NCBI GenBank assembly: GCA_951406725.2
Contig: OX597815.1
Span: 55,676,001 to 55,740,000, forward strand
Source of the DNA: Octopus vulgaris
Taxonomy: Eukaryota
Reading direction: 5' to 3'
DNA: 64,000 bases
The notes beneath the pieces were generated by a model. That model was not told the origin of the DNA, did no database searches, and saw only the letters and a program-made list of their open reading frames with translations. Below, piece by piece: positions 1 to 64,000 of this stretch. A program made the translations under genes and the position numbers. Position 1 is the stretch's first letter, and the number at the start of each line of letters is the position of its first letter.

Positions 1-390
1 TGTCCGAATGATGTTGGCATCACCTTCAAAATGCATCCAAGGCTTGGACCACGTGCCATCCGTCCACAACAAAAATCTAAATCGCATCACATAACGACAA
101 TACGGCACAACTATTTCACCTCAATTGCACCTGCTCTCTTCAACATTACACCAGGGCACGTCAAAAAAGAAACTGACCACACAAAATTTAAGAAGTCTTT
201 GGACAAATTCCTTCAAACAGTACCGGACAAACCACCCACACCCGGATATGTCTCCGCAAACAATAACTCTCTGCTCGAATGGGCCTTGGTGCCCAAATCC
301 TGAACTGAAAGACTTCACCAGGTGGTGCTATTAAGTTAGACATGGCCTGGGCCAATACTGGCCAAAACCTTTCTAAGTTATTCTAAGTTA
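1..390 (+). mobile_element. 3' end of a CR1/L2-like LINE (ORF2 C-terminus, 3'UTR, short tandem tail)
   Basis: ORF 31-303 ends ...LFNITP...FKKSLDKFLQTVPDKP...NSLLEW, typical of the post-RT C-terminus; ends in (TTCTAAGTTA)x2. Confidence 0.6.
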
Positions 391-857
<467 letters not shown>

Positions 858-924
858 TACATATATACATATATATATATATATACATATATATATACAT
901 ATATACATATATATATACATATAC

Positions 925-995
<71 letters not shown>

Positions 996-1032
996 CATAT
1001 ATATACATATATATATACATATATATATATAC

Positions 1033-1091
<59 letters not shown>

Positions 1092-1143
1092 CATATATAT
1101 ATATATATACATACATATATATATACATATATATATATATACA
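858..1143. repeat. (TA)n/(TACA) microsatellite
   Basis: Direct reading. Confidence 0.98.
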
Positions 1144-1412
1144 TAATATCCTCCCGAAGAACCTGAGGGACCTGCATGGTGTAGATGCGGATGTCTTTAA
1201 AGTAGGACTGGATCTCTTCCTGTCAGGTGTCCCGGATGAACCAACTTCACGGCAGGAGGTGCAGATGAGGGTAGCTGCATCGAACTCTCCCATGCATCAG
1301 ATGGCGTTTGCTAAAAAGCATCCGTGAGGTAAAACCGTGCAGCAAACCAAATGGCGGTGCCCCAGCATGGCCACAGCTCATTAGCTGAAACTGGTAAAAT
1401 CAAAATCAAAAT

Positions 1413-1413
<1 letters not shown>
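1144..1413 (+). mobile_element. 3' end of a second CR1-like LINE
   Basis: Translates [33 protein letters not shown]...AASNS, aligning by eye with the 31-303 ORF; (AAAATC)n tail. Confidence 0.65.
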
Positions 1414-2268
<855 letters not shown>

Positions 2269-2269
2269 T

Positions 2270-2472
2270 TGGTGCAGGTGTGGCTGTGTGGTAACAAACT
2301 CGGTTCCAAAACACATGGTCCTTAGTTCAGTGTCTTTTGCTATAGCCTCAGACCAACCAAAGCTTTGTCAGTGGATTTTGTAGACAGAAACTGAAAGAAA
2401 TCAATTGTATGTATATATGTAAGTCTGTGTGTGTGTCTTTGTGTTTCTCCCTCATCACTGCTTCACAACTGG
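2270..2472 (+). mobile_element. tRNA-derived SINE (OK-like), degenerate 5' portion
   Basis: GTGGCTGTGTGGTAA head and body match the near-intact copy at 52483-52882 (-). Confidence 0.8.
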
Positions 2473-2473
2473 T

Positions 2474-2588
2474 TTCATTTTTCCTTTTTTAACTCCATCT
2501 TTTCATTCGTTTTCTTCACCCCCTCCCACTTTCTCTGTTCTTGTACCGAGCCTCTGTGTTCTGCCGTGTGTGGAAAATAAAGAAAAAT
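2474..2588 (+). mobile_element. 3'UTR remnant of a Tx1-like element
   Basis: T-rich tract ending CTGTGTT...AATAAAGAAAAA, like 26340-26440 and 29100-29160. Confidence 0.5.
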
Positions 2589-4250
2589 AGCGTTTTGGTA
2601 GTCTTTTTTTATTCCCTTAACGTTATAGACGCTGTCATACCATGGTTCCAAGTTCGCGTAAGTTGCTCGCTTGTTTTATGTAATTGTAACGTTATTCTGC
2701 TGCGAGTTTTCTACACTCTGTTTTTGCTGCTTTGCGGTGGTAGTGTTGGCGTTTCCCCTCGGTTGAAGGGAGAGGCGCTGTGAATACTGAAATGGACTAT
2801 AAAAGTCTTAGTTCGTCCCCTATGACCTCGTCCGAGGAGGACCGGAGAAGAAGTCTGGAGAGGATTGACGAGGTAATGGAAGAAAGGAAGGAAATTAACT
2901 TTGCAGCTGCGGCTAGTGATAAGAAAGAAGAAATCTGTATCAACAAAAAAGAAATACAAAAATACAAAGAAATGTTGAAGAGAGAAGAACAAGAGGTGAA
3001 GGTGTCAAGCTCCAGCGACAACACAAGAATTATCAAGGAAAGAAGTATCACATACAGAACCCGAAATCCAACAAGGTGGAGATAGTGACAACAGAACAAA
3101 TAGAAAAAGCACTAAGACCCATCTGGCTGCATATTACCTACCTTGCCAGGGGGTCGAAGTTCACGACGGTGAAGGTACGGTTTACCGGCGTGGTGATAGC
3201 CAGGTATCATTCCTCGACCTCCATCATGACAGACGAAGTAGTCCTACCTATCTACATGGGAAGACGTGCATCTAGGGTAAAGGTGAAAGGAATACCTCAG
3301 GAGGCGGACGTAAACTGGATAATAGCGGCAATTTTAATGGGTTTCGAGGAAAGTTTTACAATCCTACAGGCGACAAAGGTACCAGCGAAGAATTGGCTAT
3401 AGCAGACACTGGAAATGATAATCCAGGCTACCCAAGAAGATTTGGAGGAAATAGTCAATACCATAACGGTGGGAGATGAAGTGAGGCTTAGAGTTGTGGT
3501 GGAAGGCAGGAGGCCGAGATGCTACAACTGTGGACAGTTGGGACACATAAGGGCCAAGTGCTCCTCCCCATAGAAGGACCAAAAGAAAATCCAGTGAAGA
3601 CCGCGTCTCCGACAGTAGTAGCATCAAGAACTGAGAAGAACGGAAACGAAAAACCAGGAGTACAAAAAAATCAACAGAATGGACTGAGGTGAGCAGGAAG
3701 AAGAGGAAAAGAAGAAATCAGCGAGGAAGAACCCCAACCCATTCCCGCTCCACACCCCAAACCTCCTCCCCCTTTCAGACACCAACCTTCTTACTCCACC
3801 AAGCATGAACACAAATAATGCAAACGCACAACAGCCACAAATCCCCAATCCCCCACCAGAGAAAGGTACCTTATCGTTTTATACAACAGTGCAATGGTTT
3901 CAGTGAAAAAAGAAGTTGAGATGGTGAACTCTGATATAGAGGTGGACACGAAAGATTGTGAAGGGTTACACCTGAGTGTAAGGTGTTCCCTCATGTTGAA
4001 GGAGAATTATCACAAGTTAAAAGACAAGTACAAGAGAGATGTCTACTACACGAGAAGGGACGTCGGCCTGAACTCGTTACGACCTAAGGTAAGATCGAGT
4101 GAAAATTTCCCATAAACAATAGGAACGAAAGGTAGTTGTAGCCTTGAAGTTTTGACTCAGTTTGAACAATGATTACTACAGTAATAAGTGATATTTTGTA
4201 ATTGTGTAGAAAAAATAGGACAAAAAGAAAAAACAGCATGTAATTACGTA
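2589..4250 (+). mobile_element. Tx1/L1-clade ORF1-only element (decayed gag-like ORF1)
   Basis: Frameshifted ORF1 ~2792-4115: INFAAAA motif, YLARGSKFTTVKVRF, YMGRRASRVKV, zinc knuckle RPRCYNCGQLGHIRAKC; A-rich tract rather than ORF2 downstream. Confidence 0.8.
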
Positions 4251-4469
4251 TAATGTAATACTTTATTGCCTACCAAAGGCCAACATTGAAGGGACAGTAA
4301 GGTCTGAACGACTGAAGGTGGTGGGGTCTGAACGACTCATGGTACAACAAAAAGTTGACAGTTAAAAATTAATGACAAATTTGAATGCTTACACAATACA
4401 AGAACGATACAATGGAGTGGGGAACGTGTTCGAATTCGACCCCACAAGCCCCATACCACCGCTGAAACC

Positions 4470-6885
4470 TTTAGTTACCCTAATACGCTCATGTATACCT
4501 TTCATTCGTGTCTTCCATACTGCTTCTTTCGCTATAGCGACCACAGTGAGAAAACAAACCTTTCCTCAAAGAGGAAGGTGGAACAATCTTTATAATCGAT
4601 TCGGAAGGCAGTTGTACTCTTCCTAAACGTGACAGCAGCTGTTCGGCATAAACCCACATTTCCGAGATTTTCGGACACTGTACAATCGCGTGCAGAACAG
4701 TTTCACTGTTCTGCTCGCATCTTAGGCAAGTGGGCGAGCAAGAATGACCATGCTTTGCGAGTTTATCGCGAACTGGTAAGGCTCCTCAGTAACATTTCCA
4801 AGGCAAAGACTTTTGGAAATTATCTAAGGTCCCTGGCCCGAATGTCCTTTGGTACAGGCTGGCAAGTTGATTATCGTCGAAACCCAGGGTTTCCCCTAGA
4901 ATGTCATCGCACTTATCCTCTACCAACACTCCATAGAATGACGAAGCGGATCCTCCCCACCCGCTGGCATTACCCATGTGGGAGAGGAGCACGAGTGCCA
5001 GACGACGCTCGGCTTGCCAAACTCCCAACTTCGGTCTATACTAGATCCACGGTTCCAGTTCACTAAAACTAGTGAACCTCGGGAGTATCGATTTGATGAA
5101 CGGAGACCACACCCGTTCACCATCCAAGTAGAGCCAAAGATGCCTCAGCGCATGTCTGTGCATCATCAGCCAAGGCATCCCTGACCACCCTTTAGGGGTT
5201 GTTGGCAGCAGATAGAGCGCCTTATAAGAGGTTCTTTGCCCTTTCACAAAAACCGGAAGAACAGTCATTCCAACTTGCTTAGACACGAAGGTGGGGATTG
5301 TCGTGTATGGATCTGTCGGGAATGGCACATGTGTGTGCCTCCCCAACGAGTCCACCCACGACACGCGCCAACTTTCTTGCTTATATCTTGGCCAAAGTCT
5401 TCAGCTCTGCGTTAAGTAGAGTGACAGGTCGGAAATTATCAACTAAGTCGCCCTTGTTTGGGTCCTTTCTTAGCAGTATCACCAACCCCGGTATAAACCC
5501 ATTCTGCTGCCAGTTGGCGAAGACATGCCAGTAGGTGCCCAGATAAGTCTGGTGTACTATAATATAGCTCGTCGAGAAGACTATCAAACCCCGGCGACTT
5601 GCCCCCGCTGCAGTCCAACAAAGGTTCCTCCACAGCTGTTATCGGCCCTTCACAGCTTTCCACCTCGCGCCCCGAGAGATTCGACAAACCAGCAAGGAAG
5701 TCTGTGAGGTCCCTCCTGCACTCCAGTCCACCGCTCCGCCAGAAAAGCTGTGCGGAATGCTCTTGAAAGACGTTACACATCTCCCCAGGTTCGTTTACCA
5801 CATTCTTTTGTTGGTCCGTCAAAGACCTTATTGTAGCATCGTTTCCACGTTGGGTCTCTACCACACTGGCCCATCCAGCGGCTTTGATTCTCCCTTGTCC
5901 TATTGCACGTTACTTTGCTCTGACTATGCACCCCTCGTGTTTAGCCTCAAAGTGTTGGTTAAGAGACAATCTCGCCGCTAAAACTTGGGACACAGAGCCA
6001 GACCTCAGCGCCTCATCCAAAGCCTTAACTAAAGTCCTTTCTATTCTATTTTTCTTAACATCTAATAGACTTAACCTTAATGGCTCTATTGAGGACATAC
6101 CACCATTTGTTATTTATGATGGTTCCTTGCCAATGCCCTCTATTTCGATTCCTGTACTCCTCACAAGCCAAAAGAGACTTGTTAAGTTTCCAGTAGCCAG
6201 GACCCTGCCTACATAACCTATCAAAGTCAAACTTATAGTCGCATGTTTGTGATCACTGTAGCTGACGTAGTGAAAATGTGGACACATAGCTAAATTTTTG
6301 TCTTTGCACCTAATTATTATTCTATCTAAATAAGATCTAGAAGACCCGTCGCTATTAGTCCAAGTCTACAATGGAGCGTCCGGGAATTCTAGCAGATCGT
6401 TGAAGTACTGTTTTCCTCTCCTGTCCGGGTTCGAGTCAACACAATCTACTCGTGCATCGCAGATTGTGTTAAAGTCTCCTAACAATACTAAAGTGTGTGA
6501 CGTACCGAGAAAGTTCTCTAGGCTTCTAAAATAGTTAAACTGTCCAGCGTTCGGGGTAAAATAGACAACTACCAGCCTGAAGGTCTTACCACTGCTGAGC
6601 ATCACGTCAAGGACGACCAACCTGCCTTCCGGGTCGAATAAGATTGTTGTTGTCTCTGGAAACAGATTTTTCCTGAGCAGAACTGCAACACCACTCCCTC
6701 CTCCATGTTGGCATAGAGAAATATATTTCTCGTAGCCGTTTAGGAGAGAGGGAAAGACCTGCTTTGGTTTCCGCGGCAACTATTACATCCAATTTATGCA
6801 ACCTGAGGTCATTAAGGAAACAACCTTGCTTCCAGACTGATCCCAAGCTGCGTACATTTAAACATCCTACATTGAGAGTAGTCAT
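4470..6885 (-). pseudogene. Tx1 ORF2 (APE endonuclease + partial RT), disrupted
   Basis: ORF pieces 6607-6885, 6366-6779, 5910-6098, 5439-5864, 5381-5587, 5041-5364; RT core missing. Confidence 0.85.
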
Positions 6886-6944
6886 AAAGGTAGTGGTTTT
6901 ACCTGGAGTTGGAGATGGGGGGATGGTAATCCCATCTCAATCCA

Positions 6945-8172
6945 TTATTCCGGAGCTTGCGAGGTGTCTTTGACTAGGCCATCAAAGATCTGAGGAGAGA
7001 AATCCTTTCTCAGAGGGCCTATGTCGTGTTTAAATTCGATTTTTATACTGCTATAATTGGTCCTGTCAATGGTAAAAATTTTCAAGTCTTTTGGTGTCTT
7101 TTCTTCATAATTATTAAACACATCTGCTGTGGGAATCTGATTTTTATGGATCAGTCTGGAATTTTGAGTGTTAACTGCAATAAAATTAAGATCTAGTTGG
7201 GTGGAGAATGATGGGGGTTGGGAGTTTGTTTGTTTTGAGCAAGTTTTTTTTGCATGTGGGACTTGTAGGGTTGGGTTGGGTGTTGGATTTCCTCTTTTTC
7301 CTTGAAGTTTGTGTTTTCCAATCGTCGCTTTCCAGTTTGTCCTCTATCGTCTCCTCCTCTGCTGCATCCACTTCCAGAGAAGTCTCAGTTGGCTCTGGTG
7401 AATCTAGTGGTTTCTCGGGAGGTGAGGCACTGATGTTTTCTCTGGAGGTGGCTGACACTCGGATCTAATGTGGCCTTTTTTGGCCACATTTGTGACATCG
7501 AGGCTTCATCCCCTCGACCATTACGCGCAACTTATTATTTCCCAGCATTTCGAGTCCCTGCCCCAGCCAGTTATGGTGCTCTATAACTGTGGCTTGAAGG
7601 ATAGATATTTTATCCTCCAAGTCCATCGTAATGGCTGCCTCTAGCCAGGCAGCATCCACCTCAGATGGAATCTCTCCCACCCTAATCTTGGAAGTCCGTC
7701 TTCCAAAATATGTGTGCAGGAGCACCACTTCTGACGTCTTGAGTGATTTTGTTGAATATTGCCGGGCTTTGTCTTCTGATTTAAATCGTACCTTTATCGT
7801 GGCAAATTTTCTTCCCCTAGTCAGGAACGCCACGTCCTGTCAAACGGGTCTCAAGCACTTTACAACTGCTTCTTTTGAAGTAATGTTCATATTTTTTGTT
7901 TTCATTAAAACAGACTTGTATATTACTGTGCATCGCAGCGTGTTGTGGGTGATCTCATTGGGAGGGCTAACTTTATATTTTTGAAGTTCTTTTGGTTCAC
8001 AATTTAAATTTTTTATGGCCACTCCAGCGGCCGCAGCAAAGTTGATGACTTTTTCCGTTGGTTCAGATTTATTTAGAAAAGTTTCTTCTGTTGGCATATC
8101 CAGTAAAATAGTATTTTTCAAACCACGGCTCATGGTAGGTTCCGGTGATTTATCCATTGCAGAAATGGGCAA
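6945..8172 (-). pseudogene. Tx1 ORF1 (zinc-knuckle nucleic-acid-binding protein), frameshifted
   Basis: ORF pieces 7840-8172, 7465-7833, 7186-7458 plus a C-terminal domain ending at the stop near 6945. Confidence 0.8.
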
Positions 8173-8489
8173 AAACGCCCCACAAAAATGATAATTCCCC
8201 CTTCAAGCAAGGGGGAATCAAATAACTGTCGCAAGCAGTAATAGCAAGACTTTTCAACGTATAACAACAGTTTAACAATTTTTCAACAATAACAAAATAT
8301 AATTCACAGTTCGCAAGCCAAATTGAAAAACGAATTCTTGAAAATTTTGCTCACAATGTAATTGTGTATAATGGGATCCAACATAGAACTGTAATTATTA
8401 ACACGTTGATTAAACTTCTGCTACCTAATTTTACATATACCAACCTGTGGCAGGATATGAAACAAGCAAAAAACAAAAATGAAGAAACA

Positions 8490-8665
8490 TTAATAATAAA
8501 ATAAAGGAGTCTTCGACCCTGTAATTAAAGACTAATAACTCGCCGGTGATATCTTGGTTCAAATCCATTCACAATAAAGATAAAGAGAAATTCATACTGT
8601 TTGATACTGTGGATTTCTACCCGTCGATATATGAATCACTGTTGCATGATATACTGGAGTTTAAT
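8490..8665 (+). mobile_element. Penelope-like element RT fragment
   Basis: Translates VISWFKSIHNKDKEKFILFDTVDFYPSIYESLL (PLE RT motif F.D..DFYPSI). Confidence 0.75.
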
Positions 8666-8689
8666 TTAATTTTCTTCTTTTTTTTTCTT

Positions 8690-9345
8690 TCGTTTTCACC
8701 TTTCCCTTTTTTGAGATTTTAACTTACTCAGAAGTTTTAATTTTCTTTTTTTGTTGCTTAAGGACTATTTCTAGTTATTCTGTTTGTTTACGCTTTCTAT
8801 TGCTGATCAACCTCTTGGCGTTGGAATATCGAACAAGTCATAACAAATTTCCATTGATATTTCTTCTCTTTTTTCGGTATGTCTAGTTTTCAGCTGGTTC
8901 AAATGTCGTTTGTGCTCTCCTATTTAACTTTTTATTATGTACATCATACTGCTTATTCCTTTTGTCACTATACTGTCCTTGTCTTCCATTCTTATATATT
9001 TTGAAATAAACTTTATCTCCCACATTAAAATACTTTGTTGTGTTTCTTGGGTTTTTTTTTTTTTTGGTAGGTAAAAATTTATCAAAAATTTATTTTGTCT
9101 TCCGGGCAAGCATTAATTCTGCGAGCGACTTGCTTGAACAGGTGTTCGGGTTAGGTGTTACCCTGTAAACTATTAAGAATTGAGTTAGTGCTGCATCATT
9201 TCTTAATTCATATTCTGAATTTTAAAAATTTTATTGCTCGCTTAAATGTGTCTTCGAACCTTTCTGCTTGCTCATTTGATCTCAGGTGGTACGGCGGATT
9301 AGAGTTGTGATTGATTGCATACCTCTCACAGAAACTTTTTAATTC
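8690..9345 (-). mobile_element. Gypsy LTR retrotransposon integrase C-terminus and polypurine tract
   Basis: PPYHLRSNEQAERFEDTFKRA, HKRHLNQL, YDLFDIP; PPT-like AAAAAAGGGAAAGG then TG at ~8700. Confidence 0.8.
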
Positions 9346-9511
9346 ATACCCCGAAAAACTGTCTGCAAGCAATAATTCTGCAAGCAATAATAAAACTCTC
9401 GTTCAGAGATTTATTATTGCTTGCAGACAGTTTTTTGAAATCAGTGACAGTAGTTACTGGGAAAAACATTAAATAGATATTTGCAAACAGGTCCCCCTCC
9501 ATCGAAAACCG

Positions 9512-9570
9512 GTGATTGCCGTACGTTGACAAGAGGCAAATACCTCGAAACTGCAGTCCGTGCGTATCAC
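9512..9570 (+). ncRNA. Type I hammerhead ribozyme, U3:A8 variant (copy 1)
   Basis: CGTACG-TTGACAA-GAGG caaata CCTC-GAAA-C TGCA G-TC/CGTGCG; distal stem I GTGAT/ATCAC; predicted cut after 9558. Confidence 0.85.
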
Positions 9571-9877
9571 TTAGGTTTACGAGAGAGGGATGACCTCCCT
9601 TTGCAAATACCATAAGGGCACAGAAATTGTACCAAAAGCCAGCTGAAGATGATGATCTCCTGGGGCTAAAAAGCTACAGTAACACCCACCCCTAGTGGTT
9701 AGCCATATTCAGATGGTTAGTATACTTTACGTTGTCGAGGGCTTATTGTTTACCTCTCGCTCAGAGATTTATTATTGCTTTCATACCGTTTTTTGAAATT
9801 AGTGACAGTGGTTACTGGGAAAAACATTAAATAGATATTCGCAAACAGGTCTCTCCTCATCGAAAACCGGTGATTAG

Positions 9878-9922
9878 CGTGTGTTGACAAGAGACAATAA
9901 TCTCGAAACTGCAGTCCATGCG
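9878..9922 (+). ncRNA. Type I hammerhead ribozyme, U3:A8 variant (copy 2)
   Basis: CGTGTG-TTGACAA-GAGA caataa TCTC-GAAA-C TGCA G-TC/CATGCG; compensatory changes versus copy 1; predicted cut after 9916. Confidence 0.85.
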
Positions 9923-10144
9923 TATCCTTTAGGTTTTCGAGAGGGGATGACCTCCCTTTGCAAATATCATAAGCGCACAGAAATTGTGTCTAAAGCCAGC
10001 TGGAGACGATGATCTCCTGGGGCTAAAAAGCTACAGTAACACCCACCCCTAGTGGTTAGCCATATTGAGATGGCTAGTATACTTTACGTTGTCGAGTGCT
10101 TACTGTTTACCTCTCGCTCAGAGATTTATTATTGCTATATATAT

Positions 10145-10899
10145 GTAGTTATCCCATAAATAATGCGTTTTTTCCCCAGCTGCATAAAATAGGAGCATAT
10201 TCGGCATATTTTGATTTATTAGTTGAATAAAGATAACAACGCAACGGAAAGTGCGAGGAATATTCATGCAGTATATAGGGATCGGACAATAAGCGTAAGC
10301 CAATGTCAGCAGTGGTTCCAGAAACTCCGAGCCGGAAACTACAGCCTAGAAAACGAACCTCGTCCTGGAAGATGTGTAGAGCTCGACGAGGATGTCCTGC
10401 AAATCCTGGTGAAACAAGATCCCATCTTAACTGTAGAGGAACTAGCAGAGATGCTTGGATTTGGTCATTCAACCAGTCATTCAAGTCAGTGATAGAAGAA
10501 AAACGACCATCTTTGGTTTCAAGACGAAAGATGTTCTTCCTTCAGGATAATGCTCGGCCACATACAAGGCTGGAGCAGTTTGAATGGGAAGCGATGCTCC
10601 ACCCACCATATTCGCCGGATATTGCCCCGTCTAATAATCATTCATTCCGCAGTCTTCAAAATCATTTGGACGGCAAAAATATGAATTCTGTACACTAGGT
10701 CAGAGCAGTACTGGAGGAGTATTTTTCGTCACGGACAAGTGAATTTGGAAGAGGAGCCTTGCAAGCCTACCAGGTAGATGAAAGAGCATGGTGGAAAATG
10801 AAGGAGTGTATATATTAGAATAAGAAAGAATTTTGCTTATCTTAATTTTGAAAAATAAAAGAAGTACAAAAAAAACCGCATTATTTATGGAGATGACCA
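10145..10899 (+). mobile_element. Mariner transposon, internally deleted
   Basis: Imperfect TIRs around CCATAAATAATGCG; transposase HTH (QQWFQKLRAGNYSLENEPRPGR), QDNARPH, HPPYSPDIAPS; TA flanks. Confidence 0.9.
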
Positions 10900-10949
10900 T
10901 ATATATATATAATTGATGAAGGAAACGGAAGATAGATTTGCTACTAGTC

Positions 10950-11056
10950 TTTTTATTCAGTACGACGATCGTTTCGATTCATCCTGAAACTCCCTTATAG
11001 GTAGGAATTTGTGCATCTAATTGTGTTGCATCAATTTGTGCAGTTACATCAGGTAC
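10950..11056 (-). ncRNA. Degenerate type I hammerhead followed by AATAAA (PLE terminal-repeat-like)
   Basis: GTAC-CTGATGT...GAAA-C GATC G-TC/GTAC; A9 changed, stem II long and poorly paired. Confidence 0.5.
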
Positions 11057-11075
11057 ATGCATAAAGAAGATATAC

Positions 11076-11150
<75 letters not shown>

Positions 11151-11215
11151 AACATATGTATATATATATATATATACACAAACAAACATGTATATATATA
11201 TATATATATATATAT

Positions 11216-11340
11216 TGGCCTGTTCGCTTAGCCAGCGGAGTAGCGTCATTTGAAGGCTAAAACAATATGAAGCGCATTGTGACCAGCGATGTGTAGCAAC
11301 ATCTGATAGCCTGGTCGGTCACGGTGATCACGGTGATATA
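11216..11340 (+). mobile_element. 3' fragment of the SINE at 559-857
   Basis: Near-identical to ~745-857. Confidence 0.85.
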
Positions 11341-11362
11341 TAGATATATGTGTAGACACATT

Positions 11363-11411
<49 letters not shown>

Positions 11412-11521
11412 ATAAATAAACACTCGCACATACATATATATACATATGTATATATTTCGCCATGATAGATCGCTAGCCTCCAAACCTTTTCTATTTTCTC
11501 TCCCTATTTATTTCTGTGTTC

Positions 11522-11557
11522 CTTTCTGTCGAAGAGCGTAGGCTCGAAACATAAAAG
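11522..11557 (+). ncRNA. Minimal hammerhead-like motif (A6U variant, no helix III)
   Basis: CTTT-CTGTCGA-A-GAGC gtag GCTC-GAAA-CA-TA/AAAG inside a ~180-bp non-microsatellite block. Confidence 0.45.
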
Positions 11558-11680
11558 ACTTTCTCGCTTCCCGACATTAAACTAATACATCTGTTTGTTG
11601 TTTACACACCCGTCTTTGTGTTTTTTTTGTAAATTCTCAATATATGTATGTATGTATATATATATACATACATACATATA

Positions 11681-11741
<61 letters not shown>

Positions 11742-11783
11742 AAATATGCAAGTGCCTCAACTTAAGTCCCATATTCATCTGAA

Positions 11784-11873
<90 letters not shown>

Positions 11874-11926
11874 TACATGTATGTGTGGCGTTCAATCATA
11901 ATAATATATATAAAAAAATATATATA

Positions 11927-11969
<43 letters not shown>

Positions 11970-12204
11970 ATATCTATATATATATATATATATATATATA
12001 TGTGCATATATGGGTACAGGACAAATGGAAAACAAGACAAGTAACATAAAGAACCACCCTTCATTAGGTCCACCTACTCCCATCTTTTCCTCACGTGATC
12101 ATCTTTTCTTTTCTTTCAGTCTGTCTTACAGATCAGACGCATTCTTATGTATAATCGATATATGTATATCACACACACAAACATGCATGTATGTATGTAT
12201 GTAT

Positions 12205-12544
12205 CATGCGCGGGGACATAGAAATAATCGGATTGAATACCCGATCGCGCGGTTAAACCATTGGGAGTGAAGGACTCCTAGCTTTTGTTAGGGCATCCTT
12301 CTAGGAGAAGGTAACTCAGGTAACTGGGATAACTTCGACATAAAACCTGCGGCTCAGTGGTTACCGATGATGCTGACTTGTTCTTCTTTTCGGATTATGG
12401 CTGCTGTTGCTTAGTGAGTGGGATTCACTCAGTGCACAGCCTTTCCTCACTTTAAAAAAAATCTTCTTGCACAGGCATTGCACGATAACAACATTGATTA
12501 AGCTTCGTGCAATGGCCATACTCGATAACGAGGGGCAGCCACCA
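12205..12544 (+). mobile_element. RTE-related short non-autonomous element within (TATG)n
   Basis: GGGCATCCTTCTAGGAGAAGGTAACTC resembles the RTE 5'UTR motif; 3' stem CATTGCACGA/TCGTGCAATG; (TATG)n on both sides. Confidence 0.55.
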
Positions 12545-13164
12545 TGTATGTATGTATGTATGTATGTATGTATGTATGTATGTATGTATACATGCATACG
12601 TACATATTTCAATATATTCTCGTTCACTGCTTCGTGTAATCTATTAAGCAGTCAAGTTACAGTTCAGAGACCATTCCAGAAAATGAAAACCTGGAAAACG
12701 ACAATTTCTTGGTAAAATGTGAAGGCATAGGAGCGATATTATTATCTGCACAATACCAATGTAAATGGATGTCAAGCTATGAGTAATTGTTGCTAAACTG
12801 GTGACGTTTATTTATAGTTATTTTTAAAATGTTCTATAAAATAGATTTAAAAGTAATATTCGTTGGAAATTGTCTCAGTAGTTTATATAGAATCTCTTTC
12901 CAGTTGCATGGAAGCTGGTCGAGTCAATTTGCCAGTAGGTTAAGTTCAAAATAGAGAAGAAAAACATCCTTAAAATTACAAGTACAAGTAGTAGTAACTG
13001 CAACAATAAAAGAATTTTCTAAAATTTATACAAGGAAGGAAATGAGTTCGAGTGATCTTTATGTCTTTCTTAAACGAAATAAATTTAATGCAAATAGTTA
13101 TCAATTCACCTATCTTATTATACACAAGCGTTTACATACATTATTACATCGATATATAGCACAC

Positions 13165-13316
13165 GTCTCTACATTCTGAGTTCAAATTTCGCCGAGGTCG
13201 ACTTTGCCTTTCATCCTTTCGGAGTCGATAAATTAAATATCTGTTGCGTGCTGGGATCGATCTAATCGACTGGCCCCCTCCTCCCAAATTTCGTGCCTTG
13301 TGCCTAGAGTAGAAAA
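13165..13316 (+). mobile_element. SINE with Meta-like core, 5' truncated
   Basis: GAGTTCAAAT B box; GCCTTTCATCCTTTCGG.GTCGATAAA core; many copies in the window. Confidence 0.85.
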
Positions 13317-13444
13317 TGATACATACCTAGTGTTAAAATAGAAATCAATACTGTTGGTTAAGTAATTGAATCTATCAAATGCATTGGAAAAATGAATATT
13401 TCTTTATATGAGAGTACTTTATGTGATGATGATGATGATGTTAA

Positions 13445-13762
13445 TCCTTCCTGCTACAGGCACAAGGCCTGAAATTTGGGAGACTAGTCGATTACATCGA
13501 GCCCAGTACTTGACTGGTGCCTAATTTATCGAACTCGAAAGGATGAAAGGCAAAGTCAACCTCTACTATAGGCTCTTGGCCTGAAATTTTATAGGAGGGA
13601 GATAGTCGATTACGCCAATCTCAGTACTTTATTTCATTGACCCCGAAAGGATTAAAGGCAGAGTCGGCTTCTACAGAATTTGAACTCAAACCATAAAAGG
13701 ATGGAAGAAATGCTTTTAAGCATTTTGTCCGGCATGCAAGCAATTCTAGCAGCTTGCCACTT
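13445..13762 (-). mobile_element. Two tandem Meta-core SINE copies
   Basis: Reverse-complement matches to 13165-13316 at 13445-13562 and 13563-13762. Confidence 0.8.
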
Positions 13763-13779
13763 TTAATAATAGATGCAAT

Positions 13780-14348
13780 ACCAGGCACCGGCTTTCATGG
13801 CTATGTCCTGATGCAATATCAGGTACTGACCCTATGACTTCTGATCTTAACTGATTGGAAGTGTTATCATGTACATGTTTTTTCTCTGTATAAAAGAGGG
13901 TTACAGCAAATTTTCTGCTCAATTTTGTTTGTCAGTTGTTTGACCTTAACCAGTTGAACATGTCCCTTAATGGCTGATAATATGTGCATCTCTGTTCACG
14001 AGCAGAAGTAGTGGGGGAGCACCATAGTCAATGTGCTGAGAGTAATTCCTTGGAGTTTGAATAGTTCACCCCTGGAAACCTGAGTGTTTCGTTGAACATC
14101 CTTAAACAACCCTTATTCAGGGACCTTTTGAGTGAGATGGGCTACTCGACCTGAAGAAAATTCTAATTGGGTCCCGCCTGCAAGATCATGCACTGTTTAT
14201 TTTGATATAAGATCACCATGTTGCGCACATATGGTCGTGATGCATGTGCCTGATGTACTTTATCAGATAGGTAATCATAGTGGATACAATGGACTTCGTA
14301 TAGTTGTACCCCAGTGTCACTTTGATGGCATGCGCTGTTCTCTCACTC

Positions 14349-14350
<2 letters not shown>
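13780..14350. repeat. Unclassified non-coding interspersed-repeat-like block abutting (TAA)n
   Basis: Higher GC than flanks, sharp boundary at (TAA)n 14350-14428; resembles a recalled octopus repeat; single copy here. Confidence 0.35.
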
Positions 14351-14388
<38 letters not shown>

Positions 14389-14429
14389 GTAAAAATAAAA
14401 ATAATTATAATAATAATAATAATAATAAT

Positions 14430-14630
14430 GGTTTCAAATTTTGCCACAAGGGCAGCCATTTTAGGGAAGGAGTTGAGTCGATTACATCGACCCCATTGTT
14501 TCAGCGGTACTTATTTCATCGACCCCGAAAAGATGAATGGCAAGTCGACCTCGTCGGAATTTGAACTCAGAACGAGAAAACAGATGAAATGCCGCCAAGC
14601 ATTTCACCCGGCGTGCTAGCTTGCCGCCTT
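14430..14630 (-). mobile_element. Meta-core SINE inserted in (TAA)n
   Basis: Head GGCGGCAAGC, B box, core; (TAA)n on both sides. Confidence 0.85.
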
Positions 14631-14639
14631 AATAATAAT

Positions 14640-15905
14640 AACGAACTAGATATGATGCAACACACACAAATGAAAGATAAGATAAGAAAAAGAATACTAT
14701 TGACGAGTTAGATTAATACTGAAAACAGAGCTCAATGCAAAAAACAAGATAATAGGTATCAACACTCTTGTCATCCCAGTTATAAGTTACAGCTACAATA
14801 TTCTTAACTGGGCTGTAAATGAACTAACCAACATAGACAGGAAAACTAGAAAAATAATGACAGGATTTAGGATGCACCACCCAAAATCTGACATAGAAAG
14901 GTTATATATACAACGTATGGAAAGTGATAGAGGTTCAGTTAGAAAACTATTACAAAACAATCACCAAAGGACTATAGAAATACCTACTTCAGAAGCAAGG
15001 AAAACTAATACAAATAGCCACAAACACGAACAAAGCAAAATGCTGTTTTCAGTTTTAAGGAAATTGACAAATACAAAAAAGAAGTCATAGTGCCTAACAA
15101 CTACGAAGAAAAAGAACAAACAACAAACGCTGTAAAACAACTGAAATCCAAACCAAAACTGGAACAGCAACGGATCATGATAAACCGATTGCAAGAAAAG
15201 CTCCTTTATGGCAAATATTAGGTTAAACTAAACAGAAAAGAGACAGCAAAATCCCAACAATGGCTGAGAAGCTCAGGACTCAAAGCAGAGACTAGATGAT
15301 TTTTAATTGCAGCATAAGACCCCACCAGAAATTACCAAAAACGTGTAATGAAAAGAAATACAAATAACTGCAGAATATGTGGAGATTGACAAGAAACAAT
15401 AAATCATATTGTTTCTCTCGTTGTTCGCATAAGTTTGTCTTCGTATTTCATATTGTTACGTTTTGTGACGTCCTGCACTCGGATGTTAACGGACTGTGTG
15501 GCTTCAAAACAGCAAAGTTGTTTGAACCCGGACCAGAGGCTGTGATAGAAAGTGAGAATTACAAGATTTTGTCGGATTTCCACATAAAGACTGACCAACA
15601 TATTGAAGCAAAAAGACCATATATGATTATAGAGGACAAAATAAACAAAGATTGTAAGATCATAGATTTTGCAATTCTCTATGATAGCAAAGTCGACACC
15701 AAAGAAATCGAAAAAAAAAAAATTGAGAAATATCAAGATCTAGCTAGAGAGGTGAGGAGACTGTGTAATACCAAGATAACAATTATTCCAGCACTTGCTA
15801 CCTAAAAGACTGAAAGAGACTGGAATTGAAACTCGCATCGTCGAGCTGCAGAGAAGTACTATCCTATGTTCTGCAAAATCCCTAAGGACGGGTCTTGAGA
15901 TTTGA
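14640..15905 (+). mobile_element. R4/Dong-like (restriction-like endonuclease) LINE fragments
   Basis: DRKTRKIMTGFRMHHPKSDIERLY; WLRSSGLKAET; KRPYMIIEDK..CKIIDFAI..EKYQDLARE; probably two joined pieces (junction ~15410-15470); followed by (TAA)n. Confidence 0.8.
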
Positions 15906-15964
15906 GGAAAATTATTATCACCAAACATCAAGATAAAATAGGTATTAGATTAGTATGTACTAGC

Positions 15965-16087
<123 letters not shown>

Positions 16088-16089
16088 GA

Positions 16090-18005
16090 ATGTTTGAGTA
16101 TATTCAGTATAGCAGACAGAAAGTAGATCTCTACTCAGGTGACACACTCTTAGGGAAAGTTAATATCAAAAGAGGCATTTTCCAAGGGGTTTCGTTGTCC
16201 CCTTTAATATTTGTCTTATGTTTTATCGCCCTCACTTTAGTATTAAGGAAGACAAAGGCAGGGTATCAGTTCAGAAACAGTAAGGGAAAAATTAACTATT
16301 TGCTCTACACGGATGATCTGAAGCGTTTTACAAAGAATGAAAAAGAGATACGAGGGGCGTTCAATAAGTAATGCCCCTGACCCACTTGCAGTTGTTTGAT
16401 CTAGCTGAAATTTTGCATGTGCACTTATTTATACCTCTATAGATTAAGTGGCGAATTACAGCTCTGAACTAATTGTGGTATCTGATTTACAGGTGTTTGA
16501 ACTGAGTCAAGTGTGAAATGGAGCTTGTTGAGTGTCGAGCAGTGATCTGGTTTTTGTATTTGAAAGGACGCACATCACGGGAGACTTTTGATGAAATGAA
16601 AGTAACTTATGGTGATGATGCCCCATCATATGACCTTGTAAAACAACGCTGGCATTGTGAATTCAAACATAGTCGGAACTCTGTGGAAACAGCTCCCAGA
16701 TCTGGTCGCCCCCTTCTGCCGTTGATGAGACGTCTGTCCGTCAAGTTGAGGCTGCCATTTTGGAAGGTCAACGCATAACTATTCGCCAAATAGCCCATAA
16801 GGTCAAGATTAGTACCGGGTCTGTGGAAACTATCATTCATGACCATTTGCATATGCAAAAGGTGTCTGCCAGATGGATTTCCAGGTTGCTCACACCTTTC
16901 CAGAAGCAAGAACGCGTTGAGTGCTCGAGGATGAATTTGGAGATGTGCCAAGAAGATGAGTCAAAATTTTTCAAAAGACTGATCACACAGGATAAAACCT
17001 GGGTCCATCACTATGATCCATAGGCCAAAGCCCAGTCAATGCAGTGAAAGCACCGTGACTCACCTCCTCCAAAGAAGGCAAGGGTGCAGCCCTCCGCTGA
17101 CAAGGTTATGCTCACAGTCTTCTGGGACCAGGACGGAGTAGTGATGACAGATTTCCTGGCAAAGGGTACCACAATTACAGGAGCCTATTATGCTTCACTT
17201 TTGAGGAAATTAAGAGAAGCTATCAAAATCAAGAGGCGGGGCAAGATCAGCAAAGGCATCCTCCTCCTGCAGGACAACGCTCCGGTCCACAACTCGCGTG
17301 TCGCCAGATCAGAAGCACAGGCGTGCAGCTATGAACTCCTCCCCTTGCACCCTCTGATTTTCACCTCTTCCCAGCCATGAAGTTGATTTTAAAAGGAAAG
17401 CGTTTCCCAGATGATGCAGCCTTGATTTCTGAAGTCACGTCGTGGTTGGAGGACCAAGCTGGGGGTCTTCTACAAAAACGGTCTCCAGAGCTGTATCAAA
17501 CGATGGGAGAAATGCATAACTCTGGGTAGTTCCTATGTAGGAAAAGACTAATAACTGTGCCAAGTGTCGTTGCTCTACTGCTATGGGAAGTGGGTCAGGG
17601 GCATTACTTATTGAACGCCCCTCGTAGATTACTAACTGTAAGTATCTTCAGCAAAGATATAAGCATAGAATTTGGCATAAATAAGTGTGCGATATTAGTC
17701 ATGAGAAGAGCAGATAGTCAAAAGCGAAGGCGTCCAATTACCAGGTGACCAGAAATTAAAATCATTGAAAGGAGGAGAATCTGACAGTGTACTAACTATA
17801 GAAATGGAAACAAAAATTGAGAAGGAGTACATCAGAACGGTGAGGAAGCTAATGAAGTCAAGGCTAAATGGTTCGAATCTAGTGAAGGCTGTAAATACTT
17901 GGGCAGTATCATTACTGAGATTTCAGCAGCTTTTGAAGATTGGACAAAGACTGAATTAACACAGCTAGACAGAAGAACTAGGAAGGAATTCTATATGAAT
18001 GGAGG
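16090..18005 (+). mobile_element. R4/Dong-like LINE RT region, interrupted by the mariner at 16351-17624
   Basis: RGIFQGVSLSPL, LLYTDDLK, resumes IFSKDISIEFGINKCA, KSRLNGSNLVKAVNTWAVS, DRRTRK. Confidence 0.85.
16351..17624 (+). mobile_element. Full-length mariner transposon with frameshifted transposase
   Basis: Perfect 37-bp TIRs CGAGGGGCGTTCAATAAGTAATGCCCCTGACCCACTT, TA duplication (16349-50, 17625-26); KVSARWISRLL, ITQDKTWVHHYDP, KVMLTVFWD, QDNAPVH. Confidence 0.95.
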
Positions 18006-18009
18006 ATAA

Positions 18010-19895
18010 ACCTGCGAGCATAATATCCATAATTTGTTGGAAAATGCCAGGTGCTACCAAAGAGAAGTCTATTGAATTTACACAACCCTTTATGGGTATT
18101 TATTGTCAATAATTTTGAACATTCCTCATCGACTTTTACCTTTTATGCTTCAGAGAGGTCCAACTTAGAAAAAGATTTTCCTCCATTCAACTTTAATACC
18201 CTTGAGAAATCAGCGCATACTCGGATTTTATCATTTTTTCTCTTGACATCAATTTGTGAATCAATTTTTTCAATAACGCCAAGTTTTTCAAGTTTATCCA
18301 ATTCTTCGTTGACTTGTGTCAATGCTGCGAAAGGTACCGTTCTTTTTGGTTTAAATACCGGTGTGGCGTTTTCTTTCACTTGAAACTTCGCCCCTGTTTT
18401 GGTGCAAAGACCCAATTTCTCAGAAAAAACTACAAGAAAAATATATTTAAATTAAAAAAAAAAGAATTCTCCGACGCCTTATTTGTACCGGCAGAAGAAT
18501 CATTTACATTCTTACAAAAAATATATTCATGGGTAAGTCCCATAAGTTAAATAGTTCCATCCAGTCTGTTCCAAATAAATTTATTGTATTTTGCAACACA
18601 ACTTTGGCTATCAAAGTTTTTCCACGAAATGTAACATCACTTATCATTTCCCCTACAAGATGCAATTTTTTTTTCTGAAACACCTCACGCAATTTTCGAA
18701 GTTTCCTTTAATCTAGGTTTCCCTATTTTTCTCCATGTATTTGTATTAATTATCGTGATATCATTGTCTGTATCCAATTGTAACTTGATATTCCCATTAT
18801 TCATTTTTATGGACTCAAATTTTCTTTTCTGAGCCTCGCTTAGAAGTTCTTTAACAATACATTCCTTCTAGAATTTGTTTTGTTTGACCCTTTTTTTTTT
18901 CTTTTGCTATACAATGTGAGCTTTTATGTCCGATCTTTCCACAATCAAAACATTTACGATTTATAAAAGAACAATTACTTTTAAAATGTAAACATCCGCA
19001 ACCATAGCATGGATTTGGCCTTGACGTTCATTTTTCTTTTTTCTTATCCGTTTTAGGACGACATGCATGTATCTGGGAGCAATCTTTCCATCTTTATCCG
19101 CGTCGTGCCTTAAATTTATAATCCTCAAGCATTCTTCAGCCACTGCTTGTAGAGTACTGTTTTGGTACTGTTCTAATTTTGTTAATATAAAGAAACGTGT
19201 ATCAGCATCTTTTCTTGTTGTTAACTTTAAAACAAAAATTAGACATTTGAACAAATCCGGGGTTAATTAATTGAATTTGAATTTATCACACTCCCTGTTA
19301 ACGACCCCAGCACAGGTGACGAAATCTTCATCATCTTTTTTAACTAAATGTAAACATTGTCAACGAGTATTGAGCAGGGAACTTCTTTCACTGAAAATTC
19401 TCGATAACAAATTAACTGTTTCATCGAAACAAATCTCATCTGGTTTCTTCGGCAGAATATAGTTACAATATTTTTCATGTTCGGCAGGGGATAACTTCTT
19501 TAAAAGTAGTCGCACCTTCTCCTCATCATTCCAATTTTTACATTCTTCTTTGAAGATTTCTTCTAAAATATGAAGAAAAAGTAGTTCCTTCTTCTGGGTT
19601 ATAAATAAGTTCTCCAATTGAATTTGCTACGCTGTATGACGAGAACCTGAAGTATTTTCAGACTTCTTCAACATTACTTCCAGTAACTGTTGGTATTGTT
19701 GTTGTTGCTGTTGTAGTTGTTGTTGCTGTTGTAGTTGTTGTAACTGCTGTTGTTGCTCTTGCAACTGCACCACGCGAGCCAACAAGTCTTCTGTGTTAAA
19801 TAACTTTTTCTTTGGTTTCATACAAAATAAATAAATAAATAAATAAAATAAATAAACGTCCTAGCCAAGCTTTAAATATCTCTTTGCCACTTTTA
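18010..19895 (-). mobile_element. Gypsy (Mag-like) gag-protease-RT fragment
   Basis: EKVRLLLKKLSPAEHEKYCNYILP; zinc-knuckle remnant; LDTD protease-like site near 18770; PVFKPKRTVPFA, IRVCADFS, FSKLDLSEA; poly-Q at the gag N-terminus. Confidence 0.85.
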
Positions 19896-20066
19896 TGTAC
19901 TGCCACAGGTTGGTATATATAAATTATGCAGCGGAGGTTTACATGACGTACTTCGTGAGACTACCAAAACGTTCTCCCCGACTACTACCGACCACTACTC
20001 TTTATAAGAGTTCGGATAGTCCGTTCTTCCAATCCCCCAGGGGTGTCAATGACTCTTGCCACAACA
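19896..20066 (-). mobile_element. 5' LTR of the Gypsy element
   Basis: TGTTGT...TACA on the - strand, followed by PBS-like AAGTGGC at ~19885-19892. Confidence 0.6.
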
Positions 20067-20680
20067 AAACATTAAGGACTAATCGGATAAAAGCAAAGAT
20101 AGACAAAAACCAAGTAGATTTCCAGTGTAGGTTATGCAAACCAAAAGATGAAAGCGTTACTCATATAGTGCTGGCACAAAAAAGAATACAAGAAAAGACA
20201 TGACAACTTAGGGATAGTAATCCACCGGACGTTATGTAGAAAGCTAGAATTTGAACATACTAATAAATGGTATGAACATGAACCTAGTAAAGTACTAGAA
20301 AGTAAGAAATTCAAGATGTTGTGGGACATTCAGACTGACAGAGTAATAAAAGTTAGAAGGCCTGATTTAGTCCCAAATGAGGAAAAGTCAATGAGAGCAA
20401 AGTACCAGGACCTATCCATTGGATTACGGAGACTACAGAAAGTGCGGGTAAAATGTATCCCAGTAGTTATGGGTGCTTTGGGAACTATCCCTAATGATAT
20501 AAACAGATGGATAGAGGAAATAGGCATAAAATCCAGTTTAGTACAGACCCAGAAAACAATGTTATTAGGGACAGCGAGGATACTTCGGAGGGTTCTTGGC
20601 ATCTAAGGTTACTTGTAGACCGATGTTAGGATATTTTCTTTTTCAACAGTCTAATCTGTTGTGTGAATATGAAAATAATA
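20067..20680 (+). mobile_element. R4/Dong-like LINE 3' portion (CCHC + restriction-like endonuclease)
   Basis: CRLCKPKDESVTHI; LWDIQTDRVIKVRRPDLV; KYQDL; IPVVMGALG; LLGTARILRRVL. Confidence 0.85.
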
Positions 20681-20779
20681 AGCAGAGAAAAAAGGAAAAA
20701 CAAAGGAAGAAATACAAAAAGGACATGAAGAAGCATTATGCAACATTAGACTACACAATCAATTCCATGCAGCTACTTC

Positions 20780-21295
20780 AGAAATTGCTGGAAAACATAG
20801 ATAGGATTAGCTGAAGAAAGGAACACTAAGAAAAGAGACTGAGATCACTATACTGGCAACACAAGACCAAGCTTTGGTCACGAATTGGAGGGTCAACCTT
20901 AGGAATGAGAAAGTTTCTCCGCTGTGCCGCATCTGTTATAGAGTGGACGAAACTATTGCCAATATCGCGAACAAATACCCTAGACTTGTCCAAAACCACT
21001 AGTTGTGGCGACACGATAAAGTAGTGAAAGTGCCACATTGGAAACTGCGAAAAGTGGGGGCTAGAAAGAGACAAGACATGGGAAGAGAGAAGAAGAGGAA
21101 TATAAAAGAAATCGGAATAGAGTGTCCAGTAGAACTGTTACAAAAGGTTTTGCCTCCTTGGCACGGCCAGAATAATAAGGAAAGTATTAGGTAGTTGAAA
21201 AGAACAGATAGCATGGTACCGTAGAATGCAGGTAGCAAACCTGCTACGCATGCAAGACTCCAGAAGTTCAACAAAACATGTGATAAAAAGAAGAA
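20780..21295 (+). mobile_element. Further deleted R4/Dong-like 3' fragment
   Basis: RKETE.LILATQDQAL; CRICYRVDETI; RHDKV; IGIECPVELLQK. Confidence 0.7.
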
Positions 21296-22006
21296 ATGAT
21301 ATTAGGCTTAGTCACTTATCTAAAGAACACCAATGACCCGGATGCTTGAAATTGTCTGCAAGCATCTCAGTACCAAGAAACCACACTTTGATGATTACAC
21401 CATACAGGTATCGTATCTGATTGTTTGATGTGGTTCGCTGAGTGCTTTCTAGATATCTGCCTGGATTTACTACTCACAGACGGAAATGCATGCATGTGCA
21501 TATATTTTGTATGTATGTATGTATGTATGTATGTATGTATGTATGTATGTATGTATGTATGTATGTATGCGCGCGCATGTGTTATTTCACAGAAGAATAC
21601 AATAAATAACAAACAGAAAATTGTTATGATCTGTACTAGAGACTGATTTTTTTTTCTAAATATCGAGTTAATTGTGAAAATAATTAGTCGGTGACATCTT
21701 AATTGATTTGCCCTATTTCAATACTTAGTCTAGGCGTTGCCATTGTACTAAACTACAATTATATATACAGTTTGGATCTCATTAGATTCCTTTGTCCCCT
21801 TCAGTTTATTCTCGTTTTCGCGTGAGAAAGTTTTTCTTTCTTGCTGTTAATCATGAATATTGTCTCACAATATGTTCTCAGGAAACGAATAGCTGTTGTT
21901 TCGTAAACCTCTGACACTATGTCACATAACATGAACGAAATTATAATAAGTATCGAATTTACTGCTTTAACTCACACACACTCTGACACATTAGCTGAAA
22001 TGAGAG

Positions 22007-22066
<60 letters not shown>

Positions 22067-23994
22067 TGTGTATGTGTGTGTGTGTGCGAGTGTGTGTGAA
22101 AGTGTTTGAGTATGTATGTACGTTACTTGTCTGCAATAAGTTTGTATTAAACATATACACAATCATAATCGTTGAACTAATGGGAATTAACAAAGAATAT
22201 TGAGATACTTAGGGAAACAAATAACTGCACGTTGATAACAGAGGTATTTAGACTAAGATAGTAAAAAACACAACGCTCTTTAAACTATACTGGTGAAATA
22301 AGAATAAAATGGTATTATAAAATTAAAATGGAAATTAGAAATTTTAAAAAATTTTGATATAAAGAAATAAATAGAAAGGCCCTAGTAGCCATTTATCGTG
22401 CGGGACGTAATCACTTCTAGATAAATCTTGGCGTGCTTAGAAGTTTGAATTTTAAATCGAAGATCAAAGATTTTTTTTCCCTACTCATAGGTAATCATGT
22501 ATAGTGCTATTTCTTTCATATTAGAAATCGCCAGCATGGCATGGCACGAGACAAATAAATTATACATTTTACGCTGCGAAACATTTATCAAATATGAAAA
22601 ATAGTTAGTTTAGAGGTTGTTCATGGAATATGTTTTTCCTTTTTCTCTTCTTATTCTTCATAGAACATTAATAGTATAGCAATTGAGAAAGGAGAGAATG
22701 AGTGAATTTAATTTTTCTGTCTTCAGCTACATCTGTAGACGTCTGATGTATGTTTGCATGCATGTATGTTTGCATGCATGTATGTATGTATGTATGTATG
22801 TATGTATGTATGTATGTATGTATGTATGTATGTATGTATGTATGTATGTATGTAGGTAGGTAGCTAGCTAGCTAGCTAACCAGCTAGTGAGCTATGTATG
22901 TATGTACGTACGTATGTATGTACATACGTATGTATGTATGCATGTATGTATGTATACACATATGCTATAAGATGCATACATGTACGTCGTAAGAGAGCTT
23001 TGTTAAATATATATTGTAGTATTGGATACTCTATATTTGTCTTATATTTGATATGGTAATTGCTAAGACTACAATTATGCAAAATTATGAGTGCCCTAAG
23101 AACATGCGTACTGGTCTGCCTTACCGTTGATTATAAAAGCTGAATTTAAAAAATGATTTCTTGGAGTGTATGGTATGTCTATTGTTGGATATTGATTCCT
23201 TGATTCATAGGTCACAATTTCAGACAGCAAGATACTGCCAAACCTATACCATATACTACTGGACTTCCTAGGCCTGGATGTCCAAAGAACTTGGGTACTT
23301 CATTGGGATGATTGTACATTATTCAAAATGGATTAAAAAAAAAAACTTTTGCTGAAATTGCAGCATCGTTATTTCACATTAAAAAATATCAATGCTTTCC
23401 ATTATCATCCGAATGGCCTGATGCAATCTAGACGTTGAAGGAGACAGCTGCAGCAATTCCGCTAACTGTTCATACAACTGGTTCACTACTTATGAACGAA
23501 ACAGGCACAATTATATCATCAATAAATTCTATCGTAATGTAGAACAGGCAGTCATTGTTCTGTTCACATAGACTTAATATTGAAGACAAACGGATTGTTG
23601 TAAATTTCGCAGAAAATGTATTACTGTAAATCCTTGAAAGAGTAAAATTATTTGAAAAAGTAGAACATTACCTATTAGAAAAAAACTCATACTTGAGATG
23701 AAAAGGCGCTAGCGACTGAAAAAGCATATCAGAATTCCTTTAAAGACGTGATACAATCTCAAAAAGTCTTTTATCCTGAATATGATTTTCAAGATGACAC
23801 TGATGAAACCTGAAATCCATTGGCTATGTTTTCCTTTTTAGCAAATAACAACTATTCAAGCAGCAATAACGATAGCATCGGTAATGAAGTTCACATAGGT
23901 TTGGAAAGAGTAAATATTACGGACATAACAAATAATTACACTGCCACAATATCAACAAACTATTCTAACAGATCAAATACAGCAAGAAGAATAC

Positions 23995-24385
23995 CAGCCT
24001 ATCTTTTATCTTTTACACGTTTTAGTCATTGGATTGCGGTCATACATTGACACTACCTTCAATTGTTTAGTCGAACAAATCGAGCCCAGTACTTCTCTCT
24101 TTTTTAAAAATCTGGTACTTATTCAAGCGATTCTATGGGGACGTAAACAAACCAACACCGGTTGTCAAGTGGTGGATGGGGACAAACAAAAACTCAAAGA
24201 CGCGCGTGAGTGCATACACACATACACACGACAGGTTTATTTCGGTTTGCGACTACCAAATCCATTTATAAGGTTTTGGTCGGCCATGGATTAAAATAGA
24301 AGACGTTTGCCCAAAACAGCGGAATTGATCCCAAACAATGTGGTTGGGAAACAAACTTTTTACCATACAGCTACTCTGCGCCTGT
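23995..24385 (-). mobile_element. OK-like SINE, degenerate
   Basis: Colinear with 52483-52882. Confidence 0.8.
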
Positions 24386-24552
24386 GGGAACTAGAATAAT
24401 ATGTCCTAAAGATAAATCAAGACTACTCCTTGCTGTATTTTGTGTTGTTATTGCTAAATTATTGCTTTATATGGGTTTCCTAAAAACGCCCTTTCCTTAG
24501 TTGCGCAGAGAATGCTGCATCAGATACTCTTTTACTAAGTCCTACAGAAGTC

Positions 24553-24690
24553 AAATCTCAAAAGGGGAGATGTTACGGGGAAAATCATGACACCCACTGG
24601 GAGAATGGACTAGCCAAACTCGTTTAAGTAACAGTGTGTTTGATTGAGAGATGAAAAATCGCAGATGGGTGTTGGTAGTGGTTTCTTAAA
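24553..24690 (+). mobile_element. Gypsy polypurine tract plus start of a 3' LTR
   Basis: AAATCTCAAAAGGGGAGA|TGTTACG; same context as the PPT at ~8700 (-). Confidence 0.45.
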
Positions 24691-24699
24691 CGTGAGTTC

Positions 24700-26440
24700 G
24701 AATTGTTACACATTGTTATTATATATTTGTTGAAGGTCTCCCCGTGTGGGTGTACCACGATTTGTTAAATTTATATTTTGGGATTTTCTGTCGCTGTTTT
24801 CGTATGTTATATTAATTTGCATGTTATATGAATTTGGGAAAAGTGGAGAAAGGAGGAGAGATGGAGCGTGGACAAAGTTACGCATCTGCAACAACCCAAG
24901 GTATAAATGCCAACACCCTTCAAGTACGGGAAATAAAAATTGAGCCAAAGAAATGGAAGGAAGCAGATTGCTGGGATAGAAAGGAGCCAGAAGAATTTTA
25001 AAATAATGTGGCAAATAGAACGGTAGTATACAGGACATCGTCCACGTCCTCGAACAAGATAGGTGTTGCCCCGATAGAGGCAATAGAGAAGTGCCTTGAA
25101 AATGTTAAAAGGCTGACCACTTTTTATACACGTGAAAGGAAGTACGGCACAGTGGAAGTAAGGTTTGGCAACGAAGAAGATGCCATAAGCCACTCCACTC
25201 TGCCGATAAGGACACCGGAATGGGTATTTCTGACGACGTACTGTGGCAAACGCGTTGCCAGATAAGAATTGGCAGAGTGCTCCCCGAAATTAAGGAAGCA
25301 TGGCTAGTGGCAGCCATAATGCACGGTATGGAGGATGAGGTGAAAATCCTCATGATAACGAGGACCAAAAAGGTCAATTGGTGGTGGTGGTATGGCCTCG
25401 GGATGGCCATACAAGTGAGTTTAAAAGACCTGCATGGCATCACAGAGGAAATCATAATCCCAGAAGACACCAGACTTCGAGTAGTAGTTGAAGGAAGACC
25501 GCCAACATGCTTCCTGTGCGGCAAAAAAGGGCACATGAAAGTAAGGTGCCCTCAGAAGGAAAACGAAGAGGAGAAGCAAAAAGGTGAAGAAAAGAGTACC
25601 GAAGAGGTAGTACCAGTAACAGAGAAGGATAGATTGGAGGAATCCTTCACACTCGTGAACAAGAGGAAGAGAAAAGAACGGGTGAGCTCTCCTCCAGAGA
25701 GCCAAAAAAGGTTAACAGATTGAGATGGAGGAGAAGAGAAACAGGTGCGAGACACCAACAGAATTGATAATGGAAGACGGCGCAGAGGCAGAAACAACAT
25801 TACAACAAGATGTGGAAGGAGGCAGCGTTTACGATTTTTTTTACACGCCCGGACAACCCAGGTCCGGAGCCAAGCAAGCGGAGGTGAAAAGGAAAAAATA
25901 GAAGTCACGTATATCAAAAGTACAGCAATAGAGAAAAAGATTATAAAGTATAAATCAATAATAAGAGTAAGGATGCCTTCAGAAAAATACTCGGAAAAGA
26001 CTAAAGGAATAATCATAGATAGAGATTTGAGAAATTAAAAGAACTGTTTGAAAGCAGCATAGACCCGTTGGGGGTTGGAATTGAGTTCCACGAACTACCA
26101 CCAATCGTAGATTTCGAAGATTTAAAGCCACTAATGAACGTTTAAAAAAGCAAGGAAATAAAATTTGTGATTTAAAAAAATGGAAAAATAGACTTTTAAA
26201 AAGTTTTGAAAGAAAAAAAGAAGTAAAAGAATTATACAAAAAGAAAAATAGACAGTGTAAGAACGATTTAATTGTACTGCTTGAGAGTGGGGCTCAATGC
26301 ACCCATTTCATCATCATCGATTTCATTATACATTTTTTCGTTTTTCATTCGTTTTATGTTTTTTGTTCCCACTGTGGTGTTCTGCCTGTCTTTGTGTTGT
26401 CCCCTTTATGTTAAGGTCTGGGTGCCAAATAAAGAAAAAG
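24700..26440 (+). mobile_element. Tx1-like ORF1-only element, unit A
   Basis: SYASAT; FYTRERKYGTVEVRF; VEGRPPTCFLCGKKGHMKVRC; C-terminal domain; no ORF2; ends AATAAAGAAAAAG. Confidence 0.85.
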
Positions 26441-26444
26441 AGAT

Positions 26445-27705
26445 GAGAAATCGCGTCTTCTTGTTAAATCACTTGTGATTCCGGAGTAAACCGTTTGTTT
26501 GTTATAGGTCTCCCCGTGTGGCTGAACCTAGGATTTGTTGAATTGGTTAAATTTTGAACTACTGTTGCTGTTTTGCCTGTTATTGTATTTGTTTTCTTAC
26601 CCAATTATGGGTGAAGTAGAGGAAAGAAAAGATATGGAAAATGAACTAACTGGAAGTTACGTATCAGCCATGAGTAAAGGAATACCTGCCGGCGCCTTGG
26701 AAGTATTTGAAATTAAAGTAAAACCCAAAAAGTGGAAGGAGGGAAGTAAATTAATAGAAAGGGAAGGAGCCAGTTTGAAGCTGACTCCACCGCAAGAATG
26801 TGGCGCAAATGACAGTGGTGTACAGAACGTTATGTACGTCCTCTAAAAAGATAGTGGTTGCCCCATTAGAGACAATAGAGGAGTGCCTCAAGGAAATAAA
26901 GAGGCTTACCACATTTTATACGCGTAGAAAGAAATACGGCACAGTGGAAGTAAGGTTTAGCAAAGAAGAAGACGCAATAAACCTTAAAGATTACGAGAAC
27001 CAAAAAGGTTAATTGGTGGAGGTATGGCCTCGAGATGGCCATACAAGTGAGCCTAAAAGACTTGCATGAAATTACAGAGATCATTTTCCCAGAAGACGTC
27101 CGACTGAGAGTAGTGGTAGAAGGAAGACCACCAACATGTTTCTTATGTGGTCAAAAGGGGTACTTGATGTAGAAGATATTGAAGCTTATTTAGGTGAAAC
27201 AAGAGAGGAACCAAGGGGAACAACTCGCGCGGACAGCCCAGGCTCGTCGCTGAATCAAACGGATGTTAAAAACAGAAAAAGACAAGTGGCATGTGGTTAC
27301 ATATGCCAAAAGTAGGCAATCGAACGGAAGATTACGAAGTTTAAATCGGTTGCCACCGGAGAAATATTCAGAAAAATCAAGGGGAATAATTATTGACAAG
27401 GATAGATATGAGAAATTGAAAGAACTGTTCGGAAATAGTCTAGACCAGTTGTGGGGTAGAAGTTGAATTCGACGAATTCAACTGGTGTTTGAAGATTTGA
27501 AACCCTATATGAACTGTTAAAAAGAGTAAAGTAAGTAGAAATTTTAAAAAAAGAGAAATAGAATTTTTTCAAGAAAAAAAGGGGAAAATAGAGAAAAAAC
27601 GATGCCAAAAGAAAAAAAGACAGTGAAAGAAAGATTTGTATAATTCAACTGTTAAATGGTAATGCTTGAGGTTGGGTCCAATGCTGCTATTCCACCATCA
27701 TTTAT
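26445..27705 (+). mobile_element. Tx1-like ORF1-only element, unit B (internal deletions)
   Basis: Closely related to unit A (AGGTCTCCCCGTGTGG 5'UTR, KKYGTVEVRF, RPPTCFLCGQKG, PEKYSEKSRGIIIDKD). Confidence 0.85.
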
Positions 27706-29160
27706 CGGCGTGAACGGTCGTGGTTTTGCTTTTTCTTCTCGCAAGACTGAGTCTTATTCGGACGTAAATGAATCAGATATGGAATATTCAGAACTGTCGT
27801 CGTCTGAAGAGGAGCATGTGGAAGCTGTGAAGAAGATGGACAGGGTTATAAATGAGAGAAGTTTTGAGTAGGTGACAGAGGAGTCAAAGAAAAAAACTTA
27901 AAAAGAAACTTTGAAAATATGTTAAAAAAGGAAGGTGGTAGCGTGAAATTATCACCACCACAAGAAATACTAAAGGAAATGGAAGAAAGAAGAATTGTGT
28001 ATAAAGTCTATTCTATCATGGAGAAAAATTGGTAAATGAACCGACAGACGAAATTGAAAAGGTCAATCTGGCAAGACATAGCGTATCTTGAGGTCAATCT
28101 GGAAAGACAGCGTATCTTTCCAGAAGAAGCTAATACTCTGTAAAATCGATGAAAACGGAAAGGGTAATCCTTCTACCCACATACCTTGGAAGAAGGACTT
28201 CTAAGGTGAGGGTGGAGGGAATCCCCCTGAAATAGACGTGGCTTGGGTGGCGGAGGCTGTGCTTCTAGGGAACGAGAAAGAGATCGCCATACTCCAAACC
28301 ATAGAAACAGCAGCCATTAATTGGCATGGTAAAATTCTGGAAATAATAATACAAAGTAATGTAGAAAATTTAGAGAATCTTTCAGAAACAGTGACAGTCG
28401 GGAAACAATAATGAAAGTGTAGGATGAGGGCATAAGTCCTCGTTGCTATAAATGTGGCCAAAAGAGCCACATTAGAGCGGACTGCCCTCTGAAAAATAAG
28501 CAAACCCAAGAGAAAGCAGAGAATGAACCAGAAAGGATGGAAGAAGCAAACGAAGAAGATGGATGGCAAGTTACTGGGAGAAAACAGAAGAGGGAAAAGG
28601 ACAGTTTAAGTGAACCCCAACCCGTACCCCCTCCCATACCTTCTCAACATCGCCCTCCCACTGCAGACACGAAACCCACCTATTCCCCACCGACACAAAA
28701 AAGAAAAAAAAGAGCAGCAATCATACACAAAACGCCCCTCCCATGTGTTATGCTTGTGCTGTGCGTAAGTGTGTAAAAATGGAAGTGAAGAATAAGTTGC
28801 TGCAATGGAAGAATGTGAAAGTTGTAAACATGAAGGGAATTAAAAAAGAAAATATGATCTTGGGCGCATTGGTGCTGGAATCTAGAATGAGAATGATCAG
28901 AGAGTGTAAAAAGGGCATGGAATATAGAGAGGTGCTGTGTAATATAAAGGACGTATCGAACGAAATAGAAAATGAAGAACTGGAGCAACAATATGGGATC
29001 AATTTTAATTAGATATAAAAGGATGTAAATGATGCTGCTGAGGTGGGATAGGTGGCGTATTATTCATATATCATTATCATTTATCATCCATATTTTTCAT
29101 AATTTTAATTTAATTGTTACATGACCTGTCTATGTGTGCCCCTCGAAGGAAATAAAGAAA
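27706..29160 (+). mobile_element. Tx1-like ORF1-only element, unit C
   Basis: MEYSELSSSEEE; LPTYLGRRTS; PEIDVAWVAEA; PRCYKCGQKSHIRADC; ends AATAAAGAAA. Confidence 0.8.
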
Positions 29161-30790
29161 TTGGTCATGTTTTTGATTTGCTGCGGTTTTTTTGTGTGAA
29201 ACCATCATTGTTTGGTGGTTGTGAATAATTGTGAAAAATGAGAAGTTATGCAGAAGCTACTGGAGGTCGAGTACCCATTGACTCGAGAGTGCTGAAAGAG
29301 GAGATATTGCAGTGCAATAAAGAGCTAATAGTGAAATATAGTAATATGGTAAAGAAGGAGGGGTCAAATATAAAACTGACCCTGCCAGAGATGGAAAAAG
29401 CGAAAATGGAAAAGAAGACAGTAATATTCAGAACATTTTCAAATAAAAACAAGAGAATTGAAAACGTGCCGCAGGAAGAAATAGAAGAAACTATGGAAAG
29501 GCATATAGGAGACAACATAGCTTTCTTTACGAGAGGAAAGAGATATGCGTCTATAGTGGTTATCTTTGTATCAGACAAGGAAGCGGGAAAATCCTCCAAG
29601 AGGATGATACAGGGGGAGAAATGGACATTGCTGCCAAACTGTTTGGATAAACGAATAGTTAGAATTAGGGTGGGAAGAATCCCACCGTGGATAGAACCAG
29701 AGTGGATAATAGCGGCGATTTTTTTCGGAGATAAAGAGGGAAACAGCGAAGAGATGAAGATGGGCATGATAAACCGGACTCAACAAGTGAGGTGGTGGGG
29801 CAACGGAATAGAGGTAATTTGTGCCAGAAGTATTATGACGAAATACCCGAAACTTTAGAGCTACCAAATGAAGAAAAGCTGGAGGGGAGGCCCCCAAAGT
29901 GTCACGAATGTGGTCAAAGAGGGCATTTGAGAAAGACAGGCCCAAGAGCAGCAGTGGAAATAGTAGAGGAGAACATTCAGGAGAATATAATGGTGGAGAA
30001 ACAGCAGAATCAGATAACAGAAGAAAATGGTGATTTTGCGGAGGGGAAATCACGAAAAAGAGGAGGAGTTCACCAACGATAAAGGAACAGAAAAAATACA
30101 AAGCCATGCAAGAAGTAATCCAACCTACAACGAGAAGCAGGAAAAATTCGCCAGTAGGATCACTGTGAAAAATGCAACAGATAAGGATTCATTACCGAGC
30201 AAAAGCAACGACTTGCAAGTACATAAACATTCACAGACACACAAACAAACGGACATGCAAACACTCAGAAATATAAGCAAACAGATACAAGATAACTCAG
30301 AATCACAGAAACCTAAAAACACAGACACACAGACGAAACACGCAGATTTACAGTCACACAAACACACAGACACACAAACACACAGACGTACAGTCACAGA
30401 GAAGCATAGACAGACAATCACAGGATAACGTAGAATTACAGAAACAGGAAAACACAGTCACAGTCACAAAACACAGCCATAGACACAGACACAGAGAAGT
30501 AAGGTTTTTCTAGGGAAATATAGGATAACCCAAAAGTTAGAGAAGAGAATTTCAAAATTGAAAGACATTGTAAAAGTGAACTTAGAAGAAGGTTACGACA
30601 AGAGTATGAGGTGTATTCTAATGGTTGATGGAAAGTATAGCGCTTTGAAGGAAGCTTTTCCTTCGGACGTGAATCCACTGGGGCCGGAGGTGGATATTGA
30701 ACCTAGTGCCTCGGTGGTGAATTATGTTGACATAAAAGAGAAGATAAAATGGTAAGTTATGATTTGTTTTAAAGACTGGGAAATGTCATC
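29161..30790 (+). mobile_element. Tx1-like ORF1-only element, unit D
   Basis: ORF 29238-29858 MRSYAEAT...FTRGKRYASI...PPWIEPEWIIAA; EGRPPKCHECGQRGH; C-terminal domain to 30755; SINE follows. Confidence 0.85.
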
Positions 30791-30809
30791 GCAGATGACA
30801 TTTATACCG

Positions 30810-31008
30810 GTTTCAAATTTTGACACAAGGCCAGCTAATTCGGAGAAGGGAGTAAGTCGATTACATCGACCCCAATGCTCTACTGGTACTTATTTTATCG
30901 ATCCCGAAAATATGACCTCGGCAGATATGAACTCGGACCGTAAAGACAGACAAAATGCCACAAAGCATTTTGCCTGGCGTACTAACGATTCTGGCAGATC
31001 GCCGCCGT
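30810..31008 (-). mobile_element. Meta-core SINE
   Basis: Match to 14430-14630. Confidence 0.8.
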
Positions 31009-31044
31009 AAGATGACACTAATATCGACATATTTTAATAAAAGC

Positions 31045-31235
31045 AAATATTTTCTAAATCTAAATATTTTATTTGAAATTTTATCCTTAGCTGCAATATT
31101 TTAAGCAAAAACTTTCTTGTTCTGTACTTTACCAGATGTAATAAGTTGTCCTGAACTTTTCCAAGTGTAATAACTTGTCCTGTATTTTTCCAGGTGTATA
31201 AGTTTAAGAATATTTCTCTTGCTTGCATTTTTCCA
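31045..31235. repeat. Dispersed ~190-bp repeat with three internal ~29-bp units (copy 1)
   Basis: Direct copy at 56694-56880. Confidence 0.8.
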
Positions 31236-31971
31236 TTTAATATATATATATATGTAAATGCACGTACACACAAGTACATTTACATGTACATGTATACGTA
31301 TACATATGTGTGTATGTGTGTATGTGTTTATGTATGTATGTATGTATGTATGTATGTAGATAAAAGTTACTGTTGCGGTAACACTGTTTTCAAAACTATT
31401 TTTTATTTACCGCATAATATATATTTTTAGTCAACACTCTGTTATAGATAAGAGTGCTATAACAGCGGTGTTGCTGTACCCCTGTGAACGAAAATTAATT
31501 CAAGCCATCATTCAAGTTATATCATTTTCGAATTGCTCATCTAGATTTCGAAACTCTTTTCAGAGTGTATACAATGTTAAAGGAAACTGACCAATGATAC
31601 GTGCAGTGGAGCTGTATCATCATCCAAACCATGCTGCTGTGTCTTAGCGACGGTTAACACTTAAAGGCTCAAATATTTAATTTGATGTACAAGTGGGTGT
31701 TATTTTTGTGCTATTTTCATTGATCTTTTCTTTTCGTGCCTCTTAATTTTCCGCTTGTTACTTGGTTCGAATTCGGAGACAAAATATTTGTTGTCACTTT
31801 CTGTTCACTTAATTTAATCAGCTGGTATTTATGCCTTTTAAAAGTGAAATAGAGTTTCGAATGACCGCTGTCTTAGATAGAAATTCATAAATATGGAGTG
31901 GTTGTACATGTATAAAAGTAATTTTCCTTTGAAAAAAGCTGCAAGGTAAAGAATGCAATACTAGCTTACTT

Positions 31972-32133
31972 CTTCGTCTGTCTTTATGTTTTGAGTTCAA
32001 ATTCCGCCGAGGTCGACTTTGCTTTTCATCATTTTGGGGTCGAAAAATTAAGTACCAGTTGCGTACAGGGGTCAATCTAATCGACTGGCCCCCTCCCCAA
32101 AAATTTTGGGCCTTGTGCCTAGAATAGAAAAGA
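31972..32133 (+). mobile_element. Meta-core SINE (tail type 1)
   Basis: Match to 13165-13316. Confidence 0.88.
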
Positions 32134-32135
32134 AT

Positions 32136-32380
32136 ATTTATTTCTTTACTGCCCACAAGGGGCTAAACACAGAGGGAACAAACAAGGACAGACAAACGGA
32201 TTAAGGACAGACAAACGGATTGTTGTAAATATCGACCCCAGTGCATAACTAGTACTTATTTAATCGACCCCGAAAGGATGAAAGGCAAAGTCAACCTCGA
32301 CGGAATTTGAACTCAGAACGTAGCAGCAGACGAAATACCGCTAAGCATTTCGCCCGGCTTGCTAAACGATTCTGCTAGCT
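32136..32380 (-). mobile_element. Meta-core SINE (tail type 2, Tx1-like tail)
   Basis: Same head and core as the neighbour, different 3' tail ending GGGCAGTAAAGAAAT. Confidence 0.88.
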
Positions 32381-33044
32381 TTATTTTAGGAACCGAATTT
32401 GTTAATACTTATCAGCCGGCTCTCCAGAGGATATTACTCTTTTACTCTTTTATTCGTTTTAGCCATGCAGCTGCAGTCATGCTGGAGCTGACATCACAGT
32501 TAACTTCCTAGACAATAAAGGGGATTGAAATATTGCTGAAGAAATAAGAAAACCTACAAATCACATATCTACCTTGGCTATTTCGAGCACATTGTACAAG
32601 GTGCTCCTAGGTCCCTTGTACAGAGGAAAAAACCAGAAACTCAAGGATAGAATGACTGATAATATGTCTGCGCGATCAGTGTAGACATGGAGCTAAGCAG
32701 CAATAACAATCTATAAATATATATATATGTAGACTGATGTTCGTTTACTGTTACATGAGCCTCTTCCCAATACTCACACATACGTTACTAAAGAAACCTT
32801 GTGACTTTGATGACGAACCAATCTATTGAGAGTTAACGTCTGTTGCTATAGATACAACAATAACCTTCTGAATGTGTGTGTGCGCGCGTGTGTGTGCGCG
32901 CGTGTGTGTGTGTGTATGTGCGCGCGCACACATACACATATACGCACACATTGTATCATAGAAATGAAAAGCAAATATATAGTTACTGAAACAAATGTTT
33001 GTGCATGTGTCTATGGGTGATTTTGCGCATTATATATATATGTA

Positions 33045-34258
33045 CAGAGTGCGTAAGGTATTTGGGATCATACCTTTCTTGGGTCATTGTTGCATTTTTT
33101 GCTAAATCTGTATAATCTTTGTTTCAGAAAATTATAATGGTAGACACTCAGCTTACTCAAGAAATGAAGAGGTATGCTGTTATCGTGGTTATAAAGGCTG
33201 AGCATAGCAATTTAGAAATATCTTGAGTTTTAAAAGTTGCCAGATCTTTCGTCTACAAAGTTTGTAACGAGCTAGAGACCGAAGATGGAAACGTATCACC
33301 AGTATCAAAGCATAAAAAAGCATTCTAAAAGCTCTGAAATCATCAGAACACCTGAATTTATCCAGCAAGTTCGACAGACCATTGATTACAATCTCTGAAA
33401 GTCCACGAGGTCAATTGCAAAAGAGCTCCATGTCTCAGAAGGAACAGCCAGAAATGTTGTCCACGAAGACATCTGTTATGTCTTATATGATGAGGTAAGG
33501 TCAATTTGTCAGAAAAAGCAAAAGAAAATTACTCCATCAGATCTAAAAGGCTCTTAAACAAACTGAAAAATCCAACAGAAAAACTTCGATCAAGATCAAA
33601 CAGTTAACAGAAGAAATGACAGATGGTTATGTGCAGACCCTTCTGAAGTTCCAAGTGTTATGCATACAAAATTTCCTGCAACTGTCATGGTTTTAAGGGC
33701 TGTCAGCAATAAAGGACATGTGATGCCTCCTTACTTATTTCCACAAGGCCTTAGACTTAATTCTGCCGCCTACATTGAGGTCCTGGAAATAATTGTCAAG
33801 CCCTGTCAATGGAATGTCATATATGTTTCAGTAAGACTCTGCACTATCACACACTCTAGTAACACAGGAATGGATAGCTGAAAATTTTCATGATCACATA
33901 ACCCCTAAAATTTGGCCTAATTTCCCAGATCTCAATCCATTAGACTATTACATCGGGTGCGTTGTTGAGAGAGAGGTCAATGAACACGCCCATAACACCA
34001 AAGATTCTTTGAAAGTTGCCATAGTCAGAGTAATGTCTAAAATGAACCAGGACCAACTGATTCGAGTATGTAGACGATTTAGATCTCATACAGAAGCAGT
34101 TGTTGAAGCTGAAGGCGGCTTTATTGAATAACATTATAGAAAAGTTTTATTTTTATCCTCATAGCATTTTTTGATAAATAAATTATTATCTGTTACTATA
34201 TATCTGTTTTTTTTTTTTCATAAACATAAATCTGTCCTCAAATATATTACGCACCCTA
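33045..34258 (+). mobile_element. Tc1/mariner element (DD37D/maT-like), decayed
   Basis: Imperfect TIRs around GTGCGTAA..TATTTG, TA flanks; KFPATVMVLRAVSNKGHVMPP, PDLNPLDYY, EAVVEAEGGFIE. Confidence 0.85.
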
Positions 34259-34264
34259 TATATG

Positions 34265-34279
<15 letters not shown>

Positions 34280-34301
<22 letters not shown>

Positions 34302-34555
34302 TGTACCCACTTTAACATCACTGTCCGTTCGAGCGGACTCTAGCGCGATTTTTTAACCATAAGAGGATATCTGCTCTAGCTGGTTAACGATGTACAGCTG
34401 CATCCGATAAAATTGCCAGCAGGGGAGCGAACCCCTGCCATTTACTAGTGACGGGATCAGCTTACTAGTCCTTGTTTCGGGCTATTTCTGCCACCCCTCA
34501 GTACTGGACACCTCATCTGCTAGAGATGATAGAAGCTCACCTCTGCTGGCAATAT
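34280..34555 (-). repeat. Short structured element with inverted arms and a degenerate hammerhead-like motif
   Basis: Arms TTGCCAGCAG 34412 / CTGCTGGCAA ~34552; - strand CTGAGGG-GTGGC..GCCC-GAAAC at 34463-34507; resembles 53630-53872. Confidence 0.45.
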
Positions 34556-35099
34556 ATATATTCCAAACGAATACACAGTCGCTGTCTGCATTCTATAAAA
34601 CCTTACCATACACTGTTTTTGCAGTGCTTGTACTAGTGCCAACACTTGGAATACTTGACTGGATATTTGAAGAGACATTTGCAACTTAGACATCAAAACT
34701 GGGAAGATACTAACAAGATACTAGTAAATGTCTGAAGCGCAAGAGAGATAAAGATGTTTTTAGACCTCCATTTTCTGATTGAAAATATCGATTGTGCCAT
34801 ACTAAAGTGGAGGTCTTCATCCATATCATCATCAAATGTTTAAAAAATGTCCGCAAGATATTATCTTTCCATGAGACGTGACACTGTCGATAAAACTGTC
34901 TTGACAGAAAGGATTCTCCTGATGGTCATAACAGTTTCATGACAAAATGGTGCTCGAGTAAAAAATCCCTGTTGCACTTCGAAAATGAAAAGTTAAAAAA
35001 TGCTTTAAAGTGAAACGAAATTCCCTTATAAGTATAAAAACAATAACATTTGAAAAAACTAAACTATGACTTAATATCAAAACAACTACATTTTTTTAC

Positions 35100-36660
35100 A
35101 TTCTAACCAACCCACAGAAACACATACACCTCACCAAGTCAGCTACAACAGCTTTTCCTCAAACATCACTTTTTATTCTACACATCATGCTATCCGATCC
35201 ATTCGGCAAATAATTCCCCATCTTAGACTACTCAAAAGTTATCACAACGCAATGGACATCAATGAAGAACACAATAACACTTATAATCCTTAAAAACGAG
35301 TTTCACCGAGGAGCAGAAAGGGATTTTCAGAGTTCAACAACCGTAATCACCAAAAGCACTGCAGTACATACATTCAATAAGATAATTATAAATTATTTGT
35401 ACCCACAAAGCAGTATCAGCGACAATAGCCACAGCCACACCGCAATTTACGTCATAATGATATAATAACAACCCCCAAATAACAACATACCCACACAGTA
35501 ACAATATGAAAACATCATTGTCAAACATTTTTCGAAATGCATTTACTAAAACCCACACAAAGAAGACAGGAACACGAAACAAAAAAATAGACGTTTTCTA
35601 CCTGGACCATGATTTAAACTTTAAATTTTAAACATCTATCTTCCATCTGCCACCCAAAGAGCAATAGGGAAATCTAAAACCTCATAAACCTGGGGTTAAT
35701 CAAAATCACAAATATATACCTGAAACACCTAAGACTTAGCAAATTCTAAGGGTGCAGAGCAAATCGCCACAATTTCTAAAGCTCCTAAAACCTAAGTGAC
35801 GTAACATCTTACAGACACATCACAATCCTATGCACACTCTCAAAACTCTAAAATGTCTAACTTTTAACACTACAAGCCCACACATCCTCCTCTTAAATTT
35901 ACATCAACGATTGAAATCACAGCATTCAACCAACATCCATAAATTTTTTTATATTATTATCGACTTGGGCAAAGCTTTTGACTCTACTGCCTGATGATTA
36001 CTCGTGCAAAAATACTCAACATCATTTTCAGAAATGATACAAAGCACTGGTAAGTAAACTACCTGCCTGGTTACCAAGCATATCTAAAGTTCAAGAATAA
36101 CATTTATAGCCAACAATCTTCTGAACCGAATACCACAAGGATTCGTCAATTCACTAATTCTTTTAATCTGTTACTACATGATCTTCCAACACTATCTCAT
36201 ACACAGATAATATCACATATTCTCCCACCATTTTTCAAGCACTACTTCACAACTAATCCAACCCTTCTTAAATCACAGGGAAAACTCGGTTCCAAAACAA
36301 TTACCACATTCAACATGAAATTTATTGACAAAAACGACAAAATTAATAGGAGTCATATACAACTCGCCCACAGTATTCATATCATACACAGATAACAAAG
36401 CAAAAGTAAAAAAGATGCATGCATATATTTAAAACAATCACAGATACCATGTTAAGCTAACAAAAAGAAGCAACAATGATGTACATATATAACATGATCT
36501 CTTCCGGTTCAGTCTGAATCCAAATCTGTTTACAACAAATCACAATAACTTACAAAGTACACAAAACAACAAACTATACATCATCACAGGTTGTATATAA
36601 ATCACACCTACAGACCATTTACACATTGAAACTCTCACCATCAGTCTCTACAAACAACGG
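35100..36660 (+). mobile_element. Highly decayed Jockey/I-like LINE ORF2
   Basis: IIDLGKAFDS (~35956), PQGF..S.IL (~36133), LQSTQN..L.IITGC, PTDHLHIET. Confidence 0.65.
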
Positions 36661-36984
36661 TGAGTGTTTAACATGTTCAAACTGTAAAACTTCGCCTCAT
36701 AGATTCATCACTGAAAAAATCGAACTTTGGGTTACGCCTAGTCGTTCGAGCAATTGCATACCATAAGACAGTTTGATAAGAGCAAACATGCACGCACACA
36801 CACACACACACACATGTATGTATACGTATGTATGTGTAAGTACATATGTATATATATATATATGTATAAATATATATGCATATATATATATATGTATATA
36901 TATATGTATATATATATGCATATATATATTTACATGTAAAGTAAAAGAAGCTCTAATGTAATAAATATTATTAAGTACATATAC

Positions 36985-37265
36985 TAATGTATATGCTCTG
37001 TGTATTTTTCGGTGGCTGCAAGGGTGTAGCGGAGTATATAACTCTCATGTCGCCGGTCTTAAAACACCTTACAGCCACGGACAGGCGAGATAACACACCC
37101 TCAATCCCATTTGGAAGTGATGGACAGCGATGTTTCGCCATTTTTGTGGCTTGTTAGCATCACGCCTGTCCATGACTCTAAGGTGTTTTAACAACGGCGA
37201 CATGAAAGTTATATACTCCGCTACGCTATTGCAACCACAGGAAAATGCACAAAGCATATACATTA
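36985..37265. repeat. Fold-back element: ~104-bp inverted arms enclosing a degenerate hammerhead
   Basis: Arms 36985-37088 and 37162-37265; - strand hammerhead 37117-37163 with core CTAACAA. Confidence 0.85.
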
Positions 37266-37274
37266 TTCTTTTAT

Positions 37275-37592
37275 TCTATTACTTGTTTCAGTCATTTGAC
37301 TGCAACATTCTCTGTGAGACAAGTACTTATTCTATCGGCCTCTTTTGCCAAACCGTTAAATTTTGGGGACGTAAACACACCAACATCGGTTTTCAAGCGA
37401 TGGCGGGGAGGGGGACAGACACAGACACACAAACACAAATATATATACATATATATACACGACGGGCTTTTTTCAGTTTTCGTCAACCGAATCCACTCAC
37501 AAGGCTTTGGTCGGTCCGAGTAGAAGACACTTGCCCAAGCTGCCATGCAGTGGGTCTGAACCCGGAACCATGTGGTTGGGAAGCCGTGCCTG
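37275..37592 (-). mobile_element. OK-like SINE
   Basis: Colinear with 52483-52882. Confidence 0.85.
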
Positions 37593-37768
37593 TCCCTATT
37601 AGTATATGTATTTAATAGTATTTATTATACTAGAGCTACTCTTTACTTCTTATGTAAATTTTCTCTTAGGTATGCAATTTCCGAGCATATCAGCTCATGA
37701 TTTTACAAGCTTTGAGCATATAATTCGTGGACTAGCTAGGTGATTCACCTTCAATGCCAGGTGGGTAC

Positions 37769-37815
37769 GTGATGCTGACAAGCCACAAAAATGGCGAAAC
37801 ATCGATGTCCATCAC
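37769..37815 (+). ncRNA. Type I hammerhead (core CTGACAA, C3/A8 mismatch) in a second copy of the fold-back element (37769-37932)
   Basis: GTGATG-CTGACAA-GCCA caaaaa TGGC-GAAA-CATCGATG-TC/CATCAC. Confidence 0.75.
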
Positions 37816-38046
37816 TCCGAAATGGGATTGAGTGTGAGTTATCTCGCCTGTCCATAACTCTAAGGTATTTTAACATCGGCGATATGAGAGTTATGTACTC
37901 CGCTATGATATTGCAACCACCGGAAAATACACAGGGAGCAGGGCGAAAAACGACCTATCCTCCTACATGCTTGAAAATGCCAGGGCACACAGATACTACC
38001 GAAAAACTCGGGTATGTATAATTATTTGTATTTATATTTCTCGTGT

Positions 38047-38112
38047 ATTGTGTTGACGAAGGAAAAAAACTCTTTTATGGCTTTAATCCAGAAATTGGGC
38101 CCAATTCACAAT
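38047..38112 (+). ncRNA. Type I hammerhead (core TTGACGA) between 33-bp inverted arms
   Basis: ATTGTG-TTGACGA-aGGA...TCCa-GAAA-TTGGGCCCAA-TT/CACAAT; arms 37977-38009 and 38171-38203. Confidence 0.6.
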
Positions 38113-38479
38113 TAACGTGAAGTCTTTTAATGTTTTTTCACTCGCCCGACTACAACCTGTGTATATTTAGGAGTTTTTCGGTAGTGTCTGAGTGCCCCGG
38201 CATAATTACATACATATATACAATGGCGATGCTCCAGCATGGCCACAGTAATTGGACTGAAGCATATAAAAGAATATATATATATAATTATTAATTTAAT
38301 GTATAAATTATCTATAAATTTTTATTGCGTGCTGACTACCTGATAAAAATCATTAACGTGATTTTATCCTTCTATTCTTATGAAACTAAAGAATAAATTT
38401 GCTTTGCGATTCCAGAAGATATTGACAAAGAAGGAAAATGGAAAAACTTCGATAAAGCATTCAAACAGACAGCCAAAGA

Positions 38480-38568
38480 AGTACTTAGTGATACGCGCCT
38501 GGGAGGAATTCTCTTACCGCATTGATGTTGCCTGTACTGCAGATGGTGGCCACAATGAACACTTGTAA
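38480..38568 (+). mobile_element. Tc1/mariner transposase C-terminal fragment
   Basis: RAWEEFSYRIDVACTADGGHNEHL*. Confidence 0.65.
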
Positions 38569-39597
38569 GACAGGAAATAAAAGTTGGTTGTGAGTAAATA
38601 CTTGTGACTTAGCTGGAGTTTTCTATTGCTTTTCCTTATTTAAAATATTGAGGAGTGTGAGGATATGCATTGTCGGGGAGAAAATTGGGCCACCTGTATA
38701 CACTCGCTTAGGCATTTGCAAGACTTATAACCTGGCATAGAAATCAATATACGTTTGTTTCAGAAAAAAGGGTTAGATGAATATAGAGAAGTAATAAAAG
38801 ATTAAAAAAAAAGTGATGACACAGGAAGATCAATGGTTATGCTATCATTAGCTTACGACTGTTCCTGCTACAAGATGCAGTGAACTCTTAGTCGAGTGCC
38901 TGAATAACATCTTATAGCTTTATTGGAGATGATATACCACAAGATTATTTGTGCACAGTACTGCTAGTTAAAGAAAAATCCCTCATATAGTGTTGTTGAT
39001 AACAGCAATGGACTTTTACTGTAATACCTATTTAAAGCTGGGTCAGCTTCACTGTTTGGAATTAAATATCTTGGTCATGGATAATGTCAGAGTAGGCTTA
39101 CAGATTCGAATTGCTTGGTTGGCTATCTAGTACTATATCGACTTTTATGTTTGTGCTCTCTTGTTCACGGTTCAATTGAAACTACCAGATGTATGCCTAT
39201 TTACAATGATCTCAACTATATAGTACCTAAAGGATGGGCACTGAATTGACAGCGGCAGCAGAGTACCGGACTAAATGGTCTCACAGTATTTGATTTCAGT
39301 CTTTTATTGTCGTTAAAATAAATTCTAGTGCATAAAGAAATGAAATAAATACTGACAGAGAGAGAAAAAATGAGAGGTGAAAAAGAGAGATATAGAAAGA
39401 AAGACAGGAACAGAGATCTCAGTGAAAAACTGTTAGAATCATGCATTAATTTCTTTTTTTATATATCTTTAAAGAAATAACCAAAATAAAACAGCCGAAT
39501 GAACCAAGAAAGACTTACTAACAGCAATAAAAGTCAAGGTGAAACAGCTGTGGTAATGTTTATACACTTTCATTAAAACTGAAATCAGTTTATGCTG

Positions 39598-39920
39598 AGA
39601 CCCCCTTCGGTCATGACTGACCATGGGTTTGCACCTAGAAAGTTACCCTCCCAGGCACAAGTCCGAGCAAGGTTGTTTATGGAAGACCAGTAGTCGCCAT
39701 GCATATCTCCACGCCACCGATGTCATCCAAGGGAAAGGCAAGGGCCGATACAGCTTGGCACCTTAGACGTCGCAACTCATTTCTACAGATGAGTGAACTG
39801 GAGCAACGTGAAATAAAGTGTTTTGCTCAAGAACACAACACACATTCCAGTCCGGGATTCGAACTCACAACCTCACGATCGTAATTTCTACGCTCTAACC
39901 ACTGAGCCATGTGACTTCAC
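39598..39920 (-). mobile_element. tRNA-derived SINE (fourth type)
   Basis: A box TGGCTCAGTGG, B box GAGTTCGAATCCC, then CTTGAGCAAAACACTT. Confidence 0.8.
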
Positions 39921-41825
39921 AATCAGGTTATGAGGATACCAAATATTGAAAAAAAAAAAAAAGTAATCAGTAACATAAAATATGGAAAATTGGGATAATG
40001 AGCTAAAGAAAAATAATTTCTGAAAATGGTCAACACAATGTAACAGGAAAAAAAGTGGAAACAATGATGTAAGAAATAAGCAGAGAAGGAGATATATGAG
40101 TTCTGTAATCTCCTAGTCGTTAATCTGCAAGAGAATAATTGAAAATAACCAATAGAGCAAACTAACGAATAGTGGGGAGAGAGGGGAAATTGTTATGAAC
40201 AAAATATAACCTTTTGATACAATTTACGCTTGGCTGAAGGTGAAAATGCGAACAATAAAGGCCATAAAATAATAGGACCAATTTGGAACTATTAGAACAA
40301 TAAAAGAACTGAAAATGTAAGCGATATAACGAAAATACGATAAATATACAAATGGCTCCAAGAATTAATAAGGGGAAATCTTTTCGCCGTAGAGCAAATG
40401 TTTATGTGTGTATGTATGTGAGTGTCTGCGGTCAGTTGTAGACAAAAATGGTAGTTGTCCACAAGCTTTGATGGTAGTCAAGTTTTCTTTTATAAAGAAA
40501 TCTGGACTTTCATGTGAAAGAGGATGTCTATAAAAAAAAATAAAGAGAAAGACGAGGAATTGATACGAATGCTTGTAACAGAACACAAGGATCAAGTAGT
40601 CCATTTATTTCACAAAAACAAGTTTTCAATAATCACATTTTCCCACGTTTTTTGCACAATTTATAAACCATTACATACCATGAAGAAAACTAAACTGTGT
40701 GTTGTCAAAAATAATTGTAGTTTTGTAACCATCACTGCTACACATAGCACAATCATAAGTTCTATCTCCAGAGCTAATTAGGTTACATGACAGAACTAAC
40801 AAAAATCTCCAAGTTCTTGTCTCTAATACTGACAACCACATTGATTATTCAACTGCTCCTTTTCGCAGAACAGATTACACAACAAAGGTTTTGATTAAAT
40901 GGCTATATTTCTGAAACAAAATATTAAGTACATTAGCCAAGTTCTGGTTGATATAATCAACTGCAGGGCGATGTCACTTGTGTATGATGGCACACTAATG
41001 CTCATTAATGACAGTTATTTATTGACTGAAAACAACAAGAACAGTAATGGTAACGGCAATGAGAACAATAGTAAGGGCAGCCTTTATAAGAAGGAGAATA
41101 CCAACACACACAACAACTGCGGCAGCAGCAACAACAACATCAGAAACAGTAACAACAGCTGCAACAGCAAGAATAAAAATGACGACAAAATATGGTAGGA
41201 ATGACATCACGGACGCGCATATATACTTAAATACTTTTACACATAGTATATACGTATATGCACATGTCACCGATATTTTCAACCGATACTTTACAACCGT
41301 ATTTGATTCTTCACGTGCTTCAATTCTGTGTATATACATATATTTACTAGATTGCTGACATTTATTGGTAGTTTCTTTCAGTGCGTTGATAATGCCATTT
41401 TCTATCATTAATAAACTTGTCGGCATTCTTGATGACAGGGGTATGCTAGTTACAAAATAAACAACTATTTGCAAAAGTTCGCAGATCAACAATCGCATAT
41501 TTTTCAAAGACATTTTTGAGTTGAACATGTAACACGAAAGAATTTGCTGACTTAAATTCCACTGATGTAACTATAGATTCAGAAAAGGAGTTCAAAGTAT
41601 TCACAAAATATAGACTATGCATACACCTACTGAGAGACACAAATATATGTATACCTGTATCAATCTATTTCTTTCTTCACGTATGCATTTGCACGCTTGT
41701 TCATATATGCTTTATACCTTACAATACGTATGTATGTATGTATGTATGTATGTATGTATGTATGTATGTATGTATGTATGTATGTATGTATGTATGTATG
41801 CATGTATGTATGTATGTATGTATGT

Positions 41826-42450
41826 CTCTTCTATTTTTTAATTACTATAAATCTTCTACTGAGGATGGACCGGTTTCCAACAAAGATACAAGGCCCCATC
41901 ATTGGGATTTAGTTAACATAGGCAAAGTCACATTTGGAACTTAAGAAAAGTCTTGCATATTTTTACTGTTCCACCCACAGATTGCACTTGTAATGTACGA
42001 ATCAGCCGGTCAGTTTCTCCTTCTGAAAATCTCAGTTTATCCAGATTCTCCTTTAAGCATTTATTAACAAAATCTACTGCCCCAATTATTATTGGTTTGA
42101 GTATGAATTCATAGTCTTGATATAGAAACTGGGGTTTTCAAAGCAGTTGTCCATAGATATCCTCTTTTTCTTTGATTTTTAAAGAGATATTCATATCTGC
42201 AGGGCAGCTGATCTCTATGATGGTACATACCTTTGCCCCTCGGTCCCAAACAACAATAACCGGCCTGTTATGTTTACATTTGACAGAAGTTTTGATGGGA
42301 ATATTCCACCAGCATTCCTTGAGTTGGTGTTAATGAATGTATTCCATAATAGAGGGATTTTCTAAGTTTATTTCAGGACAGTCATTTTTGCGGATGATAT
42401 TGTAAATTGCTTTAGCATCAACATCGTGTCGCATAGGGAGGTAGTACCGT
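41826..42450 (-). mobile_element. R4/Dong-like LINE 3' end inserted in (TATG)n
   Basis: Reverse-complement near-copy of 55060-55652; (TATG)n on both flanks. Confidence 0.9.
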
Positions 42451-42754
42451 GTATGTATGTATGTATGTATGTATGTTAGTGCATAAAATAATTATGAGAA
42501 TTCATTTGAAGAGTTTTTTTTTCTAGGAGGCCATCTTGTACATAACAATAAAATACAAATTGTATTTTATGTGATCATCATAGTTATTGCTAACCTAATC
42601 ATAGTTTTATTGCTTATAATGTGACAACAATAAAGACTAATCCAATAACCTACTTTACTCCTATAAACCTAAAAGTGAGCTCATACTGTTCTGTATTTAA
42701 TATAGTACCAGAATAAGAAATATGAATAGAACTTTAAAAGTGATAACAATTTCT

Positions 42755-43025
42755 TACATAGGCATAAAGCCAAAAATTTGGAGGCGGTAAGTGTACTTTA
42801 TATTCTTTTTTACTCTAGGCACAAGGCCCGGAATTTTTTTTTCTTTTGGGGGGGGGGGGGCAGTCGATTAGATCGACCCAATACACAACTGGTACTTAAT
42901 TTATCGACCCCCAAAAGATGAAAGGTAAAGTCGACTTCGGCGGAATAAGTGTACTTTATATTATCGACCTCACGATCTCGTAAGGATGAAAGGCAAAGTC
43001 TGCTTTGGTGAAATTTGAACTAAGA
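42755..43025 (-). mobile_element. Nested Meta-core SINE fragments
   Basis: Copy 42803-42945 flanked by direct repeat TAAGTGTACTTTATATT (~42788 and ~42946), inserted into another copy. Confidence 0.75.
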
Positions 43026-43029
43026 CAGT

Positions 43030-43620
43030 GCTTCCATCGCTGTCCTCCTAGTCGTTCAGCAGATAAGTCAGTCAGTCGGTTGTTATGTGAACAGCCGTAT
43101 ATTATTCGCCGTCTGAGAAGGGAGTTGGCTCGTCCCAGTGCATCTTTGGACAACCACCTTTGTTTCGATTCATTTTTCTAGTTCCAGCATTTTTTTTTTT
43201 TACTTTTTGCTGTTAGCTAAAGCATGCCAACCACTTCATCATTCGCTCCTTATCATCATATGACAGTAAGGTGGAATGGCTGAGAGAGAAGTGGGGGCTT
43301 TCCGCTTCCTGGTCGTTAGATGCTGCCGGAGACAAAATTAATTTAAAAAACAATTTTTTTTTTTCACAATCCTCGAACTTGGGATCAGTTGTGGTCTGGA
43401 AATAACCGTTTTTTCTCCCTGTTGTTGTTGCTGCTACTGTCTCCGTTGTTGTCCACTGCTCTCTTTTATTCACTCTAGCCCTTCTCCTCCGAGCAGAAAA
43501 CCTCGAGTGAATTTTATTGTGACGTGTGTAACAGTTGGACTTTCAATCGACTAAAATTTTCAGGCTATTTCAGAAAATTTCACGACATTCTTGTCTCACA
43601 TCCATGTTTTCCTGAGAGTT
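43030..43620 (-). mobile_element. Probable Tx1-like ORF1 5' fragment
   Basis: Frameshifted INF..AASND motif and RRIIY segment resemble the other ORF1 N-termini. Confidence 0.4.
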
Positions 43621-46600
43621 GGCTTATATTCAGAATTACATCTCGACAGGAAATATGAACAAGAAAAAACAAAATTCATTTGATAAAAGAGTTATTTTCC
43701 CACTACGTATTTAAATGTCTGTGTTTGCATATATAAGTGTTGTCATTTTTCTTTTTATTTCGCTTTTTTCTTTTAGATTTATGTTTGCGTTTACAAAATT
43801 TGCAAACCTGTTCAAAATATTGAAGAAGTGCACGCCAAGTAAAGAAGTCAAGTCGTTACGCAAGTTAGCGAATTTTTACATAAAATTAGGGTATAGTTGT
43901 ATGCGCAGGCTTGGACAAGGTATTTTAAGGAAGACCAGCAGCCGCTTGCATACAACTCTAACATCTCAACGTCGAAAATGTTATCAAAAAGAAATGCCAC
44001 CACATTAAGAACAGTCACAGCTTGGCACCAAACTCCACAGAGCCCTCCCTCTTTCAGCTGGGGTGTCAACTTTCATTTGTTGTGTTTGAAAGAGAGCAAC
44101 AACTTTGTACAGAATAAGTAAGCTCATCGCAGTGAGAATGACAAAAGATTTTATAGGTGACAGTGATAGAGCTCTATAAGCTGGTGATATCTTTTCTTCC
44201 AATTATCAATCAAATAGTAAGCAGCACTTTCGTACATCGTTATTAGTTTTAATTCGACAAACTTACCCGCATCATTTTATTCGTCAGACTACATCGCGCT
44301 GAAATTATCAATGTTGATACATCCAGCAGTTACAAGCAGTCTATGCTAAAACAAATTTAGCATGTACATCAGTATAGTGTCCTACTTATTTCCCCTGTCT
44401 TTTAACAGCGCAACCGGTTACGATTAAAATAACAAGACTGATCATCAATTTTCTAATAACTTATTTCTGTTGCTTACTACAATAAATATGTCAACACTAT
44501 CTTAACTACTTGTACATAATTGTCTACATCTTTTCCCGTTGCTAAATTTGAATTTTCCGGTTGATTTCATCTTTTGATGATATTGCCACATAAAATACTG
44601 TTTTTTTTTTTCTTACATCTTATTGCTATATTTCTCTTCGGATTTGCTATTTGTCTCACAACAGCTGAAAATCGAATTCATTTAGCGTGCTGAAAAGAAA
44701 AAATAAAGCAAAACAAACTCTTTAATATATAATAGAAAGGAAATGGCATGTTGTGACGTTTATTCTTTCACCAAGGCTATTAACAGGGTGAAGTGGTTTC
44801 AATTGAAGAGTTCTTTATTAAAAGGAATGGGTTGGGAGCTGATAGCATTAAGATGGTCCGCTACTCAGTTTAGATCTGAATCTTCGATCGAGTCGCTCGG
44901 CCTTGCTATGGGATTCCAATCCTTGGTCAACTGAGTACACGGTAACAGATGTGTTATCCCACATTAAATACACCTTTCCATATTAAATACATCGTTTCTC
45001 ATTCAGCAGGTAAATACCCTTTAGTAATGTAGATTGAAACCGTTAATTATTGTGCAGCTTCCGATTTCTATCTCCTTGCTCATTAGAAGACTTGATCTAA
45101 TCTGCAGTAGAATGACAGGTTACGTTCTTTAGCCTACTTCGTTCAGTACGAGATTCTATCGACGAAAACGAGGTACGAACAGACAACCTTTATTCGACAG
45201 CTTATTGATAATGTCAACCACAACTTTGAGTTGTGGCTGACATCCTAATAACCGTTAGTTGTTTTTAGCTCTTTGCTTCGTTGAAAATTCATTACTTGGT
45301 TTAATGTTCACAATTTTAATTTAAAGGGCAATGGTTCACTTCTGCACTGTGAGTTGTTAATTCTGTGAAACATATGTTCTTCAAAGAAACATGCCATTAG
45401 AAGAAAAAAATAGGAAATAAATTTTTATATTTTCACTGATATAGCTGAAATTCACTTTACTAATGTTTGTCAGATTATTTTTCTAGTTTACAATGAAATA
45501 AGATAAAAGTATAGCTCGTTCGTAATCGTCGAGAGCTAAGCTTTCAACGAGCAGTAATTTAACCCGAGTTTTCGAGTCGTTATGGTTATAACTATTACAT
45601 TTCATTCACCCCCCAGTTCTTTTGGGAAAGTCAGGAACAACTAACGTTGCATTAAACATCTTTTATGAATATAGTTAAGAATACAGTATTGTTTCATTTT
45701 GTTAAACGTATGTAATGCGTTTAACTAATGCATTAACGCGAGAGCAATGAAAAGCAATGCTAACCCCAGTGAAATATGAACAACGAGACACCATTTTTGT
45801 TGTTTCGACCATTTCTACTGTCCAATTTATTAAGCATTGTGACTACTTTGTTCTGACAAAGCACTTGTATTTTCCCCCTTATATGTTCTTCTCCTATTTA
45901 TAGCTAAGTGGAGGAAATCTACTGGATGTCATTTTTATCATTGAAATAATGTGCCATAAATACATAAATCTACTGGTTTATCAGTATATTTTTCTTAAAA
46001 ATTTTTTAGAACGAGTGTTTAAGTTGCAAACTGTCAACTTTTAACAAGAAACTATGACAACGTCTGCACTAGATGCATAAAATACCACTGCTGTCAAGAC
46101 ACATCATCCTATCGACTTAACCATCCGCTTTCTTATGCTTTAGACATAGACTTAGTGTGACGTGTATTCCACTAGAGTGCAAATTTTGACCTTATTAGAC
46201 TGCATAATTGGGAAAAATACTTAACAGAGATAACTGTTTATGTCATCATTCACTTAGTAGATGTATCACACTCTCCTTACTCTCTTCACGCTAAACACTT
46301 CAACAACAAAAGCCACGTAATTTTAATGAAAGATCTTTAATGAGTCACAGCTTCGATTGCGTTTTTCTTACTGAAGGGTAATTTATCTTACCAATGAAAT
46401 ATCATTAGTCATAGACAAAAACTAATACCTTTTAATTAACTTTGGAGTATTAGAAAAATAGGGACTTTCGTTTGTGATGACGACAAAGATGAGATAATGA
46501 GGTAATGAGGTAAGAAGGTAACGTTTAGCTTAGTTATATGTTCTATTGAAGCTGGAATTTAGGTAACAATATGCGTGAAGAGTTATATATATTTTTACTA

Positions 46601-47659
46601 TTTCCTTTGTAGACTATTTTGGCAAAGTGCGTGCTAGTTTATCTGTTTCATTGCCTGAAAGCTCAACTTTTCAAAGTTTACGCATTAAAGTAACATAGCC
46701 AATGGTACCAATATTGTACGGACAAATATCAATTTATGATAAGAAATGAGAAGTTGCAGGTCTCACAGTAAACGTCCATAAATATTATACGCACTGATTC
46801 TGAAATAAATACTCAAATTTGTAAAGAAATTGAGCTCTGTAAATATATATAATTTTTCCTTTCTGTCACAAATAGAATATCAAGCTTGTTATGTTTTCAT
46901 TTGGAAAATTTGATGGAAATGTTTTGTCAATATTTCCTTTGTTGAAATATGTGTATGTATTCAGGATCATAAACATTTAGTATATTCAGTCCAGGGCAGT
47001 CTTTTGTACGGTTGACACGGTACATTGTTTAAGCAAAGTTATGCCGAATTGGAAGGTGATATATATAATAATATTTTGAGCAGCTGCCAATCATGTGTAT
47101 TATTCTCCACAGTTGCATCTTGGGGCTTTAGCATCTTTTTTTTTTTTTTTTTGTTAAATATGTATTTTGATGCTGCCTAGACAGAGATACAGAAAGTGTC
47201 CTTGTAATATTCCTTTTGAAAGATTTATAACGGCAGACAGAATCTTTCTGCTTCCAGCAATGTGAAGTTTGCTGGCAAACATTTATCACCTTTTCCATAA
47301 TATCAACAAGAACAGCAGGTACATTCGCCAAGTGCAGTAATTGCAGTTACTGCAATTACTGCAGTAATCATGAATTGGGAATATAATCAAGTGCCTTTTT
47401 TGTAATCATGTTTCAACGATGTTGTCTTGTTTTTTGCATTAGCAATTTTTCTCCCTCAATTTTTATCTTTAAGCTTTATTTTGTTACATCTTCATCAAAA
47501 CTAAAGTTGCTGACAGTCAAAGTAGCATTTGTGGGTTGAAAGTATTCAGTTCCAAAAGAAAAGAAGAGCGAGTGGTGACTGGAGGTTTGGAGGAAAGCGG
47601 TAAGACAACGAAATCCAGAGTAGTCTTACAGGTATGTTTATTCGTATTGCGTGATGAAT

Positions 47660-47850
47660 CAGGTGTGGTTGTGTCGTAAAAAGTTTACTTCCCAAACACA
47701 TGGCTCCACATTCAGGTCCACTACGCATCACCTTGAGCAAGTGCCTTCTGCTATTGTTCCAGGATAACCAAAACCTTTTGAAGGAATTTGGTAGACGGTT
47801 TGACAACAGATGTTGGTTTGTTAACTTAGTGGTGTGACAAAAAATTGTGT
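47660..47850 (+). mobile_element. OK-like SINE, degenerate
   Basis: GTGGTTGTGTCGTAA head; CACCTTGAGCAAGTG; GGATTTGGTAGACGG-like body. Confidence 0.7.
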
Positions 47851-47982
47851 TAGAATAAAGACAAATCGATTAGTTCGGCCTCATGGTCACAGGTCCAAGG
47901 CAAAAAGTACATATATACATACGTAGTGCTAATGTACAAACACACACGCACACACAAACTATGTATATGTGTATTCATGGGT

Positions 47983-48023
<41 letters not shown>

Positions 48024-49226
48024 TTCCTTATACATATGAGTGCGCATATATATATTTGAATATGTATATATGTATATGCGAATGTCTGCAGACACAGTAT
48101 ATGGGAGTGTATTAATGTTTATAGATATGTGCGGATGTGCATGTGAGTATGTGTGTGAGTGTATAAACGCTGCTATAGCTTTCCCTGCCTGCGCTGGTTT
48201 AGCTATACGCCACTCGATGACAGACATATATTTTGTAATTTAGTAAATATATGTGGGTATGTCGAAATGTATTCATATGTATATATATGTGTATGTATAT
48301 TATTGTATGGATATGTATATTCATGGTTGGATATATATGTATATGTTTTTCTTATATGTATGAGTACGCAAATGCATATTTGAATGTGTATATAAGTATA
48401 CGCGAATGTTTGCAGACACAGTGCATGAGAGTGTATATGTATATGTATATGTGCGGATGTGCGCGTGTATGTGTGTGTGTGTGTACAAATGTTGGTATAG
48501 TTTTTCCCATGCCTACGCTGGTGTAGTAGAAATCTAACGCACTCAATAAAACAACCGTAAGGAAGACAATGGTAATTTAAATTCAAATCCACAAGCCAAT
48601 CATATTTTAGCGCTAGATCCGCAACCATTTCTGAAAGTAATTGTGTATTTATGTCACAAGGAAAATTATAAACTTGAACTCGGACTTACATATGTGCACC
48701 TGTGGATCTTAATGTAGTGTAAACAGAATGCTGGTACTTCATATTTCGTATGTATATGCGGATATCTAACACTTTGCATGGTATTGTAGTACTATTGTGA
48801 CTATATTGCTAATAATGGAATCTATGTATTATTTTTCTAGTATTAGCGTTATTAATAATAATATGAATGATGATATTGGTAGCATTAGTGGTAATGACAA
48901 TGATAATGATGCTAACATTAATGACATTTTGGAAATTAATAAGAATTAACATAATGTACTCTTGACTCTGTATATCTGCATTTAGGTATTAATATGTGTA
49001 TGTTTTTCTACATTGTAATTATCACAATATTAAGTTGAAAAACTGTAACATTGAATGTGGAACATATGTATGTTTATTAATTTATATTATTTATATCATT
49101 ATGTATATGTATATTTATATGTATAGGAGTATGAGTATATGCACTCATATGTATATATATATGTTTTATTATGGGTATGTACCCACACCTATATAAGTAT
49201 GTATGTAATCTGATTTGTATCACATA

Positions 49227-49353
49227 ATCTCCGAAGCGGCCTTAGGATATTTTTGTAAATGTCTCATTTATAACTACATATTGACCTACCACAAATGGCT
49301 AATATAAGTAATATGAGACATACTTATCTACATGGCCGAAACAGCTGTAAGAT
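49227..49353 (+). ncRNA. Degenerate type I hammerhead with long stem II
   Basis: ATCT-CCGAAGC-GGCC...GGCC-GAAA-C AGCT G-TA/AGAT; two core substitutions; inner hairpin ATGTCTCAT/ATGAGACAT. Confidence 0.5.
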
Positions 49354-49607
49354 GTAGTCTATATTTATATTTATGTGTACTTATATTTATTTTCTCTTAT
49401 ACATATTCTACTTATTGTATAACATTACTCTTTTATGTACACTCCTTTATGTACACTGTTTTGCCCTACATTATTATGTTTAACCTTATAGTTTCTTATG
49501 TGGTGGCTTAATAAAGTATGTGATTGAGTATTATCTGGTAATTGATATTTGATTTCGATATATTTCTCCATTTTCTTATTTCGTATATATATATATATAT
49601 ATATAAT

Positions 49608-49715
49608 CAGTCGCCATATCAAAGTGGCTGCTTCATGATTCTCCACCAGCTGGTTATCAGTGCATCTCTGAACCTTTTATAAATAATGCCCTTCCACCCT
49701 CTAGCAGGTATCATA
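49608..49715. repeat. Deleted copy of the element at 53630-53872
   Basis: Shared CAGTCGCCA.AT.AAAGTGG, GATTCTCC.CCAG.TGGTTATC.GTGC, CCACCCTCTAGCAGG. Confidence 0.7.
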
Positions 49716-49928
49716 ACTTTATTTTTTAGTATAGTTACAATTCTGGTCTCTACTTGAAACTTTACAACTAGCTATTTTGCTTATATATACACGCACACAC
49801 ACATATATACATATATACATACATACATACATATATATATATATATACATACATATATATATATACATATACATATACTATGCATATACATAAATACATA
49901 CATATATATAATATATTATATATATATA

Positions 49929-49970
<42 letters not shown>

Positions 49971-50016
49971 TTGGAAATGGATGCGTCGCGTACAATTAAA
50001 TAATAGATAATATATA

Positions 50017-50074
<58 letters not shown>

Positions 50075-50083
<9 letters not shown>

Positions 50084-50448
50084 AGAAGCTGAAGTTGTCT
50101 GTGTACGGCAGGTTTTGTATCCTTCAACTAACACTATCTCCTCCGAGACCCTGCGGCGCAAGTTGACTAAAATTGAGATTATGATAGGAGATGGGCTGCT
50201 CTTTCTTCCGTAGAAGAAAAAATTGAAATCGAACCATATTAACACCAAAAATTATTTACATCAAAAGGAGCTTTTTTTCTATGAAAATCCCTATTTTTAA
50301 CGACTTTTTGACTGCTGTGTCGCCATTTTTCGATGTATTTCAGTCAGAAAAATATTCACAAGCTACATAATTCAAAATATTTACTTTTCAAAAATTCCAA
50401 TTCTAAAAGGTCGAAACAAACCCGAGCAACGCCGGGCGATACTGCTAG
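50075..50448 (+). mobile_element. Non-autonomous Helitron
   Basis: 3' hairpin CCCG..CAAC..CGGG then CTAG|T; 5' TATATATAAG... start. Confidence 0.75.
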
Positions 50449-50459
50449 TATATATATGC

Positions 50460-50812
50460 ATGCATATGTGGATACAGGAGGTCGCCAACGGTGCAAATAA
50501 CATGAAATACGTAAACTACGATAAAAAAAGAAAACAGGACAAGTTTACACAGAGAAAGGACTCTTCATCAGTTGTTGGCTGTGTATCTACTTCTCATTTC
50601 GAGCATTCAACGACAATATGAGTCTTCAAATGCAGTTGCTCCCATCAATTCTAAAATAAAATTAAGGATTTATGGAGGGCGAAGTTAGGAACAAAAAATG
50701 ACAGTTGAGACATACAAGGAAACCGGACGAAAACAAACATGGAAGGTCATTAGACCAGAACGAGAGGAAAATGGTGAATGCTGGGAGGAATATTTTTGAA
50801 AAGAGAAAAGAT

Positions 50813-50847
<35 letters not shown>

Positions 50848-51247
50848 GGAGAGAGAGACATATAGAAAACGGTGAAGGAGGGAAGGGAAGAAAAATAGAA
50901 TTAGAGAAGGATGGAGGAAGAAAACTCTCGCTTTAGTCTAACGGCCATCCATGTTTGTTTTCGTTCGGTCTCCATTGTAATTTTTTAATTCTCAGGTTTG
51001 ACCCTCCATAAATCCTAAATTTCATTTTAGAATTCATGGAAGCAACTGTCTCTGAAGACTCATATTGTCGTTGAATGCTTGAAATGAGGAGTAGATAGAC
51101 AGCCGACAACTGATGAAGGGTCCTTTCTCTTTGTAAACTTGTCCTGTTTTCCTTTTTGTTCTCGTTGTTTACGTATTTCACTCATTTTCCTCTCGTTTCT
51201 TTACGTATTTCATGTTATTTACTCAGTTGGTGAACTTTTATATGCAT
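50460..51247. repeat. Inverted pair of ~300-bp repeats around a purine-rich spacer
   Basis: 50460-50767 is the diverged reverse complement of 50925-51247. Confidence 0.85.
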
Positions 51248-51347
51248 GTATATATATGTATGTGTATGTATATATATTTTTGAAAACCAGTGGATGTATT
51301 CCACTAAATTTAGGTAAATAGCGACGACGCCTGCTGGGTTCGGCTGC

Positions 51348-51390
51348 TCTGCATTGATAAAGGACAAATACCCTGAAACTAGTCTGCAGA
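51348..51390 (+). ncRNA. Minimal type I hammerhead, U3:A8 variant, intact
   Basis: TCTGCA-TTGATAA-AGG acaaatac CCT-GAAA-C TA G-TC/TGCAGA; predicted cut after 51384; within a hairpin-rich ~290-bp block 51315-51600. Confidence 0.8.
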
Positions 51391-51611
51391 TGCCTGACCA
51401 GCAAGGGGAAGCGGCTGACCTCCCCTGTTCGAAGGTTATAGTGGACACAGGTTTGTGTGTCACAGTGTTAGCTAGAGGCGATGGCCTCTTGGAGCTAATC
51501 AACGGCAGCATTCGTCCTATATTTATGGACTGCCATAATAGCTTGGCGATAACTATTAATATCCAGTACCGCTGCCGTAGTCTCCTTTGGAGAGACTTAG
51601 AAATAATAATA

Positions 51612-51676
<65 letters not shown>

Positions 51677-52170
51677 ACACACACTCAAAGACATCTATAT
51701 ATGTACAGATTCATACTTGTGCATACATACACACACCACACACACATTATGATTTTTTTTTTAAATAGTTAATTAATATAATTAAAGTTTCATCTCTGTG
51801 GTTAAATAAATTTGGAAAGTTTTGGTCATTTTAGCCACTACTCTTGATTTTTGTCCGAGTATTTGTCCTTCAGACTGCAAAAAGGAATTTAAAAAGAAAA
51901 AAAAAACAATACACAATGCTGTCACAATTATATTTCCAAATTCATCTATTTCTAGTTGGCTGTTTTGTTTTGAATATATTTCAAAGCTCCCACCTAGAAT
52001 TTTCTAAAGGAGAAAGAGAACCAAGTACAGAAGAGGGAAAGCAGCTGTTCTTATAGAATTTTGGAATCTGGAGTGTTTTGCAGATGTGGTATAAAGGATC
52101 TAGCAATGGGTTGAGATCATCTTTAACATATATACAATCTAATCCATATAGACTTCACATTGGTGGATTA

Positions 52171-52199
<29 letters not shown>

Positions 52200-52201
<2 letters not shown>

Positions 52202-53376
52202 GTCAGTGGAATTTTCCGTAGCTCCTCTTGTCGGATGTGCTGTCTGGGGATTCTTGCGCATTGGCAAAGGGAATTATTGGTTTCGCCAATATAATTCTCC
52301 TTGCATTTAGGGTAAGTAATGCAGTGTATGAGGTTTTGTGTCTTTGCTTTTACTTTGAATAAGAATCCATTCTTAAATTTTATGTGGGTGTCACTGTCTA
52401 TATATTTGTAGTTATTGTTGTTGTTGCATATTCAACATCTGCTGTCTCCACATTCCTTTACAAAGAATTCTGTTTCATTCTCTGATACTCTCTTTTACTT
52501 GTTTCAGTCATTTGACTGCGGCCATGCTGGAGCACCGCCTTTAGTCGAGCAAATCGACCCCGGGACTTATTCTTTGTAAGCCCAGTACTTATTCTTTCGG
52601 TACTTATTCTTTGCCGAACCGCTAAGTGACGGGGACGTAAACACACCAGCATCGGTTGTCAAGCACAGCTAGGGGGACAAACACACACACACACACATAT
52701 ATATATATACACATATATACGACAGGCTTCTTTCAGTTTCCGTCTACCAAATCCACTCACAAGGCATTGGTCGGCCCGGGGCTATAGCAGAAGACACTTG
52801 CCCAAGATGCCACGCAGTGGGACTGAACCCGGAACCATGTGGCTGGTTAGCAAGCTACTTACCACACAGCCACTCCTGCGCCTATGTCAATTTTGCTCTT
52901 GTAAGTTGATTTTTAAGGGTTTTTTTCTTGGTGTTCACTATTTCGCAGGTAGTTTTTGTCTATCAGTTTTTCTCATTTTGAGTCTCCGTAAAAGTAATGG
53001 TACGTTTGAATGTATAACGTGGAAAATATTGGTTATTTCAGGGTTGTATATGTTAATAAATAGAATAGTATGTTTCTTGCTTTTTACTTTTGGAGTCCTA
53101 AGTTGTGTGATGTCTAATTTCATTGCTTTCGAAACTCCATTATTTAAAAGTTTTACAGAGTGTTTGTGGGTCAGTTACTATGGTGGAGATGTGTTTTGCC
53201 ATACTGTATGGAATGTTCCTTTTGATGTTCGAGGGGTGGTAAGAGTAGACATTTAAATATTGGTGTGTGTTTTTTTGTAAAATATGGCTGTTGCGACAGT
53301 GGAGTTATATAGTTTGATGTGAATGTCTAGGAATAGTAGTTCATTGTAGCTGGTTTTTGTTGTGAATTTGATAGAG
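52200..53376 (-). mobile_element. Penelope-like element (RT C-terminus + GIY-YIG), 5' truncated, split by a SINE
   Basis: SIKFTT..NELLFLDI..FYKKTHT..NIPYSMAK (53376-53180); NLIHCITYPKCKENYIGETN..RQHIR (52350-52225). Confidence 0.85.
52483..52882 (-). mobile_element. OK-like tRNA-derived SINE, near intact
   Basis: GGCGCAGGAGTGGCTGTGTGGTAAG head, GGTTCAGTCCC B box, internal (TA)/(TG) tract, tail ...GACTGAAACAAGTAAAAGAG. Confidence 0.92.
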
Positions 53377-53475
53377 TTACCTTGTATTCAATATTTCGGG
53401 GTTATGACCCCATCCTCAGTAAATTAACGCGTGTGAATGTTGGGCCATAACCCCAAAATATTGAATGCCAGGTAA
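53377..53475. repeat. 34-bp inverted repeat at the Penelope 5' junction, with a hammerhead-like core on the - strand
   Basis: Arms 53377-53410 / 53442-53475; - strand CTGAGGA-T-GGGG tcataa CCCC-GAAATATT. Confidence 0.7.
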
Positions 53476-53629
53476 TTCTACATTAATTCATATATTTGTT
53501 TACTTGTGATTTACCTTGCATTTACTTCACATTGTTCAGGCCTTACCCTCGATATATATATAGAAGCAAAATAACAAGTTGTAAAATCTCAAGAAGAGAC
53601 CAGAGTAGTAACTATACTAAAAAGTAAAG

Positions 53630-53872
53630 TCAGTCGCCACATTAAAGTGGTTGTTCCACGTTACTACTAGTTTAACACCAAGCAGATTCTCCGCCAGTTG
53701 GTTATCGGTGCGACTCTGTACCCTTTATATACAATATATTGTTAGCAGGAGGAGCGAACCCCAACCACCCTCTAGCAGGCGTCAGGATAGCGAAATTGAC
53801 TCAGTTTCGAGCTATTTAGTTTATCCTCAGTCGCAAGCACCTATACACCAGAGAGTTAGCCAGAGTACGCAA
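53630..53872 (-). repeat. Short element with degenerate hammerhead
   Basis: GCGA-CTGAGGA...GCTC-GAAA-C TGA G-TC-aatt-TCGC at 53790-53834; related to 49608-49715 and 34280-34555. Confidence 0.5.
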
Positions 53873-54067
53873 TATATATATATATATATATATATCAAGA
53901 AAGAGAATAGCGTTATTGGAATCACATTTATTTCTAGGTTAGCAGTACCACCATACTTTTGCTTGTTGTTTCCTACACAAAAACTAAAAAAAATTCCTGG
54001 ATTTTCATTTTGTATGAAACACTTGCTTCTACGGAAGCATTATCCCTTTCTCTACATTCTGTAATAT

Positions 54068-54203
54068 CCGAAGGCGTACCCAAAAGAAACCGGAAATTTG
54101 CAATATTATTTTATTCACTTAGCTTTTCAAGTTTACAATTTAATCACCTTCAAATATTCTCCATTTGAAACAATGCATTGGTCCAGACACGCTTTTCACT
54201 GCA
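54068..54203 (-). mobile_element. Mariner 3' end fragment
   Basis: LDQCIVSNGEY C-terminus and TIR-like CGAAGGCGTACCCAAAAGAAACCGGA. Confidence 0.6.
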
Positions 54204-54379
54204 GACGCAAACCATACCCGGCGACAAAGAGGATGCCGGTAAAAATTTGCGAGCAAATTTATCGAGCAATATTTAAACATAGTAAATAGGGTAATAAAAA
54301 TAAATTATTATTACAAGTGACCTAGCACAAAAGACGAATTAGTCATTAGACTATACGTTATTCATATATAAATACATTA

Positions 54380-54531
54380 AAAGGCTTCCAAATAAAGAAG
54401 CGAATGCTAGATACACAAAAAGGGGATAAATTCATGAAATGGAATGAAAATCAAAAACGTTTACCAACTCAGCTAATGAATTTATCCCCTTTTTGTGTAT
54501 CTAGCACTCGCTTCTTTATTTGGAAGCCTTT
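54380..54531. repeat. ~56-bp near-perfect inverted repeat, 40-nt spacer
   Basis: 54380-54435 versus 54476-54531, one mismatch seen. Confidence 0.9.
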
Positions 54532-55651
54532 CCACAGAAACAGTGATGTTGACAGGCTCTACCTAAGAAGAAATGAAGGTGGTAGAGGCCTGAGATCAGT
54601 GCAGATAGCCTTCGAATGCCCTATCGTATCACCCGGGCAGCACCTGCTGAACAACAGCAGCAAAAATAAATATATAAATGCAGTACTGAAAAGTGAAGTG
54701 AGGAATATTGTACGAGTTGGCAGTGAGCTCCTCAAGAAACACTCTCTTCCTGATGAGCTATGCAGTCCCAAAACAGCTGGGCTCTCTTACCTCAGAGAAG
54801 ACTTGGATGGAAAGCACAAGGCATACAAAACAGACTCTACATGGGTATGCTGCCCGGAAGCTTGAAGAACACAGTAGAATTGACACGAAGCACAGCCTCT
54901 CTTAGACACAAGACCATAACATCGCATCACATTTTGAAGGCTATGTATTTGCTTCATGAAACAGGAGATTGCCACAAAGTACCTGTGAACAAGAGACAGT
55001 GAGGCTCTTGTAATCCCAAGGTGCAACCGCAGGTGATTAGCAGCTGTCCTAAAATATCGTCACGGTATTATCTCTCTATGTGGCATGATATTGTCGCCAA
55101 AACAATTTACAATGTCATCCGCAAAAATGACTGTCCTGAAATAAACTTAGAAAATCCTTCTGTTATGGAATACATTCATAAACACCAACTCAAGGAACAC
55201 TGGTGGAATATTCCCATCAAAACTCCTGTCAAATGTAAACATAACAGGCCGGATAATGTTGTTTGGGACAGAGGGGCAAAGGTATGTACCGTCATAGAGG
55301 TCAGCTGCCTTGCAGATATGAATATCTCTTTGAAAATCAAAGAAAAAGAGGATATCTATGGACAACTGCTTTGAAAACCCCAGTTTCTATATCTAGACTA
55401 TGAATTCATATTCATACCAATAGTAATTGGAGCATTAGGTTTTGTTAGTAAATGCTTAAAGGAGAATCTGGATAAACTGAGATTTTCAGAAGGAGAAACT
55501 GACCGGCTGATTCGTACATTACAAGTGCAATCTGTGGGTGGAACAGTAAAAATATGCAAGACTTTTACTCAAATTCCAAATATGAATTTGTCTATGTTAA
55601 CTACATCCCGGCTCCTTCCTCAGTGGAAGATTTATAATAATTAAAAAATAG

Positions 55652-55652
<1 letters not shown>
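54532..55652 (+). mobile_element. R4/Dong-like LINE 3' half, followed by (CA)n
   Basis: HRNSDVDRLYLRRNEGGRGL; ISSCPK; HDIVAK; KHNRPDNVVWD..VIEVSC; IPIVIGALG. Confidence 0.9.
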
Positions 55653-55730
<78 letters not shown>

Positions 55731-56693
55731 GCACACACACATAGATACGTAGACATATATAGATATTTTCATGTGTGTACAGTTACTGAAAATATCTTAC
55801 CTTTCAGAGAAGAATAAACAAAAGCCTTGTGGCAATTGCAACCATCTCCAAATGAGAAAATAAGATTATTTCTAGAATCTTAACTTTCTCCACATATTAA
55901 TGAAACATACCAGCAAAATTAACTTCGGCAGTACAAGTCAGCCCGGAATCGATCAATATATTTATGTATGTAAAGTTAGGAATATGCTAAGAGAGTTAAG
56001 AAATTGGAATAACGAATAAAGGGTGAAAGCGATGTTATTTATTTTTGTCTTTGTCGTGCTGTATAAGAATAATGCATAGTAAGTAGTTTTACATATAATG
56101 TACAAAATGGTGGCGTCAGGTGCAGCAAATGTCAGGACATGAAATTTGTATTCCTTTACAAAAGTTACTTTTGTTACTACTAAGCATTTTAAAATATGCT
56201 TAATAGTAATGATGATACGTGTATGTGCAATATAGAAATATAAAACTGCCTTTAATACTCAAACGAAAATTAGGTATTTTCGAGCAAGTTAGTATAGAAC
56301 AATAACTTTTGATTCTGCTTAATTCGAGGACCAAAGATTAAGATATGCAATCATTCAACGAGGATAGCAATTTACAGCCGCAATTTACTCACACGCAGCA
56401 TCTTTCAGAGCTTGTCACTAATTCCGTTCTTAACCAAATGGAAAGCCATTAAGATTTTTGAAGAGGACTGCTCCCTAGCTACATTTTTGCATAACAAAAT
56501 GAGATTTTGTCCAGTAGAAAAAAGTTTACATCAAAATTTGTAGCGATATTATAGGAGAGTAAGTAACGCCACCAATCAGGTTTAGATCTAAATAACTTTT
56601 TTACCTTCAAAGCAAAATATATTTATCTATGCTTCAATGATAGAAGAAAGAGTAAATAATTTCATAGTTTTGGTCCCATGCAACAAAAAGCTA

Positions 56694-56880
56694 ATATTTT
56701 CTAAATCTAAATATTTTATTTGAAATTTTATCTTTAGTTGCGATATTTTAAGTAAAACTTTCTTGTTCAGTACTTTACCAGATGTAATAAGTTGTCCAGA
56801 ACTTTTCCAAGTGTAATAACTTGTCCTATCCTGTCCTTTTCCAGATTTATAATATTATTTCTCTAGTTCGTATTTTCCCG
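56694..56880. repeat. Dispersed ~190-bp repeat (copy 2)
   Basis: Direct copy of 31045-31235. Confidence 0.8.
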
Positions 56881-59099
56881 TGTAATAGTGAAATGAGCTG
56901 CCAGAAAGAATGGAGTAATGGAGAAATACCCACTTTACTATAAATGTAGCTGTTTTTGCTTTTTGCAAGTCGGTCTTTTATGTCTAACAGGAGCCACGTA
57001 GTGTAAGTAAGAACATCACTCGCCATTTATGATGGTATGAGTTATATGAAAGCAAAACAAAATCCATCAATCTGTTATGCTTGCAAACTAATTGTTTGCT
57101 TATACACGCAATAGCGCATAAAGTGGTATTGTTGTTTAGCAACCAGTTCATCATTGGAGAGACCTATGATTAATGGTCTTCCATCTGTGACAATCAATTC
57201 TGTTATTCTGACAGACATCTACAATATCTAATGTACTGTTCAGATGTGATTTTTAGGGAGATTTTGATGCTATTTTTAAAGTGTTCTAAGAGGTTCTGAA
57301 GTGAGGTATTCTTTTCTTGAGTTGAATGTGATAGTTAACCATTATTTACAGGATTAAGCTATGCTTGATTACTTGTCCATACTAATTGAATATAAGCTGT
57401 TAGAATATATTCAAGAGTATGCGTTATGTCATGTAAATGAGACAAAGTTATTTGCTAACATTTTGTTTATAGTTAGGTGAAAAAGAAAATTCGAAAGCGA
57501 CTTAGTTTGTAAGAGTTAGTTTTAGTGTAATATCAGCTTATTATGACAACGGTTCTTCTAGAAACAGCTTTGTTCTTGTTCAAGTTAGAGTTCGTTTCTG
57601 ATGTAATAGAAATTTCGCAGGGAAAGTTCAAGTCGCAAATGCTTAATTTATGACATTAATTGCTGCTGAAAAACTCGAGCAGTCTAAACTCGGGTTAAAT
57701 GCATCAGAAATGGAAAGGTCGTCTCTTAAATTAAGAATTATTAAGTGTACTCAACAAATGAAATCATTTTAAGCTCGGTTAGAAAAATCTTTGAAGTAAG
57801 ATATCATCCACAGTAATTCGGTTCTAGTTTAACAAAGGACACTGTTTCAGATAAAATCTCGTGGAAATTGTATTTTTGGATTAAACTAAAATTTGTGGTT
57901 AAAAGCAAAATCAGGTAATTTTCTGTATTTTAATCGTGAATTAGAATTAAACAGTCGAATTTTAGATACTTCATAAGAAACTATGGTCAAAAGCTTGTAG
58001 TAATGATTCGATAAAATAGTTAAGTCAGTATTAGCATATTTATTGCAGTTAACATCGAAAATTTAATAAGGAATATTTATGCGCAGAAGAAAAGACACTG
58101 ACTTTAATGAGTAAGATTATTTTGATAATTTTGGCAAGTATGGAAAACACTAGTAGAGAGGTTTCCAACTTCTACACCAATATATAAACTTCAATGTACT
58201 TGTTGATGTAGTGGTGAGAGACTTCTAAATAAATATAAGGTAATGTACTCGACTAAGCTCGAAAATTAGCATATTTTAAAAATAATAAACCACTGAAATC
58301 AATTACCCAGAGACGCCGTCCACGGGAAAAACTACAATTAAGTCAGTGTTAACATATTTAAAGCAGTAAGCACACACACGCACACACAAACCTTGATTCG
58401 AAGCAACTTGAGAATAAAATTGATCATTAGATCAATGAATTGTCTATCGTATTCGCCGAAATAATAATTATTTATTAATCATTGATCTAATTAGATGCTT
58501 AATTCTCATTACCTTAGATATGTCACCACTAAGTTATTATTTTCCCCGTGGGTGACACCTTTGAAGAAGTAATCTCGGTCATATAGTTTTTAGATATGCT
58601 AATATTTCGCGTTTTGCATTTTCCATTCTATATTTTTCACTTGTGTACATAATTGTACATCAATTTGGTCATTGTCCACCACTATTCCAACAAGCACTGA
58701 GCAGGTCTAATGAGATACAAATTTGTTTGGAGTTATATCCCGTATTTTCCAAACGTGAGCTAATGTTGTTTTAGCCTAAACGCGCAGATATTTCTAGTGT
58801 CTTTGGTGCAGATAACATCTCTGAGTAACTTCACAGATTTATTTTTCTATCTATTTGATTGATAAAATAGTTTCAGTTATAACAATTGTTTACTACAGCT
58901 TGCTTAAAATTAATTCCTTAAATTTATTGGTGAACTAGCATTATGACCCGACATGTATATATATGTATATATATGTGTACATATTACATGTACATCTATA
59001 TATATACATCTACACATAAAATACAAAATACAAAGTTATATCTTGATATTGCTAGTGATAACAATACTCAAAATATATAACAGATTGGAATTGTAGGCC

Positions 59100-59900
59100 T
59101 GTCTCTTGCAATTTCGATCATTTGTATCTTGTCCTCCTTCTTGTATAGAAGTGTGGCCACAATCCAACCCACCTCTACTTCTGGGGGGTTATTTTAAATT
59201 TTTATCCGGGACGTCCTACGTCCCAAATATAAAAGTAAAAATAAAATATTTCCACTTTGCAAGGTTCGAGTCGAGTACTCCCTTGCACGCTCCGTTGACC
59301 CGAACCTTGCTTCTATTGTGGCGAATTTACCGCCTCTGGTTAGATACTTGATATCTTTCATAGCACCAAGACACTTTTCAATTGTGCTTTCCTCCAGGTG
59401 TTCAAATCTTTTTTTTCTCTACATTGTATACTTTATAGACAATAGTCTTTTCTTTTCTTTAATTTTTTATTTCGTTTGGTGGTGTTATCCTAGATTCACC
59501 GTCTTTGTCGGTGATCAATCCGAAATAGGTTTGTATTTCTTCCATTTCAATTTTAATGAGTTCGCGCCCGCCGACGCCTGCAGCGAAATTCATTTTTGGA
59601 CTTTCTTCTATCGAAGACATTTTAATAAAAATACTTCCGTATAAACGGTGAAAATATTGTCAATTTCCCCAAACAGGGACACAATTCAATTTTTAAAAAT
59701 AACCAAAGCTCCTTCTCCCAAAGGGGGAGGTTTACGGTTTACAATTATTTAACAAATGCAACACAACAACGCTTCCCTTACGAGGAACCAACAAACGTGA
59801 TAGCAATAGTTAAACAGTAATAATAATAGCAACAAACCATACGGTAAATCAAAAAGCAGTACTCAGTTGAAGCTATAGTCATTTATGTATAAGAAATAAA
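59100..59900 (-). mobile_element. Tx1-like ORF1 5' fragment
   Basis: MNFAAGVGG; KYLTRGGKFATIEARF; YLGRRTSRIK; PPEVEVGWIVA; not listed in the ORF track. Confidence 0.8.
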
Positions 59901-60249
59901 CCAACAGCAGTACTCAGTAGAAGCGGCTGTTCGAGAAAACAGACATTACATACAGCCAAACTTCTTATAGATACTTAATGCTAGCTAATTAGCAGATAAT
60001 CTAATGTAAAAGCCGTGGTAAAGGGTATGTGCACAGCTCCATCTGAACTATTCCATTTCAGCACTTAAATTTTATTTTTTATTTATTCCCATTCATGTGA
60101 AACCACTTATTCAAGTTCAAGTCATTGATGCAATTTTATACCAATTGCTAATTTTTACTTTTAATTGTTATGTTACGATTTAATTATTATATTATACTTT
60201 AGTTTGATTTTAATTATTACTTACTACATATAATTCAATTGTTATTATC

Positions 60250-60526
60250 TCTAATTTTTATTGTTAAAGTGAAAGTATCTGACATAAAATAGAGAAATGT
60301 TTTTGTTTCACTTTTAACACGTGAAATTGTGGAGAAGATATGATATTGCTATGGGCTCGCCCTAGGCAAGAAGTTGAACATTTTTTTTGTCGATGACACT
60401 CCCCGGACCCTAAGTAAGGCATGTGTAAAATTTGAATGAAATTGGTTGTGTAGTTCTCAAGTTTTAGGGAAACACACAGACAGACAGACAGACACACACA
60501 CATTCTCAGTTTTATATATATAGAGA
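60250..60526 (-). mobile_element. Non-autonomous Helitron 5' end
   Basis: A|TCTCTATATATATAAAACTGAGAATG followed by (TG)/(TCTG)n; 3' end not located. Confidence 0.6.
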
Positions 60527-61404
60527 TGAATAAACTGTGTGAAGCTCTTGCTTTCCCAAAAGCATTAGTTTGTTGGGTGAAGTAAATTTACTTCAGTTAA
60601 GAGCTCGACTCACAACGAACTTTCCTCTACTTTACCGAAGTTAATTTTTTGTCCGGTTAAAGTAAATTGTGAGTATCTTGAACAATTTCTGATAAAATAA
60701 TAATCGGAGAATTTTAGAAAATTGAAAATTTTAGTTATCAAAAAAGAAATAAATGAATTTTATTCTTAATTGACGGCTTAATTTATTTGCTTATCTTTGT
60801 AAAATATAAATGAATTTATAAATATAAAATATAAATGAATTTTCTTTTTCAAATTTATGTTCACTCTTATCTATATGATTAGATATGTAGGTAGAAACAT
60901 TCTTAATAATCAGAACATTGAACCAATAAAATATATTCTAAACGTATAAAAAGATAAATAATGTTAATCAATGCCAAATGGTATTTTTCTCTGTGGCAAT
61001 TATGAGAGACAACTACACAGAGGTTTCATCCTTTTGATGAGATTTATATTATTAGAAAATTACTTAGTGTACTAAGTAGTACATCATGTTTTTAAAACAA
61101 GTCTGAATTTCTTCCCTTTCTATTTCACCCTATGACTATTTCTCACGACGTTCGTCATGAAACAATTTATCTAATAAATTTGCACGTTGACTTCCGCGAA
61201 GTACTTAAACTCCTCGTGTTAAGTATCATAGGTTAATTGTTTGGTCAATTTATCTTTCATTAAATATATTTTACTAGATACATTTCATTCTGTATCTCGT
61301 TTCTAATAAGGACTTAAAGACTCCTGCTATCTCTAGGCATATGTAAACATTATACTTAATACTAAAACTGTTTTGTTAAATATCATTATGTAATGCGTAA
61401 AACC

Positions 61405-61600
61405 AGTGAACTGACAGAATTATTAGCATGCCGGACAAAAGCTTTTTGATATTTCAAAGTTCTAAGTTCAAATTCCGCGGAGGTTGACTTTGCTTTTTAT
61501 TCTTCCGAGGTTGGTAAAATAAGTACCAATTGAGCATTCGGGTCAAAGTAATCGACTATCCCCCTCCCACTCAATTTTCACTCTTTATGCTTATTGTACA
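61405..61600 (+). mobile_element. Meta-core SINE, degenerate
   Basis: AGTTCAAATTCCGC, TTCCGAGGTTGGTAAAATAAGTACC. Confidence 0.75.
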
Positions 61601-63289
61601 TAGAATTTTTATACACTAGCAAACGCACCCGTTCTTTGGACGGTTTAAGTTGCTTTGGTGGTATTTTTCACACCAAATAATTGAACTACTTTTCTAAGTA
61701 GCACGGCAATCTATGTTTCCGATTAACCTAGGAACGGCAAATGAAATTAAAGGCTGGTTATTGTGGAGGTCATTGCACTTTAATGATCATAAAAGATATA
61801 AGTTCGCAAGCGATGCAAAGTAGAGCTACTGAAATGTTTTGGGAGAAGATTACGGATAATGACTACAAAATATAGTTGTTTTACATAAAAGCGAGATTTT
61901 TTGTCAGAAGCAACCACATAAATGATGTAAGGAAATTGAAGGAAGATGTTGAAACTTCCTCATCTTTGAGTTTATTTTATTCAACAGCAAAGGGAGCTAT
62001 TTTTTCGGAGAGATAATCCAACAAAAGTCCATTTATTCTGTCTTCCCACATAGCCTACACCTAAACTAACAGCGAATGCAGCATAAAGCTAAATTGGTAT
62101 GGAGATTTCTGAAAGATACGTATAGCTTTCGCTAGTGGAAGCAAAACTCTTATTCAAAGGTTGATTCTTTGGGGCGAATCATATGTGATTGTTTAAAAAG
62201 GGCTAGAACGACAATGCTAAACCGTATTTTAAACAATGGAAAACAGTCGAAATATCATAATGGATGGGTAAATAAGCATCCTTAAACTGAAACAACGGCG
62301 TGAAAGGTAAACAAAGATGTCAATAAATATAAGTGAGAGAAGGGAACATCATCTTTCAAGTAACTCAGAATAGGTAAAGGCAGGCATGCCAAAGTTTAAT
62401 GCAGCTTAAATATGTAGATTAAGATAGTTTGGTATTGGATATTCATCGCATACAGCATAGCTTCCCAAATGTGGGCTATCGCCCAGCGGTGTGCGATTTC
62501 AACTTACAGGTGGGCGATGGGTAAATTTCTCGAAAATGACGGGCGATTTGAGATTTTGGTGTACGATATGAACCTTTTGTGGGTGACAATGAATTTTTAG
62601 AAATCAAGTATGCATTTACTGGTATCTAGGTATGCCTAGAATAAGAATGCACTTTTATCGATTTGACTACTCGCATGAGACGTCCCTTTATATTAAAAAA
62701 ATGGACTTCTTTATCGATCGAATATTTTTGTCGCAGTCATTGGTTGTCATGCGTGCTAAAAATAGCAGCCAAATAGGCCTAGGCCTTAAATCACACTCCA
62801 CTACAAATTTTATTTTTTGCATAATCATATGAAGTCCCGCATATAGAATTCAAATTCCGAAATATAAAAAAAGGTTATGAGGGGTTATATGTCGTACGTA
62901 ATTCTGTGGTTTCATATCAAAACACAAGTGCTATTTTCAGGATGTTGCAGTCACGAACAGAATGACAGCTTTGACATCGTGTTTCTTGACTGGATGAAAA
63001 TGATCAAACTTCAAATTGCTATAACTTTTTAAAAACATCTTTTCTGGAAAAAGTTGAATAGCTCCAGTAATTTAGGTCAGTAAGATACATTAATGTACCA
63101 AATTCTAAAATTTTCAATAAACTTTAATTTTTGAAATGCTGGCAGCCAAACGAACTAGATCCGTATTTGCTCCTGTAAAGACGTGTTACCTGACTCTGCT
63201 CTGTTGACTTCTCTTTGGGAATACCATACTGCCTTTCTGACGCCGTCTGTAGAAATTCGTTTTCACATTTTCACTTTACTGATGCTTCC

Positions 63290-64000
63290 AGTCCAGAAAA
63301 TTTGTTTGAATTTATTCCCTCTCCTCAAAATTGTTAGTTACCAATGTGCCTTCTTTGCCATCAAACATTGACCAACGAAGTAATGAAACCTTCATGCTTG
63401 AAGTATCACTTTGATGCAAAACATTCTGACAAGAAAGACAAGCCGTTATCATACTTTTTGCAACTGAGCTCCTCTTTCAAAAAGCAAATACAAACATTCA
63501 ACACGCTACTCTAGGAAACTAGTAAACAGGAGAATGACGGGTTGATTGCATCGTACAACATTGCTTGCTTGTTGCTAAGTGTGGGAAGTCTCCCACAATT
63601 GGAGAAACATCATTTTGCCCAGTTATCGAAGAGGTTTTATCATCCGTTATGCACGAAAAACTCGATAACATTATGAAGAAGATCCCACTTAGTAATAACG
63701 CAATTTCTCGACGCATCGATGAAATGGCCAATGATGTCAAACATCAGCTCATTAATATTCTCCAGCGTTCTGAATTTTCTATACAAATGGATGAGTCAAC
63801 TGTTGTAGACAACCAATGTTTGATGATGGTATATGTTCGGTATTTCAGCGAAGACCTTCAACCTTGAAAGGAAATGCTGTTCACTGAGAAATTTCCGCTT
63901 GATTCAAAAGGTGCAACTATTCACATTCTCAAGTCTTTCCCTTTTGAACGTAATACCCCACTCAGTAATATTCTTGCCTGTGTGTCTAATGGAGCCCCTT
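63290..64000 (+). mobile_element. hAT (Charlie/Buster, SCAND3/ZBED5-like) transposase pseudogene fragment
   Basis: BED finger PMCLLC..MKPS..H...H; K..TIGE; PLSNNAISRRIDEMA; FSIQMDEST..MVYVRY; possible left end near 62455. Confidence 0.85.

What the first reader, a model, noticed from the sequence alone, without database searches (positions are those of the whole stretch)
9395..10137. Retrozyme-like tandem: 358-nt monomers bounded by U3:A8-variant hammerheads with covariation
Seen: two diverged ~358-bp units, each with a complete type I hammerhead (9520-9564, 9878-9922). Both cores read UUGACAA rather than CUGANGA. The copies differ by compensatory changes: stem II GAGG/CCUC vs GAGA/UCUC, and a stem I C-G vs U-A pair. 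Helix III is one C-G pair closing the palindrome UGCA. Established: positions 3 and 8 pair in the active fold and U3:A8 is a tolerated swap; palindromic minimal helix III favours cleavage as a dimer; metazoan non-LTR retrozymes are tandem repeats of a few hundred nt that yield circular RNAs. Inference: cleavage after 9558 and 9916 releases a 358-nt monomer that could circularise. A literal CUGANGA search would miss this family; I do not know of it being described in cephalopods.
Basis: partly seen in the sequence, partly recalled or inferred. Interest (0 to 1): 0.9.

Follow-up and report, generated by a model that had tools for sequence, protein, structure and literature searches.

The report
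Hammerhead retrozyme spread by Penelope elements
This is one of well over a thousand copies of a 358-letter non-coding repeat that carries a variant hammerhead motif predicted to cut its own RNA, and the way the copies sit in the genome shows the insertion pattern of Penelope-like retrotransposons, whose enzyme likely copies them, probably from a small circular RNA.

Summary
The tandem and both hammerheads are real, at the stated coordinates. They belong to a dispersed family. One relaxed hammerhead pattern gives 1,756 genomic matches against 1 control; 23 of 30 sampled matches are relatives of this unit.

Stems I and II, an extended stem I and the loop-3 palindrome covary. The 3:8 pair occurs as U:A, C:G and U·G; 185 of 189 sites are paired.

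They are 5'-truncated. 98 of 108 arms end at two fixed sites 46-49 nt apart, far from the ribozyme cut. 41 of 63 loci are head-to-head inversions, mostly with the tail on one arm. Targets are AT-rich or (TA)n, with long duplications.

Intact Neptune-type and Hydra-type PLEs are present, and the Neptune-type carries its own U3:A8 hammerhead, but no parent was found by DNA similarity.

Corrections: the window's two units come from two subfamilies (a chimera). A C3:G8 sister subfamily exists, so a CUGANGA search catches part of the family. U3:A8 is already published.

Verdict: a non-LTR retrozyme, new variant of a known kind. Cleavage and circular RNA are untested.

The parts
9396..10136 (+). Retrozyme insertion: two units plus 26 nt, 5'-truncated, ending at the family's fixed 3' end B, followed by a TA run
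9354..9399 (-). Two short fold-back (inverted) pieces of unit positions 18-40 and 10-32 at the 5' junction
9396..9753 (+). Unit 1: subfamily 1 letters up to about 9610-9632, subfamily 2 letters from about 9627-9668 onward (chimera)
9754..10110 (+). Unit 2: subfamily 2
9520..9564 (+). Type I hammerhead 1: 6-bp stem I, U3:A8 core, 4-bp stem II with 6-nt loop, A-U and C-G helix III closing UGCA; predicted cut after 9558
9878..9922 (+). Type I hammerhead 2, same anatomy; predicted cut after 9916
9476..9611 (+). Extended stem I (about 35 further pairs) flanking hammerhead 1; in the monomer the same pairing brings the two cut ends together
9559..9916 (+). Predicted 358-nt cut-to-cut monomer (candidate circular RNA); inferred, not observed
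10058..10075 (+). Short hairpin just upstream of 3' end A, kept in subfamilies down to about 69% identity; candidate reverse-transcriptase recognition signal (inferred)
10083..10092 (+). Family 3' end A (unit positions 331-340; also 9726-9735 in unit 1)
10091..10136 (+). 46-nt 'tail' between 3' ends A and B
10137..10909 (+). Flank, not part of the element: TA run and a Mariner remnant (Mos1 HTH, inverted termini)

Best explanation
The locus is a copy of a non-coding, hammerhead-bearing 358-nt repeat family (a non-LTR retrozyme) whose genomic copies show the Penelope-like insertion pattern; tandem transcripts likely self-cleave as double hammerheads, the monomer is likely ligated into a circle, and a Penelope-like reverse transcriptase/endonuclease likely copies it into AT-rich DNA, starting inside the RNA at one of two fixed sites. 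Shown: family, covariation, two fixed 3' ends, 5' truncation, inversions, target duplications, read-through of the cut site, no coding parent joined. Inferred: cleavage (about 0.8), PLE enzyme as the mobiliser (about 0.9), circle as the template (about 0.6). Internal initiation would explain how an RNA with no 3' end can be a template. The Neptune-type family is the leading but unproven helper.
For: Ends: 98 of 108 arms in 63 loci picked by a 3' motif stop at unit positions 328-341 or 18-30, and 2 near the cut. In 75 loci picked by the hammerhead core, 95 of 112 ends are at those sites and 0 at the cut. Inversions: 41 of 63 loci; 29 of 38 two-arm pairs have one A end and one B end. [quoted passage not shown] Target duplication >=8 nt in 33 of 112 loci against 1.8 expected; TA run at an end in 48 of 112. 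12 of 98 arms exceed 400 nt and wrap round into the unit itself. In 13 of 15 loci fetched as likely tandems the repeated parts are >=95% identical, about as close as the inverted arms, as expected from one template unit. Ribozyme under selection: 3:8 paired in 185 of 189 sites; loop 3 palindromic in 176 of 189 across several different palindromes; 16 of 48 pairs change on both sides, 88% of cells paired against 32-45% for slid controls. The unconstrained fold of the dimer forms the 8-bp inter-hammerhead helix III. Intact PLE frames exist: 781-aa Neptune-type and about 899-aa Hydra-type. 20 of 20 Neptune-type hammerhead sites in hand are U3:A8, with two ends and TA targets.
Against: No cleavage or circle was observed. 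No PLE shares DNA similarity with the unit: none downstream of 30 GIY-YIG hits; the copies found near PLE frames are separate insertions. 5' ends are not enriched at the cut (3 of 29 in the test region, p=0.71). Tandem parts differ more at lineage columns than inverted arms do (25/150 against 50/577, p=0.006), and the window, L010 and L211 are heterodimers, which one circle cannot give without template switching or later recombination. A subfamily with C10.1·A11.1, and often U4C, spread to at least 167 copies, so an optimal ribozyme is not required. PMC11167929 found hammerhead mutants of a PLE insert normally in vitro. In bioRxiv 2026.07.22.740005, 8 of 9 retrozyme dimers did not cleave. The monomer's whole fold is only z -1.5. 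The covariation counts inherit relatedness, a structure taken from the window copy, and pattern-based sampling.
Confidence: 0.6

Rival explanations
1. Same element and same PLE mobilisation, but the template is the uncleaved multimeric transcript of arrays or tandems; the hammerhead is weak, protein-dependent or not needed for insertion.
For: No ends at the cut site. Heterodimers and excess tandem divergence. Spread of the C10.1·A11.1/U4C subfamily. A 10-hammerhead array exists as a possible multimer source. [quoted passage not shown]
Against: Core, stems, 3:8 pair, palindrome and the end-joining extended stem are all kept across subfamilies down to 69% identity, which needs selection in the replicating lineage. 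Most tandems are homodimers. Mussel, coral and axolotl retrozymes make abundant circles (PMC7229834).
Confidence: 0.25
2. The unit is the pseudo-LTR of an autonomous PLE that I did not find; the copies are 5'-truncated remnants.
For: The architecture is that of PLEs. Genome searches score only the best 40-150 candidates of thousands. Naiad, Poseidon and Nematis families were not sampled.
Against: Every long arm wraps into the unit itself. 8 of 192 loci had any PLE protein match, none joined in sense to the unit where inspected. The hammerhead has retrozyme-type helix sizes, not the PLE minimal form (PMC4209133, PMC7229834).
Confidence: 0.08
3. A SINE mobilised by a LINE, or satellite DNA spread by DNA-level recombination.
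For: The C4 array's units are 0-1.7% apart with recurring shared variants, which suggests local DNA-level expansion. Long target duplications also occur with LINEs.
Against: No poly-A or simple-repeat tail belongs to the element. There are two internal 3' ends and A+B head-to-head pairs. No pol III A or B box by a recalled regex. Copies are dispersed and mostly shorter than one unit.
Confidence: 0.04

Closest known systems
Metazoan non-LTR retrozymes (Cervera and de la Pena 2020, PMC7229834), especially axolotl HHR_Amex1/Rtz331 and mussel 350-390 bp repeats
   Same: Non-coding unit of a few hundred bp, GC 42.5%, type I hammerhead with 6-bp stem I and 4-bp stem II, weak helix III closed by a palindrome, tandems, long target duplications.
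   Different: Core is mostly U3:A8, with U·G and C:G subfamilies. Most copies are 5'-truncated or inverted pieces, not arrays. The PLE end signature is not described in the parts I read. The main text has no mention of octopus or cephalopod.
Penelope-like elements, Neptune and Hydra clades (PMC8557442; mechanism in PMC11167929)
   Same: 5' truncation, partial tandems, inverted 5' copy, tail on one arm, (TA)n or AT-rich targets, hammerhead upstream of the ends.
   Different: No RT-EN frame; tail 46-49 nt rather than 30-40; canonical-size rather than minimal hammerhead; no DNA similarity to the PLEs sampled here.
U3-A8 hammerheads: Schistosoma Cercyon PLE minimal hammerheads (PMC4209133) and natural variants (PMC3088659)
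   Same: Same compensatory swap at the 3:8 pair.
   Different: Here it is the majority and probably ancestral state of a retrozyme family with canonical helix sizes, and all three paired states coexist.
Vertebrate retrozymes as non-autonomous PLE derivatives (bioRxiv 10.64898/2026.07.22.740005); MRC1 of Chlamys (PMC8557442)
   Same: Same conclusion that such repeats depend on PLEs.
   Different: The preprint argues from co-occurrence and pLTR similarity in Xenopus, and states it did not examine other organisms; here the evidence is the insertion signature, with no pLTR homology found.

Membership tests
Type I hammerhead ribozyme | Core C3UGANG8A...GAAA, U16.1-H17, with a 3:8 pair | tested here: met
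   Met through the published U3:A8 swap; 185 of 189 sites paired at 3:8
Type I hammerhead ribozyme | Three helices with covariation | tested here: met
   Both-side changes in stem I (3 of 6 pairs) and stem II (2 of 4); loop-3 palindrome kept in 176 of 189
Type I hammerhead ribozyme | Match to an Rfam hammerhead model | tested here: not met
   No hammerhead family at E<=10; read as a limit of the models
Type I hammerhead ribozyme | Site-specific self-cleavage | not testable with these tools
   No assay; no genomic footprint at the cut
Non-LTR retrozyme | Tandem unit of 150-450 bp, GC under 50%, one type I hammerhead per unit | tested here: met
   357-358 bp, GC 42.5%; dimers, a trimer and a 10-hammerhead array
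Non-LTR retrozyme | Non-coding | tested here: met
   Longest ATG frame 27 aa on the + strand and 72 aa on the - strand
Non-LTR retrozyme | No LTR, primer-binding site or polypurine tract | not tested
   No PBS/PPT scan was run; the copies have variable 5' ends rather than LTRs
Non-LTR retrozyme | Target duplications longer than 4 bp | tested here: met
   33 of 112 loci with >=8 nt against 1.8 in controls; none visible at the window copy
Non-LTR retrozyme | Expressed as monomeric linear and circular RNA | not testable with these tools
   Only contigs of runs guessed to be RNA were available
Penelope-like element (insertion class) | 5' truncation, partial tandems, inverted 5' copy | tested here: met
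   41 of 63 and 35 of 75 loci inverted
Penelope-like element (insertion class) | Two 3' ends separated by a tail, often on one arm only | tested here: met
   98 of 108 arms; 29 of 38 pairs A+B; tail 46-49 nt, longer than the 30-40 described
Penelope-like element (autonomous) | RT plus GIY-YIG frame | tested here: not met
   None joined to the unit in 192 loci
Non-autonomous derivative of a named PLE | Sequence similarity to a PLE pseudo-LTR in the same genome | tested here: inconclusive
   No similarity to the Neptune-type or Hydra-type copies sampled; only short end motifs resemble the Neptune-type, post hoc; other clades not sampled
tRNA-derived SINE | Pol III A/B boxes and a poly-A or simple-repeat tail | tested here: not met
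   No box by a recalled regex; 3' ends are internal and fixed

The most novel reading that the evidence does not exclude
A circular ribozyme RNA parasitises a Neptune-type Penelope enzyme without being derived from its pseudo-LTR. Internal initiation at two mapped sites lets the enzyme copy a circle with no 3' end and roll past one unit. That would be the first direct fingerprint of how animal retrozyme circles re-enter genomes. The family is also a natural mutagenesis series of the hammerhead core (U:A, U·G, C:G, plus U4C and C10.1·A11.1) that still spread.
Probability: 0.3. Interest if true: 0.75.

Novelty: new variant of a known kind. Interest (0 to 1): 0.5.

Why it matters
Which enzyme mobilises animal retrozymes, and whether the circle is the template, is open. 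PMC7229834 calls PLEs 'a strong candidate', and the 2026 preprint says the mechanism remains to be elucidated. This family supplies two mapped start sites, young copies (tandem units 98-99.5% identical) and intact candidate helper frames in one genome, so the question can be tested with the published in vitro PLE assay. It also shows that Rfam and CUGANGA-based censuses undercount hammerheads: over 1,700 matches to one pattern, and no Rfam hit on the window copies.

Tried and rejected
Expression. No RNA holder is on record. Contigs of four runs guessed to be RNA cover the repeat, but they also cover the neighbouring Mariner; contigs cannot show ends, strand or circles, so there is no verdict.

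Parent search. The RT fragment at 8525-8659 belongs to other Hydra-type families and is not joined to the unit. PLE pieces beside copies in L019, L034, L129, L146, L271, L272 and L325 turned out to be targets or neighbours; L034 interrupts an endonuclease region with a target duplication. A Naiad helper carrying a missed hammerhead was considered; no Naiad was sampled.

An apparent cluster of 5' ends at the cut vanished in the sample picked by the 3' motif.

An apparent faster decay of the core was due to the C3:G8 subfamily.

L013 and the C4 array first looked like one insertion that later expanded, but their 5' junctions differ.

Constrained energies do not clearly favour double over single hammerheads: window -146.9 against -144.4; L010 favours single, L211 double.

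No match in phages. The pattern caught only other subfamilies and was not used. No earlier scan findings.

Full report
1. Observation. The window holds a direct tandem at 9396-10136 (period 357, 2.1 copies, 91%). Each unit has a type I hammerhead exactly as described: 6-bp stem I, core U3-U4-G5-A6-C7-A8-A9, 4-bp stem II with a 6-nt loop, GAAA, A-U and C-G helix III closing UGCA, and a predicted cut after 9558 and 9916. Local folds are more stable than shuffles (z -2.6 and -3.0). Rfam reports no hammerhead at E<=10. The stretch is 42.5% GC and non-coding.

2. A family. The unit has 3,357 first-look candidates in the 2.8-Gb genome, of which 40 were scored. Exact-pattern counts are 132 for the window-type core, 635 for a 28-nt 3' motif, 1,756 against 1 control for a relaxed hammerhead pattern and 167 for a C3:G8 variant. 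Of 30 loci, 23 align to the unit over more than 100 nt at 68-92%; 7 share only the hammerhead. The organism was not given.

3. The ribozyme is under selection in the replicating lineage. Among 189 distinct parsed sites, positions 3:8 are U:A 142, C:G 29, U·G 14 and unpaired 4. That sample is biased by my search patterns; among 24 sites from loci picked by the 3' motif the counts are C:G 11, U:A 8, U·G 2 and unpaired 3. Loop 3 is palindromic in 176 of 189, across UGCA, UA, UAUA, CG, CGCG, AU and AUCGAU. On 20 hand-picked copies, 88.2% of cells pair (shuffles 82.6%, slid controls 32-45%), and 16 of 48 pairs change on both sides, in stems I and II, the 3:8 pair and the extended stem. The structure came from the window copy and the sequences are related, so this is support, not a significance test. 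The unconstrained dimer fold forms the 8-bp helix III between the two hammerheads. The cut-to-cut monomer folds with its ends paired by the extended stem, though its overall z is only -1.5. A tree of 57 of 128 natural stretches downstream of the cut puts U3:A8 on the deep branches, a U·G clade nested among them (100/99) and the C3:G8 copies inside the unresolved young cluster (midpoint root, bootstrap not settled). U3:A8 is therefore probably ancestral. The C3:G8 subfamily mostly has C10.1·A11.1 and often U4C, so a literal CUGANGA search finds part of the family: 4 of 34 pieces.

4. How copies insert. In 63 loci picked by a 3' motif, 98 of 108 arms end at unit positions 328-341 (site A, 58) or 18-30 of the next unit (site B, 40); 2 end near the cut and 8 elsewhere. 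41 loci are head-to-head inversions, and 29 of 38 two-arm pairs are A+B. In 75 loci picked by the core, 95 of 112 ends are at A or B, none is at the cut, and 35 loci are inverted. 5' ends are scattered and not enriched at the cut (p=0.71). Target duplications of 8 nt or more occur in 33 of 112 loci (control mean 1.8; some are low-complexity), and TA runs abut 48 of 112. This is the PLE architecture described in PMC8557442 (5' truncation, partial tandems, inverted 5' copy, tail on one end). PMC11167929 traced the tail to two internal RT start sites. The same two ends, and a hairpin before A, recur in subfamilies at about 70% identity. 12 of 98 arms exceed 400 nt and wrap into the unit itself, so the template was a circle or an uncleaved multimer.

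5. Circle or multimer. In 13 of 15 loci fetched as likely tandems the repeated parts are >=95% identical, up to 99.5%, about as close as the inverted arms (L331 and L332 are one duplicated insertion; L333 and L337 are lower). That fits one template unit. Against it, tandem parts differ at lineage columns more than inverted arms do (25/150 against 50/577, p=0.006; 41% between loci), and the window, L010 and L211 are heterodimers. The window copy has subfamily 1 letters to about 9610-9632 and subfamily 2 letters afterwards, so it arose by template switching or recombination. Its 'compensatory changes' are subfamily differences, and in dimer mode its cross-paired stems I are weakened. An array with 10 intact cores lies at C4:13.62 Mb; its units are 0-1.7% apart with recurring variants, which suggests DNA-level expansion.

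6. The helper. The genome has many intact PLE frames. One family of about 899 aa has a C-terminal endonuclease and a DKT motif; I call it Hydra-type from the motifs in PMC8557442 section 11, and it carries a C3:G8 hammerhead. A 781-aa family has RT, a Cys linker and GIY-YIG; I call it Neptune-type by motif, and no tree was built. All 20 of its hammerhead sites in hand are U3:A8; 16 end at a first site and 4 carry a tail, next to TA runs. Its two ends loosely resemble sites A and B, a post hoc resemblance that an older relative does not keep. No PLE sampled shows DNA similarity to the unit. 8 of 192 loci had a match to two Hydra-type queries; those inspected were targets or neighbours.

7. Comparison with print. 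What I read: PMC4209133 parts 1-2 of 4 (U3-A8 in Schistosoma Cercyon; minimal versus canonical hammerheads); PMC7229834 parts 2-4 of 6 and passages; bioRxiv 10.64898/2026.07.22.740005 parts 1-3 of 5; PMC11167929 parts 1-2 of 4; PMC8557442 passages and section 11; PMC3088659 outline and section 8 (U3:A8 natural and active in vitro); passages of PMC6962438 (235 hammerhead 1 matches in giant squid), PMC7151607, PMC6155905 and PMC9901934. No supplements were seen. Searches for hammerhead+ribozyme+octopus (8 papers), retrozyme+octopus, U3-A8, C3U/G8A and PLE signature terms listed no description of this family or of a tail/inversion signature in retrozymes. The library lacks most subscription papers, and Repbase and Dfam were not checked.

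8. Verdict. The element meets the sequence-testable features of a non-LTR retrozyme that I tested and inserts like a PLE; it is not an autonomous PLE. Each ingredient is known. The combination, the mapped start sites and the coexisting core variants are what is new. Novelty: new variant of a known kind.

Noticed in passing
L321-L324, L327 (e.g. L322 1164-3509): Abundant intact 781-aa Neptune-type PLE with an upstream open frame and a U3:A8 minimal hammerhead in its 3' region (20 of 20 sites).
   Followed up: partly
L133 3962-6676, L134-L136: Many intact 896-934-aa Hydra-type PLE frames; C3:G8 hammerheads with a very long stem II in L133, L135 and L136.
   Followed up: partly
L274 about 460; L129 and L146 flanks: Another Hydra-type PLE family has a U4C hammerhead core (CCGAAGA), the same change as in one retrozyme subfamily.
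   Followed up: no
L222, L232, L237; L247, L250; L226, L238: Three further repeat groups with canonical-size U3 hammerheads (some with a 6-nt palindromic loop 3) and little or no similarity to this unit; probably more retrozyme families.
   Followed up: partly
L131-L132 (C4 about 13.62 Mb): Array of 10 units with intact cores, 9 of them with a 7-nt loop 2; candidate source locus. It sits at the same site of a host repeat as the single copy L013.
   Followed up: partly
L331, L334, L335, L336, L338: Young subfamilies with tandem units 98-99.5% identical; most have a 2-nt CG loop 3.
   Followed up: partly
L272 3327-3679 and 5349-5748: A retrozyme copy plus about 95 nt of its 3' flank is duplicated, inverted, into a neighbouring PLE frame.
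   Followed up: partly
window 8525-8659 +: Fragment of a Hydra-type PLE reverse transcriptase, not joined to the repeat.
   Followed up: yes
window 9211-9345 -: Short integrase-like piece next to the 5' junction (weak, E 0.4).
   Followed up: partly
window 10137-10909: Decayed Mariner with inverted termini in the TA run after the element.
   Followed up: partly
window about 4490-8200 -: Broken LINE with endonuclease-like, RT-like and zinc-knuckle-like frames (labels recalled, not searched).
   Followed up: no
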